Assembly (NCBI GenBank): GCA_963771175.1
Contig: CAVYSY010000038.1
Coordinates: 160,001 to 224,000 of the forward strand
Reading direction: 5' to 3'
Length of the DNA stretch: 64,000 nucleotides
Source of the DNA: an uncultured delta proteobacterium
GTDB taxonomy: Bacteria; Myxococcota; Myxococcia; Myxococcales; Myxococcaceae
A program made the position numbers and the translations under genes. Each line of letters opens with the position of its first letter. Within the stretch, counting starts at the first letter, position 1. Under the pieces are notes generated by a model, which saw nothing but the letters and a program-made list of their open reading frames with translations, was not told the origin of the DNA and made no database searches. Below are positions 1 to 64,000 of the stretch, piece by piece.

Positions 1-2
1 AG

Positions 3-1046
3 GTGAACACCGGACGGACGGGCAAGGTGACGCCCTTCGCCGTGCTGGAGCCGGTGCGAGTCAGCGGGGCCACGGTGACGTACGCCACGCTCCATAACGA
101 GGAGGAGGTGCACCGCCGGGACGTGCGCGTGGGGGACACCGTCATCGTCCGCCGGGCCGGCGAGGTCATCCCCGAGATCGTCGGCCCCGTGCTCTCCAAG
201 CGCCCGCCGGACGCGCGCCCGTGGCACTTCCCGAAGAAGTGCCCCTCGTGCGGCACCCGGCTCGTCCGCGAGGAGGGAGAGGCCGACTGGCGCTGCCCGA
301 ACCACGCCGGCTGCCCCTCCCAGGCCGTCGAGTGGCTCTTCCACTTCGCCTCGCGCGGGGCCATGGACATCGAGCACCTCGGGTACGTCACCGGGCTGTC
401 GCTCCTGGAGCGGGGCTGGGTGAAGGACCCGGCGGACCTCTTCTTCCTCACCGCCGAGCAGCTCGAGCAGCTCCCCGGCTTCAAGGAGAAGTCCATCCAC
501 AACCTGCTGTCCGCCATCGAGGACGCGCGGCACCGGCCCCTCTGGCGGCTGCTCGTGGGCCTCAACATCCGCCATGTGGGGCCGTTCGCCGCCCGGCTGC
601 TGGCCCAGACCTTCCCGTCAATGGCGGCGCTGCGTCGGGCCTCGCTCGACGAGCTCCTGGCGGTGCAGGGCATCGGCCCCCGCATCGCCCAGAGCCTCCA
701 TGACTGGCTCCATCAACCGGAGAACGAGCGACTCATCGAGAAGCTGCGCCGCGCGGGCGTGCGGCTCCGAGAGGAGGCACCGGCGCGACCCACCGCGGGC
801 CCCCTGGCGGGAGAGACGGTGGTCATCACGGGAGAGCTGGAGACGCTGAGCCGAGAGGAGGCCACGCACGCGGCCGAGGCCGCCGGGGCCCGCGTCACCT
901 CCAGCGTGTCGCGCAACACCTCGTTCGTCGTGGTGGGGGCGAACCCGGGCGCGACCAAGTACGACAAGGCCCAGGCGCTCGGCGTCGAGACCGTGGACGA
1001 GCGGGAGTTCCTCCGCCGCCTGGGCGAGCGCCGCACCGTGCACTGA
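3..1046 (+). CDS. ligA: NAD-dependent DNA ligase, 3' part (5' end outside window)
   Basis: GRTGKVTP..LEPV..SGATVTYATLHN OB-fold motif, CPSCG..RCPN..C zinc finger, HhH repeats (GIGP) and C-terminal BRCT (VVITG..SVSRNTSFVVVG). Confidence 0.95.
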   Translation: MNTGRTGKVTPFAVLEPVRVSGATVTYATLHNEEEVHRRDVRVGDTVIVRRAGEVIPEIVGPVLSKRPPDARPWHFPKKCPSCGTRLVREEGEADWRCPNHAGCPSQAVEWLFHFASRGAMDIEHLGYVTGLSLLERGWVKDPADLFFLTAEQLEQLPGFKEKSIHNLLSAIEDARHRPLWRLLVGLNIRHVGPFAARLLAQTFPSMAALRRASLDELLAVQGIGPRIAQSLHDWLHQPENERLIEKLRRAGVRLREEAPARPTAGPLAGETVVITGELETLSREEATHAAEAAGARVTSSVSRNTSFVVVGANPGATKYDKAQALGVETVDEREFLRRLGERRTVH

Positions 1047-1068
1047 GCACACGCTCGGCCGTCCGCCT

Positions 1069-1414
1069 TCAGCCCCGCTCGATGCGCAGGAGGTCCTCCA
1101 GCCGCACCGCGGTGCAGGCGACCGGGTGGATCTCCGAGATGCTCCAGTCCTCCAGCGACTGGGCGTCGATGAGGACCTCGGGCTTGGGGAGGAAGCCCCG
1201 GAAGCAGCCCTCGAGCCCCAGCTCCGTCGCCACCCGACGGGCGTGCTCGGCGCCGTGGCGGCTCCACAGGTACATGCCCGCCCCCTTCTCGGCGCAGCTC
1301 GCGCACCCGCTTCACCACCCGCTCCTGGGAGATGCGTTTGTCCGCGGTGCTCGGGACCAGCGTGTCATCGGCGTCGAGGTAGATGGCCGCACAGGGAACG
1401 ACGGGGGAGGTCAT
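1069..1414 (-). CDS. Small HAD-superfamily protein (DUF705-like), split by one frameshift near 1280
   Basis: N-terminal IYLDADDTLV (HAD motif I) at the start of ORF 713..1414 continues as MYLWSRHGAEHARRVATELGL..FLPKPEVLID in ORF 1069..1275. Confidence 0.65.
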
Positions 1415-1637
1415 GACGGGGGGAAGATGGCACCGCCCGGAGCCCTGTCCAGAGACGGGAGGTGGGCCGCTCCCCGGGCACCCGGCCAGCCTCCTCTACT
1501 ATCGCTCGTTGCTCGCATGAGGGCAGGTTGTCGGCGTGTTTCCGTGGGACTCCCCGGACAGGCGGCTCACGGCTGACAATCGGGGGGAATGGGGACGAAG
1601 CTCCCCGGTCCAGCTCCAGCCACCTTTCGAGGCCACG

Positions 1638-3274
<1,637 letters not shown>

Positions 3275-3290
3275 GCGCCCCGACCCCAAG

Positions 3291-3315
3291 GGAGGCCCGG
3301 TGATGCCGGGCCTCC
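3291..3315. terminator. GC-rich hairpin between convergent genes
   Basis: GGAGGCCCGG-TGATG-CCGGGCCTCC perfect 10-bp stem. Confidence 0.7.
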
Positions 3316-3325
3316 TTCGGAGGAA

Positions 3326-3718
3326 TCAGTGCTTCAGCCCCGCCACATGGGTGGTGGGAAGGCTCTCCATCCCGTGGGCGAGCTGGAAGGTGTAGCGCAC
3401 GCGGGGCGCCGACTTGAGGCCCCCCACCACCTTGAAGAGGAAGTAGCCGCGGTCCACGTTGTCCGGGTCCGGCGTCACCTGCACATGGAGCAGGTCGGTG
3501 GTGTCGAGCACCATCTCCCCCACCATCCGCTTGCCAAGGATGAGCTGCACCACGGGTGCGCCGTTGTCCTCCGCGAAGAGGGCCCAGTGGAGCGCCTCGG
3601 CGTCGTAGAGCCAGAACTCTTCCGTGCCGACGCTGAGGACGCAGTTGGTGTGGTCCAGGACCCAGTCCCAGAAGCGCTCGAAGGGGAGTGTGCCCCCCGT
3701 CTCTGTCTCAATCGCCAT
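3326..3718 (-). CDS. Hypothetical protein
   Basis: Protein-like ORF with host codon bias, downstream of the kinase. Confidence 0.7.
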   Translation of the reverse strand: MAIETETGGTLPFERFWDWVLDHTNCVLSVGTEEFWLYDAEALHWALFAEDNGAPVVQLILGKRMVGEMVLDTTDLLHVQVTPDPDNVDRGYFLFKVVGGLKSAPRVRYTFQLAHGMESLPTTHVAGLKH

Positions 3719-3777
3719 GCCCCCCACATAGCGCAGGTCGGGGGGTGATGGGCGACGGAGAGGGGCCTATATCGGCC

Positions 3778-5154
3778 TCACGTCATCAGCCACACCACCA
3801 GGAAGCCCGCCGCGAGCGCGACGAGGAAGAGCCCCGCGGTGAGCCACACCCTCCGGGATATCCCAGCGCCAGGGAGGGGCCCCTCCTCCTCGCCGCCCTC
3901 CTCGATGGCCCGCACCAGCCCGGACTCCTCGCCCTGCTGCGCCACGTCGAAAGCCACCCGTACCTCGCGAGAGGTCGGAGGCTCGGCCTGGGACTCGGCG
4001 GAGCCCGGCGTCGCCTGCGGGGCGTCCTCCATCAGGACCACCTCCGCGGACGGCACGAAGTCCGCCGGGGCATCGAGGGCCCGGTGCTCGAAGGCCAGCG
4101 CGGTGGGAGGCGCGAAGGTCGGCAGCTCCTTCTCGGTGAGCGGACGACGGAGCTTCGACTTGCCTCGCACCAGCTCCCCGAGCACGCCGTCCTCCACCGC
4201 CTTCTCCCGCGCGAAGGCCTCGCCCATCAGCCGCGCCAGGTCCGCATCCCCCACCCCGGGCGCGTACTTCTCCCGCAGGGCGCGCAGCGCCGCCCCGAGC
4301 GCCCTCGCATCCAGGAAGCGTGCCTCGGGCTCGGTGGCCAGCGCCTTCAGCACCACCGCGTCCATGTCTGGCGGCAGGTCCGCCTGGTGGCGGCTGGGCG
4401 GTTCCCACTGGGGGTACGCCGCGCGGCGCCAGCGAGCGACGACATCGCCCTTCTGCGCCTGCGTCTGCGCCTGCCAGGCGAGCAGCTCCCAGAGCACCAC
4501 CCCCGTGGCGTACACGTCCGCCCGCCGGTCCACGCGCAGCTTGCGCGCCTGCTCCGGCGCCATGTACGCGATGCTGCCCATCACCACGCTCGGCGCCGTC
4601 TGCGCCTCCTTCAGCGTGGACTGCGCCGCGCCGAAGTCGATGATTTTGACCTCGCCGCCGTAGGAGATGCACACGTTGGCCGGCGACAAGTCCCTGTGCA
4701 CGAGGTGCAGAGGCTGGCCGTACTCGTCCGTCACGTCGTGGGCGTACGCCAGCCCCTCGCACATGCGCTCGCCGATGAGCAGCACCAGCCCCCGGGGCAA
4801 CACCCGCCCCTGCTGCCGCAGGCGCCAGGCGAGCCGGTTGAGCGTCTTGCCCGCCACGTACTCCATGGCGAGATAGAGCTCCCCGGCCACCTCGCCCATG
4901 TCCCACACGCGAGCGATGTTGGGATGGGACAGGCGCCGCACCACCCGCGCCTCGTCCCGGAAGCGGGCGAGGAACTGCGGGTTCCCCGCCAGGGAGGGCA
5001 GCACCTTCTTCACCACGCAGGCGCGGCCCGGGCTCTCCTCGCGCGCGAGGAACACCTCCCCCATCCCCCCGTACCCGATGCGCCGCACCAGGGTATAGGG
5101 ACCGAAGGGGAGGGACCCCGGGCGCTCGGGCGCCGGCTCAGGCACCCTGTCCAA
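3778..5154 (-). CDS. Hanks-type Ser/Thr protein kinase with C-terminal TM helix
   Basis: GYGGMGEVF, VVKK, HRDLSPAN, DFG, YMAPEQ, DVYATG; hydrophobic C-terminus. Start uncertain, overlaps the end of hemL. Confidence 0.92.
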   Translation of the reverse strand: MDRVPEPAPERPGSLPFGPYTLVRRIGYGGMGEVFLAREESPGRACVVKKVLPSLAGNPQFLARFRDEARVVRRLSHPNIARVWDMGEVAGELYLAMEYVAGKTLNRLAWRLRQQGRVLPRGLVLLIGERMCEGLAYAHDVTDEYGQPLHLVHRDLSPANVCISYGGEVKIIDFGAAQSTLKEAQTAPSVVMGSIAYMAPEQARKLRVDRRADVYATGVVLWELLAWQAQTQAQKGDVVARWRRAAYPQWEPPSRHQADLPPDMDAVVLKALATEPEARFLDARALGAALRALREKYAPGVGDADLARLMGEAFAREKAVEDGVLGELVRGKSKLRRPLTEKELPTFAPPTALAFEHRALDAPADFVPSAEVVLMEDAPQATPGSAESQAEPPTSREVRVAFDVAQQGEESGLVRAIEEGGEEEGPLPGAGISRRVWLTAGLFLVALAAGFLVVWLMT

Positions 5155-6433
5155 GCGCCCGGAACGCCTTGCGAGCCGCCTTGAGGATGTGCGCCACCTC
5201 GGGCTCGTTGATGGCCAGTGACAGGAACGCCGCCTCGAACTGGCTCGGCGGCAGGTACACGCCCTCGTCCAGCATCACCTGGAAGAAGCGGCTGTAGCGC
5301 GCCGTGTCGCTCTTCTTCGCGCTCGGGTAGTCGAACACCGGCCCCTCGGTGAAGAAGACGGTGAACATGCTGCCCACGCGGTTGATGGTGACGGGGACGT
5401 TGGCCTCCTTCGCCTCCGCGCGCAGGCCCGCTTCAATCTCGCGGCCGATGAAGTCCAGGCGCTCGTACACGCCCGGGGCGCGCAGCGCCTGGAGGCTCGC
5501 GAGGCCCGCCGCCACCGCCACCGGGTTCCCCGACAGCGTGCCCGACTGGTACACCGGGCCCTCGGGGGCAATCTTCGACATGATGTCGCGCCGCCCGCCG
5601 TAGGCCGCCAGCGGCATGCCGCCACCAATCACCTTGCCGAAGGTGCTCAGGTCCGGACGCAGGCCGTACACCTCCTGCGCTCCGCCGCGCGCCAGCCGGA
5701 AGCCCGTCATCACCTCGTCCAGGACGAGCAGCACCCCGTGGGCGCGGCACAGCGCCTGGAGTCCCTGGAGGTAGCCCTCCTCGGGGATGAGCACGCCCAT
5801 GTTGCCCACCACCGGCTCGATGATGGCGCAGGCGATGTCCTTGGCCCGCTGCGTGAAGAGCTTCTCCACCGCCCCCAGGTCATTGAAGGGCGCCGTCAGC
5901 GTGAGCTGCGCCACCGCCGCGGGCACGCCCGGCGAGTCCGGCAGCCCCAGCGTCTCCACGCCGCTGCCCGCCTTCACCAGGAAGGGGTCGCCCGCGCCGT
6001 GGAAGCAGCCCTCGAACTTGAGGATGTAGTCGCGGCCCGTGTAGCCGCGCGCCAGCCGGATGGCCGCCACCGTGGCCTCGGTGCCACTGGAGACGAGCCG
6101 CACCTTCTCCACGCTCGGCACCGTGGCGCAGATGAGCTCGGCGAACTGCACCTCCAGGTCCGTGGGCGCCCCGAAGGTGGTGCCCCGGCGCGCCGCCTCG
6201 GTGACGGCCTCGATGATGGGCGGGTAGGCATGGCCCAGGATGAGGGGACCCCAGCTCCCCACCAGGTCCACGTAGCGGTTGTCATCCACGTCCGTCAGCC
6301 ACGCGCCCGCGCCCTCCTTGAAGAAGACGGGCTCACCGCCGACCCCACGGAAGGCACGCACCGGGGAGTTCACTCCGCCCGGAATGCGCTCCTGCGCGCG
6401 AGAGAAGAGGGCCTTGCTCTGCGAGTGGTTCAT
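5138..6433 (-). CDS. hemL: Glutamate-1-semialdehyde 2,1-aminomutase
   Basis: IPGGVNSPVRAF, SSGTEAT, KFEGCFHG, DEVMTGFR, GKVIGGGMP, GTLSGNP, PSQFEA. Confidence 0.97.
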   Translation of the reverse strand: MNHSQSKALFSRAQERIPGGVNSPVRAFRGVGGEPVFFKEGAGAWLTDVDDNRYVDLVGSWGPLILGHAYPPIIEAVTEAARRGTTFGAPTDLEVQFAELICATVPSVEKVRLVSSGTEATVAAIRLARGYTGRDYILKFEGCFHGAGDPFLVKAGSGVETLGLPDSPGVPAAVAQLTLTAPFNDLGAVEKLFTQRAKDIACAIIEPVVGNMGVLIPEEGYLQGLQALCRAHGVLLVLDEVMTGFRLARGGAQEVYGLRPDLSTFGKVIGGGMPLAAYGGRRDIMSKIAPEGPVYQSGTLSGNPVAVAAGLASLQALRAPGVYERLDFIGREIEAGLRAEAKEANVPVTINRVGSMFTVFFTEGPVFDYPSAKKSDTARYSRFFQVMLDEGVYLPPSQFEAAFLSLAINEPEVAHILKAARKAFRALGQGA

Positions 6434-6692
6434 GTGCGCTCCATAGCACGCGACTTGCGGCGCCACCGGCGTCACCCGTTCATCACCGGCAGCCTGCTTG
6501 ATTCCCGGCAGGGCTAGAACTACACCGCGCCGCACTTTCGTGTTTTACGGCTTATGGGTGGGTGGAGGAACTTTCGGTAGCGGCGGTTCTAGCCTTTCCC
6601 GGGCGGGCGGGTCCACCTGCGGGCCCGGCGAGCGCCAGGCATCGGCGAGGGCTGGGGTCCCCTCCCCAACCCAACACCGCACGGGGAGGAGC

Positions 6693-7445
6693 ATGTTGGA
6701 CATGAAACACAGTGGAAACGGGACGCGGAGCACCTTGAAGCTGGCGGGTTTTCTCCTGGTGCTCGTGGCGGCCCTCGGTGCCCAGGCGGAGCCGCCCTCC
6801 TCCAAACTCCCTGGCCGTACGCCGGACTCCAAGGAACCCTGGGGCGCTTTTCTTGGCCGGGCCGCACATGAGGCCATTGGCAACGAGTACATCGTGCGGC
6901 ATCCCACCCATCGCGTCTTCCTCAACACCGTCAATCTCTACGACATTGTGAAGCAGGGGAAGTTGGGGGATCCCAAGCGTCTTTCGGAGTTCGTGAGGCG
7001 CTTGCGCCCGGACATCACCGATACCCGCGCCCTCGTGCTGTTCGAGATCAAGCCGGACGATGAGGAGTCGCGCAGGGAAGGGAGAGAACAGGCGGGGCGC
7101 TACCTGGCGGCTCTGAATGAGGCCGTCGAACCTGACAAGAAGCTCGTGGGAGGCACCGGCTTCGAGGGGTCGCTCTTCCTCGAATTCGAGAACGGGGGAG
7201 CACTCTGGCAGTTGTCCTGGCGCACGCCAGAGCCCGGAGTAACGCTGTACCGCTGGAGCTACCGGCGCAAGCAGCCCAATGCTTCCTGGAAGGAGCAGGC
7301 GGCCCAGAAGGCAGAGGAATTGCCCAGGGAAGAAATAGCGCAGCGCGATGAGTTGGCCGAGCAGGCGATCCGGGCTGCCTATGAAGGGGGCGAACATCCC
7401 AAGGGCTTCCAGGGCCAGGTCTACCTGCCCGTGGACTGCCGCTGA
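6693..7445 (+). CDS. Secreted protein with PD-(D/E)xK restriction-endonuclease-like motifs (candidate toxin)
   Basis: GGAGGA RBS before ATG 6693; signal peptide (KLAGFLLVLVAALGAQA); G..AHEAI...RPDI..LFEIKP...QAGRYLAAL. Confidence 0.6.
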   Translation: MLDMKHSGNGTRSTLKLAGFLLVLVAALGAQAEPPSSKLPGRTPDSKEPWGAFLGRAAHEAIGNEYIVRHPTHRVFLNTVNLYDIVKQGKLGDPKRLSEFVRRLRPDITDTRALVLFEIKPDDEESRREGREQAGRYLAALNEAVEPDKKLVGGTGFEGSLFLEFENGGALWQLSWRTPEPGVTLYRWSYRRKQPNASWKEQAAQKAEELPREEIAQRDELAEQAIRAAYEGGEHPKGFQGQVYLPVDCR

Positions 7446-7532
7446 GCGGGCGGGAGGCGTCTGCTGCCCTCGGAGCGCGCGAAGTGCCTGGCGATTGAGG
7501 AGCATCTGACCGCTGTGGTAGGGCGAAAAGCC

Positions 7533-8333
7533 ATGACCACGGAACAGTCCCCGGTGCTCGAGTTTCCAGCGTGGCTCCACGGCTCCACCGCCGCCATCCT
7601 CCGCAAGGCGAGGGCCGAGGGCCACTGGTGGGCCCGGGAGTACCTCAAGACCGGTTCCTTTCCCCAACCCCGGCAGATGCGCCAGGTGCCTCCCGGCGAG
7701 GTGCTGGTGGTGCGATCAGCGGCCGAATTCGACTCGACCCGCACACGCTGGTGGGTGCACCTGTTCGGCGAGGTCTTCATCAACTTGGATGAAGGCGTCC
7801 CGGAGGAGGAGCACCAGCACATGAGGGAGTCCTTCGAGTCCTTCTGCCTGAGCACGCCTTGGGGCGCCCTCTATTATGCCGTATCCTCACCCTCGCCGCA
7901 GAGCGCTGAGCGCATGGCGAACCGGCTCGCCTCGGTGCTCCGCTTCTGGGACGTGCTCCAGGGCCCTCGCTACGCGTTCTGGCTCGGTAAGAAGTACACG
8001 CTGGAAGAGCTCATGGAGGATATCTACGGCAAGACCCTGGAGGCCTGGTGCCCCGGAGGCCCGGCCTCGGTCCGCGAGCACCTGGCCCAGACGGTGGAGC
8101 GCATGTCTCGCGCTACCCGAGAAGAGTGCATGGAGGCCGTGCTCCGGGTGATTCCTGTCCTGGTGGAGGTGGACACCGATTTGAAGCACCGCGAGGTTCT
8201 CTGTGACCCGGGCTTTCTGCGTGAGCGCCTCTCCGCGCTTCCCCCGAAGAAGTTCGAGGATTTCTCCAGCGCCGACAAGTACGCGGTGACAGGGCAGTTG
8301 TGGGACTGGGACAGGGAGTTGGGGCGGCATTAG
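7533..8333 (+). CDS. Hypothetical cytoplasmic protein (candidate immunity/partner)
   Basis: 266-aa Trp-rich ORF directly downstream of, and co-oriented with, the nuclease-like gene; relaxed codon bias like its neighbour. Confidence 0.65.
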   Translation: MTTEQSPVLEFPAWLHGSTAAILRKARAEGHWWAREYLKTGSFPQPRQMRQVPPGEVLVVRSAAEFDSTRTRWWVHLFGEVFINLDEGVPEEEHQHMRESFESFCLSTPWGALYYAVSSPSPQSAERMANRLASVLRFWDVLQGPRYAFWLGKKYTLEELMEDIYGKTLEAWCPGGPASVREHLAQTVERMSRATREECMEAVLRVIPVLVEVDTDLKHREVLCDPGFLRERLSALPPKKFEDFSSADKYAVTGQLWDWDRELGRH

Positions 8334-8334
8334 C

Positions 8335-8412
8335 ATCGACGCCCTGCAGGAGATGAACATCATTCCCCCAGAAGACTTTGACGCGCTAAACGCGAAACAC
8401 GGAATCGACTAA
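8335..8412 (+). pseudogene. Orphan 3' gene remnant (IDALQEMNIIPPEDFDALNAKHGID*)
   Basis: Lower-GC stretch reading as a protein-like C-terminus ending in TAA, with no upstream body. Confidence 0.4.
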
Positions 8413-8448
8413 TCAGACAGCATCGAAAAAACAATCCCAGCGGGAGTC

Positions 8449-9513
8449 ATGTTGAAGGCCCAGCGAATGCAGTCGTCCACCGCTCGATGCTGGCGCCTCG
8501 TCCCCGCGTTGCTTGCCGCGCTCGGAGCCACTTCCGCCTCCGCCGTCGATGAGCGTCCGATCGCCGAGCCGCGCCTGCCCCAGCTCACATGCTACGCGGG
8601 CTACTTGAAGCTCGAGGCGCCGCACGGGCTCGCGGGTGTGCGTGCCGCCATCCAGCAGGCCCTTGCCCGGAAAGACCAGGCCGCGCTGCGCTTCCTGGAG
8701 GAGCGGCTCACCGAGGTCATCGGCGGGGATGCCAATGCCGCGCTCCAGGCGATTGAGTGGGCCCACGCCGCACAAGAGCCCGAGATGTCGCTCTATCTGC
8801 GCGCGGTGCGCGAGACGGAGGCCGTGCGCGCCCCGAAGGTGGTGGACCGGCTCGTCACCCTGGCCGAGGGACACTCGGCTCCCAGCCATCAGGCGGGCGC
8901 GTTGATTGCCCTGGAGACACAGCACCGGCTTGAGCCAGCCCTGCTGGAGCGCCTCACCACGCTGGCCAAAAAGGACACGCTCGCCACCGGTGTGGCCATG
9001 CACACGGTGCGCACCATCGGCCGGGTGATGGACAACGACTTCAAGCGCACCGGCAGCTTCGACCCGTACATGGGCAAGCTGCTGGAGGTGGCGCTCGACT
9101 CCACCGAGGCCGACGTGCGGAGCCTCGCCCTCGAGATGGGCACCTACCCGGAGGCCCGTATCGAAGGGAAGTCGCTCCAGCAGATGGCGAAGCTCCTGGC
9201 CGAGGACCCCGACCCCGGTGTGCGCGAGATGGCGGCGCTGGTGATGTCCTCGGGACGGGATACGCAGGCCGTGCTCGACGCATTCCGCGAGTCCTTTCCC
9301 CGGGAGAAGAACCTGTGCGTGCGCTGGGCGCTCGTGCGCTACGCGGTGCGAGCCGCGGGCCCCGAGGCCCTCCCGCTGCTCAAGGACTTCGCGAGGCGGG
9401 ACGCGCGCTTCCAGCGGGACTACGCCGAGTTCAAGGCGCTGTATGACGCGGGCCAGGTCGACTTCAACCGCGTCTGGCTCGGCAAGGCCACCCACCACCG
9501 CTGCGAGGGATAG
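8449..9513 (+). CDS. Exported HEAT-repeat protein
   Basis: Signal peptide (LLAALGATSASA); HEAT-like units (DVRSLALEMG, DPDPGVREMAALVM, NLCVRWALVR). Confidence 0.75.
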   Translation: MLKAQRMQSSTARCWRLVPALLAALGATSASAVDERPIAEPRLPQLTCYAGYLKLEAPHGLAGVRAAIQQALARKDQAALRFLEERLTEVIGGDANAALQAIEWAHAAQEPEMSLYLRAVRETEAVRAPKVVDRLVTLAEGHSAPSHQAGALIALETQHRLEPALLERLTTLAKKDTLATGVAMHTVRTIGRVMDNDFKRTGSFDPYMGKLLEVALDSTEADVRSLALEMGTYPEARIEGKSLQQMAKLLAEDPDPGVREMAALVMSSGRDTQAVLDAFRESFPREKNLCVRWALVRYAVRAAGPEALPLLKDFARRDARFQRDYAEFKALYDAGQVDFNRVWLGKATHHRCEG

Positions 9514-9516
9514 GCG

Positions 9517-10646
9517 ATGAGCACGGGAGCGAAGAAGACCTGGGTGGGGGTTGGCGTGGTGCTGCTCGCCGCGCTCGTGGGCCTGCTGCTGTGGCGAGCT
9601 GCCCCCTCGGGCGGAACCACGGACGAAGCGAGGGACACCGTGGCCGTCCAGGACCCGGCGAGCACGGGCGAGGGGCGCGGCGACACGTCGGCTCCGACCT
9701 CGCCCCCCCGAGCCCCCCACCCGAGGACCTGCTGCGGCCGGTGCCGTGCGAGTTGGACTCGCTGGTAGAGGAGTACCGCCAGGGCAAGGGCTCGCCGGCA
9801 TACCGGCGCCATGTGATGGAGCAACTGCGCGGCCTCCTGGAGACGCTGCCGCCGGAGCATTTCTGGGCGAAGGTGGAGGCGGAGCAGGACGCGGAGGTGC
9901 TGGAGCCCCTGTCTGCGCTGTGGGTGATGCGATTCAACCTGACGGGCGACCGGGGCGTGCTGGAGCGGGTGCTGACCAAGGCCGCGCGCGAGTCGGACCC
10001 GAAGCGCCGGGCGGCGATGGTGCGCTCACTGAGGGCCTCGGGCGAGCCGGCCAGCGAGGTGCTGGCCAGGGCCGAGTCCACGCGCCACGCCTACCGCGAG
10101 TGGGTGAAGGACGCGGCCCCCGAGGTGCGCGAGGCGGTGGTGGGCAACCTGACGGAAGAGGCCGCGCGCAACTTCGGTCGCTTCCAGGGTGTGGCGGAGG
10201 AGGCGGTGGCGCTTGCCTCGGAGGCGGGAGACCCGAAGACGGCGGCGGGGCTGCTGGGCGCGTCGTCCATCGAGGCGGCGCGGACGCCAGCGGTGGACTC
10301 GGTGCGCCAACTGCTCCAGGGCTCCGAGCACCCCGAGGTGCGGGAGGCCGCGGCGAAGGCGCTGGGCACGGTGTCGGTGAGCGAGTCCGAGCGGACGATG
10401 CGGGCGCTGACGGCTCGCTATGCCATGGAGAGCTCGCACGCGGTGCGCGGCGCCATCCTGGAGAGCCTCGCGCGCCTGGGCCTGTCGAACGCCGTGCCGG
10501 TGCTGCGCGAGCTGAAGGGCGTGGACCGGGAGCTGGACGGGGAGATCGACACGTGGCTCGCGCTGCTGGCCTCCCAGCCGCAGACGTGGAACCTGCTGCT
10601 GCGCGACAAGCAGGCGCTGGAGCACCGGCGAGGCCAGGGCGGCTGA
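9517..10646 (+). CDS. Membrane-anchored HEAT-repeat protein (frameshift in C-run ~9715)
   Basis: N-terminal TM (WVGVGVVLLAALVGLLLW) in 9517..9768 joins the 9591..10646 frame with HEAT units (PEVREAVV, HPEVREAAAKALG, HAVRGAILESLA). Confidence 0.7.
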
Positions 10647-10678
10647 GCCCGAGGCCCAGGACAGAGCACTCGCGGGAA

Positions 10679-10712
10679 ATCCCCTCTCCCGGCGGGAGAG
10701 GATAGGTTGAGG
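10679..10712. repeat. REP-like palindromic element
   Basis: CCTCTCCC-GGC-GGGAGAGG stem followed by ATAGGTTGAGG; a degenerate relative lies at ~20977-21003. Confidence 0.5.
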
Positions 10713-10749
10713 CTCTCGCCGTCCCGAGCTTCCCACCCGAGGTCCCGCC

Positions 10750-11679
10750 ATGCTCCATCTCACCCAGCGCCGGAAACTGACCTTGCAGGCCCCCGAGACA
10801 CCGGGCGGCCAGGCCCATGTGTCGGCCGCGAGCGGGCTGGTGCGCGCCGGGAATTGGCTCCACGTCGTCGCGGATGACTCGCTCTTCCTGGCCACCTTCC
10901 CCGCCGAGGGAGAGGCTCCGGGACAGCTCCTGCGCCTCTTCCCGGGGGAGCTGCCGCTGGAGCCCGAGGTGCGCAAGGCTCGCAAGCCGGACCTGGAGGC
11001 GCTCTGCCTGGTGAGGGGACTCACCTTCGCGCCACACGGAGCGCTGCTGGCGGTGCCCTCGGGGAGCACGTCGGCGCGGATGAAGGGCGCGCTGGTGCCA
11101 CTGGCGGCGGACGGGAGCCTCGGCGGCGAGGTGCGCGAGGTGGACTTCACCAGCCTGTACGCCCAGCTCACGCGCGAGCTGGGTCCGCTCAACGTGGAGG
11201 GCGCGGCACTGGCGGGAGCACGCCTGCGACTGCTCAACCGGGGAAACGGAGACCAGGGCGCGGACGCGGTGGTGGACCTGGACGCGGGCCGGGTGCTGCG
11301 CACGCTGGAGGCGGGAGAGCCCCTGAAGCCGGACGTGGTGCGCACGGTGCGCCGCTGGGAGCTGGGCCGGGCGGGCCACGTGCGCCTGTCCTTCACGGAT
11401 GCCGCGCCGCTGCCGGACGGCCGCATCGTCTTCACCGCCTCCGCCGAGGACACCCGAGACGCCTACGCGGATGGCGCGGTGATGGGCTCGGCGGTGGGCG
11501 TGCTGGCGCCGGATGGCTCGCCGCTGTTCCTCGATGGAGTGGACGCGAAGGTGAAGCTGGAAGGCGTGGAGGTGCGGGTGGAGCGCGGCCGCATCCACCT
11601 GCTGCTCGTGGCCGATGCGGACGACCCGGCCATGGCCGCGCCCCTGTTCGAGACCGTGCTGGAAGGCGTGCCGGGCTAG
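10750..11679 (+). CDS. DUF6929/DUF3616-like protein
   Basis: SAASGL, VADD, KPDLEAL, LNVEGA, KLEG, VADADDP motifs. Confidence 0.7.
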   Translation: MLHLTQRRKLTLQAPETPGGQAHVSAASGLVRAGNWLHVVADDSLFLATFPAEGEAPGQLLRLFPGELPLEPEVRKARKPDLEALCLVRGLTFAPHGALLAVPSGSTSARMKGALVPLAADGSLGGEVREVDFTSLYAQLTRELGPLNVEGAALAGARLRLLNRGNGDQGADAVVDLDAGRVLRTLEAGEPLKPDVVRTVRRWELGRAGHVRLSFTDAAPLPDGRIVFTASAEDTRDAYADGAVMGSAVGVLAPDGSPLFLDGVDAKVKLEGVEVRVERGRIHLLLVADADDPAMAAPLFETVLEGVPG

Positions 11680-11701
11680 GGGAAGCGGGGCCTACCCGGG
11701 C

Positions 11702-12644
11702 TCAGTCGCCGTGGTCGCGGGCGGCTTCCTCGGCCGAGCCGCCGACGGCTTCCACCGAGTTCCGGGGGGGATGGCGGAGGTTGTGGTCGAAGGCCGACTT
11801 GCGGTCGAGACCGTCCGGCGTCGTCGCGGCGATGCGGCGGCGCGCCCGGGTGATGGCGTCCTGCACCATGGCCGGGTCCGGGTGGTTCTTGAGGGCCTGC
11901 ACCCAGGTCTCGATGGCCTTCTCGTTGTCCCCGGACTCGGCCTTGATCTTTCCCATCTCGAAGGTGGCGTGAGGGGCCAGCTCCGAGTCCGGGAAGCGGG
12001 CGATGAGGTCCGCGTACGTGCGCGAGGCCTCCTGGCGGAAGCGCGCCACCTCCGGCGTGCCGGGCTGCGACTGCACCGACTGCATGTGCAGCGCCTGGGC
12101 CTGCAGGTAGATGGCGTCGTCCACGAAGGCGCTGGTGGCGAAGCGCTCGGCCAGCTTGCGCGACTCCAACACGCACTGCTGGTAGTCCTGCAGCTCGAAG
12201 TACAGCTTGGCCACCTGGTAGTGGAGCTCGGCGCCCTGGGGCGGGTTGCGAGCCAGCGCGGCGGTGAGCTGGTCGATGGAGCCACGCAGGTCGCGGAAGT
12301 GGACGCGCAGCAGCTCGGCGAGCACCACGCGGCCCTCCAGCGCCTCGGGAGACTCGGGGCACTGGGCGATGAGCTCCTTGTAGACGCTCACGGCCTCCTT
12401 CACCTTGCGCAGCTCGAGCCGGTAGACGTCCGCGGCTCCCTTGAGGGCACGGGCCTTGAGCACCTGGGCCTGCGGGGACTCGTCCAGCCGCAGCGCATCG
12501 AGCGCCTTGCGGTACTCCACGAGGGCCTCGTCGGGACGCTTCTCGAAGGTGGCGTCGCGAGCGCAGCTGCATGTGGTCGGTGGCGCTCTCCCGGCGACAG
12601 CCCGGGGCGAGCACGAGGGCCAGGGCGAGCACCAGACGCCGCAT
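11702..12644 (-). CDS. Tetratricopeptide-repeat lipoprotein (frameshift ~12560)
   Basis: Lipobox MRRLVLALALVLAPGC; TPR-like helices (LIAQCPESPEA, IARFPDSELAPHATFEMG). Confidence 0.8.
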
Positions 12645-12904
12645 CAGCAGGACTCCGGAAGGGGGGAGATGAGGACACACTCGGTGTCCAGGCAGCGCAC
12701 GCACTCCTGCTGATTGCCGGTGTCGGCAACGCACAGGGACACGCGGGAGGAGCGAGGGCAGTCCTCGGCGGCGGTGCACCGGTAGACACCCCCATTGGGG
12801 TTCGGCACTGGCACCGGCTCGAGAATGCACTCCTCGCGAGTGTCGCAGCCGGCGAGCCCGGTCACGATGGCGAAGAGGACGAGTGCTCCAATCCGGGGTC
12901 TCAC
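12644..12904 (-). CDS. Small Cys-rich lipoprotein
   Basis: Lipobox LAGC plus eight further Cys; stop overlaps the ATG of the TPR gene (TGATG). Confidence 0.65.
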   Translation of the reverse strand: MRPRIGALVLFAIVTGLAGCDTREECILEPVPVPNPNGGVYRCTAAEDCPRSSRVSLCVADTGNQQECVRCLDTECVLISPLPESC

Positions 12905-13010
12905 GACCCAGGTTTCTAGCCGGATTTGGCGCCCTCGTCACGGAAGCCGGTGCCCGCCCGCCCGCATCCCGGGCGACTCTCGGGAAAACGCCGGCCCCGC
13001 CGCGGTGCGG

Positions 13011-13403
13011 CTAGTTGTTGCTCACGCGCTCCACCCGCCCCGAGGAGGTGAGCATCGCGGAGTCCACCGCGGCCATGCGGCGGCGCCGGTGCATCCGCCG
13101 GGCCTTCTCCTCCTGCTTCTCCAGGTGCTTCGCAATCCCCAGCAGGTGCTCGTCCGCCACGCGGCACTGGATGGCCGATACCTCCTGGTGCCGCCGCCCC
13201 AGCTCCTGCCACAGGTGCATCGTCGCCTGGTTGCCCAACAGCCGCGTCTCCACCTCGTCGAGCGCCGCGTCCATGCGCGCCTCCTCGGCCTGGAGCTCCG
13301 CGAGGCGGGCCTCCGCCTCGTCCGGGGGCGCTCCGCACCCGCTCGACAGACACAGCACCATCGCCGCCAGCCCGAGCCCCCAGTGCCGCGTCCCGCCTGC
13401 CAT
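13011..13403 (-). CDS. Coiled-coil lipoprotein, hypothetical
   Basis: Lipobox LSSGC; heptad-like EAEARLAELQAEEARMDAALDEVE. Confidence 0.65.
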   Translation of the reverse strand: MAGGTRHWGLGLAAMVLCLSSGCGAPPDEAEARLAELQAEEARMDAALDEVETRLLGNQATMHLWQELGRRHQEVSAIQCRVADEHLLGIAKHLEKQEEKARRMHRRRRMAAVDSAMLTSSGRVERVSNN

Positions 13404-13575
13404 CACCCACCTCGAAGTCCGGTGCGTTGGATTGCCCACACGTCCGCGGGCCCCCGGTCAGGCGTCCCGCGCGTGGCGCAACCTAGGGAGCACCTCCCCA
13501 CCGGGCAACCTCCCCCCGGGGCAGCTCCCCTCTCGGACTGTCAGCGGCCGACGCTCGGCCCTTCCTCCGGGGCGC

Positions 13576-14085
13576 TCAGGGCGCCTGCCGGTGACGGAGA
13601 ATGAACTCACACACCTCGCGCGCCGCGCCGAAGCCCGCCGGCCGCTGCGCCACGTAGTGCACTTGCGAACGGACCTCGTCCGGGGCCTCGGGCGGCGCCG
13701 CCGAGAAACCCACCGCCTTGAGCAGCGGCAGGTCCACCAGCTCGTCCCCCATGTAGCCGCACCGGTCCGCCGTCACCTTGAGCAGCGCCAGCAGCTTCTC
13801 GAAGTGCGCCACCTTGTCCTGGCTGCCGAAGTGCACGTGCTTGAGGCCCAGCGACTGCATCCGCATCTGCGCCGAGAGGCTCTCGCCACCGGAGATGGCC
13901 GCCACCTCCAGCCCCGCCTCCTGCAGCCGCTTGATGCCCATCCCGTCGCGCACGCTGTACATCTGCGTCCACCCCGAGTTGGGCACCCAGAAGATGCGCC
14001 CGTCGGTGAGCGTGCCGTCGATGTCGAAAATCATCACCGACAGGCGGCTCACCCGCCCCTTGAGCGACTCCAGGTCCTGGTTCAT
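13576..14085 (-). CDS. kdsC: KDO-8-phosphate phosphatase (KdsC family HAD)
   Basis: IFDIDGTLTDG, VRDGMGI, YMGDELVD, GFGAAREVCE. Confidence 0.9.
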   Translation of the reverse strand: MNQDLESLKGRVSRLSVMIFDIDGTLTDGRIFWVPNSGWTQMYSVRDGMGIKRLQEAGLEVAAISGGESLSAQMRMQSLGLKHVHFGSQDKVAHFEKLLALLKVTADRCGYMGDELVDLPLLKAVGFSAAPPEAPDEVRSQVHYVAQRPAGFGAAREVCEFILRHRQAP

Positions 14086-14095
14086 CCGCGGGCGC

Positions 14096-15145
14096 CTACT
14101 TCGGCACGGCCTTGAGCACGGCCTTGCCGTCCTTGATGACGACCTTGAACTCCACCGATTTGGCCCCGTGCTGCTTCATCAACTCCGGCACCTGCTTGCG
14201 CAGCGAGGCGGCCACCGAGTCGAAGTTCATCTTCGAGGTGTCCTCCTTGTTGCGGCGCTTGGCGGACACGTAGGCGTCGTAGACGGACTTCAGGCTGTCG
14301 TCGGTCAGGCCACCGGCGCTGCTCGCCGACGGAGGACGCGCCGCCGCCACCGCCGGACGAGGACCGGTCGCGGGAGGCCGGGCCACGGGCGGCACCGCGG
14401 GGGCCACGGGCGGCACCACCGGGGCGATCGACGGCAGGGGCGCGGAGCCCCGCGGCGGCCCCAACACCGGGGCCATGGGCGGCACCAGCGGCGCCACCGA
14501 GGGCACCAGCGGCGCCACCGAGGGCACCAGCGGCGCCACCGAGGGCATGCCGCCCCGGAACGGCACGGGCTCGAGCGACGCCATGGCCGGCACCGGCGGA
14601 GGGGGCGGCTTCGGGGTGGACGACAGAATCTCGTCCACCTCGTCCACCTCGAAGTCGGTCTCCTCGGGCAGCTCCACCGCGCCCTGGGAGCGGGCCTTGG
14701 CCGAGGCCGGCTTCTCGCCGCGGCGCTTCACCTTGGCGAGGTCGCGCTTGTAGGTGCCGTTCTCGATTTCCTGCAGCGTGCGCAGCCACAGCCGCTCGTA
14801 GGTGACGAACTTGCTGTGGATGGACTGCACGCGGAACTTGGCGCCGGTGTTGCGCACGAAGCTGTTCTTGAGCTTCTCCACCCGCTTCTTCAGCGCCTCG
14901 TGCGTCCGTGCGGGCGGGGTGCGCTCGAGCCCCAGGAAGTAGTGCTCGTAGGTCACCTTCAGGGCGGCCAGCTCGGCCTCGATGGCGTCGCACTCCTGGG
15001 CCGCCATCTCGCTGCCCGACTTCGTGGGCATGCCGGACTTCGTGTCCCCCTGCAGCGCCGCCAGCTTCGCGGTCGACTTCGCCGACGCGCCAGACCTGGT
15101 GGCGGTGGGGTTCTTCGTGGACGACTTCGAGGGCTCGTACGCCAT
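14096..15145 (-). CDS. Myxobacterial MXAN_5187 C-terminal-domain-like protein with Pro-rich linker
   Basis: LKVTYEHYFLGLERTPP N-domain; C-terminal LRKQVPELMKQHGAKSVEFKVVIKDGKAVLKA. Confidence 0.7.
   Translation of the reverse strand: MAYEPSKSSTKNPTATRSGASAKSTAKLAALQGDTKSGMPTKSGSEMAAQECDAIEAELAALKVTYEHYFLGLERTPPARTHEALKKRVEKLKNSFVRNTGAKFRVQSIHSKFVTYERLWLRTLQEIENGTYKRDLAKVKRRGEKPASAKARSQGAVELPEETDFEVDEVDEILSSTPKPPPPPVPAMASLEPVPFRGGMPSVAPLVPSVAPLVPSVAPLVPPMAPVLGPPRGSAPLPSIAPVVPPVAPAVPPVARPPATGPRPAVAAARPPSASSAGGLTDDSLKSVYDAYVSAKRRNKEDTSKMNFDSVAASLRKQVPELMKQHGAKSVEFKVVIKDGKAVLKAVPK
14481..14547. repeat. 21-bp tandem repeat x3 (PSVAPLV) inside CDS
   Basis: GGCACCAGCGGCGCCACCGAG repeated three times. 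Confidence 0.85.
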
Positions 15146-15186
15146 GGGCTCCTAGAGTGTCCCCAAGACGCGGCCGCTTATCAACC

Positions 15187-16503
15187 TCAGGCCGGGCTCG
15201 GTGTCGGCCCGACGCCAGCCGCCTCGCCCGCCCGGCGGATCCGCCGGTACAGCAATGTCGCACCAAAGGTGAACATGCACAGGGAGATGAACTGGCTGGT
15301 GGAGATGTTGTACCAGGCCTCCAGGGGAACGGAGTCGGCCAGCCCCCGGGCGCCCAGCGAGTTGAGCAGCCCGTTGAGCGTTCCACGCTCCGTGTCACCG
15401 CGCAACAGCTCCACCGAGGTGCGCAGCACCGCGTAGCACATCAGCCACAGGGCGAAGATCTGCCCGTGGAAGCGCCGGAAGCGCCGCGAGTACAGCAACA
15501 CCAGGAAGAGTACGAGCTGGCCGATGGACTCGTAGATTTGAGTGGGGTGGATGGGCAGCGTGGTGCCGTGCTGGGCCACCCACTCGGAGATGCGCACCGC
15601 GCCGGGAGCCGACTGGTGGAGGATTTCACCGGTGGCCTCCACCACGTAGCGGGAGTCCTGCGCCTGGGACTGGAAGGCGAGGCTGGAGGTGCCGCCGAGC
15701 CGCCCGAAGAGGTCCTTGGCCACGCTGACGCCGGGGAAGTTCACCGCGAAGCGAGTGCCGGCGGCGGTGACATCGCCCCAGCAGCACCCGGCGGAGAAGC
15801 ACCCGAGCCGCCCCAGGCACTGGCCCAGCGACACGGTGGGGATGGCCAGGTCCGCCAGCCGCAGGAAGTCCATGCCGTGCTGCCGCGCGAAGACGTAGGC
15901 CGCGAGCGCCGCGCCGATGAGGCCGCCGTAGAAGACGAGCCCGCCGCCCAGGGAGAACACCTGCGTCCAGTCGCGCGCGTAGTCCTTCCAGTTGACGAGC
16001 ACGAAGAGGACGCGGCTGCCCACGAGCCCGCCCACCAGGATGTAGAAGGACAGGTCCATGAACTGCTCGCGCTTGCGAGGACCCTCGGTGTCCACCCACT
16101 GGCCGCCGCCCTGGGCATCCGGCACCCACGTCAGCTTGCGCCACTCGTCCTGCGCCAGCCGCGAGCCCACCGCCACCGCGGTCATGAAGCCGGAGGCCAG
16201 CAGCACCCCGTAGGTGTGGATGGGGATGCCCTCGCCCTTGCCACCCAGGAAGGCCCCCGCGGGCAGCGCGTACCGCAGGCCGAACGACGCGATGGCCGCG
16301 CCGATGGCGCCGTAGATGAGCGCGCGCATCATCCGCTGGTCCGTCGTGGCCGGCGCGGGCTTCTCGCCCGGAGCCTTGGGAGTGCCCTCGGCGCCCTGCC
16401 AGCCGTTGTAGGCGATGTACGCCACCGCCGCGAGCGCCAGGGCGTACAGGATGAGCTGGGACCAGAGGGACGTGAAGGTGAAGTGGACGAGGACGGGAAG
16501 CAT
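15187..16503 (-). CDS. lgt: Prolipoprotein diacylglyceryl transferase
   Basis: IHTYGVL, GGLVFYGGLIG, GRLGCFSAGCCWG, HPTQIYES, RTSVELLRGD, STSQFIS. Confidence 0.93.
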   Translation of the reverse strand: MLPVLVHFTFTSLWSQLILYALALAAVAYIAYNGWQGAEGTPKAPGEKPAPATTDQRMMRALIYGAIGAAIASFGLRYALPAGAFLGGKGEGIPIHTYGVLLASGFMTAVAVGSRLAQDEWRKLTWVPDAQGGGQWVDTEGPRKREQFMDLSFYILVGGLVGSRVLFVLVNWKDYARDWTQVFSLGGGLVFYGGLIGAALAAYVFARQHGMDFLRLADLAIPTVSLGQCLGRLGCFSAGCCWGDVTAAGTRFAVNFPGVSVAKDLFGRLGGTSSLAFQSQAQDSRYVVEATGEILHQSAPGAVRISEWVAQHGTTLPIHPTQIYESIGQLVLFLVLLYSRRFRRFHGQIFALWLMCYAVLRTSVELLRGDTERGTLNGLLNSLGARGLADSVPLEAWYNISTSQFISLCMFTFGATLLYRRIRRAGEAAGVGPTPSPA

Positions 16504-16615
16504 GGGCAGGGACCGTTACGGACGCGAGGCCGCGCAGGTTACCCCGTCACGGCGTCGCTGCGGGTGGGGGAGACGACCCGGGAGCCGGGCCGTCAGGAGG
16601 GGGAGCGACCCGCCG

Positions 16616-17233
16616 TCAGGAGCGGACCTCGGCCGACTTCTCCTCCTTGGGCGCCTCCTTGCGCACGAAGGCGTCCACCAGGAGCAGCCCCACGCCCACC
16701 ACGATGGCCGAGTCGGCCACGTTGAAGGACGGCCAGGTGGCCTTGTCGTACCAGTGGGCCTCGAGGAAATCGATGACGAAGGCCCGGGCAATCCGGTCGA
16801 TGTAGTTGCCGATCGCCCCGCCCAGCACCAGCGGCAGGCCCCACCGCGCCCACTTCTCCTGGGGGTCCTTCCCGCTCAGCTTGCTGAAGTACCAGGAGAT
16901 GAGCACCACCGCGCCGATGCTCACCACGTGGAAGAGGGGCCCGCGCACGTTGGGCGGCAGGGTGCGGAACATGCCCCAGGCGGCGCCCGGGTTCTCCGCG
17001 TAGCGCAGGCGGAAGAAGGACTCGGAGACCTCGATGTGGCGCTTGGGCCGGTAGTGCAGCCCATCGTACCCCAGGGGTGGGGGCTCGCCGTACATCGCCG
17101 ACAGCCGCTCGCCGAGCGTGGGCCGGTCATCGAAGCGCGTGGTGAGCTCGCGCACGACGAGGTACTTCGTCCACTGGTCGAGGACGATGACGCCGAGCGC
17201 CACCGTCAGCAGGAGGAGGTATTTGCGGGGCAC
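16616..17233 (-). CDS. lspA: Signal peptidase II
   Basis: DQWTKY, ENPGAAWG, GAIGNYIDR, VIDF, FNVADSAI. Confidence 0.95.
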   Translation of the reverse strand: MPRKYLLLLTVALGVIVLDQWTKYLVVRELTTRFDDRPTLGERLSAMYGEPPPLGYDGLHYRPKRHIEVSESFFRLRYAENPGAAWGMFRTLPPNVRGPLFHVVSIGAVVLISWYFSKLSGKDPQEKWARWGLPLVLGGAIGNYIDRIARAFVIDFLEAHWYDKATWPSFNVADSAIVVGVGLLLVDAFVRKEAPKEEKSAEVRS

Positions 17234-17243
17234 ATGGGGCGGC

Positions 17244-17864
17244 TTACACCACCTGCCCCCCCGGCGTCACGGATTCCACCGGCCGGCGCGCCCGCAGGGA
17301 GTCGAGCAGGAGCAGGCCCACTCCCACGCAGATGGCCGCGTCGGCCACGTTGAAGGTGGGCCAGCGCATCCCCGGCTGGTTGCGCCAGTGCCAGTCGATG
17401 AAGTCGATGACGTAGCCCCGGAGGAGCCGATCCACGAAGTTGCCCAGCGCCCCGCCCGCGACGAGCGCCAGGGCCCAGCGCACCATCCGCTGCTCGGGGG
17501 CCAGCTTCACGTACATGGAGAGGATGAAGCCGAGCGCCACCAGGCTCACCAGGTGGAAGAAGGGCTGGCGCACGGACTCGGGGAGGTTGGCGAAGAGGCC
17601 CCAGGCGGCGCCCGGGTTCTCCACGTAGCGGAAGTGCCAGTAGTCCTCGATGAAGCGGTGGGGCGCCGTCGGCCGGCGGTGCAGCCCGCCCAGGAACGGC
17701 GCGCCGTCCGGGTCTTGCTCGGCGAAGAAGCCCTGCACCCGCGCGAGGCCGGTCCGCCCCTCCAGGGAGTCCGTGAGGTGGCTCACGGCCAGGTACTTGG
17801 ACACCTGGTCGGCGGCGAGGGTGGCGAGGCCCACGAGAATCAGGACACGAAAACGGTGCACCAT
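17244..17864 (-). CDS. lspA: Signal peptidase II (second tandem paralogue)
   Basis: DQVSKY, ENPGAAWG, GALGNFVDR, VIDFID, FNVADAAI. Confidence 0.95.
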   Translation of the reverse strand: MVHRFRVLILVGLATLAADQVSKYLAVSHLTDSLEGRTGLARVQGFFAEQDPDGAPFLGGLHRRPTAPHRFIEDYWHFRYVENPGAAWGLFANLPESVRQPFFHLVSLVALGFILSMYVKLAPEQRMVRWALALVAGGALGNFVDRLLRGYVIDFIDWHWRNQPGMRWPTFNVADAAICVGVGLLLLDSLRARRPVESVTPGGQVV

Positions 17865-17965
17865 GGGACCCTGATCTCTATCTTGGGCATGGGAGGCTGA
17901 CAACCCGGCCCGGCATACGGGCGATCAGCCAGTGGGTTGGCTCCCCGGACGCCTCCAAGTGGGGC

Positions 17966-18352
17966 ATGGTGAGGACGATGCAGACTGTTGAGCCGCCCGT
18001 GATGCCCAATCCGAACGAGACTCCCTCCGCCCAGGCCGTGGCGGCCCCCAAGCCGTCCCTCATGGAGCGCCTGCAGGCCTTCATCACCCGGTACGGGATG
18101 CTGGCCCTGGTGGTGCACTACGCCATCTTCGGCCTCTGCCTGGGCATCTTCGCGCTCCTCATCCGCTCGGGCTTCCAGTTGGAGGGAGCCGGCGGCGCGG
18201 CGGGCACCTTCGCCGGTGCCTACGCCGCCTGCCAGGTCATCAAGATTCCGCGCTTCGCCGCCACCTTCGCGCTCACGCCCGTGCTCGACAGGCTCATCCG
18301 GCGCCTGCGGAAGAAGGGCCCGGCGTCGAGCGACGACCCGCCCCGCGCATGA
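17966..18352 (+). CDS. Small membrane protein (DUF1279/FAM210-like)
   Basis: RYGMLALVVHYAIF..AYAACQVIKIPRFAATFALTP; stop overlaps the next start (ATGA). Confidence 0.6.
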   Translation: MVRTMQTVEPPVMPNPNETPSAQAVAAPKPSLMERLQAFITRYGMLALVVHYAIFGLCLGIFALLIRSGFQLEGAGGAAGTFAGAYAACQVIKIPRFAATFALTPVLDRLIRRLRKKGPASSDDPPRA

Positions 18353-19098
18353 AGCAGGTGACGGTCCGCTTCTACGGCTCGCTCAACGACTTCCTCGCCC
18401 CCGAGCGGCGCGGCGTCGAGTTCGTCCACCCCCTCAGCGGGCCGTGCTCGGTGAAGGACCTCATCGAGTCGCTCGGCCCGCCCCACCCCGAGGTGGACGT
18501 GGTGCTCGTGGACGGACAGGCGGTGGACTTCTCCCACCGCGTCGAGGACGGCCAGCGCCTCGCCGTCTACCCCGTCTTCACCTCCATCGACGTGACGCCG
18601 CTCGTGCGCGTGGGGCCCCCTCCCCTCTCCGAGCTCCGCTTCCTGCTCGACGTGGGGCTCGGCCGGCTCTCGGGCCTGCTGCGCATGCTCGGCTTCGACA
18701 CGCTGTGGCGCAATGACTTCGCCGATGACGAGCTCGCGCGGCGCTCCCGGGACGAACAGCGCATCCTGCTCACGCGGGACCTTGGCGTGCTCAAGCGCTC
18801 CGAGGTGGTGCACGGGTATTTTCCGCGGGAGACGGACCCCTCGCTGCAGCTCGTCGAGGTGGTGCGGCGCTTCCGGCTCTCCGAGCACATGCGGCCCTTC
18901 ACCCGGTGCATCGCCTGCAATGCCTCGCTGTCCGCCGCCTCGCCCGAGGAGGTGCAGGGGCGCGTGCCGGAGCGGGTGCGGGCCACGTTCTCCCGCTTCC
19001 AGCAGTGCCCCGAGTGCAAGCGCGTGTTCTGGGCCGGCTCGCACCACGCTCGCATGCAGGTCATCATCGACAAGCTGCGCGAGCTGGAAGCGCAGTGA
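18349..19098 (+). CDS. Ubiquitin-like + Mut7-C RNase (PIN) domain protein
   Basis: VRFYGSLNDFL..SVKDLIESLG.PHPEVD (Ub-Mut7C); FLLDVGLGRL..LRMLGFD, LLTRD, RCIACN, CPECKRVFWAGSH. Confidence 0.9.
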   Translation: MKQVTVRFYGSLNDFLAPERRGVEFVHPLSGPCSVKDLIESLGPPHPEVDVVLVDGQAVDFSHRVEDGQRLAVYPVFTSIDVTPLVRVGPPPLSELRFLLDVGLGRLSGLLRMLGFDTLWRNDFADDELARRSRDEQRILLTRDLGVLKRSEVVHGYFPRETDPSLQLVEVVRRFRLSEHMRPFTRCIACNASLSAASPEEVQGRVPERVRATFSRFQQCPECKRVFWAGSHHARMQVIIDKLRELEAQ

Positions 19099-19116
19099 CA
19101 GCACCCCCGGGTGGAT

Positions 19117-20334
19117 TCAGAGGATGCGGCGCGAGCGCGGGTAGCTGCCGAGGACGAGCAGCTCGCGGCAGTGGGCGCGGGCGCGCTCGATGGTGGCGGC
19201 CATGTTCGGGTCATCCCGGTGCCCGAGCGCATCGAGGAAGAACGTATACGTCCAGTTCTCCCCCCGCCCGCGCGGGCGCTTGTCGATGTGCGAGAGGTTG
19301 ATGCCGGCGGACTGGAAGACTCCGAGCACCGAGGCCAGGGCACCCGGCGCGTCGTCCGTGGTGAACATGATGGAGGTCTTGTCATCGCCCGTCGGCCGGG
19401 CGTTCTGCCGGGCGATGATGACGAAGCGGGTGACGTTGTTGGGGTCGTCCTCGATGCGCGCGAAGAGGACGTTGAGCCCGTAGAGCTGCCCGGCGAGCGT
19501 CGTGCCGATGGCGGCCGCCCCCGGCTCGGCACCAATCTCCAGGGCCTTGCGGCACTCCTCGACGGCGATCTGCGCGGCGCGCGAGCTGCTGGCCGCGGGC
19601 ATCAGCTCGACGCCGGGGTACTGGGTGCTCAGCCAGTTGCGGCACTGCTGGAAGATCTCCGGCTTGGAGTGGATGCGCCGCACCTGGCGGGGCTGGCAGT
19701 TGGCGAGCAGGGCGTGGTGGATGGTGATCTGCACCTCGCCGTAGATGGAGATTTGATGGGCGTTGGCCTTGAAGGCGTCGAGCGTCTCCACGATGCCGCC
19801 GCCGAGCGAGTTCTCGATGGGGACGAGCCCGTAGTTGACGTGCCCGCGGCGCACCTCGGTGAAGACACCACCAATCTCGTGCAGGTCCTCGTAGTCCACG
19901 GAGGCGCCGAACTGCTTCACGGCGGCGGCGTGCGAGTGGGAGCCGGGCGGCCCGAGGTAGCCGATGCGCAGCGGCTGCTCGAGGGCGAACGAGCCGCTCA
20001 TCATCTCGCGGTAGATGCCCTCGATGGTCCGGTCGGGCAGCGGCCCCTTGTTGGCAGCCAGGACCTTGCGGAGCACCTCGGCCTCGCGGTGGGGGGCGTA
20101 GACGGGGATGCCCTGGGTGCGCTTGGTCTTGCCCACCTCGACGACGAGGCTCGCCCGCTCGTTGAGCAGCCGGACCAGGCGGTCGTCGAGCGCGTCGATC
20201 TTCTTGCGCAGCTCCTGGAGCTGGGCCGGATCCTGAGTCGGCTCGGCGGGCGGCGCATTCGGAGGGGCGACGGGCGCGGTGCGAGTGCGCTTACGGGCGG
20301 GGGGGCTGCTCCTCTTTCCGCTCTTCCTGGCCAT
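19117..20334 (-). CDS. pheA: Chorismate mutase / prephenate dehydratase
   Basis: LRKKIDALD..LLNER (CM), YLGPPGSHSH, VPIENS, NVTRF, ACT domain and LGSYP. Confidence 0.95.
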   Translation of the reverse strand: MARKSGKRSSPPARKRTRTAPVAPPNAPPAEPTQDPAQLQELRKKIDALDDRLVRLLNERASLVVEVGKTKRTQGIPVYAPHREAEVLRKVLAANKGPLPDRTIEGIYREMMSGSFALEQPLRIGYLGPPGSHSHAAAVKQFGASVDYEDLHEIGGVFTEVRRGHVNYGLVPIENSLGGGIVETLDAFKANAHQISIYGEVQITIHHALLANCQPRQVRRIHSKPEIFQQCRNWLSTQYPGVELMPAASSSRAAQIAVEECRKALEIGAEPGAAAIGTTLAGQLYGLNVLFARIEDDPNNVTRFVIIARQNARPTGDDKTSIMFTTDDAPGALASVLGVFQSAGINLSHIDKRPRGRGENWTYTFFLDALGHRDDPNMAATIERARAHCRELLVLGSYPRSRRIL

Positions 20335-20477
20335 CTCGCTCCTTCAACAAGGGGCCCATGTTACCAGCCGTTCGAACCCCCTCGGAAGTAACAACCCGAG
20401 TTCGAATCACACTGGAAGCCGAGCACCCTTCCAGGCAGCCTGAGCTCCGCACCACGAGCAGACCCGGAGGGGAAGAG

Positions 20478-20825
20478 ATGCCGAAGCGACCTGAGCGTGA
20501 CCTCGAGAAGGGCTATCCGCGCAAGGAGTTCGTCGCCAAGTTGAGGAGACTGGCGGATGCCATCGAGGCCGGTAAGTCCTTCAGCATCCAGGTCGCGGGC
20601 GAGCGCCTGCACATCCCCGCGGATGCGCTCTTCAATATCGAGCACGAGCGCGAAGGGAACGTGGACGAGCTCGAGTTCCAATTGCGATTCCCCGCGCCCA
20701 TGGCGACCCGCGCGAAGACAGCGAAGAGGGCCTCGGCCAAGAAGAGCCCCGCGCGGATCCTCCTGCCCAGTGGGGCAACGGAGGACGAAGGCCCGAAGCC
20801 CAAACAGAGGAAGGGCCGGGGCTGA
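20478..20825 (+). CDS. Amphi-Trp domain protein
   Basis: RDLEKGYP..FVAKLRRLADAIE.GKSFSIQVAGER..IEHEREG..ELEFQL; GGAGG upstream. Confidence 0.8.
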   Translation: MPKRPERDLEKGYPRKEFVAKLRRLADAIEAGKSFSIQVAGERLHIPADALFNIEHEREGNVDELEFQLRFPAPMATRAKTAKRASAKKSPARILLPSGATEDEGPKPKQRKGRG

Positions 20826-20871
20826 GCCCTCCGAAGAAAGTCCGTGCAGGAGGGGGCCTCCGGGCGCGGTC

Positions 20872-20908
20872 TTCAAAAACCTGTCCGACAGTCGGACAGG
20901 TTTCTGAA
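20872..20908. repeat. 37-bp near-perfect palindrome
   Basis: TTCAAAAACCTGTCCGAC-A-GTCGGACAGGTTTCTGAA: 18-bp arms, one mismatch, 1-nt centre. Confidence 0.85.
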
Positions 20909-21036
20909 AAGTGCGCCCGGGAGGTGGGTCCAACCACCAAGGCCCGTGGTGGGGAAGAGCCCGAGTCCGGAAGTGACCCCCTCCCCCCATCAGAGGGAGA
21001 GGGCTTTGACGCTGATTCAACCCGCGAGCAGGGAGC

Positions 21037-23932
21037 TCAGCTCAGCGCTTCCTGGCACTTGTCGCAGACGGGGGCGCCACCGGCCACCTTCTCCGAGTAG
21101 GTCCAGCAGCGCGGGCACTTCTCGCCCTTCGCGGGGAGCACCTCCGCCTTCACCTCCTCGCCCAGCACCTGCGCCACGTTCAGCGCCTGCGCCTTCTCCC
21201 CTGCCCCGTCCGCCAGCTCCACCTGGCTCACGATGAGCAGCCCCGGCAGGTCCGCCACGTTCGCCTGGAGGAAGTCCTTCGCCTTGCCGCTCGCGCTCAG
21301 CACCACCCGCGCCTCCAGCGACGAGCCGATCATCTTGTCCCGACGCGCCGCCTCCAGCAGGCCCTGCACCGCGCCGCGCACCGCGAAGAGCTTCTCGTAC
21401 CGCTCCGACAGCGCCGCGTCCGGCTTCACCGCCGGCTCCGGGAAGTCCGTCAGGAAGACGCTCTCCGCCTTCGTCCCCGGCAGGAACTGCCACGCCTCGT
21501 CCGCCGTGAAGCTCATCACCGGCGCCAGCAGCTGCAGCAGCACCGTCGCCACCTCGTGCAGCACCGTCTGCGCGCTCCGCCGCGAGTGGCCCGTCGCCTT
21601 CGTCGTGTAGAGCCGGTCCTTCAGGATGTCGAAGTACACCGCCGACAGGTCCGCCGCGCAGAAGTCCACCACCGTCGCGTACACGAGGTGGAACTCGTAG
21701 GCCTCGTAGGCCTTGCGCACCCGCGCCACCACCTCGGCCAGCCGGCCCCGCGCCCACGTGTCCAGCGGCAGCAGCTCGCTCGGCCGGCACCGCGTCCTTC
21801 GCCGGGTCGAAGTCGTACAGGTTGCTCAGCGCGTAGCGGATGGTGTTGCGGATCTTCCGGTAGCCCTCGCTCAGGCCCTTCAGAATCTGGTCCGACAGGC
21901 GCACGTCGTTGCGGTAGTCGCTCGAGGCCACCCACAGGCGCAGCACCTCGGCGCCGTACTGCTGGATGATCTTCTCCGGCGCCACCACGTTGCCGCGGCT
22001 CTTGGACATCTTCTCGCCCGCGCCGTCCACCACGAAGCCGTGCGTGAGGCACGCCTTGTAGGGCGACATGTCGCGCGTGCCCACCGCCACCAGGATGGAC
22101 GAGTGGAACCAGCCGCGGTGCTGGTCACTGCCCTCCAGGAAGAGGTCCGCCGGAACCCGCTGCCGCCGCGCCGACACCGCGCTGAACGCGCACGCCGAGT
22201 CGAACCACACGTCGAGGATGTCCGTCTCGCGGCGGAACTCCGTCTTGCCGCACTTCTGGCACGCGAAGCCCGCGGGGAGGAACTCCTTCACCGGCGTGCG
22301 GTACCACACGCCCGCGCCCTCCTTCTCCACCGCGTCCGCCACCTTCTCCATCAGCTCCGGAGAGATGACCGCCTCCTCGCAGCCCTCGCAGTACGCGATG
22401 GGGATGGGCACGCCCCAGCGTGCGCTGGCGGCTGATGCACCAGTCCGGACGCGTCTCCAGCATGCCCCGGATGCGGCTGTGCCCCCACGAGGGCACCCAC
22501 TGCACCTTGTCCACCTCGTCCAGCACCTGCTGGCGGAACGTCTTCTCGCCCTTGAGCGGCTTGTCCAGCGGGATGAACCACTGGTACGTCGCGCTCGAGG
22601 ATGACCGGGTTGTGGCAGCGCCAGCAGTGCGGGTAGCTGTGCTCGACCTTGTCCGACTTGTCGTTGAGCAGCACGCCCTTCTCGACCAGCGCGTCGATGA
22701 TGATCGGGTTGGCCTCGAAGACCCGCTTGCCCGTCAGCCACTCGCCCACGGTCTCGTCGTAGCGGCCGTCCTGGCGCACCGGGTTGTAGATGTCGAGCCC
22801 GTACTTCAGGCCGACCTCGTAGTCCTCCTGGCCGTGCCCAGGCGCCGTGTGCACCAGGCCCGTACCGGCCTCCAGCGTCACGTGCTCGCCCAGGAGAATC
22901 TTGCCCCTGCCGCTCGTAGAAGACGTGCTGGTAGGTGCAGCCCTCCAGCTCGTCGCCGCGCGCGTAGGCGATGATGCGCTCGGGCTCCACCAGCGCGGCC
23001 GCCGACACCTCACCGCCCGCCACCTTCACGTTCTTCACCGCCAGCTCGTCCGCCTTCACCTCGGCCAGCACCTTGGGCAGCAGGTCCTTGGCCACGCAGA
23101 TGACGCGGTCGCCGAGCGCGTAGAACACGTACTCGTACTCGGCGTTCATCGCGATGGCGAGGTTGGCCGGCAGCGTCCACGGCGTCGTGGTCCAGATGAC
23201 GAAGGAGACGTTCTTGCCCTTGAGCTTCGGCACCCGCTCGGCCACCTCGGGGCCCGCGGGGAAGGCCACGTACACCGACGGGCTCGCGTGGTCCTCGTAC
23301 TCCACCTCGGCCTCGGCCAGCGCCGTCTGGTCGTAGAGGCAGAAGTACACCGGCTTCTTGCGCCGGTAGAGCATGCCCCGGCGCGCGAAGGTGGCCAGCT
23401 CGCGCAGCTCCTGCGCCTCGAAGGAGAAGTCCAGCGTGCGGTACGGGTTCTCCCAGTCGCCGAGCACGCCCAGGCGCTTGAACTCGGTGCGCTGGATGTC
23501 GATGAACTCCAGCGCGTACTCGCGGCACTTCGCCAGGAAGTCCTCGCGGTCCAGGGTGCGCTTGTCGATCTTCTTGTCCTTCAGCCGCTTCTCCACCGCC
23601 TGTTCAATCGGCAGACCGTGGGTGTCCCAGCCGGGGATGTAGTCGCACCGGCGGCCGGACAGGTTGCGGTACTTCACCACGATGTCCTTGAGGACCTTGT
23701 TGAGGGCGTGGCCCGCGTGGATGTGGCCGTTGGCGTACGGGGGCCCATCCGTCAGCACGAAGGGCTCGGAGCCGTCACGCCGCTCGAGAATCTTCCCCCA
23801 AATCCCCCGCTCCGCCCACCAGCCGAGCATCTTGGGCTCGAGCTGGGCCAGATTCCCCTTCATGGGGAAATCCGTCTTCGGGAGGTTGACCGTGTCCTTG
23901 TAGTCCTTAGGGGGTGCGCCGGTGTCGCTCAT
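21037..23932 (-). CDS. ileS: Isoleucine--tRNA ligase (apparent frameshifts ~22910, ~22592, ~22418, ~21780)
   Basis: [75 protein letters not shown]-terminal KCPRCW..CDKC. Confidence 0.96.
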
Positions 23933-24083
23933 ACCATCGGGCCGTAACACGGGCCCACAGGCGCTTCAATCCGCAAACCGCTCCCGGAGTCCCGGCGGCG
24001 ACGGTGTGGCCCCCATCGCCAAGAAGGCCCCGCCACGACCGGGAGTCCGAGCCCCCCTCCCCCGGGCCGTCGTTCCGGCCTTC

Positions 24084-25031
24084 TCAGTCGCAGTCCAGGG
24101 GCACCGGGGCGGACTCCGGCAGGCCGAAGGAGGCCGGCTCCACCCCGCCCCCGGCGTCATGGCACGAGAGCGTCGCGTCGCCGGAGATGGCCCGGTACAG
24201 CACGCACGAGGCGCGCTCGATGAAGGGGGCCTGCCGCCGCCAGTAGTCCTTGCCCCTACGGGCCAGCAGCGCCACGGCGTAGCGGTCTCCCCCGGGCACT
24301 TGCACCACCCCCACCTCGGTGAGGGTGTTGTACACGGCATCATCCGAGCAGCACCCGGGCGGCAGCCACCCCGCCTTGTGCATCAGCGTCGCGCGAGCGG
24401 CCTCGGGCAGCAGCGCCCCCATCCACCCGCCGCAGCCGGTGCGCGGGGTGAGCGTCATCCACTGGCGCAGCGCCCGCGTCTCCGCAGTGCCGAGCAGCTC
24501 GCCCCTGTCCAGCCGGGTGAGGACGTCCACCACGTCCCGGGCGGTGAAGTAGTTGTCGTCGCCCATCTCCCGGGGCGAGTTGGTGGCCGTGCGCGGCGTG
24601 CCGTACCGCCACCGGGTGAGCGCGGTGTGCTTCAGCCCCAGCTCGCGGTACCAATCATTGACGGCGTCCGCGCCGATCAGGTCGATGACCTCACCCGAGG
24701 CGACGTTGTCCGAGGCGCGGAAGATGGGCTCGGCATGGGGGACCACCCGCTCGGAGCCCACGCGCGCGAGCGCCGCCGCCACCCAGAGCACCTTCGCCGC
24801 GCTGGCCGAGACGTGGGGCACCTCGTCCGCCACGCCCGCGTACTCGCCCGTGCGGAGGTTGCGCACGGCGATGGCCACGTCCGAGCCGGGCGTCAGCAGG
24901 GCCGCCTCGGAGGAGAGCCGCGTCACCACCTCCCGCAGCGAGGGCGCCGGAGCCGCCATGGGCTCGGGGCGGACCTCGCGCCTCACACAGCCCGGCGCGG
25001 CCAGCAGCCCCACCACCGTCCAGCACCCCAC
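24084..25031 (-). CDS. Class A beta-lactamase-like serine hydrolase, probable lipoprotein (start approximate)
   Basis: SASAAK (SxxK), SDN and HKAG motifs; APGC lipobox. Confidence 0.8.
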   Translation of the reverse strand: MGCWTVVGLLAAPGCVRREVRPEPMAAPAPSLREVVTRLSSEAALLTPGSDVAIAVRNLRTGEYAGVADEVPHVSASAAKVLWVAAALARVGSERVVPHAEPIFRASDNVASGEVIDLIGADAVNDWYRELGLKHTALTRWRYGTPRTATNSPREMGDDNYFTARDVVDVLTRLDRGELLGTAETRALRQWMTLTPRTGCGGWMGALLPEAARATLMHKAGWLPPGCCSDDAVYNTLTEVGVVQVPGGDRYAVALLARRGKDYWRRQAPFIERASCVLYRAISGDATLSCHDAGGGVEPASFGLPESAPVPLDCD

Positions 25032-25110
25032 CGCGACACGGCACCACCCGGCGCGACTCAAGCCAGCTCCTCCTCGCGAATGAGCCTCGAGGGGAGACCC
25101 CGAGGGGACG

Positions 25111-25809
25111 TCAGGGCTTGCCCGTTTCGGGCCTGGGAGACAGCACCTCCTCGGTGGTGGTGCGGCGCATGACGATGACCACCACGCGGCCGGCCGGGCC
25201 CGGGCGAATCGCCACCCGCAGCTCCTCCCCATTCCGGCGCCACGTGCCCTGCGACGTCTCGGTGAAGCCCGCCGCGCGCAGCTCCGCCAGGTAGAACTCC
25301 CGCACCTTCGCCTGATCCGCCGTCACCGTGTACGTCAGCGAGCGAGCCCCCTCCATGTCGCTCTGCATCACGTCCTTCCCACCCGGGAAGACGGGGGCGA
25401 AGGTGCTCTGCTCCTTGCGCGCCTGGCCCAGGTTGGCCTCGCCCAGCACCACCGTGGTGGTGCCGTCCGGGTTGGGCTGCAGGATGAAGGTGTAGGAGAT
25501 GAGCCGATCCGTATCGAGCGCGGTGAGCTGCGGCTCCTTCAGCCGCTGGGTGCGGTGGGCGTCCGGAGGGATGTAGAAGCCGGCCGCCTCGAAGCGGTTC
25601 ACCAGGTGCTGGACGATGACCTCGGGCTTCTCGGTGCTCCGCACCGAGCGCAGCTTCACGGGAATCCCATCGGCCCGCATCACGCCCGGCACGTCCACCG
25701 ACTCCACCACCCGGGGCACGTCCCAGGTGAAGGTCGGCCGCTGCGCGGACGCGACGCCCGCGCCCAGCAGCGAGAGGGCCAGCACCCACGCTCGAGCACT
25801 CAGTTGCAC
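25111..25809 (-). CDS. Secreted hypothetical protein at end of Tad cluster
   Basis: Signal peptide (WVLALSLLGAGVASA); start overlaps the upstream TadE-like stop. Confidence 0.7.
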   Translation of the reverse strand: MQLSARAWVLALSLLGAGVASAQRPTFTWDVPRVVESVDVPGVMRADGIPVKLRSVRSTEKPEVIVQHLVNRFEAAGFYIPPDAHRTQRLKEPQLTALDTDRLISYTFILQPNPDGTTTVVLGEANLGQARKEQSTFAPVFPGGKDVMQSDMEGARSLTYTVTADQAKVREFYLAELRAAGFTETSQGTWRRNGEELRVAIRPGPAGRVVVIVMRRTTTEEVLSPRPETGKP

Positions 25810-26733
25810 TGGGTCCCCAGGAAGCAGTCGCCGCGATTGTTATAGGAGTCGTCGTACGGCGTGGTGGGGCTGTTGGCGCCCGGCGTCGTCACCCAGTCAT
25901 TCGGATCGCTATCGCCGCCTGGCTCGCTCTCCCGGAAGTCGCCCATGCCCCGGAAGCTCATCCAGAACTTCCCCGGGTCGATGGGCGCCGTGCCCACGAT
26001 GGTCTGCGCCAGATTCTCCGAGGCGCCATTCACCGTGTTGTGCGCGTCGTACACCTTCTTCGTGGAATCGTAGTAGGCCGAGTTGTCACAGTTCAACAGG
26101 ACGCACTCCCGGGACTCGTCGCTGCCGGCCAGCCCCCAGTCATCCAGGAGGATGCCGTAGGCCCCTGCACAGTTGCCACCCTTCGCCCGGCCCGTGCCAC
26201 ACACGGTGAAGGCCTTCAACGCGGAGTGGGCCACATCGAAGAGGGCACCCGAGCCCTCGTCCACGAAGTTGCGGGGGATGTTGATGGGGGTCATCTGCGC
26301 GCTGGAGGAGCAGCGCATGCCGCCCGTGTCCTTGTAGACACCATTGGTGGTGTTGCTGGGCTTGAAGGAGATGTCCCCAGCCTCCTCACAGGTGACGTTC
26401 AGTTGATCGGCCGAGGTGAAGACCTGGACAATCTTCTCGCGCCCCTCCCGCGAGGTGCGCCCGTCGAAGTCCTTGTATGCGCTCGGTGGCGTGCCCGCCC
26501 GCCGCGCCGATGGCGTTTTGCAGGTCCGCGAAGTTGCCCGGCAGCTCGTGCATCTTCGCGCTGGTGGTGTCCCACAGGGCGCTGGTGGACGCCTCCTGCA
26601 CCTTGAGCGAGAGGTAGCCCACCTCGGCGAAGTGGATGCCGAAGATGAACACGGTGACGAAGAGGAGCACCCCGAGCGCCATCTCCACGGTGCCCTGGCC
26701 TCGCTGCTGCCCGCCGCGGTGTCGCGTCACCAT
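25800..26733 (-). CDS. TadE-like pseudopilin (frameshifts ~26480 and ~26400)
   Basis: Prepilin motif RGQGTVEMALGVLLFVTVFIFGIHFAE; Cys-rich C-terminus in ORF 25800..26318. Confidence 0.75.
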
Positions 26734-28338
26734 GCCGAGTATCCTTTGTCCTTGAGGGCCTCGTAGACTTCCTGGGAGAACGACGCGGACTCGCCGAGCA
26801 CCTTCCCGATGTCCTGCTCGCCCTGCGTGTCCACCTGGGCCGAGACCAGCGTGGCGCGCCAGAAGGGATTGAGGAAGTTGGGCGGCTCCCGCCAATGGTC
26901 GCCCTCGCGCTTGTAGTAGGTGATGCCCGCCGAGAGCGCCGTGGCCTTGGAGATGTCCGTGCCCCCGTTGTCCGGGGAGAGCTGGATGCCGCGGTTGTCG
27001 AACTCGGTGCCCGCGCCCGAGCTCGAGACGCGGAAGCGGAAGAAGAGGTTCCAGGGGTCTCCCTTCCCGTCCGGACGCTTCGAGTAGTCGCGCTGGATGA
27101 CGGCGTAGCTCTTGGGCTGGCCCCAGTTGTTGCCGGAGTCGGCCACCAGATTGAAGTTGTAGTCCATGTGCGACGGCCAGATGCCGGGGCACTTCGTGCA
27201 CGTGCCCATGGTGTGCGGCTGCGCGTCGTTGTCACTCCCGCCGGTCCATTCGTGCTCGTCCGAGGTGTCCCCCTGGTGGTTGCTGCGCACGTGGGCCTTG
27301 GGCGAGGACGTCCCCGGGACCATCGGCGGGCACGGGGCCTGGCCCCGGCCAAAGAGGAGGCCGAGGTTGCCGTGGTCGTCCCCCCACAGCTCGGTGCCGT
27401 CGATGGTCTGCGCCGAGTGCGTCTGGCTCCCCTCGGCCGGGAAGTAGCTACTGCCTTCGTTGGTGAGGTTCGTGATGAGGTCCCGCTGCGGCAGCAGTTG
27501 CTGCAGCTTCATCCAGATGAAGGCCGCCTCCCCGCGCCCGGTGACGAAGGAGAAGCCGCGGCTGCCCATGGCGGCGTAGATGAAGTGCTGCTTGTTCCCC
27601 GCGTCGCGGCGCGTGCAGGCGGCACCCTCGCCCGAGCAGTTCTCCTCACCGGCGATCTCCTGCTTGATGACGCTCTTCAGCGCGTCGTTCGACAGCGCCT
27701 CGAGCTCCTCGCCAAACGCGGCGCCCTTGTTGGCCTCCTTGACGATGCTGCCGGACAGCGTCGCGTTGTTCAGGTCGTTCTCGAGCTGGTCGTAGAGGGT
27801 CCGCTGCTCGTCGGCGATGGAGGAGATCTGCAGCCCGCGGGCCTCCAGGCCGGCCGCCCGGTCCAGCTGATCCCACTTCTGCCCGAGCTTCTGGTCCTCC
27901 TGCTCCAGCTTGTCCTGCGCATCGGAGATGTCCGACATCGCCTGGGTGGAGCACTTGCACAGCTTCGCGCACATCGCGTTGGTGACAGCGCAGGGGCAGC
28001 TGGCCGCGGCGATGGCCGCGTACACCCCCATGGGCATGTTGTAGGCCTCTCGCGCACCGTTGATGGTGGCGCGGTAGTAGCTGCTCCAGGAGATGAGGCT
28101 CTCCACGCCAGCCATGGCCACCATGTGGCCCATCAGCGCCCGGTTCATCAGCGGAGATGGCGTTGAAGGTGCGCGCGGTGGCCACCGCGTTGGAGTAGGC
28201 GGCGGCGTCCGCCACCGTCTGCAGCTCCATCTTCTCGCGAGCCTTCATGCCGATGGAGAGCGTCATCGTCACCATCAGCACCAGCAGGAGCATGGTGAGG
28301 GCGAACAGCACCATCGTCTGGCCTCGGCGTCTCATCAC
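26727..28338 (-). CDS. TadG-like Flp pilus assembly protein (frameshift ~28150)
   Basis: RRGQTMVLFALTMLLLVLMV..LQTVADAAAYS Tad domain; C-terminal EPPNFLNPFWRATL. Confidence 0.8.
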
Positions 28339-29141
28339 AGGCCCTCCGGCGTGGGCTCACAGTTCTGCTGTTCGAAGAATTCCTTGCGCGCCGGCGTCAT
28401 CATCCGCATGCCGTAGGTGGCCTGGATGGGGTAGACGTACTTGCCGGACATCACCTTCTCCTTCAGCTCGTCCTGGATCAGCACGTCCAGGTTGACGACG
28501 GGCTGTTCGCTCTGCGACCAGCCCGCCTGCTTGTCCGTCACCATCAGCGGGTTGACGTAGTTGTAGTCCTGCAGCCCCAGGTGGGCGAGCAGCATCCGGC
28601 TGATGACCCAGTCCGCGAAGGGGATGCGCAGCCGGTACCAATAGATGAGGCGCACCTCCAGGCGTTTGGCGCTCGCGCCGTCGCCCGTGGGGGTGTCGAA
28701 GTCGATGTCCTCCGGCGAGGGCACGGAGCCGGCGCGCGGGTACTCCCGCACCAGCCAGAAGACGGGCCCGTCGTTGCCCAGGTCCCGGCCCGGCTCGTAC
28801 TTCGGCGAGGGGTTGTTGCGGGGATCCGGCCCCAGGCGCGCGGCCCAGGCGTCGGCCAGCTTTTGCGCCGCCGAGCCCCCACCCGGCCTCAGGAAGGGCT
28901 CCACCGTGGGCAGCAGCCCGGCCATCGCCGCGTGGATCATCGGCTTGCAGTTGCCGTGCTGGCGGCTACCGGCCCGCACCGCCTGGAACGCCGCGTATTC
29001 GGCCATGATGCGGCCCTGCAGCATCATGAAGAGCTGCAGCGTGCCCAGGATCAGGAAGACGACCAGAGGCAACGTCAACGCCGCCTCCACCGCTGCCTGT
29101 CCGGACTGACGCCCTTGGACGTGGAACTCCTTGGAACGCAT
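28335..29141 (-). CDS. TadE family pseudopilin
   Basis: SGQAAVEAALTLPLVVFLILGTLQL..AAFQAVRAG. Confidence 0.85.
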   Translation of the reverse strand: MRSKEFHVQGRQSGQAAVEAALTLPLVVFLILGTLQLFMMLQGRIMAEYAAFQAVRAGSRQHGNCKPMIHAAMAGLLPTVEPFLRPGGGSAAQKLADAWAARLGPDPRNNPSPKYEPGRDLGNDGPVFWLVREYPRAGSVPSPEDIDFDTPTGDGASAKRLEVRLIYWYRLRIPFADWVISRMLLAHLGLQDYNYVNPLMVTDKQAGWSQSEQPVVNLDVLIQDELKEKVMSGKYVYPIQATYGMRMMTPARKEFFEQQNCEPTPEGL

Positions 29142-29235
29142 ACATGTGGTTGTTCCACTCCCTCCGGAGCTTTCCCATCGGTCAACTGGACGGGGGTGCT
29201 CGCCAGGACGCTGGGGGAGGGTCCCCCCGCATCCC

Positions 29236-30684
<1,449 letters not shown>

Positions 30685-30753
30685 TATTTCCGATGATAGC
30701 AAACACGGCCGACGCGGCCCGCCCCCTGCTCGTGATAGGCTCGTCACCCTTCC

Positions 30754-31785
30754 ATGCCCGCCAAGAAGGACTCGTCCAAGAAGGCGTCCGCCAAGGCACG
30801 CCCGAAGGCCCCCGCGCGCCCCATCGAGCCGCCGCCCGCCTCCTCGCCCCCCCCTCGCCGGGCCCGAGCGAAGAAGACGGTGGTCATCCTCTCGCGCAAG
30901 CGGTCCCTGTACTCGACGCGGCGGCTGGTGGAGGCCATCAAGCAACGCGGGCACCGGCCCCTGGTGCTGGACACGCTGCGCTGCACCATGGTGCTCGCCC
31001 CGGGCAACCCGCACATGAGCTACCGCGGGGTTGAAATCAAGGGCGTGGACGTGGTGATTCCGCGCATCGGCGCCTCCATCACCGGCTACGGTCTGGCGGT
31101 GGTGAACCAGTTCGAGATGATGGGGGTGCCGGTGCTCAACGGCGCCTCGGCCATCTCCCAGAGCCGGGACAAGCTGCGCGCGCTCCAGCTGCTGTGCCGG
31201 AGCGGGCTCGACGTGCCCCGGACGGTGATGGCGCATGACCGCAGCAACGTGCGCAAGCTCGTGGAGGAGGTGGGCGGGCTGCCCATCATCATCAAGCTGC
31301 TGCGCGGCACCCAGGGGGTGGGGGTGATGATCGCCCACACGCTCCAGGAGGTGCAGACCATCCTCAACACCTTCTGGGACCTGGGGCAGGAGGTGGTGCT
31401 CCAGGAGTTCGTCGCCGAGAGCAAGGGCCAGGACGTGCGCGCGCTGGTGGTGGGCGACAAGGTGGTGGGCGCCATGCGGCGGCGGGCGAAGAAGGGCGAG
31501 TTCCGCTCCAACATCCACCGCGGCGGCGAGGGCAGCCCCATCGAGCTGCCACCCGCATATATCGAGGTGGCGGTGCGGGCCGCGCGGCTGGTCGGGCTGG
31601 AGATCGCCGGCGTGGACATGCTCGAGGGCCGCGCGGGCCCCCGGCTGATGGAGCTCAACTCCAGCCCCGGCTTCGAGGGCCTGGAGCGCGCGACGCAGCA
31701 GGACATCGCCGGAGCGATGATCGACCATGCGCTCGCCTTCTCGGCGGCACGCACCGCGGCCACCGGTCCGCGGCAGGTGGTGTGA
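30754..31785 (+). CDS. rimK: RimK family ATP-grasp alpha-L-glutamate ligase
   Basis: LYSTRRL, VIPRIGASIT, RDKLR, GTQGVGV, FRSNIHRGG, ELNSSPGFEG. Confidence 0.9.
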   Translation: MPAKKDSSKKASAKARPKAPARPIEPPPASSPPPRRARAKKTVVILSRKRSLYSTRRLVEAIKQRGHRPLVLDTLRCTMVLAPGNPHMSYRGVEIKGVDVVIPRIGASITGYGLAVVNQFEMMGVPVLNGASAISQSRDKLRALQLLCRSGLDVPRTVMAHDRSNVRKLVEEVGGLPIIIKLLRGTQGVGVMIAHTLQEVQTILNTFWDLGQEVVLQEFVAESKGQDVRALVVGDKVVGAMRRRAKKGEFRSNIHRGGEGSPIELPPAYIEVAVRAARLVGLEIAGVDMLEGRAGPRLMELNSSPGFEGLERATQQDIAGAMIDHALAFSAARTAATGPRQVV

Positions 31786-31920
31786 CGCACGGCGCCGCGC
31801 CCGTGGAGCAGGCGGGCAGACGAGCCTCTTGCCTGGTCCTTATGGGAATGGGCTCGAAATTCAAATGTCGGAGGGGATTGGCAGTGGGAGCGTGGGCTTC
31901 GTAATCTCTGCGCCGCTCAC

Positions 31921-32595
31921 ATGAAGCTCCTCCCCAAGCCGCTGCAGATCACCGTCTACCAGGATGTGTTGTGCGCCTGGTGCTACCTCGCGGACGTGCG
32001 CCTCGAGTCCCTGAAGCAGGAATTTGGCGACCTCATCCGCTGGCGCGTGCGGCCCTACCCGCTGCGCCTCCATGACAAGCGACCCACGGAGAAGGAGCTG
32101 CGGGGGCTGACGGAGGAGGTGCGCCGGGCCCAGCAGGAGCCGGAGCCGCTGGCGCGACTGCTGTCGACGGAGCTGTGGCAGGGCAATGATGCGCCGCGCT
32201 CCAGCATCCCGGCACTGGCGGCGCTGGAGGCGGCGCGGCTGCAGAGCCCCACGGCGAGGACGTACCTCGCGCGCGCCATGCAGCGCGCGGCGCTGGAGCA
32301 GGGCGTGAACGTCACGCGCACCGACGTCATCTTCGAGCTGGCCAACCGCGTGGGCCTGGACATGGGGCCCTTCTCGGCGGCGTACCACTCGGAGGACACG
32401 CGCAAGCTCATCCTCGACGAGCACGAGCTCGCCGCCAGCCGCGGCGTGCGCGGGGTGCCCACGCTCGTCATCGGCGGCCGGTGGATGGTGTGCGGCCTGC
32501 GCGAGGTGGCCGAGTACCGCGAGCACATCGTCACCTGCCTCGGCAAGGTGTACACCACCCCGCGCCCGGGCTCGTCCGAGCGCGTGGTGCACTGA
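31921..32595 (+). CDS. DsbA/FrnE family oxidoreductase
   Basis: YQDVLCAWCY CxxC and GVRGVPT cis-Pro motif. Confidence 0.88.
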   Translation: MKLLPKPLQITVYQDVLCAWCYLADVRLESLKQEFGDLIRWRVRPYPLRLHDKRPTEKELRGLTEEVRRAQQEPEPLARLLSTELWQGNDAPRSSIPALAALEAARLQSPTARTYLARAMQRAALEQGVNVTRTDVIFELANRVGLDMGPFSAAYHSEDTRKLILDEHELAASRGVRGVPTLVIGGRWMVCGLREVAEYREHIVTCLGKVYTTPRPGSSERVVH

Positions 32596-32613
32596 GCGCC
32601 GCCGCGGCGCGGG

Positions 32614-33582
32614 CTACTCCAGCTCGGAGCCGTTGCGCAGCGCCAGGTAGAGACCGCCCACGAGGAGCTGGATCAGGCCGTAGGCCGGGAGGATGCCCAC
32701 GCAACAGGCCAGCAGACCGACGAGCCCCACCAGGCCGGCGATCAACAGCACCCCGACGATGGACAGACGCTGGCCGCGCGCCAGCGCATAGCAGTTGCGC
32801 AGCGCCTGCACCGGCGTGACGTCGTCATTGAAGGCGAGCTCCGCCTGCAACAGGTAGAGCGGGATGACGAAGTAGATGGCGGGGACGAAGGTGACGAGGG
32901 ACGCCCCCACGAAGGCGACCAGCCCGACCGTCTCGTTCGAGCCGAAGATGCTGCCGCTGGCGATGTCCGCCATGGATACGCCCCCCGCCATCATCCCGAT
33001 GAACGCCAGCACGAAGAAGAGCAGCATCAGGGGCAGGACCAGCACCACGAAGACGAGGAACATCGTCACCACGTAGCGGCCCGCCTTGGTCCACTGGGAG
33101 AAGAGCCGGCCGATGTCCACGCCCCCTCCCTCCAGGACATCGAAGGCCACCCGCATCATCCCGAGCCCCATCACGCCCTGCACCACCACCTGCACGAAGA
33201 CGGAGATGAGCAACAGGGCGCCGATGATCACGAAGGAGTCGGTGGCCTGCATGACCACCCCCGCGATGTTGCCGGCGAAGTTGGCCACCGTGGTCACGGA
33301 CACCCCCACGAGCATCGCCACCGAGAGCATCAACCAGTCGCGCTTGAAGGCCTCGAAGCAGTAGTCCCAGAGGGCGCTGATGCTCCAGGTGTCCCGCCGC
33401 AGCGGGAAGACCGCGTCCCCGGTGCGCTGGCGGCAGGTGGGGCAGAACTTCTGCGAGCCCCGCTGACTGCAGATCTCGCACATGAAGTTGCCACACCGCT
33501 CGCACGTGCCCGTGGCCCCCAGCGTCGGGTGAATCGCACACCGCGCCCCCATCCCCCCACTCCCGGAATCCGTCACGGCCAT
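32614..33582 (-). CDS. Membrane protein with N-terminal B-box-like zinc finger
   Basis: CAIHP..CERCGNFMCEIC..FCPTC followed by multiple TM helices. Confidence 0.8.
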   Translation of the reverse strand: MAVTDSGSGGMGARCAIHPTLGATGTCERCGNFMCEICSQRGSQKFCPTCRQRTGDAVFPLRRDTWSISALWDYCFEAFKRDWLMLSVAMLVGVSVTTVANFAGNIAGVVMQATDSFVIIGALLLISVFVQVVVQGVMGLGMMRVAFDVLEGGGVDIGRLFSQWTKAGRYVVTMFLVFVVLVLPLMLLFFVLAFIGMMAGGVSMADIASGSIFGSNETVGLVAFVGASLVTFVPAIYFVIPLYLLQAELAFNDDVTPVQALRNCYALARGQRLSIVGVLLIAGLVGLVGLLACCVGILPAYGLIQLLVGGLYLALRNGSELE

Positions 33583-33821
33583 CGCTCTGTCTCCAGCGGC
33601 GTCCGGGCCGGAAGGGCCTCCAGGGAGCGCCGCCTCCCTCGCCCCCTCTTTATCAAGGGCCACGACTGAGCGAGCATCCCGGAAACGGCTCGGACACCGG
33701 GGCGAGGGAAAATCGGGAAACAGGGGGGGTGAATTTTCTCCCTGCTCGCCCGTCTGCTCCGATGTCCTCGCCGTGATGAAATGGATGGGCCGGCTCAGAG
33801 ACCGGCCTCGGAGAGCCTCCC

Positions 33822-35204
33822 ATGCGTCGCCTTCTCGCCCTCACAGTCCCGGCCGCCCTGATGATGGGGACCGGCTGTGTCGCCCACTACCACCAGCCCG
33901 GTACCACCTACGAGACCCGCGTCTACGAGTACCGGTACTCGGGCCCCCACCCGGATCCGTACGGCGGGTGGTGCACCGAGTCGTACAGCCACGTCCACGG
34001 CTACGCGCCCGAGGACGTCAACACGTACAACTACTCGAACGACGTGTACGTCTACCGGGGCCCCACGGTGGTCTGGTACCTCGACTACCACCCGGGGCCC
34101 AGCGGCGATCCCTGCTACATCCACGGCCGCCACAGCCACGACTACTTCCCTCACAGGCACACGAGCAGCACGTACCGCTGGGACAAGGGCCGCTCGGTGT
34201 ACGTCTACAACAACTACCGGCCCGCTCCGCCCCCCGGTGGCTGGGACAACTCGCACGACGCCTCGCCCGGTGGCTGGGGCAACCCGCAGCCTCCGCCCTC
34301 GAACAGTGGCGGCTGGGGCAACTCCAACCGGCCTCCTCCGTCGAACAATGATGGCTGGGGCAACTCCAGCCGGCCTCCTCCCGCGCCGGGAACGGGTTAC
34401 GGCACGCAGCCCCCGACGAGCGGCGGCGGCTGGGGCAACCCGACTCCGCCTCCGTCCAACCCGGGCGGTGGCTGGGGCAACCCGACTCCGCCTCCGTCCA
34501 ACCCGGGCGGCAACAACCCGACTCCGCCTCCGTCCAACCCGGGCGGCAACAACCCGCCTCCCGCCAATGGCGGCGGCTGGGGCAACACGCCCCCCGGGCA
34601 CGGCGGCACGCCTCCGGGACACGGGGGCACTCCTCCCGGCCAGGGCGGCTGGGGTCAGCCCCCCGGCCACAGCAACAACCCCGGCCAGGGTCATGACCGG
34701 GACAATGACGACGATTCGCCGCGTCCGCCTCGCGGCAATGGCGGCGGCTGGGGCAACGGTGGCGGCAACAGCGGTGGCAACAACACGCCTCCTCCGCCCA
34801 GCAACAGCGGTGGCAATGGCGGCGGTAACGGTGGCGGCTGGGGCAATGGTGGCGGCAACGGCGGTGGCAACAGTGGCGGCAGCACGCCGCCTCCGTCTCG
34901 TCCGCCCAGCAACGGCGGTGGCAATGGCGGTGGCTGGGGCAACGGTGGCGGCAACAGCGGTGGCGGCAATAGCGGTGGCGGCAGCACGCCTCCGCCGTCT
35001 CGTCCGCCCAGCAACGGCGGCGGCAATGGCGGCGGTAACGGTGGCGGCTGGGGCAACGGCAATGGCGACGGCAACGGCAATGGCGGTGGCAACGGCGGCG
35101 GCAATGGCGGCGGCAACGGCGGCGGCAACGGCGGCGGCAACGGCGGCGGTCGCGGCAACGGCAACGGCGGTGGCAATGGCTGGGGCCCTGGTGGACGCCG
35201 GTAG
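33822..35204 (+). CDS. Lipoprotein with His/Cys-rich N-domain and Gly/Asn/Pro-rich low-complexity tail
   Basis: Lipobox MGTGC; recurring GGWGN and PPPSN units. Confidence 0.8.
   Translation: MRRLLALTVPAALMMGTGCVAHYHQPGTTYETRVYEYRYSGPHPDPYGGWCTESYSHVHGYAPEDVNTYNYSNDVYVYRGPTVVWYLDYHPGPSGDPCYIHGRHSHDYFPHRHTSSTYRWDKGRSVYVYNNYRPAPPPGGWDNSHDASPGGWGNPQPPPSNSGGWGNSNRPPPSNNDGWGNSSRPPPAPGTGYGTQPPTSGGGWGNPTPPPSNPGGGWGNPTPPPSNPGGNNPTPPPSNPGGNNPPPANGGGWGNTPPGHGGTPPGHGGTPPGQGGWGQPPGHSNNPGQGHDRDNDDDSPRPPRGNGGGWGNGGGNSGGNNTPPPPSNSGGNGGGNGGGWGNGGGNGGGNSGGSTPPPSRPPSNGGGNGGGWGNGGGNSGGGNSGGGSTPPPSRPPSNGGGNGGGNGGGWGNGNGDGNGNGGGNGGGNGGGNGGGNGGGNGGGRGNGNGGGNGWGPGGRR
34236..35185 (+). repeat. Coding low-complexity tandem repeats (GGC/AAC-rich; GGWGN, NPTPPPSNPGG, GGNG)
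   Basis: Directly visible repeats, e.g. CAACCCGACTCCGCCTCCGTCCAACCCGGGCGG x3 and GGCAACGGCGGC arrays. Confidence 0.85.
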
Positions 35205-35232
35205 GAGTTGACCTCCAGCGGGTCGTGATTCG

Positions 35233-35280
35233 AGGGCCGCTCCCTTCCTTTCGAGGAAAAGGGGGCGGCCCTTCGTCTTT
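35233..35280 (+). terminator. Rho-independent terminator-like hairpin
   Basis: AGGGCCGCTCCCTT-CCT-TTCG-AGG-AAAAGGGGGCGGCCCT followed by TCGTCTTT, just after the Gly-rich gene. Confidence 0.7.
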
Positions 35281-35389
35281 CCACCGGTGAGCACTCGGGA
35301 CCCGGGGTGTTTTCCATCACCCAGGGGACGTCCACGGCCCGAGGGTGGATTGCCACCGCGCGGGAGCGTGAAGAACTTGGCGCGCAGCC

Positions 35390-36247
35390 ATGAAGCGTCC
35401 GCGTCTCGTCCTCTGCTGCGCTCTCCTCGGGCTTGCCCCGGTCGCATGTGGTCCTTCCAACGACCCGGACCCCGGCGTCGACCCCAGTGACAGTCAGGCG
35501 GTGGACCTCGACCACCTCGCCATCACCGTCACCGGCCGCGCCGAGCTCTTCCCCGAGGCCGCACGCCTGCTCGAAGCCCAGGGGCAACCCCTTCCCCCGG
35601 TCGAGGGGCTCGAGCTCACCCTCGAGGAGCCCCTGCGCGTCGGCGTGAGCGATCCAGATGCCGCGCTGGGCAAGGGCCCGGTCGGCGCCGGCGGCGAGTT
35701 CTCCGTGTCCGACGTCCCCGTGCGCGAGGTGAACCTGAGCCTCGCCGCCACCCTCGTGAGCGAGGGGCTCGTGCGCAGCTCCACGGTCGTCTTCGACACC
35801 GCCTTCACCCGCACGCGGCCGCGCACGGACATCATCAATGCCCGCGTCTGGGCCCTGCCCGTCTCCTTCCACGACACCCTGACCCGGGCCGTCGGCGAGA
35901 TGTCGATCCGCACCCACACCAACGACCGCGCCCTCACGCTGCGCGAGGCCGGCTTCATCCTCGGCCGCGTCGTGGATGCCTCTGGAGCACCCGTGGCTGG
36001 CGCCCGCGTCGCGCTCGACCGCGGCGACCTGGCCCATCGCATCTACTACCCCGCGCCGGACTTCCAGAGCGCCAGCCAGGACGCCACCAGCGCCACCGGC
36101 CTCTTCATCTACGTCCACTCCGGCGCGGAGGCGGAGATCTTCACCCTCTCCCTTCAGGGTTCCCAGGACTACCTGCCCCGCAACGCGGGCGCCACTCCCG
36201 GCCAGGGGCTCGTCCTCACCCTGTACCCGGGCAGCTTCGCTCCGTAG
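35390..36247 (+). CDS. Lipoprotein with carboxypeptidase-regulatory-like domain
   Basis: PVAC lipobox; GRVVDASGAPVAGARV. Confidence 0.75.
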   Translation: MKRPRLVLCCALLGLAPVACGPSNDPDPGVDPSDSQAVDLDHLAITVTGRAELFPEAARLLEAQGQPLPPVEGLELTLEEPLRVGVSDPDAALGKGPVGAGGEFSVSDVPVREVNLSLAATLVSEGLVRSSTVVFDTAFTRTRPRTDIINARVWALPVSFHDTLTRAVGEMSIRTHTNDRALTLREAGFILGRVVDASGAPVAGARVALDRGDLAHRIYYPAPDFQSASQDATSATGLFIYVHSGAEAEIFTLSLQGSQDYLPRNAGATPGQGLVLTLYPGSFAP

Positions 36248-36309
36248 CTCTCGTCAACCCGAGAGGACAGGCGGAGGCTCGGTCGCACGGCGCCCCTCCC
36301 CGAGGGCAG

Positions 36310-37755
36310 CTACCCCGTCCGCTTCTTCGGGCTCGCGTAGGGCGCCAGGAGGTCGGGCCGGTCCACCAGACAGCGCAGCGCCCTGCCGGCGAATTCCTCC
36401 AGCCGGTCGATGAAGGCGAAGTCGTGCTCGTCGCCCGCCTCGTGCGCCAGCTCATGCAGGATGATGCCGAGCGTCCGCGGCTCCAGCGGGTCCTCCAGCC
36501 GCACCTGCCCGCGCATGTTCACCCGCAGCACGCGCCGCTCGCGGTCGTACTCCGCATCGACCTGGGCGCTCGGGTCGCGCACCTTGCGCTCGAAGAACTC
36601 CACGCCCACCTCCCGCCCGGTGAGCTCTCGCGACAGGCAGCGCACCAACCCCACGAAGCGCTCGGCCCTCGCCCCTGGCCGCACCAGCATGTCCCGCGGC
36701 GGGCCCTCCATCCGCTCCACGTAGGCGTCCGCCGACTCCACCACCGTCTCGAGCTGCGCCAGCGCCGAGTCCGGCATCCCCCGCAGGTCCACCACCTTCG
36801 CCCCGAGCTGCCGCGCCCGGTCATCCTCGAGGGGCCCCACGGACAGCACCGCCCGCGCCGGCAGCACCCTGGCCACGTAGGCTCCGAGCGCCTCCTCGCC
36901 CAGGGAGAAGTGCGCCAGCACCTCCGTCACCCACGCTCCCGACAGCTCCTGCCGGCTCAGCTCGGGCGCCAGCGACTCGAGGATGATGGCCGCCAGCGTG
37001 CGCTTGTACGGGTCCCTCGCCGCATCGCGCTCGGCCGCCAGCGGAATGCGCTGCTGCACGTCCACGTGCCACGGCAGGTGGTGCGGCTCCACCGGCAGCC
37101 CCAGCTCGAAGAGGTGCGGCGTCTCCCCGGGACGCGGGTGGTAGAGGTCCACCCGCGCGGGCCGCTCGACGAACCGCTCCACCGCGCGGTGCAGCTCCAC
37201 CGTCTCCAGGGGGCAGTCCTCCAGCGACTCCCGGAGCCTCGGAGGCCGTACTCCACGCCCGTTGATGACCAGCTCCACCCCCGGCGGTGGAATGGTGAGG
37301 CGCAGCAACTGGAGCGCGGCCTCGCGCTCGCTGGCGCTCGTGTGGCGGAAGAGCCGCAGGCACGTGCCCACCAGGCGCGTGTTGGCCTTCACGTGGCGCC
37401 CCGAGTCGTCGAACACGAGCGTGCGCCCCACCGTCTCCACCTCGGCGCGGTCGCTCGCGGCGATCATCTCCTTCAAGCCACGGCCCTTGCGCCCCCGCCA
37501 CGTGGGCGGCGTGTCCTTCTCCCCGAGGAAGACGGTGAAGGCGAACTCGTCACGCGCCAGTCCGGCGGGGGCATCGTCCTCGATGCGGACCTCGTCCTCC
37601 TCCAGGCGCACCTTCACCCGACGCGCGCGCTGGTCGAACGCGTTCTGCAGCGCCTCGCGCACGAGCTGACCGAGCGGCCGGGCACGGTTGGACCGCCGCC
37701 AGCCCTCCTCCGACAACTCGAACCATTCCGCACGACCGTTCCGGGCCTGGGGCAT
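36310..37755 (-). CDS. GHKL (HATPase_c-like) ATPase fused to a C-terminal HExxH zincin-like domain
   Basis: VREALQNAFD (N box), IEDD..AG, RGRKGRGLKE, GT; C-terminal IILHELAHEAGDEHDFAF. Confidence 0.75.
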   Translation of the reverse strand: MPQARNGRAEWFELSEEGWRRSNRARPLGQLVREALQNAFDQRARRVKVRLEEDEVRIEDDAPAGLARDEFAFTVFLGEKDTPPTWRGRKGRGLKEMIAASDRAEVETVGRTLVFDDSGRHVKANTRLVGTCLRLFRHTSASEREAALQLLRLTIPPPGVELVINGRGVRPPRLRESLEDCPLETVELHRAVERFVERPARVDLYHPRPGETPHLFELGLPVEPHHLPWHVDVQQRIPLAAERDAARDPYKRTLAAIILESLAPELSRQELSGAWVTEVLAHFSLGEEALGAYVARVLPARAVLSVGPLEDDRARQLGAKVVDLRGMPDSALAQLETVVESADAYVERMEGPPRDMLVRPGARAERFVGLVRCLSRELTGREVGVEFFERKVRDPSAQVDAEYDRERRVLRVNMRGQVRLEDPLEPRTLGIILHELAHEAGDEHDFAFIDRLEEFAGRALRCLVDRPDLLAPYASPKKRTG

Positions 37756-37900
37756 CAAGACTCTCCGAGTACGGGAAACACCTGAAAACACCTCGGGCCG
37801 CGCGTCTCTTCCCGGTGTGCACTCCGTCAGTGGACTTGACGCCCCCCGGCCCGAGGAGGGGCAATGAGTGCATGGTGGCCCCCCCTCCGGAGCGTGCGTG

Positions 37901-38635
37901 ATGACCCGAGACCTGGTAGCCGCCGCGGCCTCCAACAACGCGTCCTGGTGTGACGCGGTGTGCCGCTCCCATGGCCGTCCCGGCGAATTCGCGGAGGTGC
38001 TCTGGCTCAACCGCACCCCGGTGCCGCCCTTCTACCCGAACGTCGTCACGCTCACGCCGGAGGGAGTGGCTCGACAGGTGGACGCAATCTCCGCGCTCGT
38101 CCTGCCGGGACACTGGGGCGTCAAGGACAGCTTCGCGACGCTCGACCTCGCACCGCTGGGCTTCAGGGAGCTGTTCTCCGCGCAGTGGATCCACCTGCCC
38201 CCGGCAGGGCCGGCTCCCACCCTCTCCAGCGAAGTGCGCTGGGCCCAGGTCCATGACGCGAGCGCGTTGGCCACGTGGGAAGCGGCCTGGAGCGGCCCGG
38301 CTGGGAATTCCAGGCCGGACTCCGCGAACGCCCTGTTCCGTCCTGGCCTGCTCGAGGATTCAAGCACCACGTTCTTCGCCGCGTACCTCGGGGACGCCGT
38401 CGTCGCCGGTGCCATCGCGTATCGCGCCGCGGGGGTCGTCAGCCTGTCGAACACGTTCTTCACCGAGAGCGCACCCGGCATGCCGCGCGCGGAGCTCCTC
38501 GGGCAGGTCGCGAGGGCCTTCCCGGGCCTGCCGCTCGTTGGTTACGAGCACGGCGACGAGCTGGCCGAGTGGTGCGCCCTGGGCTTCGAGTCCCTCGGCC
38601 CCCTGCGGGTCTGGCTGAAGACGCCGGCCCCCTGA
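37901..38635 (+). CDS. Hypothetical protein (possibly GNAT-like fold)
   Basis: NNASWCDAVCRSHG..VKDSF..LVGYEHG..GFESLGPLRVW. Confidence 0.65.
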   Translation: MTRDLVAAAASNNASWCDAVCRSHGRPGEFAEVLWLNRTPVPPFYPNVVTLTPEGVARQVDAISALVLPGHWGVKDSFATLDLAPLGFRELFSAQWIHLPPAGPAPTLSSEVRWAQVHDASALATWEAAWSGPAGNSRPDSANALFRPGLLEDSSTTFFAAYLGDAVVAGAIAYRAAGVVSLSNTFFTESAPGMPRAELLGQVARAFPGLPLVGYEHGDELAEWCALGFESLGPLRVWLKTPAP

Positions 38636-38689
38636 CCGCTCCGACCGCAGTGACCGGATTGGCCCGCCGCATGCTTGTGGACCGCTCGC

Positions 38690-39719
38690 ATGCCCGGACC
38701 CCATGACCTCTTCGCCCGCTACACCTTCGGTCACCCCGAGCGGGCCGCGGCCGAGTTGCGCGCCGCCCTGCCCCCGCATGTCGTCTCGCAGGTGGACTGG
38801 GCGTCCCTGCGGCGAGAGTCCGGCTCCGTGGTGGACCCGGAGCTGCGGGAGACCGAGAGCGACCTGCTCTTCACGGCTCGACTGCGCACGGGCCGCCCGC
38901 TGCTGCTGTACGTGCTGCTCGAACACCAGTCCTCGGTGGACAGGTGGATGGCGCTGCGCATGCTGCGCTACGTGGTGCGCCAGGTGGAGCACTGGCGCCA
39001 GCAGCACCCGGAGAGCACAGCGCTCCCGGTCATCATTCCCCTCGTCATGTACCACGGGCAGGAGGGCACCTGGTCGGCGCCCCGCCGGGTGGAGGAGCTC
39101 TTCGACCTGCCGGGCGAAGGCGAGCAGCGCGGAACGTTGGCGGGCACTGGTGCCGCGCTTCGAGTACCTGCTGGATGACCTGACAGCCAAGCGAGCCGAG
39201 GCGCTGCTGGCGCGCCCCGGCCCACCTCTGGCCCGGCTGGCGTGGCTCGCCCTACGCTACGGGCGCACCGAGGAGTTGGCTCAACGACTGCCGGACTGGA
39301 CGGCGCTCTTCGCCCAGGTGCATGACACTCCCGAGGGCTCCGAACATCTGGTGGTGGTCATCCGCTATCTCATCTGGATCGGGGACGAGGCAGCCCACGA
39401 AGCAACGAGGCAGGTGCTAGATTCAGTCTTGGATACCCAACGAACGGAGGCGCTGATGCGGAGCTATGGCGAGGAACTCATCGAGCGGGGACGCCGGCGG
39501 GGACTGGAGCAGGGACTGGAGCAGGGGCTGGAGCAGGGGCGGCTCCGAGGACGTGCCGAGGCGGTGCTTCGGATTCTCGCCGCACGGGGCGTGCAGGTCG
39601 GGGAGGAGGCGCAACAGCGCATCCTGACGTGCACGGACATGGCCACCCTCGACCGTTGGTTCGATAAGTCCCTGAACGCCACCACCCTCTCCGACGTGCT
39701 GGATGACCTGGTGAGCTGA
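38690..39719 (+). CDS. Rpn family PD-(D/E)xK nuclease / putative transposase (frameshift ~39130)
   Basis: PHDLFARYTF, SDLLF, YVLLEHQSSVDRWMALRMLRY, PVIIPLVMYHG, GLEQGLEQGLEQG tail. Confidence 0.9.
39456..39719 (+). CDS. Putative intragenic RpnS-type antitoxin (87 aa, in frame with Rpn C-terminus)
   Basis: GGAGG at 39446-39450, 5 nt before an in-frame ATG (MRSYGEELIERG...). Confidence 0.6.
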   Translation: MRSYGEELIERGRRRGLEQGLEQGLEQGRLRGRAEAVLRILAARGVQVGEEAQQRILTCTDMATLDRWFDKSLNATTLSDVLDDLVS

Positions 39720-39812
39720 ACCGAGGGCGCCTCCGCGGCTCACGCGCGCGGCCACGCGACCGTACTGGAGCACCTGCCGGGCCACCTGGCATTCGGACTA
39801 CGGTGGAGCACC

Positions 39813-40910
39813 GTGAAACGCCTCCTCCTGGTCGGCCCCGGCCACGCACACCTCTTCGTGCTCGAAGCCCTGGCCCGTGCGCCCTGGCCGGGAGTGGAGA
39901 CGGTACTGGTATCGCGGGGGCGCACGCAGCTCTACAGCGGCATGGTGCCGGGCTACCTGGCGGGGCAGTACGCGCTGGAGGCGCTGAGCTTCGACCTGGA
40001 GGGACTGGCGCGAGCGGCCGGGGCCCGGCTGGAGCCAAGCGGCGCCTCGGGCCTGGACGCGGAGCGGCGCGAGCTCCGGCTGGGAGATGGGCGGACGCTG
40101 ACGTACGACGCGGCGAGCTTCGACCTCGGCTCGCTGCCCGCGGGCGACGCGGTGCCCGGGGTGCGCGAGCACGCGGTGCCCCTCAAGCCGCTGGAGCTGG
40201 CGCTCTCCCGCCTCACGTCGGCCCGGGAGACGGGCCCGCTGCTGGTGGTGGGCGGAGGAGCGGCGGGCGTGGAGCTGGCGCTGTGCCTCCAGGCGGGCAC
40301 GAACCGGCCCACGGTGCTGCTCGAGGACGGGAGCCAGGTGCCCCAGGGCGCCTCCCGCGCGGCCACGCGCCGGGTGCGCGGACTGCTGGAGCGCCGGGGC
40401 ATCCGCCTCCACCTCGAGTCCCGGGTGACGAAGCTGGAAGCAAACGTGGCGCACCTGGACTCGGGCGAGCGACTCCACTTCGGCACGTGCGTGTGGGCGA
40501 CGGGGCCCCGCGCGCCGGAGCTCTTCGCGGCGAGCGGCGCGGCCGTGGACGCCCAGGGCTACATCGCGGTGCGGGACACGCTGGAGAGCCCCTCGCACCC
40601 GGGCCTCTTCGCGTCGGGGGACTGCGCGGGCTTCATCAGCGGGCAACGCGTGCCGAAGGCCGGCGTGTACGCGGTGAGACAAGGGCCGGTGCTGCGAGAC
40701 AACCTGCGCGCCTTCCTCACGGGCTCGGGCACGCCGAGGCCCTACCGGGCACAGTCGGGCTTCCTCTCGCTGCTCAACGCGGGGGACGGGACGGCGGTGG
40801 GCGCGTGGAAGGGACTGGCCTTCCACGGCCGCTCCATGTGGCGGCTGAAGGACCTCATCGACCGGCGCTTCATGGAGCGCTTCCAGCGATTGGCCCCGCG
40901 CATCAAGTAG
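39813..40910 (+). CDS. FAD-dependent pyridine nucleotide-disulfide oxidoreductase (SelD N-terminal-like family)
   Basis: LVGPGHAH, YSGMVPG, VVGGGAAGVE, GDCA, PKAGVYAVRQG, KDLIDRRFM. Confidence 0.85.
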   Translation: MKRLLLVGPGHAHLFVLEALARAPWPGVETVLVSRGRTQLYSGMVPGYLAGQYALEALSFDLEGLARAAGARLEPSGASGLDAERRELRLGDGRTLTYDAASFDLGSLPAGDAVPGVREHAVPLKPLELALSRLTSARETGPLLVVGGGAAGVELALCLQAGTNRPTVLLEDGSQVPQGASRAATRRVRGLLERRGIRLHLESRVTKLEANVAHLDSGERLHFGTCVWATGPRAPELFAASGAAVDAQGYIAVRDTLESPSHPGLFASGDCAGFISGQRVPKAGVYAVRQGPVLRDNLRAFLTGSGTPRPYRAQSGFLSLLNAGDGTAVGAWKGLAFHGRSMWRLKDLIDRRFMERFQRLAPRIK

Positions 40911-42006
40911 GCACGAACCAGCGCGGCAGCCAGTCCGCCCCCTTCGACTTCGTCAACTGCGCCTGACCACTCCCGTCCGCCCGCATCAGGAACAGCTCCA
41001 CGTCTCCCGTGCGGTCCGAGGGGAACACCAGGTACTTCCCATCCGGGCTCCACGCCGGCTGGTCATCCGTGCTCTTCCCATCCGTCAGCGCCACCGGCTC
41101 GCCACCCGCCACGCTCGCCACCCAGATGCGCGCGTTGCCTTCCTTGCCCCGCGCCACGAAGGCCAGCTTCTGCCCGTCCGGGCTCCACGCCGGCTCCCGC
41201 TCCTCGCCTGTCGTCGCGCTCCCCGACACCGCTCGCAGCCCCGTCCCGTCCGGCTTCACCAGGAACACCCGCGTGCGCCCCTCCCGGTCACTCAGGAAGG
41301 AGAGCCACTTCCCGTCCGGGCTCCAGCGCGGCGCCATGTCCTCCTTGTGGAAGGCCGTCAGCCGGCGCACGTCCGACCCATCCGCCTTCATCACGTAGAT
41401 TTCCGGATCTCCCTCGCGGCTGGACACGAACGCCACCTGCGTCCCGTCCGGAGACACGCTCGGCTCGAAGTTGCCCTCGCGCGCCGTGGCCAGCCTCACC
41501 ACCTCCGCGCCCGCGCGCGGCTCCTGCCGCACCACGTCACTGAAGCCCTGTGCGTCCGACTCGGCCACGAACCAGCCGCCGTCCGGGGCCCAGCTCGGGT
41601 TGCGCGCGCGCCCCCGGGGCTCCGACAGCATCACCACCTCGCCGCCACCCACCGGCGCCAGCCGGAGCTGCTCCACGTGCAGCCCGCCCACCTCGGCCGC
41701 CGCCACCACCATCACCGCGGCACCATCCGGAGATGGCGCCATGGGGTACTCATCCTCGGGACCTCGCGTGAGCTGCGACTCCTCGCCCGTCGGCCGCACC
41801 AGCCAGACATCCTTCTGGGGCGCCCGCTCCGAGACGAAGGCGATGATTCCTGGCATCCCTCGCCGCTCATCCTCGGTGAGGGGCCCGGAGCCAGATGCAC
41901 CTCGGCCACACATGCCCGCCTTGCATCCGGCCCCGAGCAGGGCGAGTACGGCCAACCGCCGCGCTCCACCCCGCCACGCCTGTCTCGCGAAGTCCCGAGT
42001 CATCAC
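40903..42006 (-). CDS. TolB-like PD40-repeat lipoprotein
   Basis: Repeated P.WSPDG units; LGAGC lipobox. Confidence 0.88.
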   Translation of the reverse strand: MMTRDFARQAWRGGARRLAVLALLGAGCKAGMCGRGASGSGPLTEDERRGMPGIIAFVSERAPQKDVWLVRPTGEESQLTRGPEDEYPMAPSPDGAAVMVVAAAEVGGLHVEQLRLAPVGGGEVVMLSEPRGRARNPSWAPDGGWFVAESDAQGFSDVVRQEPRAGAEVVRLATAREGNFEPSVSPDGTQVAFVSSREGDPEIYVMKADGSDVRRLTAFHKEDMAPRWSPDGKWLSFLSDREGRTRVFLVKPDGTGLRAVSGSATTGEEREPAWSPDGQKLAFVARGKEGNARIWVASVAGGEPVALTDGKSTDDQPAWSPDGKYLVFPSDRTGDVELFLMRADGSGQAQLTKSKGADWLPRWFVPT

Positions 42007-42015
42007 GTCACATCA

Positions 42016-43624
<1,609 letters not shown>

Positions 43625-43867
43625 TAGCACTCCTTGAGGGGGATGGGGGGAAGCCATGGCTCCGCCCCTCCTGGGGAGAGCCGGGGCATAAGATGCACTT
43701 TTCCAGCCCTCAAGGGAAGCTCGTTTTTCTCGGAAATTGGTTATGACTCTCAAAACCTGATTTGAGCTGAAAACAACTCCGAGGGCCATCGACCGGGCAC
43801 CCGGAGGGCCGCCAGGAGGGCCACGTCCGGAGGCGACGCGGGGAGCGGGCTGGGTTAGGAGAAGGGC

Positions 43868-44602
43868 ATGCGTCTCTTCGCCATCGGCGACACCCATCTG
43901 CCCTCCACGCGCAACAAGGACATGCACCGCTTCGGGTGGACGGAGCACCCGCTGCCGCTGCAGCGAGCCTGGGACGAGAAGGTGCGACCCGAGGACGTGG
44001 TGCTGGTGGTGGGGGACATCTCGTGGGCCACGCGGCCCACGGAGGTGCAGGACGATCTGAAGTGGCTGGACGAGCGACCGGGGCGCAAGGTGCTGGTGCG
44101 CGGCAACCACGACTACTGGTGGGGCGACTCGGCGGCGAAGCTGCGCAAGGTGCTGGAGCCCTACAAGACGATCGAGGGCTTCCTGCACAACAGCGCGTTC
44201 GTCATCGGCCGATGGGTGATCGCCGGCACGCGGCTGTGGACGGCCCCCGAGGCCCCGCCGATGCCGGGCGGGGAGATGGGCGACGAGGCGGGAGACTCGG
44301 GGTACGTGGAGCGGGAGACGCGGCGGCTGGCGACGTCCATCGCGGACGCGGAGAAGAAGGAGAAGGAGAGCGCCGAGCCGCTGACACGCGTGGTGGCGGT
44401 GCACTTCCCGCCGGTGTACGCCAACGAGAAGCCCACCTCCTTCAGCGCCCCCATCGAGGCGTTCAAGCCGAAGGTGTGCGTCTACGGGCACCTGCACGCG
44501 GGAGGCATCCCGGCCGGCTTCACGGGGGAGCGGGCCGGAGTGCGCTACGTGCTGGCCTCCTGCGACGCGGCGGGCTTCTCGCCGGTGCTGCTGGACGAGT
44601 AG
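43868..44602 (+). CDS. Metallophosphoesterase
   Basis: GDTH, GDISW, GNHD, HFPP, YGHLH. Confidence 0.92.
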   Translation: MRLFAIGDTHLPSTRNKDMHRFGWTEHPLPLQRAWDEKVRPEDVVLVVGDISWATRPTEVQDDLKWLDERPGRKVLVRGNHDYWWGDSAAKLRKVLEPYKTIEGFLHNSAFVIGRWVIAGTRLWTAPEAPPMPGGEMGDEAGDSGYVERETRRLATSIADAEKKEKESAEPLTRVVAVHFPPVYANEKPTSFSAPIEAFKPKVCVYGHLHAGGIPAGFTGERAGVRYVLASCDAAGFSPVLLDE

Positions 44603-44603
44603 C

Positions 44604-46793
44604 TCACGGCACGGCGGAGATGGGCCCCCAGGGGAGCGTGCTCCCCGCGGGACGGCACTCGCGCCAGGCCTCGCCGCTGCCCTGCACGGGCGTCCCGTTC
44701 CGCTCCAGCGGCACGCCCACCGGGCAGACGCCGCGGGTGATGTTGCCCGCCGTGTCACGCACCTCGAAGTGGAGGGAGTACACGCGACCATCCCCACCAT
44801 CGGAGCGGTCCGCGCGGACCTTCACGGTGGTGGCGTCCACGAAGACGACATCCGGCTCGACCCCGCTCTGCGGCTCGTCGGAGGCCACGCAGGAGATAGA
44901 GGCGGAGGCCCCCGTGTGGGTGAGCCCGCCGCTGCACTTGTCGTGCACGGTGATGCAGTCCTCGAGGCGCACGGTGCGCAAGCCCTGGTCCGCGGGCCAG
45001 AAGGGCGCGGGCGGCGCCAGGGTGACGGTGGGAGGCCGCGGGTCCACCACCTCGATGATGGAGGTGCACGAGGCCTCGTTGCCCGCGGAGTCCTTCGCCG
45101 TGTAGCGCACGGTGTTGGTGCCGAGCGTGTACCAGTCCGACAGCGGGCCGGAGACCTGGGCGCCCGAGCAGGAGTCGGAGGCGGTGGCCAGGCCGGGGGC
45201 GACATAGGCGGAGTTGCGGCTGGTGCACTCGGCGATGATGCGCTCGGGGCACACGACCACGGGCACCTGGGTGTCCACCACCGTCACGGTGGGAGCACAG
45301 GTCGCGGTGTTGCCGGACGCGTCCGTCGCCGCGTACGTGAGCGTGTGCGAGCCGAGCGGCAGGCTGACGGACTCGGGCTGCGTCACGCTCGCCGGGCCGC
45401 AGTTGTCCGTGGCGCTGGCCTGCGGCGGCGACACGACGGCGCGCCCCTCGCTGGAGCACTCCACGCGGAAGTCGGCGGGGCAGGCGAGCGCGGGAGCCTC
45501 GCAGTCACGCACCGTCACCATGGACCAGCAGGAGTCCCGCGCCTTGCCGTCCGAGGCGGTGACGCAGACGCCGTGCATGCCCGGGGCATAGGGGCCCAGC
45601 GGGTGCAGGTCCCACGACACCGCGTCCCCATCCGGGTCCGTGGCGGTGGCCAGGTCCGTGACGGTGGCGACGCACACGCCCGGGTCGGTGCAGACGGAGA
45701 CGTCGTGGCACGTGGCATCGGGAGCGTGGTTCTCCTCCCTCTGGCACGAGGCGTTGCAGCCGTCCCCGGGCTTCACATTGCCGTCATCGCAGGCCTCGCC
45801 GGGGTCGACGGTGCCGTTGCCACACACCTGGCAGTCCGTGTCCTGCCCATCCACCGCGCCGTCGCCGTCGTTGTCACTCCCATCGCCGCAGTCCTCGGCG
45901 GTGAGGATGACGGCGGTGCCACCGAGCATCACCGGCCTGCCGGCGTGCGGGCTGAAGGCCTCGTCGTTGTAGGCGAGCACGCGCAGGCCCGAGAAGCCGC
46001 TCGGCCCGGTGAAGACGTTGTGGAAGGACTTGTGGCTGAGCTCGAAGGCGGTGAGGGTGGGCGCGAACTCGCGCAGCTCCTCGGTGGGCTCCGCGACGTC
46101 GAAGGGCAGGTCGGCCGTCTCCAGTGGAATGGGGAGGAAGCCCCAACCCCCGGGGACCTCGGCCTGGGTGAGGGCGATGAGCGAGCCACCCTTCTCGTTG
46201 ATGAACCGGGCGAGCTCCGGCTGGCGCGCGTTGAGCGCGGAGATCTGCCGCGGATTGATGCCGCCCTGGGTGTGCCGCTCCGCCGAGGGCAGGTAGACGA
46301 AGGCGAAGCGGTTGAAGTCCACGTGGGAGATCTCCTCGAGGGTGCGCACGTGGGTGACGCGCGCGCCGGGGCCGCCATTGGAGGAGTCGTTCCAGCCATT
46401 GAAGGCGGCGAGGGCCTGGGCACCGTTGACGCCGACGGCGAGGATGCCGGTGCCACCCGAGCGAGAGCGAGAGAGAGCGGAGCGGAAGAGCGAGGGATAG
46501 AGCCCGCCGCAGCCCTTGGCCTCGCAGTGCCACAGGTCGTCGGCGTCATCGCCCGTCACGACGACGAAGCCCCCCCGGGTGGGCCCGGAGGAAGGCGGCG
46601 GGGAGGAGGGAGTCGAGGGATGCGGGGCGGTCTCCAGCACGGGTTCGGCGTCGTGGATGGAGGTCTCGTTCCAATCCTCGTAGTAACCCATCCCACAGCC
46701 GGAGACGAAACCGACGAGCGACAGGATGGACAGGCACACACCGAGGCCCGGAAGGACGCTGGGCAAGCGAACAGGCGGACACGTATCGCGCAT
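44604..46793 (-). CDS. HYR-domain lipoprotein with Myxococcus Cys-rich repeat
   Basis: VSGC lipobox; CGNGTVDPGEACDDGN..GDGCNASC; HYR units (ATDNC..TYAATDASGNTATC..VTVVD). Confidence 0.85.
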   Translation of the reverse strand: MRDTCPPVRLPSVLPGLGVCLSILSLVGFVSGCGMGYYEDWNETSIHDAEPVLETAPHPSTPSSPPPSSGPTRGGFVVVTGDDADDLWHCEAKGCGGLYPSLFRSALSRSRSGGTGILAVGVNGAQALAAFNGWNDSSNGGPGARVTHVRTLEEISHVDFNRFAFVYLPSAERHTQGGINPRQISALNARQPELARFINEKGGSLIALTQAEVPGGWGFLPIPLETADLPFDVAEPTEELREFAPTLTAFELSHKSFHNVFTGPSGFSGLRVLAYNDEAFSPHAGRPVMLGGTAVILTAEDCGDGSDNDGDGAVDGQDTDCQVCGNGTVDPGEACDDGNVKPGDGCNASCQREENHAPDATCHDVSVCTDPGVCVATVTDLATATDPDGDAVSWDLHPLGPYAPGMHGVCVTASDGKARDSCWSMVTVRDCEAPALACPADFRVECSSEGRAVVSPPQASATDNCGPASVTQPESVSLPLGSHTLTYAATDASGNTATCAPTVTVVDTQVPVVVCPERIIAECTSRNSAYVAPGLATASDSCSGAQVSGPLSDWYTLGTNTVRYTAKDSAGNEASCTSIIEVVDPRPPTVTLAPPAPFWPADQGLRTVRLEDCITVHDKCSGGLTHTGASASISCVASDEPQSGVEPDVVFVDATTVKVRADRSDGGDGRVYSLHFEVRDTAGNITRGVCPVGVPLERNGTPVQGSGEAWRECRPAGSTLPWGPISAVP

Positions 46794-47054
46794 GGAGTTT
46801 CCCCAACGTGGGCAACGAAGCACCCACGCTGGGCAAATCAGTAGTGATGCAGTGCCATCCGCGAGGAGCGTGCGCGGAGGGCAATGTCCAGCGGGAGCGT
46901 GCCGGGCGTCGGCTCGTCGACGAACAAGGTGGAGCTCGCGTCCACCACGGACGTTCATCCCGTCCCGTGGGACTGTAGCCCTGTCATGGACGAACGATTC
47001 TCAGGCTGAGACAAACCGAGACGGCCGCGAGGGCAGGCAGCCGAGCGCGAAGGC

Positions 47055-48971
47055 CTACAGCTCCACCTGCGCGCCGAGCTCCACCACGCGGTTGGGCGGA
47101 ATCCGGAAGTACGCCGTGGCGCTGCGCGCGTTGCGCGACATCCACGCGAACAGGGCCTCGCGCCACAGCGCCATTCCCGGCTTCTTGCTCGGAATCAGCG
47201 TCTCCCGGCCCAGGAAGAACGACGTCCCCATCAGGTTGAACTGCAACCCCTTCTCCCTCGCCCGCTTGAGGATGTCCGGGACGCTCGGGTTCTCCATGAA
47301 GCCGTAGCGGGCAATCACCCGCACGAAGCCCCCGTCCAGCTTGAGGACCTCCACCCGCTCCTCCGGAGGCACGTGCGGCACCTCCTCCGAGGCGATGGTC
47401 AGCAGCATCACCTGCTCGTGCAGCACCTTGTTGTGCTTGAGGTTGTGCAGCAGCGCCGGCGGCGTGCCCTCGGGATTGCCCGTCATGAAGACGGCCGTGC
47501 CCGACACCCGCTCCGGCGGGTGGTCGCCGAAGCTCTCCAGCAGGGTCTTCAGGGGCATGCTGCTGCCGCGCAGCCGGTTGCCCAGGATGTCCCGCCCCCG
47601 CTTCCACGTCGTCATCAACGTGAACACCAGCAGGGCCAGGACGAGCGGGAACCATCCCCCCGCGGCGATCTTCACCGCGTTGGCGCCGAAGAAGGACAGG
47701 TCCACCACCGCGAACAGCCCCGCCACCGGTAGCGCCACCGCCCGCGACACGTTCCACCGCTCGCGCGCCACCACGTACGCCAGCCCCGTGGTAATCCCCA
47801 TCGTCGCCGTCACCGCGATGCCGTACGCCGCCGCCAGGTTCGTGGACGACTTGAAGCCCAGCACCAGCACGATGATGCCCACCAGCATCGCCACGTTGAT
47901 GCCCGGCAGGTAGATCTGCCCCCGCTCCTCCGCCGAGGTGTGCACCACCTCCAGGCGCGGGGTGTAGCCGAGTTGAATCGCCTGCTGCGTGAGCGAGAAC
48001 ACTCCCGAGATGAGCGCCTGCGAGGCAATCACCGTCGCCCCCGTGGCGAGGACCACCAGCGGGTAGAGCGCCCAGGAAGGGGCCATCAGGTAGAAGGGGT
48101 TGGTCGCCGCGCTCGGGTCGCGCAGCAGCAGCGCCCCCTGCCCCATGTAGTTGAGCATCAGCGCCGGCAGCACCACCGTGAACCACGCCCACTTGATGGG
48201 CCGCAACCCGAAGTGGCCCATGTCCGCGTAGAGCGCCTCGCCGCCCGTCACCACCAGGAACACCCCGCCCAGCACCAGGAAGCCGTGCCAGTGGTTCGCC
48301 ATGAAGAAGCGCACCGCCTGCATGGGGGAGAACGCCCAGATGACCGCCGGGTACGTCACCATCTCCTTCACCCCCAGCACCGCCAGGGTGATGAACCACA
48401 CCAGCATGAAGGGCCCGAAGATGGCGCCAATCCCCGCCGTCCCGTGCCGCTGGATGAGGAACAGGCCCACCAGGATGAGGATGGTCAGCGGCCGGATGTA
48501 CGGCTCGAAGAACGGCGTGGCCACGCTCAGACCCTCCACCGCGCTCAGCACCGAGATGGCCGGGGTGATGAGCCCATCCCCGTACAGCAGCGCCGCGCCG
48601 AAGAGGCCCAGGGTGATGACCACCGGCCTCACCTTCACCTCCTCGCCCCGCTTGCGCTGCATCGCCAGCGCCATCAGCGCCAGGATGCCGCCCTCGCCCC
48701 GGTTGTCCGCCCTCATCACGAAGACGAGGTACTTCACCGTCACCACGATGATGAGCGCCCAGAAGATGAGCGACAGCACCCCGAGCACGTTCTCGTGCGT
48801 CGCCGCCACGCCGTGGGGGCCCGTGAAGCACTCGCGCAGCGCGTACAGCGGGCTCGTCCCGATGTCGCCGTAGACAATGCCCAACGCCCCCAACGCCATC
48901 GGGGCGACACGTTTGTACGACTCCGCTGCTTCCGGAACGCTCATGGGCACCTGCTCTAATCCAACCGCCAC
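47055..48971 (-). CDS. kup: Potassium transporter Kup
   Basis: YGDIGTSPLY, DNRGEGG, TPAISVLSAVEG, TGGEALYADMGHFG, YGIAV, RVVELGAQVEL. Confidence 0.97.
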   Translation of the reverse strand: MAVGLEQVPMSVPEAAESYKRVAPMALGALGIVYGDIGTSPLYALRECFTGPHGVAATHENVLGVLSLIFWALIIVVTVKYLVFVMRADNRGEGGILALMALAMQRKRGEEVKVRPVVITLGLFGAALLYGDGLITPAISVLSAVEGLSVATPFFEPYIRPLTILILVGLFLIQRHGTAGIGAIFGPFMLVWFITLAVLGVKEMVTYPAVIWAFSPMQAVRFFMANHWHGFLVLGGVFLVVTGGEALYADMGHFGLRPIKWAWFTVVLPALMLNYMGQGALLLRDPSAATNPFYLMAPSWALYPLVVLATGATVIASQALISGVFSLTQQAIQLGYTPRLEVVHTSAEERGQIYLPGINVAMLVGIIVLVLGFKSSTNLAAAYGIAVTATMGITTGLAYVVARERWNVSRAVALPVAGLFAVVDLSFFGANAVKIAAGGWFPLVLALLVFTLMTTWKRGRDILGNRLRGSSMPLKTLLESFGDHPPERVSGTAVFMTGNPEGTPPALLHNLKHNKVLHEQVMLLTIASEEVPHVPPEERVEVLKLDGGFVRVIARYGFMENPSVPDILKRAREKGLQFNLMGTSFFLGRETLIPSKKPGMALWREALFAWMSRNARSATAYFRIPPNRVVELGAQVEL

Positions 48972-49109
48972 CCGTGAACAGTCCTTTTCGGCCCGTTCGA
49001 AGGTTGAGGCCCCAAGACGCCCCTGTTTTCAGCCCCTTGGCCTACACCCCTGAACACAACCCGGCCCCTTGCGTCCGGAATCCATCGCTTCCCCTGGGTT
49101 GCCACCCGG

Positions 49110-52100
49110 TTGGCCAACCTCTTGGATTCTCTCGGGTCGTGGTTTCTGTTCACATGGCGCGCCGCCACGGCAACGGCGGGTGGAGACCCCTTGGGAGCAA
49201 GAGCGACACAGCCACGCGCGCAGGACTCCGGCACCCCGGACAGCGAGCGACTGATGCTGCTCGCGGACGCTTCCCATCAGCTCGCCGACGCCGGCCTCGA
49301 GCCCCTCGCCGTGCTGGAGCGGCTGTGCGAGCTGGTCGTGCCCCGGCTGGGCACCGCCTGCTACGTGCTCCTGCTCTCCGAGGACGGCGCCTGGCTCAAC
49401 CCGGTGGCCTCGGCGCACGCGGACCCGGAGAAGGTGCGCGCCCTCATCGAGCGCCTCGACTCCGCCCCCCAGCGCGCGGACGAGTCCCTCCCCGCGAAGG
49501 TGCTGCGCACCGGCCGCGCCGCCCTCCTCACGCCGGAGGAGCTGACCCAGCTCAAACGGCAACTCCCCGCCGAGGTGCAGAAACACCTCCCGCGCTTCGC
49601 CTCCCTCCACCTGCTGCTGTTGCCGCTGCGCGCACGCCAGCGCCCGCTCGGCCTCATCGCCGTCCACCGCCGCGTGGAGGCGCCTCCTTTCGAGAAGGAC
49701 GAGCAGCTCCTGCTGCAGGAGCTCGTCGACCGCGCGGGGCTGGCGCTGGACCTGGCGCGCGCCTACGAGGCCGAGCGCCGGGCCCGTCACGCCGCGGAGG
49801 TGGCCGCCGAGCGGCTCACCCGCCTGCAGCGCGTCACCGAGGCCCTCAGCGAGGCCGTTACCCCCGCGGATGTGAGCCGCGTCATCATCAAGGAGATGGT
49901 CGCCGCCCTCGGCGCGGACCGGGCCATCGCCGCCACCCCGGTGCCAGGAGAGCCCGAGCAGCTCGAGGTGGTGGGCCAGCACGGCGTCTCGCCGGAGGCC
50001 CTGGCGCACTCCCCCCGCATCTCCCCCACCGCCCCGCTGCCCGTGGCGGTGGCGTACCGCACCGGCGAGCCGGTGTGGCTCGAGTCGCCAGAGGCCGTCT
50101 CCACCGCGTTCCCCCGCATCCTCGTCTCGGAGCCCGGGGTGACGCAGGCGGTGGTCGCCCTGCCGCTACGGGCGCGCGGGCGGACCCTGGGCTCCATCGG
50201 CTTCGGCTTCGACACGCGGCGCACGTTTGGCCCGGACGAGCGCTGCCTGATGGTGGAGCTGTCGCGGCAGAGTGCCCAGGCCCTGGAGCGCGCCTGGCTC
50301 TACGAGGCCGCGCAGCAGGCCCGTAACCGCGCCGAGCGCGTCGCCGCGCGCACCGCCCGCCTGCAGACGCTCAACACCGCCCTCTCCCAGGTGCTCACCG
50401 CCTCGCGCGTGGCGGAGGTCGTCATCGACCAGGGAGTGGCGGCCATCGGCGCCGAGATGGGTGGCCTCTGGCTGGTGGACGAGTCCGAGCCCCAGGCCCG
50501 GCTGCTGCGCTGCGTGGGGATGGCACCGGGGGTGGTCTGCGCCCTCTCCACCCTGCCGCTGACCCACCCCATGCCCCTGACCGACGTCATCCAGCGCGAG
50601 CAGCCGGTGTGGCTCGAGTCGCCCGAGGAGGTCGCCCGTCACTACCCCCAGACAGGGAAGCAGTTGAGCGAGCTGATGCCGTCCACCCCCGCCTTCTCCA
50701 TGGCTTGCCTGCCGCTGCTGGTGGACGGGCGCAGCCTGGGCGGGCTCGTCTTCGGCTTCCCCAGCGCGCACCGCTTCGACGACGACGAGCGCGTCTTCCT
50801 CACGCTGCTGACCCACCACGCCGCCCAGGCGCTCGAGCGGGCCCGGCTCTTCGCCCAGGAGCGCAGCGCCCGCGAGGCCCTGCGCGACGCCCACCACACG
50901 CTGGAAGCCATCATCCAGTCCTCGCCCACCGCCATCACCTTGATGGAGCTGGACGGCACGCTGCGCCTGTGGAACCCCGCCGCCGAGCGCATCTTCGGCT
51001 GGAAGGCCGAGGAGGTGCTCGGTCGCATCCCCCCCGCCGTCCCCGAGGAGAAACGGGAGGAACTGCGCGACAACCTCGCGCGCATCGCCCGCGGCGAGTC
51101 CATCCTGGGCCTGGAGACGCACCGCCAGCGACGCGACGGCACCACCATCGCCGTGTCCATGTGGAGCACCTCGGTACGGCTGGCCGATGACCAGCGGCTG
51201 TGCCTCACCGTGGTGGCGGACATCACCGAGCGCAAGCGCGCCGAGCAGGCCCTGCGCTTCCTCGCCGAGGCCAGCACCGTGCTCGCCAGCTCGCTGGAGC
51301 ACGAGGTGACGCTGGAGCGGGTGGCGCACCTGGCCGTCCCCACGTACGCCGAGGGCTGCTACGTGTACCTGCTCGGAGATGGAGGCGCGGTGAGCTGCGT
51401 GGCCACCGCCCGCGAGGGGGAACAACCCGCGCTGCCTCGGGAGCTGGGGCCGCTGGCGCCGGGGGTCTCCGCCGTCTCACGCGTCATCGCCTCGGGCCAG
51501 CCGGAGCTGCGCGCGGACCGCTCCGGCCTCCCGCCCCCGTCGACCCCCGGGAGCACCACGCTGCCGTGCGAGCTGGCGGCGCGCTCCTACCTCTGCGTGC
51601 CCCTGGTCGTCCGCGGACAGACAATCGGCGCGCTGTCCTTCGTCTCGTCCCGGTACAGCTACGACGCGCAGGACCTGACCCTGGCCCAGGAGCTGGCCCG
51701 GCGCGCCGCCCTGGCCATCGACAACGCCCGCCTCTACCGCGAGGCGCGTCATGCCATCCGCCTGCGCGAGGAGTTCCTCTCCATCGCCAGCCACGAGCTG
51801 CGCACCCCCATCACCGCCATCCAGCTCCAGGTGCAGGGACTGCGGGGGGCCCTCGCCCGGAATCCCGACGGGCTTCCCCCGGAGCGGCTGCGCCGCGGTC
51901 TGGAGCTGCTGGACCGGCAGACGAAGCGGCAGATGCAGCTCGTGAGCGACCTGCTGGACGTATCGCGCCTGCGGGAGGGCCGGCTCGTGCTACGGCCAGA
52001 GCCCTTGGAGCTCGTGGCCCTGACGCGCGAGGTGGCGGAGCACTTCGAGCCGGAGCTGGCGCGCACCGGCTCGCGCATCACCGTGCACGCCCCCGCCGCG

Positions 52101-52448
52101 GTGCCCGGCACCTGGGACCGAGCGCGGCTGGAGCAGGTGCTGACGAACCTCATCTCCAACGCGGTGAAGTACGGGCAGGACAACCCCATCGAGCTCACCG
52201 TCGAGGCCACGGAGGGGCGCGCCCGCCTGGTGGTGCGTGACACGGGCATCGGCATCGCCACCGAGCACCTGGAGCGCGTCTTCAACCGCTTCGAGCGCGC
52301 GGTGTCCGAGCGCCACTACGGCGGCTTCGGCCTGGGGCTGTGGATTGCCCGGCGCATCGTCGAGGCCATGGGTGGCCGCATCACCGTGGCCAGCGAGCTG
52401 GGCGTGGGCTCCACCTTCTCCGTGGAGCTGCCCCTCGCGCCCGCCTGA
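49110..52448 (+). CDS. Multi-GAF/PAS sensor histidine kinase (start uncertain)
   Basis: Several GAF units, PAS (WNPAAERIFGW), SHELRTP, NLISNAVKY, DTGIGI, GFGLGL. Confidence 0.93.
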   Translation: MANLLDSLGSWFLFTWRAATATAGGDPLGARATQPRAQDSGTPDSERLMLLADASHQLADAGLEPLAVLERLCELVVPRLGTACYVLLLSEDGAWLNPVASAHADPEKVRALIERLDSAPQRADESLPAKVLRTGRAALLTPEELTQLKRQLPAEVQKHLPRFASLHLLLLPLRARQRPLGLIAVHRRVEAPPFEKDEQLLLQELVDRAGLALDLARAYEAERRARHAAEVAAERLTRLQRVTEALSEAVTPADVSRVIIKEMVAALGADRAIAATPVPGEPEQLEVVGQHGVSPEALAHSPRISPTAPLPVAVAYRTGEPVWLESPEAVSTAFPRILVSEPGVTQAVVALPLRARGRTLGSIGFGFDTRRTFGPDERCLMVELSRQSAQALERAWLYEAAQQARNRAERVAARTARLQTLNTALSQVLTASRVAEVVIDQGVAAIGAEMGGLWLVDESEPQARLLRCVGMAPGVVCALSTLPLTHPMPLTDVIQREQPVWLESPEEVARHYPQTGKQLSELMPSTPAFSMACLPLLVDGRSLGGLVFGFPSAHRFDDDERVFLTLLTHHAAQALERARLFAQERSAREALRDAHHTLEAIIQSSPTAITLMELDGTLRLWNPAAERIFGWKAEEVLGRIPPAVPEEKREELRDNLARIARGESILGLETHRQRRDGTTIAVSMWSTSVRLADDQRLCLTVVADITERKRAEQALRFLAEASTVLASSLEHEVTLERVAHLAVPTYAEGCYVYLLGDGGAVSCVATAREGEQPALPRELGPLAPGVSAVSRVIASGQPELRADRSGLPPPSTPGSTTLPCELAARSYLCVPLVVRGQTIGALSFVSSRYSYDAQDLTLAQELARRAALAIDNARLYREARHAIRLREEFLSIASHELRTPITAIQLQVQGLRGALARNPDGLPPERLRRGLELLDRQTKRQMQLVSDLLDVSRLREGRLVLRPEPLELVALTREVAEHFEPELARTGSRITVHAPAAVPGTWDRARLEQVLTNLISNAVKYGQDNPIELTVEATEGRARLVVRDTGIGIATEHLERVFNRFERAVSERHYGGFGLGLWIARRIVEAMGGRITVASELGVGSTFSVELPLAPA

Positions 52449-52559
52449 GCGGGAAGGGAACGACCAGACAGGCGCGTCACAGCGTCCGGATCCGGCGAGA
52501 CATTCTCGAGCAGGGCCCTCTGACTTGGGACGAAACCCCCTTGCTCGAAAGGACGAGAC

Positions 52560-52832
52560 ATGGACGCGAGAACGCAGTCGGGCGTCAGCACCTTCACGAA
52601 GCTGCTCGCCGTGCTGGTCATCCTCGGAGCCATCACCTGGGGCCTCATCGGCCTCTTCCAGTGGAACCTCGTGAACGCCCTCTTCGGAGGCGACGTGTCC
52701 CCGGCGGACTCCAGCCGCCTCAGCCAGATCCTCTACATCCTGGTGGGCCTGTCCGGCGTGGCGCTCGCCTTCACCTTCCCCTGGAGGAGCAGGGGCGGGT
52801 GGTACGAGCCGCGCCGGGAAGTCCTTCCGTAG
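52560..52832 (+). CDS. DUF378 small membrane protein
   Basis: LVILGAITWGLIGLFQWNLVNALFG..ILYILVGLSG. Confidence 0.85.
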   Translation: MDARTQSGVSTFTKLLAVLVILGAITWGLIGLFQWNLVNALFGGDVSPADSSRLSQILYILVGLSGVALAFTFPWRSRGGWYEPRREVLP

Positions 52833-52847
52833 TCGGGAGAAAGGACT

Positions 52848-52877
52848 CCGGCCGGGGCGCGTGGGCACCCCGGCCGG
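52848..52877. terminator. GC-rich hairpin between convergent genes
   Basis: CCGGCCGGGG...CCCCGGCCGG stem. Confidence 0.6.
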
Positions 52878-52903
52878 GACATGCAGCTCCCGCGCTCCTC
52901 ACT

Positions 52904-54403
52904 TCAAGGCAGCAGGTTGGCCTTGTCGTTGATGGGCGACAGGTCGCCCGCGAAGTTGAGCAGATCCGTCATCTCGAACTCGCCCGCCTTGGCCGAGGGC
53001 AGCGTCGGCCGCCACTGCGGGTTGCTGGCCAGGAAGGAGCCGTTGTCCAGCTCGAGCATGCCCACGAAGACCTCGGACAGGATGCGGCTGCCCACGGGAC
53101 CGAGCCGCTTGCTGTCGCCGCGCTGCTCGGCCTCCTTGAGGATGTAGTACCAGAGCGGCGTCTCGACGTGCAGGCCGTGCTTCTCGGCCACCGCCCCATC
53201 GGGTCCCTTGGCGATGTCCTTGGGCGAGAGGGGCTCGATGCGCATGCGCCGCGCCACGTTCTGACCGGAGGGGAGCCCGAGGCTGCGCCCGCGCCGGAGG
53301 TTGGCGATGGGCAGGTTGACGCCGGGCAGGACCCCGTGGTCGGGAATCTCGGAGAGCGTCGGCGCGAGGAACGGGTCGAGCTTGCGGCTGAGGCCGGCCG
53401 TCACCCCATCGCCAGCGAACCGGAAGAACCGCCGCCAGTCGATGATCCAATCGCTGGGGATGGGCACGTTCTTGCCCGAGCGTCCGGAGAAGCGGAACAG
53501 GAGCTGGAGCGACGCCGGCACCCGCTTGCGAGGACTGTCCTTGAAGGTGAAGACCTCGTTGTAGTCGTACGCATCGCGCACCATGCTGTGCCCCAGGCGG
53601 TAGGCGGCGGCGGAGAACTCCACCGGGATGAAGGCATCCCCCTCCGGGAGGTAGAACGCCCGGCCCCGCTCCAGCACGTCGCCGAGCACCTTCTTGTCCA
53701 CCAACCGCGGCAGGAAGTCGTGCAGGACAATCCACTGGTAGTGCCAGATGACGAGCTTGCGCGCCTGCTCGAACAGGGTGGCCTGGGTCGCCGACGGGGG
53801 CGGCTTGAGGGTGCCGGCCTTGAGGCCCTCGACCACCTTGTTGTGGAAGCGGAGGAACGCCAGGTGGAGCTGGGCGACGATGAGGTTCTCGTCGTTGCGC
53901 GGGTCACCGATGATGGCCTGCGCCTGAGCGCCACGCGGCAGGTCGAAGGGGAGCGACGGCTTCACCTTCGGGTCGCCCGCGCCCGGGGCCGTGTTGGTGC
54001 TCCCGATGACGAAGAGCGCCTCGTTGGGAGGGAGCTGGTAGAGGTAGGGCTGATCGCCCGGTCCCCGGCCATAGACGCAGTCCAGGTCGAGTGCCGGTGT
54101 GCGGAAGTTGTGGAGCGCCAGCGGGTCGACCTGCACCTCCTGGATGGGCGTGGTGTCGAAGGTGATGTCGTGGTCGATGAACTGGCCGAGGTACGTGAAG
54201 CCCGCGGGGACGTCCTCGTTGTCACCCTTCGGGTCCGCGGGGATGGCGTCCTTCATCGCGCGGCCAAGGTCATCCAGGACCTCCACCGGCGGTAACAGCG
54301 GCTGGAGCGACGGAAAAATCCTCCCGAACTTCCCCGAGGGGACGAACTGCCCCAGCGGGGTCCCCTCCCCATTGCGAATCAAAATCCCATGAATTCCTGG
54401 CAT
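52904..54403 (-). CDS. Animal-type heme peroxidase family protein
   Basis: TYLGQFIDHDIT, GDPRNDEN, EFSAAAYRLGHSMVR, TPLWYYILKEAE, LGPVGSRI. Confidence 0.9.
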   Translation of the reverse strand: MPGIHGILIRNGEGTPLGQFVPSGKFGRIFPSLQPLLPPVEVLDDLGRAMKDAIPADPKGDNEDVPAGFTYLGQFIDHDITFDTTPIQEVQVDPLALHNFRTPALDLDCVYGRGPGDQPYLYQLPPNEALFVIGSTNTAPGAGDPKVKPSLPFDLPRGAQAQAIIGDPRNDENLIVAQLHLAFLRFHNKVVEGLKAGTLKPPPSATQATLFEQARKLVIWHYQWIVLHDFLPRLVDKKVLGDVLERGRAFYLPEGDAFIPVEFSAAAYRLGHSMVRDAYDYNEVFTFKDSPRKRVPASLQLLFRFSGRSGKNVPIPSDWIIDWRRFFRFAGDGVTAGLSRKLDPFLAPTLSEIPDHGVLPGVNLPIANLRRGRSLGLPSGQNVARRMRIEPLSPKDIAKGPDGAVAEKHGLHVETPLWYYILKEAEQRGDSKRLGPVGSRILSEVFVGMLELDNGSFLASNPQWRPTLPSAKAGEFEMTDLLNFAGDLSPINDKANLLP

Positions 54404-54604
54404 GGCTCTCCCTCGTGTAGGTGATGCATCGAGACAGACGTCACACATTGCGTCTGTGATCGCGGGCATGCCCCAGGGTGGGAAGCTCGGTGGGCTGGCA
54501 GCCACGCATCTCGAACGCGACCGCTAGATTTCAACGCGTGTAACGGGCCGCAATGCCCCGCGGGGCACCTGTCCGGAAGCACCCTCGACTCTCGGCCGGC
54601 GGGA

Positions 54605-55387
54605 CTACGTGTTGCTGGAGCCGCCGACCGCGCCGCGCCACGCCCGCCACCGCACGAGCGCGCAGCCCAGGGAGAGCCCGACGAGCGTGCCGGTGACGGT
54701 GGGCCAGAAGGCCCACCAGAGCTGCGCCTCCAACGCGCCCATGTCCTGGTAGCGCGCCAGCCGCAACGCGAGTCCCACGAAAGCCCCGGTGGCGGTGGGC
54801 AGCAGCATGCGAAGGAAGTCAGACCAGGAGCCCCCTCGCACGGGGGCCAGACTCGAATAGCGGCGCGCCATGTACCCGAGCACGATGAGCGAGCCCACGA
54901 GGGACGAGGCGTGCTGGAGGACACGGGCGAGCGGCAGCTCCCGGCTTCCGGCGAGAACACGCACCTCCGGGTAGAGGACGTCCGCGGGCCACATGCCGTG
55001 GTGGGTGAAACCATCCCAGAGGATGTGCGTGGCGGCCCCGAGCACGAGCGCCCCGGCGGCGACCCCCCAGGCGAGAGGCGTGCGCGGCAGGCCCCCGGTG
55101 CTGACGAAGCGGCCCCACTGCACACCGCCGACCTCGGGCAGGGCGAGGCGCAGCGCGGGCAGGACGAGCGCCTCCAGCCACACCAGTACCGCGAGGCCCA
55201 TGGGAACACAGAAGAGGACGAAACCGGGGACCGCATGCGAGAGGAGGCCCAGCCCTCGCACCGCGTACAAATAGGAGAGGTCGGGCGCACAGGCTCCGAC
55301 GACGAGCGCGGTGGGCAGCAACCCCCGGCGGAAGAGCCGGAAGAAGGGCAGCACCGCGGCGGCATGGGCAGGGAGGGTGACGGGCAT
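54605..55387 (-). CDS. DUF4184 family membrane protein
   Basis: MPVTLPAHAAAVLP, GACAPD, THILWDGFTH, LQHASS. Confidence 0.85.
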   Translation of the reverse strand: MPVTLPAHAAAVLPFFRLFRRGLLPTALVVGACAPDLSYLYAVRGLGLLSHAVPGFVLFCVPMGLAVLVWLEALVLPALRLALPEVGGVQWGRFVSTGGLPRTPLAWGVAAGALVLGAATHILWDGFTHHGMWPADVLYPEVRVLAGSRELPLARVLQHASSLVGSLIVLGYMARRYSSLAPVRGGSWSDFLRMLLPTATGAFVGLALRLARYQDMGALEAQLWWAFWPTVTGTLVGLSLGCALVRWRAWRGAVGGSSNT

Positions 55388-55450
55388 GGGTGTCCGCCCC
55401 CATGCGTAGTCACGATGCCGCCCGGGGCAACCCCCTCGGGTCACATCCCG

Positions 55451-58400
55451 TCAGGCCGCGTCGGCGTCCGTACGCGACACAGGGGCGGCCGAGTCGTCGG
55501 GCCTCCAGGGCCAGGCCCGCGGGGCGATGCGCGCGTAGAGCAGGAAGAGCGACTCTCCGTCGGCGTGCTCGCGACAGACGCGACTGGCCTCGCGCAGCAG
55601 CGGACCCGGCGACAGCTCCCGGCCAGACTCGCGTAGCAGGGATCGCAGCGCCTCCGGCACGGCCTCGAAGATGCCATCCTTGTTGAGCCGCCCGTCGTTG
55701 GCCTCCGCGCACGACTCCAGGTGGCGCACCAGCTCGGCCTTCAGCCGCGCGTCGTACCCGAAGACGTACGAGCACATCTGGAACAGCTCCGAGCCCGCCT
55801 CCGTCATCAGGTCCGACTGCTCGCGCGCGAAGCCCGGCTCGCCCGCGGCCCGCCACAGGCAGTCCCACCGCGACTGCGAGGCATGGCGTGCGTACAGCGC
55901 CCGCGCCGTGAGGTAGCTCTGCATCGAGTCGTGGAAGAAGCGCACGTGCGTGGGCACCGGGCCGGGCCGCGCGTCCGCCGGCACCAGCAGCCCCGCGTCC
56001 AGCAGCACCCGCAGCTTCGCCTCGTCCGGGCTGTCCCGGAAGATGATGAGCCGGCTGCGGTGCTCCCAGTAGCTGCCCAGGCACAGCGTCTCCGCGAAGG
56101 TCAGCAGCTCCGAGGTGGCCTCGTCGTCCGGGGCCTTCTTCAGCAGCCCCGCGAACACGGCACGGTAGAGGTTGATGACGCTGTCCACGTCGCTCCCGCC
56201 GAAGCGCAGCGCCAGTCGCACGAGGATGGGCACGTAGGTCGCGTCCGCCACTCGCCCCCGACAGATGCGCTTGAGTGACTCGGAGAGCGGCACGGGCTTC
56301 CCGTCGGCGCCCGGGTACGCGGCCTGGAAGCGCACCAGCCCCGCCTCGTCCAGCCGCTTCGGCTCCACCCCCATCCAGCGCAGCGAATGCTCCATCGCCG
56401 TCCGGTACGCCTCGTTGGGCCGGGCCGACAGCAGCAGCGGCGCGTGCAGCCCCATCTCGCGCTCCAGGTAGCGGCGCAGCGCCTCGGGCTCCACCCTCGA
56501 CTCGGTGAGGCCGTCCAGCACGAGGAAGAAGTCCCCCGACTCCAGCAGCGCGTCCCGCAGCGCCTCCGGCAGCCCGAGGTCCTTCAGCGATTCCTTCGCG
56601 GCGGACTCCAGGTCCTCGGCCGCCGGATCGATGAAGACGGGCAGCGGCGAGGAGGGCTGCTTCTCGAAGCGCTCCAGCGACAACCGGACGAGCTGCCGCA
56701 GCAGGGCGCTCTTCCCCCGGCCTCCCGCGCACTGGATGAGCAGGTGCGCGCGCTCGCGCGTGAGCAGCGTGGCCAGCTCCTCGGCGGTGCGCTCGGAGGG
56801 CGAGGGCGGCACCCCGGGCCCGGCGTACTCGGTGACGTGCGAGGACAGCTCCACGTACACCTCGTCGTTGGCGCGGGCCGAGGCCACCTCCACCCGGCGG
56901 CGCACCTGCCGGACATAGGAGGCGAAGAAGCGGCGCCGGAAGGCGGGCCAGCGCAGCAGCGGCGCGGCGGCCCAGGAGAACGGATGGGTGAAGACGAGCC
57001 GGCGGAACACGCTCGGAGACAGCAGCCCCAGGCCCGCGCACAGCACCAACTCGGCACCCACCACGGCCATCAGGGAGGGCACGTGGATGCGCAGGCCACC
57101 CAGCAACCCGAGCACCTCGCCGCCACCCGCGCCCACGACGGAGGCGACGTAGCCGAGGAGCGGCAACCACTTGCGGGGAGCGGCGGTGGGGCGCAGCAGC
57201 AACATGGGCAGCAGGAGCAGCAGCGTCACCGCGAGGCACGCCAGCGCGGTGCGCACCCAGACGCGGTCGAGCAGCGGCATGCCGAAGGGCACGTGCCGGA
57301 AGGTGGCGGTGAGGCGGGTGCCATTCTCCACCTCGTGCGCCAACACGGCCCGGTAGAGGCGCTCCGCGTCTCCCGGGGGCTCCGTCCACTGGAAGAGTGG
57401 GCCGGCCGGCACCCCGAGGCGCCGAAGCCCCTGCCCGGCCAGCGCGTCTCCGTCCTCCGCGCGCAACTCGAGCCGCAGCGAGCGCCCGAGCTCCGTGGCA
57501 TGTGCGAGCCCGGGCCAGTCGAGCTCCAGGGACTCCAGCGGCAGGCCCGCCTCGAGCTTGCCCGCCATGTGGACCTTTCCGCTCGCGTCGCGCTCGAGGC
57601 GGGCGCCCCCCGCGAAGCCCACGCCCATGCGCCCCACATCCGAGGCCGGTCCGTAGATGTAGCTGCGCGGCTCGCCGGCAATCCACACGCGCCCGGTGCC
57701 CTGGATGGGGAGCACGTCGCGCATCCCCGCGCCCTCGAGCACCAACTGTGCACTCGGCCCGTCTGGCGTGAGCACGAGCCGATGCAGGGCCGTGCCACCG
57801 TCCAACAGCAGCCACCCATCCTTCTCGCTCCAGGCCTTCAGCAGTGGGGCGCCAGAGCCCATCGGCAGCGGGGCGCTTGCCGTGATGGCGTTGCCCTTCA
57901 CGGACAGCAGGCGGACCTCGCCAGCCTCCGTCACCGCCCACGCGTGCTCCGCGGAGAGCGGCAGGAGCCACGCGCCGCCGAACCCCTGCGCGCTACGCGC
58001 CACCTCGTTCCCGTCATCCCCCAGGAGGTAGACGCGCCCATCGCCGATGCTCCACACGTCGCCGTCCGGCGAGCGCCACAGCGACGGTATCCCCTCCACC
58101 GCCAGCCCCGTGCCCACCGTCTTCTCATCGCGCCCCACCAGCCGCACCTCGCTCCGGGAGGACGACGCAGTCCCCCGCCAGCACGGCCCAGACCCGGTCC
58201 GCATCGCGATGGGCGAAGATGCCCCGGACGCCAGCCCCCCCGAACATCACGCGCTTGGCGCTCTTCGCTCCGTCGCGGCTGACGAGCAGGAGCTGGACGG
58301 GCATCCCGGGCTGAGCCGCGAACACCCAGATGCTCTGGGGCCGCCGGGTGGGGAGGAGGCAGCATGTCGCGCATCTCGAGCAGGCGCCGGCTGAGTGGGC

Positions 58401-59107
58401 GAGCGTTCGTCCAGGTCCACGAAGTGGAGGCCCTGGTCCAGCACCAGCCAGCCCTGGCGCCCCTCCGCCACGGGCATCACCGTGCGCGCGGTGGTCCACC
58501 AGAGGCTGGAGGTCACCTTCAAGCCTTGACCCGAAGGAGACAGCGAGACGACCTCCACCCGGCCCGTGGCATCGATGACCCGGAGCTGGGAGTCGAACTC
58601 GGACAAGGCCCAGAGCCGCTCGCGCCCCGCTGTGGGGGTGAGCGCCAGCTCGAAGGCCCCCTCGTCCAACAGGCCCCGGGCGGTGCCTTGATGGTCCACC
58701 AGGAACACCTGGCTGCGCACCTTGGCCGAAGGCGAGAACACCTGAACCTGAACCCAGGCACGCTCGGGGTCCGCCGTGGGCACCACGTGCAGGATGGCTC
58801 CGCCCGTCTTGTCGCCGAAGCTCACGGAGGTGAGCTCACGGCCCTCCGCGTCCACGAGCCTGAGCCCGACCCGACCCGGCGTCCACACCCAGGCATGGTG
58901 GCCATGCCCGCACGGCACGATCTCACTGCCTCGCGCGATGGGCTTCAGCCAGTACCCCTCGACCTCGGCCTCGACGGGTGGAGGCGGGGCCTCGCTCTGG
59001 GCACGGGCGGCCACGCTCGCGAGCAGCAGGAGCACGGCGCTCGCGAGGAGCGGCCCCTGGGGAAACAGGCTCCGCCGGAAAGACCGGGCACGGGAGGAAG
59101 TCGTCAT
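55451..59107 (-). CDS. Large signal peptide + beta-propeller-like + TM + NACHT/STAND-like NTPase protein (frameshifts ~58380 and ~58155)
   Basis: Signal peptide ending ARA-Q; repeated beta-rich units (HAWVW, RAWVQ, RLWAL, RVWAV, DVWSI, RVWIA); TM helices at ~57020-57260; Walker A CAGGRGKS, Walker B FFLVLDGLTE; FFHDSMQSYL. Confidence 0.7.
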
Positions 59108-59198
59108 GGCGAGCGGACGTCCGGGGGCAACGAGGAGCCCGGGCGCCGGTGCATTGTGGCACAGGAGCCCCCGCTTCAGAGCCCCCCCGGGCCGCGAC

Positions 59199-59658
59199 TC
59201 ACCCGCGCGTCTTGAGCAGCCGGGTAAGCTCGCGGTCGAGGCTGGCGGCGAACTGCTGGCGGTCCTGGTTGGAGAAGCCACTGGGGCCGCCGGTGTTCAC
59301 CCCGCTGTCGCGCAGCTCCTGCATGAAGTTCCGCACCGAGAGACGCTCGGAGATGTTCTCCTCGCTGAAGAGCTCCCCGCGCGGGTCGAGCACCACCACG
59401 CCCTTGGGGACGAGCAGCGCGGCGAGCGGGATGTCCTGGGTGACGGCGAGGTCCCCGGTCTGGGCCGAGGCGGCGATGTGCCGGTCCGCCACGTCGAGCC
59501 CGGAGCCCACCTGCACCGTGGAGACGAGCTCCGAGCGAGGCAGGGTGAGGCGCTTGTTGGCCACGAAGACGATGGGGACCTGCAAGCGCTGCGAGGCGCG
59601 CAGGAGGATGTCCCGCACCGGCACCCGGACACGCATCGGCGTCGATCCAGATTCGCAT
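59199..59658 (-). CDS. YaiI/YqxD (UPF0178) family protein (frameshift ~59630)
   Basis: MRIWIDADACP..FVAN..DVADRHI..VTQDIPLA..DPRGE..ENISERLSVRN. Confidence 0.9.
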
Positions 59659-59664
59659 GTGGGC

Positions 59665-60108
59665 TCAGCCCTCGGTGTTGCGCAGGAAGTCGGCGACGTC
59701 GGCGAAGCGCTTGTCGAGGAACACACGCACCGAGCCCTTCACGCCCCGGGCATCCATCGCCCGGCTCATGCTGCGCACCCAGGCATCGCGCATGGCGATG
59801 TCCACGGGAACGTGTCCGTGGCGCATGCGCAGGCGCGGGTGGCCGTGCTTCTCCATGTAGTGCTGGGGTCCGCCCAGCCAGGCGATGAGGAAGAGGCCGA
59901 AGCGCTCACGCATGCCGCGCGACACCCTGCCCTGCTCATCCAGCTCATGCAGGCGGGCGAGCGCCGGCTCGTGCGCATCCATGGCGTCATAGAAGGCCTC
60001 GGCGAGGGCTCGCACGCCCTCCTCCCCACCCAGACGGTGGAAGGGCATGTCCTCCATGGTGGGGTACCAGTCGTCATCGCTGGGAACGTTCAGCCCGATG
60101 GGCTTCAT
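59665..60108 (-). CDS. Group II truncated hemoglobin
   Basis: LGGEEGV..FYDAM, WLGGPQHY..HGHPRLRMRH, RDAW, FLRN. Confidence 0.92.
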   Translation of the reverse strand: MKPIGLNVPSDDDWYPTMEDMPFHRLGGEEGVRALAEAFYDAMDAHEPALARLHELDEQGRVSRGMRERFGLFLIAWLGGPQHYMEKHGHPRLRMRHGHVPVDIAMRDAWVRSMSRAMDARGVKGSVRVFLDKRFADVADFLRNTEG

Positions 60109-60193
60109 TCCCGGTGGACATAGCGGTATTCAACCCGGTGCGGGGAGACACATTCTCCTCGCACAGCGCGCGCGGCGGGGAAAGCCCTTCGTC

Positions 60194-61086
60194 TCACGCC
60201 GCCCAGCGCTTGGGGCGCGTCTTCATCGTGGTGAGCCCCAGCGAGTCGCACAGCGCCAGGAAAGGCTCGCGAGGCACACCCGCCCAGGCGAGGTCCTCGA
60301 GGGACTCGGCCCAGGGGCACGTCCGTCACCAGCGTGGCGAGCTTGCGGTAGAGCAGCGCGTCCTCGCGGTGCTCGCGCAGGGTGGCCGCGAGCTTGTCCG
60401 CGCCGCGCGGGCGCACCGTCCAGTCGAGGCCGGGTCGTCGGGAATGGCCTCCAGGTGGCCGTAGGCGCCGAGCAGCGCCGACGCGCTCTTCTCGCCGAAG
60501 CCGGGCAGCCCCGGGATGCCGTCCGCGTCGTCGCCCACCAGCGCGAGCAGGTCCGGCACGCTCGCCGGGCGCGACGCCGCGCTGCGCGCGCACCGCGTCC
60601 TCGTCGAGCACCTTCTCGCTGCCTGCGGTCCACCTGCACCACGCGCTCGCCCGCGCACGCACTGCCCGAGGTCCTTGTCCGGCGTGAGGATCCGCACCTG
60701 CTCGACCTGGCCCGGCCCAGCGCGCGGCGGCGGTGGCCAGCGCGTCGTCGGCCTCGTAGCTCCTTCATCGACCAGACCGTGACGCCCGAGCGCGCGCACC
60801 GCCTCCTCGACCAGGTCGAACTGCGCGAGCAGCTCGGGCGGCACGCCCTCGTCGGTCTTGTAGCCGGCGAAGAGGTCGTTGCGGAACGAGCGGATGGGGT
60901 TGTCGAAGGCGACGCGCGACGTGGCGTCACCGCCTCCGTCGGCGTCGTGCAGCAGCGCGAGCAGCGAGCGACACGAGCCCCACCGTGGCCTTCACGTCCC
61001 GACCGTCCGGCGCGGTGTGAGCCGGGGCGGGGCGAGAAGTGGGCGCGGAAGAGCTCGTAGGTACCGTCGACGAGGTGCAGGCGCAT
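60194..61086 (-). CDS. 5'-3' exonuclease / flap endonuclease (many apparent frameshifts)
   Basis: MRLHLVDGTYELFRAHF, SFRNDLFAGYK (read from DNA), TPDKDLGQCV, LALVGDDADGIPGLPGFGEKSA. Confidence 0.85.
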
Positions 61087-61101
61087 GGGGCCCTGTCTAA
61101 C

Positions 61102-61569
61102 TCAATTCCGGCGGTAGCGGACCACGGTGACCTCGATGTCCGCGCCCTCCGCCTCCAGCGAGGACACCATCACCGCGAGCGCCCGCGCCTCGTCGAAGCC
61201 ACCGCTGCCCGAGCCGATGACGGGAAACGCCACGGAGCGGAAGCCGTGCTCCCGCGCCCGCGCGAGCGCATTGGCCACCGAGTCCCGGATGGAGCGCTCG
61301 GACGAGCGCCAGAGCATGTTGATGCCGGCCACGTGGATGATGCCCTGGTAGGGCAGCCGGCCCGCGGAGGTGACCACCGCCGAGCCGAGTGGCATCGGCC
61401 CCACGCGCGCCAGCTCGCGGAAGGGCTGGAGCCCGCCCCGCTTCTTGATGGCACCCGATACGCCCTGCGGCAGCAACAACCACCACGGGATGATGTTCCG
61501 GTTCCAGGCGTTGACGATGGCGTCGACCCGCTGCTCCAGCAGGTCTCCCTCGACGATGTGCGGCGTCAT
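61102..61569 (-). CDS. Macro domain (ADP-ribose binding/hydrolase) protein
   Basis: VEGDLL..VDAIVNAWN..GVSGAI..IIHVAG..SVAFPVIGSGSGG. Confidence 0.9.
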   Translation of the reverse strand: MTPHIVEGDLLEQRVDAIVNAWNRNIIPWWLLLPQGVSGAIKKRGGLQPFRELARVGPMPLGSAVVTSAGRLPYQGIIHVAGINMLWRSSERSIRDSVANALARAREHGFRSVAFPVIGSGSGGFDEARALAVMVSSLEAEGADIEVTVVRYRRN

Positions 61570-61706
61570 GGTGGGCTCCAACCTCCACCAGTCAACGCGA
61601 GCGGCGAGGACCTGTCGAGCCTCCCTCCTTGACTGGGCGAGTGGCACCTGGGCCCTCGACCGGCGGTAGCAGGCTCCTCGCGCATGGAAGCTTGTAGAGT
61701 GCGCCC

Positions 61707-62495
61707 ATGCGCCCACTGCTCATCCTGACGGCCCTGCTCGCCGCGACGTCCTCGGTAGCCCAGTCCGCGCCCGAGGCGCCCAAGTCCATGCTCCTCGTCT
61801 GGGGCGGAGGCAAGACGCCCCAGGAGGCCGAGGCCGCCGCGAAGGACTACCGCGAGCGCGCCGGCGACTGGAAACAGGTGCTGACGCTCGCCGAGGGCTA
61901 CCCGCGCATCCTCGAGAGCGACACCGTCCCCGGCCTCAAGCCCGGCTTCCACGTGGTGGTGCTCGGCGTGTGCGAGCCCAAGGAGGGCGCCACCCTCGAG
62001 GCCGCCTTCGACGCCCTGGAGCCCCGCACCTACAGCCGCGAGGTGTCCTGGCCCGAGAAGGGCAAGCTGCCCTGCCCGCAGCTCGCCTATTACTGGTCCT
62101 TCGAGAACTCGGTGCGGGCCAAGAGCAAGCAGGGCGACCTCCTCGCCGCCTTCTTCAGCGCCTCCGAAGCCGAGGGCGACTTCGAGATGCACGGCTGGCA
62201 CGTGGTGTTCACCGCGTTCGACAAGCAGGGCAAGCGGCTCGGCACGCGCACGGAGTCCTCCGGCACCACGTACTCCGACCTCCAGCAACTGGAGGCCAAG
62301 GGGGCCCGGCTGCTGATGAAGGAGCGCAAGCTGGACCCGCCATGCCATGGCGCGCCGAGCTTCGAGGTGGTCGAGCGCACCTGGAGCGCGCGCCTCGACG
62401 GGGAGGCCATCGTCATCGACAGCGGCACCACGAAGAGCGTGGAGTCGGGCTCCTGCTCGTACCCGGAGCTCGGGGCTCCCCCCGAGGGAGACTGA
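61707..62495 (+). CDS. Secreted hypothetical protein
   Basis: Signal peptide; VWGGGKT..GLKPGFHVVVLGVC. Confidence 0.7.
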   Translation: MRPLLILTALLAATSSVAQSAPEAPKSMLLVWGGGKTPQEAEAAAKDYRERAGDWKQVLTLAEGYPRILESDTVPGLKPGFHVVVLGVCEPKEGATLEAAFDALEPRTYSREVSWPEKGKLPCPQLAYYWSFENSVRAKSKQGDLLAAFFSASEAEGDFEMHGWHVVFTAFDKQGKRLGTRTESSGTTYSDLQQLEAKGARLLMKERKLDPPCHGAPSFEVVERTWSARLDGEAIVIDSGTTKSVESGSCSYPELGAPPEGD

Positions 62496-62573
62496 GCCCC
62501 GGAAGGCACCACTTCGCCTCGAGGGCGCTCGCACGCGCCGCCGCCGCTGTCGTTAGCCTCCCCGGTGCACGCC

Positions 62574-63158
62574 ATGTCCTTGGACACCCCACCCGTCCTG
62601 CTCACCACTCCGCGCCTGAACCTGACCCTGCTGCCTCCGGACGCCGCCGCGCGCGTGCTGGCCTACCATCGGGCCAACCGCGAGCACCTCGGCCCCGTCT
62701 CGCCCTCGCGCCCCGACAACTTCTTCACCGTCACCTGGTGGCGCTCGCGGCTGGCGCAGGACGCCGAGGACTGGCGGCGAGGCCTCGCCCTGCGCCTCTT
62801 CCTGCTGTCGCGCGAGGCCCCCCTCACCTCCGCCCCGGTGCTCGGCAGCGTGTCCCTCACCGACATCCGCCGCGGGCCCCTGCAGTCCGCCGAGCTGGGC
62901 TTCGGGCTGGACCACCGCGCCCAGGGCCAGGGGTACATGACCGAGGCCGTGCGCGCCTTGTGTGACCATGCCTTCGGGCCCCTGGGGCTGCACCGTATCC
63001 AGGCCAACCACCTGCCGGAGAACCACCGGAGCGCCGCCGTGATGCGCCGCCTGGGCTTCGCCGTCGAGGGCCTCGCGCGCGAGCTCGTCCTCATCGACGG
63101 CCGCTGGCGCGACCACGTCCTCACGGCGCTGCTGGCGCCTCGGCCACCGGAAGAGTGA
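62574..63158 (+). CDS. GNAT acetyltransferase, RimJ/RimL family
   Basis: [47 protein letters not shown]. Confidence 0.9.
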
Positions 63159-64000
63159 AGGAGAAGGTGCTGCCCACTCCCGGCTGGCTCTCCACCTGGA
63201 GGTGCCCGCCGTGGGCCTCGACGATGCCCTTGGCGATGGGCAGCCCCAGCCCCGCGCCCTCCCGCGAGCTCTTGGCCTGCCAGTAACGGTCGAAGAGATA
63301 CGGCAGGTGCTCGGACGCGATGCCCTTGCCCGTGTCGCTGATGGCGAAGCCCACCGCCTCCCCCTCGCGCCGGGCCCTCACGGTGATGCGCCCGCCCTCG
63401 GGCGTGAAGCGCAGCGCGTTGCCGATGAGGTTGGAGAACACCTGCAGCACCCGGCTCCGATCCGCCAGCACCGGCGGCAGCTCCGACTCCTCCTCGCGCT
63501 CCAGCCGCAGCCCGCGTGACTCCGCCAGGGGCCGGTGCAGCTCGATGACCTCGTCCAGCAGCCTCTTCACCGACTCGGGCTTGCGCTCCACCGTCATGCG
63601 CCCCACCTCGAGCTTGGCCACGTCGAGCAGGTCCTGGATGAGGTGGACGGCCCGCTCCGCCGAGCGCCGGATGAGCTCCCCCTGCTTGCGCCAGGACGCC
63701 GCCTCGGGGCCCTCGGGCAGGTGCTTGAGCAGGTAGGTGGCGCCCAGCGAGATGACGTTGAGGGGATTGCGCAGGTCATGCGAGACGACGGCGAGCACCT
63801 CGTCGCGCGCCTGCGTGGCCTGCTGGGACTGCTTGTAGAGCCGGGCGTTGTCGATGGTGAGGGCGGCCCGGCCGGCCAGCCCCTCGGCGAGCGCGAGATC
63901 CGTCGGCCCGTAGCGCCGCCCCGACTCCGCATCCGTGGCGAAGGTGATGGCGCCCAGCGTCCGCCCCCGTGCCACCAGGGGGACGATCATCATCGAGCGC
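63121..64000 (-). CDS. GAF-domain sensor histidine kinase, 3' part (5' end outside window)
   Basis: [26 protein letters not shown]; overlaps the convergent GNAT gene by 38 bp. Confidence 0.92.

What the first reader, a model, noticed from the sequence alone, without database searches (positions are those of the whole stretch)
55451..59107. Receptor-like NLR: exported beta-propeller, TM bundle and cytoplasmic NACHT/STAND NTPase in one ~1200-aa protein
Seen: three consecutive minus-strand ORF pieces (58247..59281, 58125..58499, 55451..58204) join through about two indels into one protein. It has a signal peptide, a long region of repeated Trp-centred beta units, several hydrophobic helices (~57020-57260), then Walker A (AGGRGKS, ~56708-56731), a NACHT-style Walker B (FFLVLDGLTE) and an FFHDSMQSYL winged-helix signature, plus a short helical tail. 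Established: NACHT/STAND NTPases are NLR-like switches, and the usual layout is effector-NTPase-sensor, all cytoplasmic. Inference: here the sensor propeller lies outside the membrane and N-terminal to the NTPase, suggesting a transmembrane surveillance receptor for phage, competitor or self cues with no recognisable effector domain.
Basis: partly seen in the sequence, partly recalled or inferred. Interest (0 to 1): 0.75.

Follow-up and report, generated by a model that had tools for sequence, protein, structure and literature searches.

The report
Membrane-spanning NLR-like receptor, sensor outside
This myxobacterial gene encodes a roughly 1,200-residue inner-membrane protein with an exported repeat domain outside and an NLR-type (NACHT-like) ATP switch inside, belonging to a small unstudied family that swaps its outer sensor; the breaks in this copy are probably assembly errors.

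Summary
The minus-strand pieces join into one gene (55451-59107), collinear with intact 1,208-1,240-aa orthologues. It is broken by three single extra bases, not two indels. Near-identical public DNA lacks all three, and neighbouring genes are also frame-broken, so they are probably assembly errors.

Layout: signal peptide, ten Trp-anchored ~45-aa repeats, a unique membrane-proximal segment, three hydrophobic helices, a basic linker, a P-loop/helical/winged-helix module and a conserved ~145-aa tail.

The module matches Pfam-certified NACHT proteins profile-to-profile (98.5%, E 2e-15) far better than NB-ARC (13%). Pfam's NACHT model and PADLOC miss it, and its Walker B reads DGh[T/S]E rather than D[GAS]hDE. 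I therefore call it NACHT-like.

About 250 50%-identity clusters share the TM-NTPase-tail chassis at the C-terminus. The N-terminal part is exchanged between beta repeats, HEAT repeats and periplasmic-binding-protein domains, each behind a signal peptide. It also evolves faster (dN/dS 0.58 against 0.21).

This supports an outside-in receptor. Output and biological role are unknown, and no partner gene is shared family-wide. This scan had already flagged similar designs in Nostoc.

The parts
55451..59107 (-). Whole gene (about 1,215 codons once the three extra bases are discounted): signal peptide, repeat ectodomain, TM bundle, NACHT-like NTPase, tail
   Evidence: ORF pieces; frame plot; collinear with intact orthologues
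59000..59107 (-). Signal peptide: basic N-region, Leu-rich core, Ala-x-Ala-type end. Most orthologues carry a lipobox-like Cys here instead.
   Evidence: Translation; orthologue alignment; hydropathy peak; family heuristic: 97 of 138 full-length proteins have a signal-like start
57641..58999 (-). Exported repeat region: ten ~45-aa units, each anchored on a conserved Trp. The fold is unverified. Borders are approximate.
   Evidence: hhalign self-comparison prob 86-96%; conserved Trp spacing 39-57 aa; dN/dS 0.58
58170..58396 (-). Stretch holding three single extra bases (near 58396, 58358, 58170; the last beside a run of five G) that break the frame in this assembly
   Evidence: Three-frame reading against orthologues; public contigs X1 (all three places) and X2 (the two it covers) lack one letter at each place
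57251..57640 (-). Membrane-proximal, non-repeat part of the ectodomain (about 105-130 aa), no family assigned. Borders are approximate.
   Evidence: No internal repeat match for the last ~105 aa; no Pfam hit
57002..57250 (-). TM bundle: TM1 57191-57250, Gly-rich TM2 57092-57154, TM3 57002-57067
   Evidence: Kyte-Doolittle peaks; over 58 relatives loop 1 is net +2.0, loop 2 is 8 aa, and the 48 aa after TM3 are net +4.9
56777..57001 (-). Arg-rich juxtamembrane linker between TM3 and the NTPase
   Evidence: Sequence and conservation line
55895..56776 (-). NACHT-like STAND module. Walker A 56708-56731, Walker B 56501-56530, sensor-1 Arg-Pro 56417-56437, winged-helix His/Ser motif 55904-55945.
   Evidence: hhalign against 26 Pfam-certified NACHT proteins: 98.5%, E 2.4e-15, query 188-481; motif counts over 58 sequences
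55454..55894 (-). Conserved C-terminal tail (~145 aa), no family assigned. Candidate output or adaptor part.
   Evidence: Conservation; no Pfam or NCBIfam hit
54605..55444 (-). Downstream same-strand gene: DUF4184 / zinc-dependent phospholipase-C-like membrane protein. Possible operon partner in this lineage only.
   Evidence: Pfam DUF4184 E 2.9e-35, Zn_dep_PLPC E 1.4e-11; present downstream in 12 of 14 orthologue loci and 0 of 10 paralogue or distant loci; no terminator-like site between the genes

Best explanation
The gene encodes a single-chain inner-membrane receptor. The signal peptide exports a ~560-aa repeat domain into the periplasm. Three helices cross the membrane (out-in, in-out, out-in). 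A basic linker then leads to a divergent NACHT-like STAND NTPase with its winged helix, followed by a conserved ~145-aa tail, all in the cytoplasm.

Inferred mechanism: a ligand bound outside changes the packing of the TM bundle and linker. This releases the NTPase from its closed, ADP-type state. Nucleotide exchange then drives self-association at the membrane, and the conserved tail (or the clustered TM bundle) delivers the output. The sensor is a plug-in part: relatives carry beta repeats, HEAT repeats or a periplasmic-binding-protein domain on the same chassis.

Shown here: the gene is one unit, the domain order, the NACHT-like kinship, sensor swapping, and faster sensor evolution. Inferred: the topology (from rules, not experiment), the direction of signalling, oligomerisation, and the output. 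The three frame breaks in the window are most likely assembly errors (about 0.8).
For: One gene:
- Intact frames in 15 of 17 congeners, collinear with the window's pieces.

Family:
- phmmer of the TM-NTPase-tail part against 1.84 billion representatives gives 246 hits at E<=1e-3 and 213 at E<=1e-10. Nearly all place the module at the C-terminal end of 1,000-1,400-aa proteins.
- 198 of 222 stored relatives have hydrophobic peaks 60-220 aa before the Walker A. 167 of those have at least 300 aa ahead of the first helix.

Topology:
- Net charge is +2.0 in loop 1 and +4.9 after TM3, against +0.2 before TM1.
- Signal-like N-termini occur in 97 of 138 full-length proteins.
- The Peripla_BP_6 domains follow a clear signal peptide in P0132 (its N-terminus was read; those of P0173 and P0206 were not inspected), at E 1.5e-27 and E 2.3e-21 and 1.5e-24.
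- The two HEAT members whose N-termini were read also start with signal peptides.

Sensor swapping:
- Of 172 relatives with a long N-part, 107 are beta-repeat type, 21 HEAT, 3 PBP (1 labelled, 2 more found) and 41 unassigned.
- On the tree of 169 C-modules, HEAT is one clade (SH-aLRT 99) nested among beta types, and the PBP trio is one clade (99).

Sensor evolves faster:
- Pairwise identity is 0.67 against 0.87-0.94.
- dN/dS is 0.58 against 0.21-0.22 over 28 pairs.

NACHT-like:
- hhalign gives 98.5% to NACHT through the winged helix, against 13.4% to NB-ARC.
- Over 58 sequences, Walker A Lys, Walker B Asp and the sensor-1 Arg are each 58/58, and the winged-helix His is 57/58.
- One relative passes Pfam's NACHT cut-off (27.9 against 26.7 bits).

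Breaks are artefacts:
- Contig X1 (98.3% identical, depth 31.6) lacks one base at each of the three places. X2 lacks one at the two it covers.
- The YaiI-like and FEN-like neighbours are also frame-broken relative to their orthologues.
Against: - No structure could be predicted, so the propeller, the three-helix bundle and the NBD-HD-WHD fold rest on sequence alone.
- TM2 is Gly-rich and only marginally hydrophobic (mean KD 0.89). With two crossings the NTPase would lie outside, which the charges and the need for NTP argue against but do not exclude.
- The usual STAND order is effector-NTPase-sensor, so the tail could be the sensor.
- The NACHT Walker B signature is not fully met (T/S in 51 of 58 where an acidic residue is expected).
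- Pfam's NACHT model does not reach E<=1 on the window's protein and its scan of G000 at E<=0.001 finds three other genes but not this one. Profile searches of PDB sequences find nothing.
- No output domain and no partner gene shared family-wide.
- No PADLOC hit.
- 41 of 138 full-length relatives lack a signal-like start by my heuristic.
- Whole-domain dN/dS below 1 shows relaxed constraint, not proven diversifying selection. NG86 is crude at 72% G+C.
Confidence: 0.55

Rival explanations
1. Canonical STAND logic with the membrane as target. The conserved C-terminal tail senses a cytoplasmic cue (as the short C-terminal extension of bNACHT01-type proteins is proposed to do). The N-terminal TM bundle with its ectodomain is the effector, damaging the membrane or envelope after oligomerisation.
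For: The usual order is effector-NTPase-sensor, and bacterial NACHT proteins with short C-terminal sensors and with TM regions are described (Kibby et al. bioRxiv, supplementary discussion read). No enzymatic effector is present.
Against: The N-terminal parts are of binding or sensor type (HEAT, periplasmic-binding-protein, repeats). They are the exchanged and faster-evolving part. The tail is among the most conserved regions. In bNACHT01 relatives it is the sensor that diversifies (passage seen).
Confidence: 0.15
2. Inside-out device. The cytoplasmic NTPase uses NTP to set the conformation, clustering or assembly of the periplasmic domain (adhesion, envelope assembly or scaffold), rather than reporting an outside signal inward.
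For: There is no output domain or partner shared family-wide. A weak FG-GAP hit occurs in one relative.
Against: STAND/NACHT modules are known as switches, not motors (Kibby text). A periplasmic-binding-protein domain is a ligand sensor. The patchy distribution and paralogue expansion (up to 3 per genome) do not suit a core assembly factor.
Confidence: 0.12
3. The window's copy is a true pseudogene: the three insertions are real mutations in this organism.
For: The assembly as given carries them. The public contigs that lack them are 98.3% identical, not identical, so they may come from another strain.
Against: The three changes lie within 230 bases while the other 3.4 kb keeps a perfect frame and a codon signal of 0.9-1.0 third-position G+C. 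Two neighbouring conserved genes are frame-broken as well. The genome is an 82%-complete, 58-contig assembly.
Confidence: 0.18

Closest known systems
Bacterial NACHT (bNACHT) NLR-related proteins (Kibby et al., bioRxiv 10.1101/2022.07.19.500537; passages and supplementary discussion read)
   Same: P-loop, helical and winged-helix module. Walker A, small residue after the Walker B Asp, sensor-1 Arg, and conserved His and Ser in the winged helix. Profile-profile match of 98.5% to certified NACHT proteins. Single-gene systems with repeat-type sensors (HEAT, beta-propellers).
   Different: The sensor is N-terminal and exported. Three TM helices lie between sensor and NTPase, and there is no N-terminal effector. 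Walker B reads DGh[T/S]E. Pfam NACHT and all PADLOC models miss it. That paper's 'TM regions' class is C-terminal, with only a remark that some may sense intramembrane or periplasmic signals.
Transmembrane receptors with periplasmic sensors (sensor histidine kinases, hybrid two-component systems, ANF-receptor-type cyclases); general knowledge, recalled
   Same: Signal peptide or anchor, periplasmic ligand-binding domain (including the Peripla_BP_6/ANF_receptor type found in three relatives), TM segment, cytoplasmic output module. Sensors are exchanged on a constant chassis.
   Different: The cytoplasmic module is a STAND NTPase, not a kinase, cyclase or methyl-accepting domain. No response-regulator-like partner is encoded nearby.
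Earlier notes of this scan: Nostoc HEAT-TM-NACHT proteins (e1-2695049, e1-2696572) and a TM beta-propeller sensor with a STAND NTPase (e1-3528578)
   Same: The same design idea: outside repeat sensor, membrane crossing, NLR-type switch inside.
   Different: They are described with one membrane helix, and lie in other phyla. Word look-ups with my sequences found no shared stretches. Whether they belong to this family was not tested.
KAP NTPases (Aravind et al. 2004, Genome Biology; reference seen, content recalled)
   Same: P-loop NTPases combined with TM helices.
   Different: In KAP the TM helices are inserted inside the NTPase domain. Here they lie about 110 aa upstream of Walker A.
Oyster extracellular domain-TM-DED-TRADD-N proteins with STAND NTPases (Kaur et al. 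2021, PMC8195603; passage seen)
   Same: Extracellular domain, TM helix and intracellular apoptosis/immunity-type modules including STAND NTPases in one chain.
   Different: Animal lineage-specific expansion with Death-fold adaptors. No sequence relation was tested.

Membership tests
NACHT clade of STAND NTPases | Walker A P-loop (GxxGxGK[ST]) | tested here: met
   Gly-Gly-x-Gly-Lys-Ser: the Gly two before Lys 58/58, Lys 58/58, Ser 58/58
NACHT clade of STAND NTPases | D[GAS]hDE Walker B signature (as defined in Kibby et al.; passage) | tested here: not met
   Asp 58/58, Gly 55/58, hydrophobic, then Thr 37 or Ser 14 of 58 instead of an acidic residue, then Glu 56/58. Only one of the two acidic residues is kept.
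NACHT clade of STAND NTPases | Winged-helix extension with conserved His and Ser/Thr | tested here: met
   His 57/58, Ser 56/58, Gln 58/58. hhalign aligns the motif with the corresponding motif of certified NACHT proteins. The fold itself was not modelled.
NACHT clade of STAND NTPases | Pfam PF05729 at its gathering score | tested here: not met
   No hit on the window's protein or in the genome-wide scan, which finds three other genes. Among 92 relatives scanned, 1 passes (P0173, 27.9 against 26.7 bits) and 5 are just below. One search listed only E<=1e-5.
NACHT clade of STAND NTPases | Profile-profile kinship to certified members, closer than to another STAND clade | tested here: met
   To NACHT: 98.5%, E 2.4e-15, 276 columns. 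To NB-ARC: 13.4%, E 2e-3. NACHT to NB-ARC control: 93.9%. The NB-ARC profile has only 7 sequences.
Beta-propeller | Repeated ~40-50-aa blades | tested here: met
   Ten Trp-anchored repeats
Beta-propeller | Closed propeller fold | not testable with these tools
Pfam finds nothing consistent. Atlas leads score 0.81. One relative has a sub-threshold Sortilin-Vps10 hit.
Exported / transmembrane receptor topology (N-out, C-in) | Signal peptide, odd number of crossings, positive-inside charge pattern | tested here: inconclusive
   Signal-like start and three hydrophobic segments with fitting charges; periplasmic-binding-protein domains in three relatives. TM2 is marginal, and no SignalP, DeepTMHMM or experiment was available.
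Known anti-phage defence systems (PADLOC-DB 2.0) | Match to a defence protein model or defence-island context | tested here: not met
   No model hits the protein. Among 9 window neighbours only a Macro gene resembles DarG's macro domain. 2 of 9 distant loci lie beside RM or Abi-type genes. No relative on phage, viral or plasmid records.

The most novel reading that the evidence does not exclude
Bacteria possess a family of true transmembrane NLR-like receptors. A constant TM-NACHT-like-tail chassis reads the periplasm through interchangeable sensors (beta repeats, HEAT, periplasmic-binding-protein) and answers by NTP-driven assembly at the inner membrane. This would be a prokaryotic merger of outside sensing (Toll-like logic) with the NLR switch, used for envelope surveillance against phage, predators or non-kin.
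Probability: 0.4. Interest if true: 0.8.

Novelty: new variant of a known kind. Interest (0 to 1): 0.62.

Why it matters
STAND/NLR proteins are treated as cytosolic sensors in bacteria, plants and animals. A conserved family in which the repeat sensor lies outside the cytoplasmic membrane and is swapped like a cartridge would add a new way of signalling across the bacterial membrane, with an NTP-gated oligomerising switch in place of a kinase. It would also extend NLR-type sensing to the cell envelope.

The periplasmic-binding-protein members make this directly testable, because their ligands can be screened.

In the papers I searched, I found no description of this layout:
- Kibby et al. preprint: passages and supplementary discussion.
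- Kaur et al. 2020 and 2021: passages.
- Nature 2026, PMC13581612: term search of the main text and of its 7 held supplement files.
- Library searches.

The closest remark is that TM-type sensors may read periplasmic signals. Table S1 of Kibby et al., which may list these proteins, could not be seen.

Tried and rejected
- **AlphaFold.** Jobs on the C-part and the ectodomain were interrupted. No fold search was therefore possible.
- **Complex prediction.** A job for two copies of the cytoplasmic part was not available.
- **PDB sequence-profile searches.** Only P-loop-level noise: TrwB E 0.21 and a helicase E 0.27.
- **Pfam and NCBIfam on the window pieces.** Nothing found.
- **Pfam on 15 ectodomains at E<=1.** Nothing consistent.
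- **Crude frame-switch count over the whole window.** It confounds gene borders with frameshifts, so I dropped it in favour of direct comparison with orthologues.
- **Noisy tblastn at word size 2.** Replaced by three-frame reading.
- **Amino-acid composition as a beta/helix proxy.** Uninformative at 72% G+C.
- **Tat export.** The twin Arg is not conserved among orthologues, so I rejected it.
- **Split-gene hypothesis.** Rejected.
- **Shared partner gene across the family.** None found in 9 distant loci. DUF4184 is linked only in the orthologue group.
- **Mobile-element carriage.** No relative on IMG/VR contigs (pattern-based search), PLSDB plasmids or INPHARED phages.
- **Supplement look-up of five accessions and 'Archangium' in PMC13581612.** No occurrence; the held files may be cut.
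- **PMC10294775.** This id was recalled from memory and is not held.
Full report
**What is in the window**

A plot of third-position G+C shows one coding signal running from about 59100 to 55450. It leaves its frame near 58430 and returns near 58190.

The first and last pieces are in the same frame. Reading all three frames against orthologues shows three frame changes, not two. Each is a step of one extra base. A short stretch between the first two is read in the third frame.

**Is it one gene?**

A six-frame search of 40 related genomes plus the window's own genome found an uninterrupted frame in 15 of the 17 other genomes of the same genus, at 76-85% identity. One further genome holds a 41% relative and one holds none. 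The 24 genomes from other genera of the family and order had no match. The window's own genome holds a single copy.

Eight full-length orthologues of 1,208-1,240 aa were extracted and aligned. The window's pieces lie on them in order and without overlap.

**Are the breaks real?**

A public contig of run X1 is 9.3 kb long at depth 31.6, with 20 differences over 1,201 bases. It lacks exactly one letter at 58170, 58358 and 58396. A rhizosphere contig (X2) lacks the letter at the two places it covers.

The genome is an 82%-complete assembly in 58 contigs. Two conserved neighbours, a YaiI-like and a FEN-like gene, are also frame-broken relative to their orthologues.

I therefore take the three extra bases as assembly errors (about 0.8). 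A strain-specific pseudogene remains possible, because the two contigs are not identical to the window.

**Anatomy**

- **Signal peptide.** Basic start, Leu-rich core and an Ala-x-Ala-type end. Most orthologues have a lipobox-like Cys at this point.
- **Repeat region.** About 455 aa follow, made of ten units, each anchored on a conserved Trp spaced 39-57 aa apart. Profile self-comparison gives 86-96% probability between units.
- **Membrane-proximal segment.** The last ~105 aa before the membrane do not repeat.
- **TM bundle.** Three hydrophobic segments follow. TM1 and TM3 are strong. TM2 is Gly-rich and marginal.
- **Charge pattern.** Over 58 relatives the short loop after TM1 carries net +2.0. 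The 48 aa after TM3 carry +4.9, and the stretch before TM1 carries +0.2. This fits N-out, C-in with three crossings.
- **Cytoplasmic part.** An Arg-rich linker leads to the P-loop module and a ~145-aa conserved tail.

**What kind of NTPase?**

Standard searches do not recognise the module:
- Pfam and NCBIfam find nothing on the window's protein.
- Pfam's NACHT model, scanned over the genome, finds three other genes but not this one.
- Two profile searches of PDB sequences give only P-loop noise.
- PADLOC gives nothing.

I then built a profile of 26 proteins that all carry Pfam NACHT, seeded from the genome's own NACHT gene. hhalign against the family profile gave 98.5% probability and E 2.4e-15 over 276 columns. 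The alignment runs from before Walker A through Walker B and sensor 1 to the winged-helix motif.

As a control I compared a profile of seven NB-ARC modules from the same bacterial family. It gave 13.4% against this family but 93.9% against the NACHT profile. The NB-ARC profile is shallow, so the contrast is indicative rather than exact.

Motif counts over 58 relatives:
- Walker A Lys 58/58.
- Walker B Asp 58/58, followed by Gly 55/58.
- Sensor-1 Arg 58/58 and Pro 53/58.
- Winged-helix His 57/58 and Ser 56/58.

The NACHT signature D[GAS]hDE, as quoted in Kibby et al. (passage seen), is only half met. The first acidic position is Thr or Ser in 51 of 58.

Among 92 relatives scanned with Pfam, one passes the NACHT cut-off and five fall just below it. 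Language-model look-alikes are nSTAND3, NPHP3_N, NACHT and nSTAND4 clusters; these are leads only.

I therefore call the module a divergent NACHT-like STAND module and do not file it as a plain NACHT member.

**The family**

A word-indexed search gave 92 relatives of 670-2,134 aa. An exhaustive phmmer of the TM-NTPase-tail part against 1.84 billion representatives gave 246 hits at E<=1e-3, 213 at E<=1e-10 and 154 at E<=1e-30. The module sits almost always at the C-terminal end of 1,000-1,400-aa proteins.

Of the 222 stored relatives, 198 have hydrophobic peaks 60-220 aa before a Walker A. The other 24 are 244-571-aa pieces plus one odd case. 167 have at least 300 aa ahead of the first helix.

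Short forms are mostly fragments. Of 15 hits under 670 aa, 14 lie on contigs of 3.9 kb or less. The one locus that looked split has NN at the junction.

**The outer part is exchanged**

Local HMMs sorted the 172 relatives with a long N-part into 107 beta-repeat, 21 HEAT, 1 periplasmic-binding-protein and 43 unassigned. Pfam then showed two of the unassigned to be Peripla_BP_6/ANF_receptor as well. One further unassigned relative gave a sub-threshold Sortilin-Vps10 hit.

hhalign suggests that 4 more of the unassigned are beta-type at 90% or above, and 8 more at 50-90%. All HEAT and PBP rows scored under 1%, which serves as a control.

The one PBP member and the two HEAT members whose N-termini I read start with clear signal peptides. 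By my heuristic, 97 of 138 full-length relatives do.

On a quick maximum-likelihood tree of 169 C-modules (midpoint root; several long branches flagged), the HEAT forms are one clade with support 99, nested among beta forms. The three PBP forms are one clade, also with support 99.

Among eight orthologues the ectodomain is 67% identical on average, against 87-94% for the TM and cytoplasmic parts. Its dN/dS is 0.58 against 0.21-0.22 over 28 pairs.

**Context and distribution**

In a sample of 301 genomes of the phylum, 13 have the module. All 13 are in one family and in 4 of 136 genera, with up to three copies per genome.

Species-representative genomes add Thermoanaerobaculia, other Acidobacteriota, Armatimonadia, Pirellulaceae and Phycisphaerales. 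Mucilaginibacter was already among the hits.

No neighbour is shared across nine distant loci. Two of these loci lie beside an Eco57I-type methylase, or beside AbiEi and NERD genes.

In the orthologue group a DUF4184 / zinc-phospholipase-C-like membrane gene follows on the same strand in 12 of 14 loci. In 9 of those it lies within about 200 bases. It is present in none of the 10 other loci. No terminator-like site lies between the two genes in the window.

The window neighbours give no PADLOC hit except a Macro gene that resembles DarG's macro domain. No relative was found on viral contigs, plasmids or phages.

**Reading**

The data fit a receptor that senses in the periplasm and switches a NACHT-like NTPase in the cytoplasm. 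The exchanged, faster-evolving, binding-type domains lie outside. The conserved chassis lies inside.

Oligomerisation and the output are inferred from what STAND proteins do. Neither was tested here. The output could be the tail acting as an adaptor, the clustered helices, or in this lineage the DUF4184 neighbour.

The main rival keeps the canonical order, with the tail as sensor and the membrane part as effector. It is less likely because the tail is conserved and the outer part is of sensor type.

A defence role is possible but has little direct support.

**Compared with what is known**

Kibby et al. list TM regions among C-terminal sensor types. They remark that some may read intramembrane or periplasmic signals. 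They do not describe an N-terminal exported sensor.

The 2026 survey of 589 STAND clades does not use the words periplasm, extracellular or signal peptide in its main text. Five accessions of this family are not in its held supplement files.

This scan has already noted HEAT-TM-NACHT proteins in Nostoc and a TM propeller-STAND pair elsewhere. The design is therefore not a one-off. Kinship with those was not tested.

**Limits**

There is no structure model, no dedicated signal-peptide or topology predictor, and no expression data. Supplements of the Kibby preprint are closed.

Noticed in passing
window 59176-59726 (-): The YaiI/UPF0178-like gene is frame-broken just after its conserved N-terminal motif, compared with the intact orthologue in G004. 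This points to an indel-prone assembly.
   Followed up: partly
window 60197-61089 (-): A FEN-like 5'-3' exonuclease gene matches its 298-aa orthologue in three different frames, so it has several frame breaks.
   Followed up: partly
window 54605-55444 (-): A DUF4184 membrane protein with similarity to zinc-dependent phospholipase C lies directly downstream of the receptor gene. The linkage is kept in 12 of 14 Archangium/Cystobacter orthologue loci but in none of 10 paralogue or distant loci.
   Followed up: partly
window 52904-54505 (-): Animal-haem-peroxidase-family gene (Pfam E 2.3e-23), also kept beside the locus in one relative (L019).
   Followed up: no
P0086 (metagenome protein, 1,679 aa): A HEAT-type family member carries a second, C-terminal STAND module (NACHT, nSTAND1 and AAA_22 above cut-off, residues 1319-1522). 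This gives two STAND NTPases in one chain.
   Followed up: no
L033, L034, L036 (paralogue loci in Cystobacter, Hyalangium, Archangium): The paralogous receptor genes have lower third-position G+C (0.72-0.82) than most neighbours (about 0.9), a hint of recent transfer or weak codon adaptation.
   Followed up: no
window 61102-61716 (-): Macro-domain gene with a weak match to the macro domain of the DarG antitoxin model (PADLOC E 3e-6). No DarT-like partner was looked for.
   Followed up: no
L037 and L041: The family copy in one Cystobacter fuscus assembly and in one Acidobacteriota MAG is spread over several frames. These are either further assembly indels or decayed copies.
   Followed up: no
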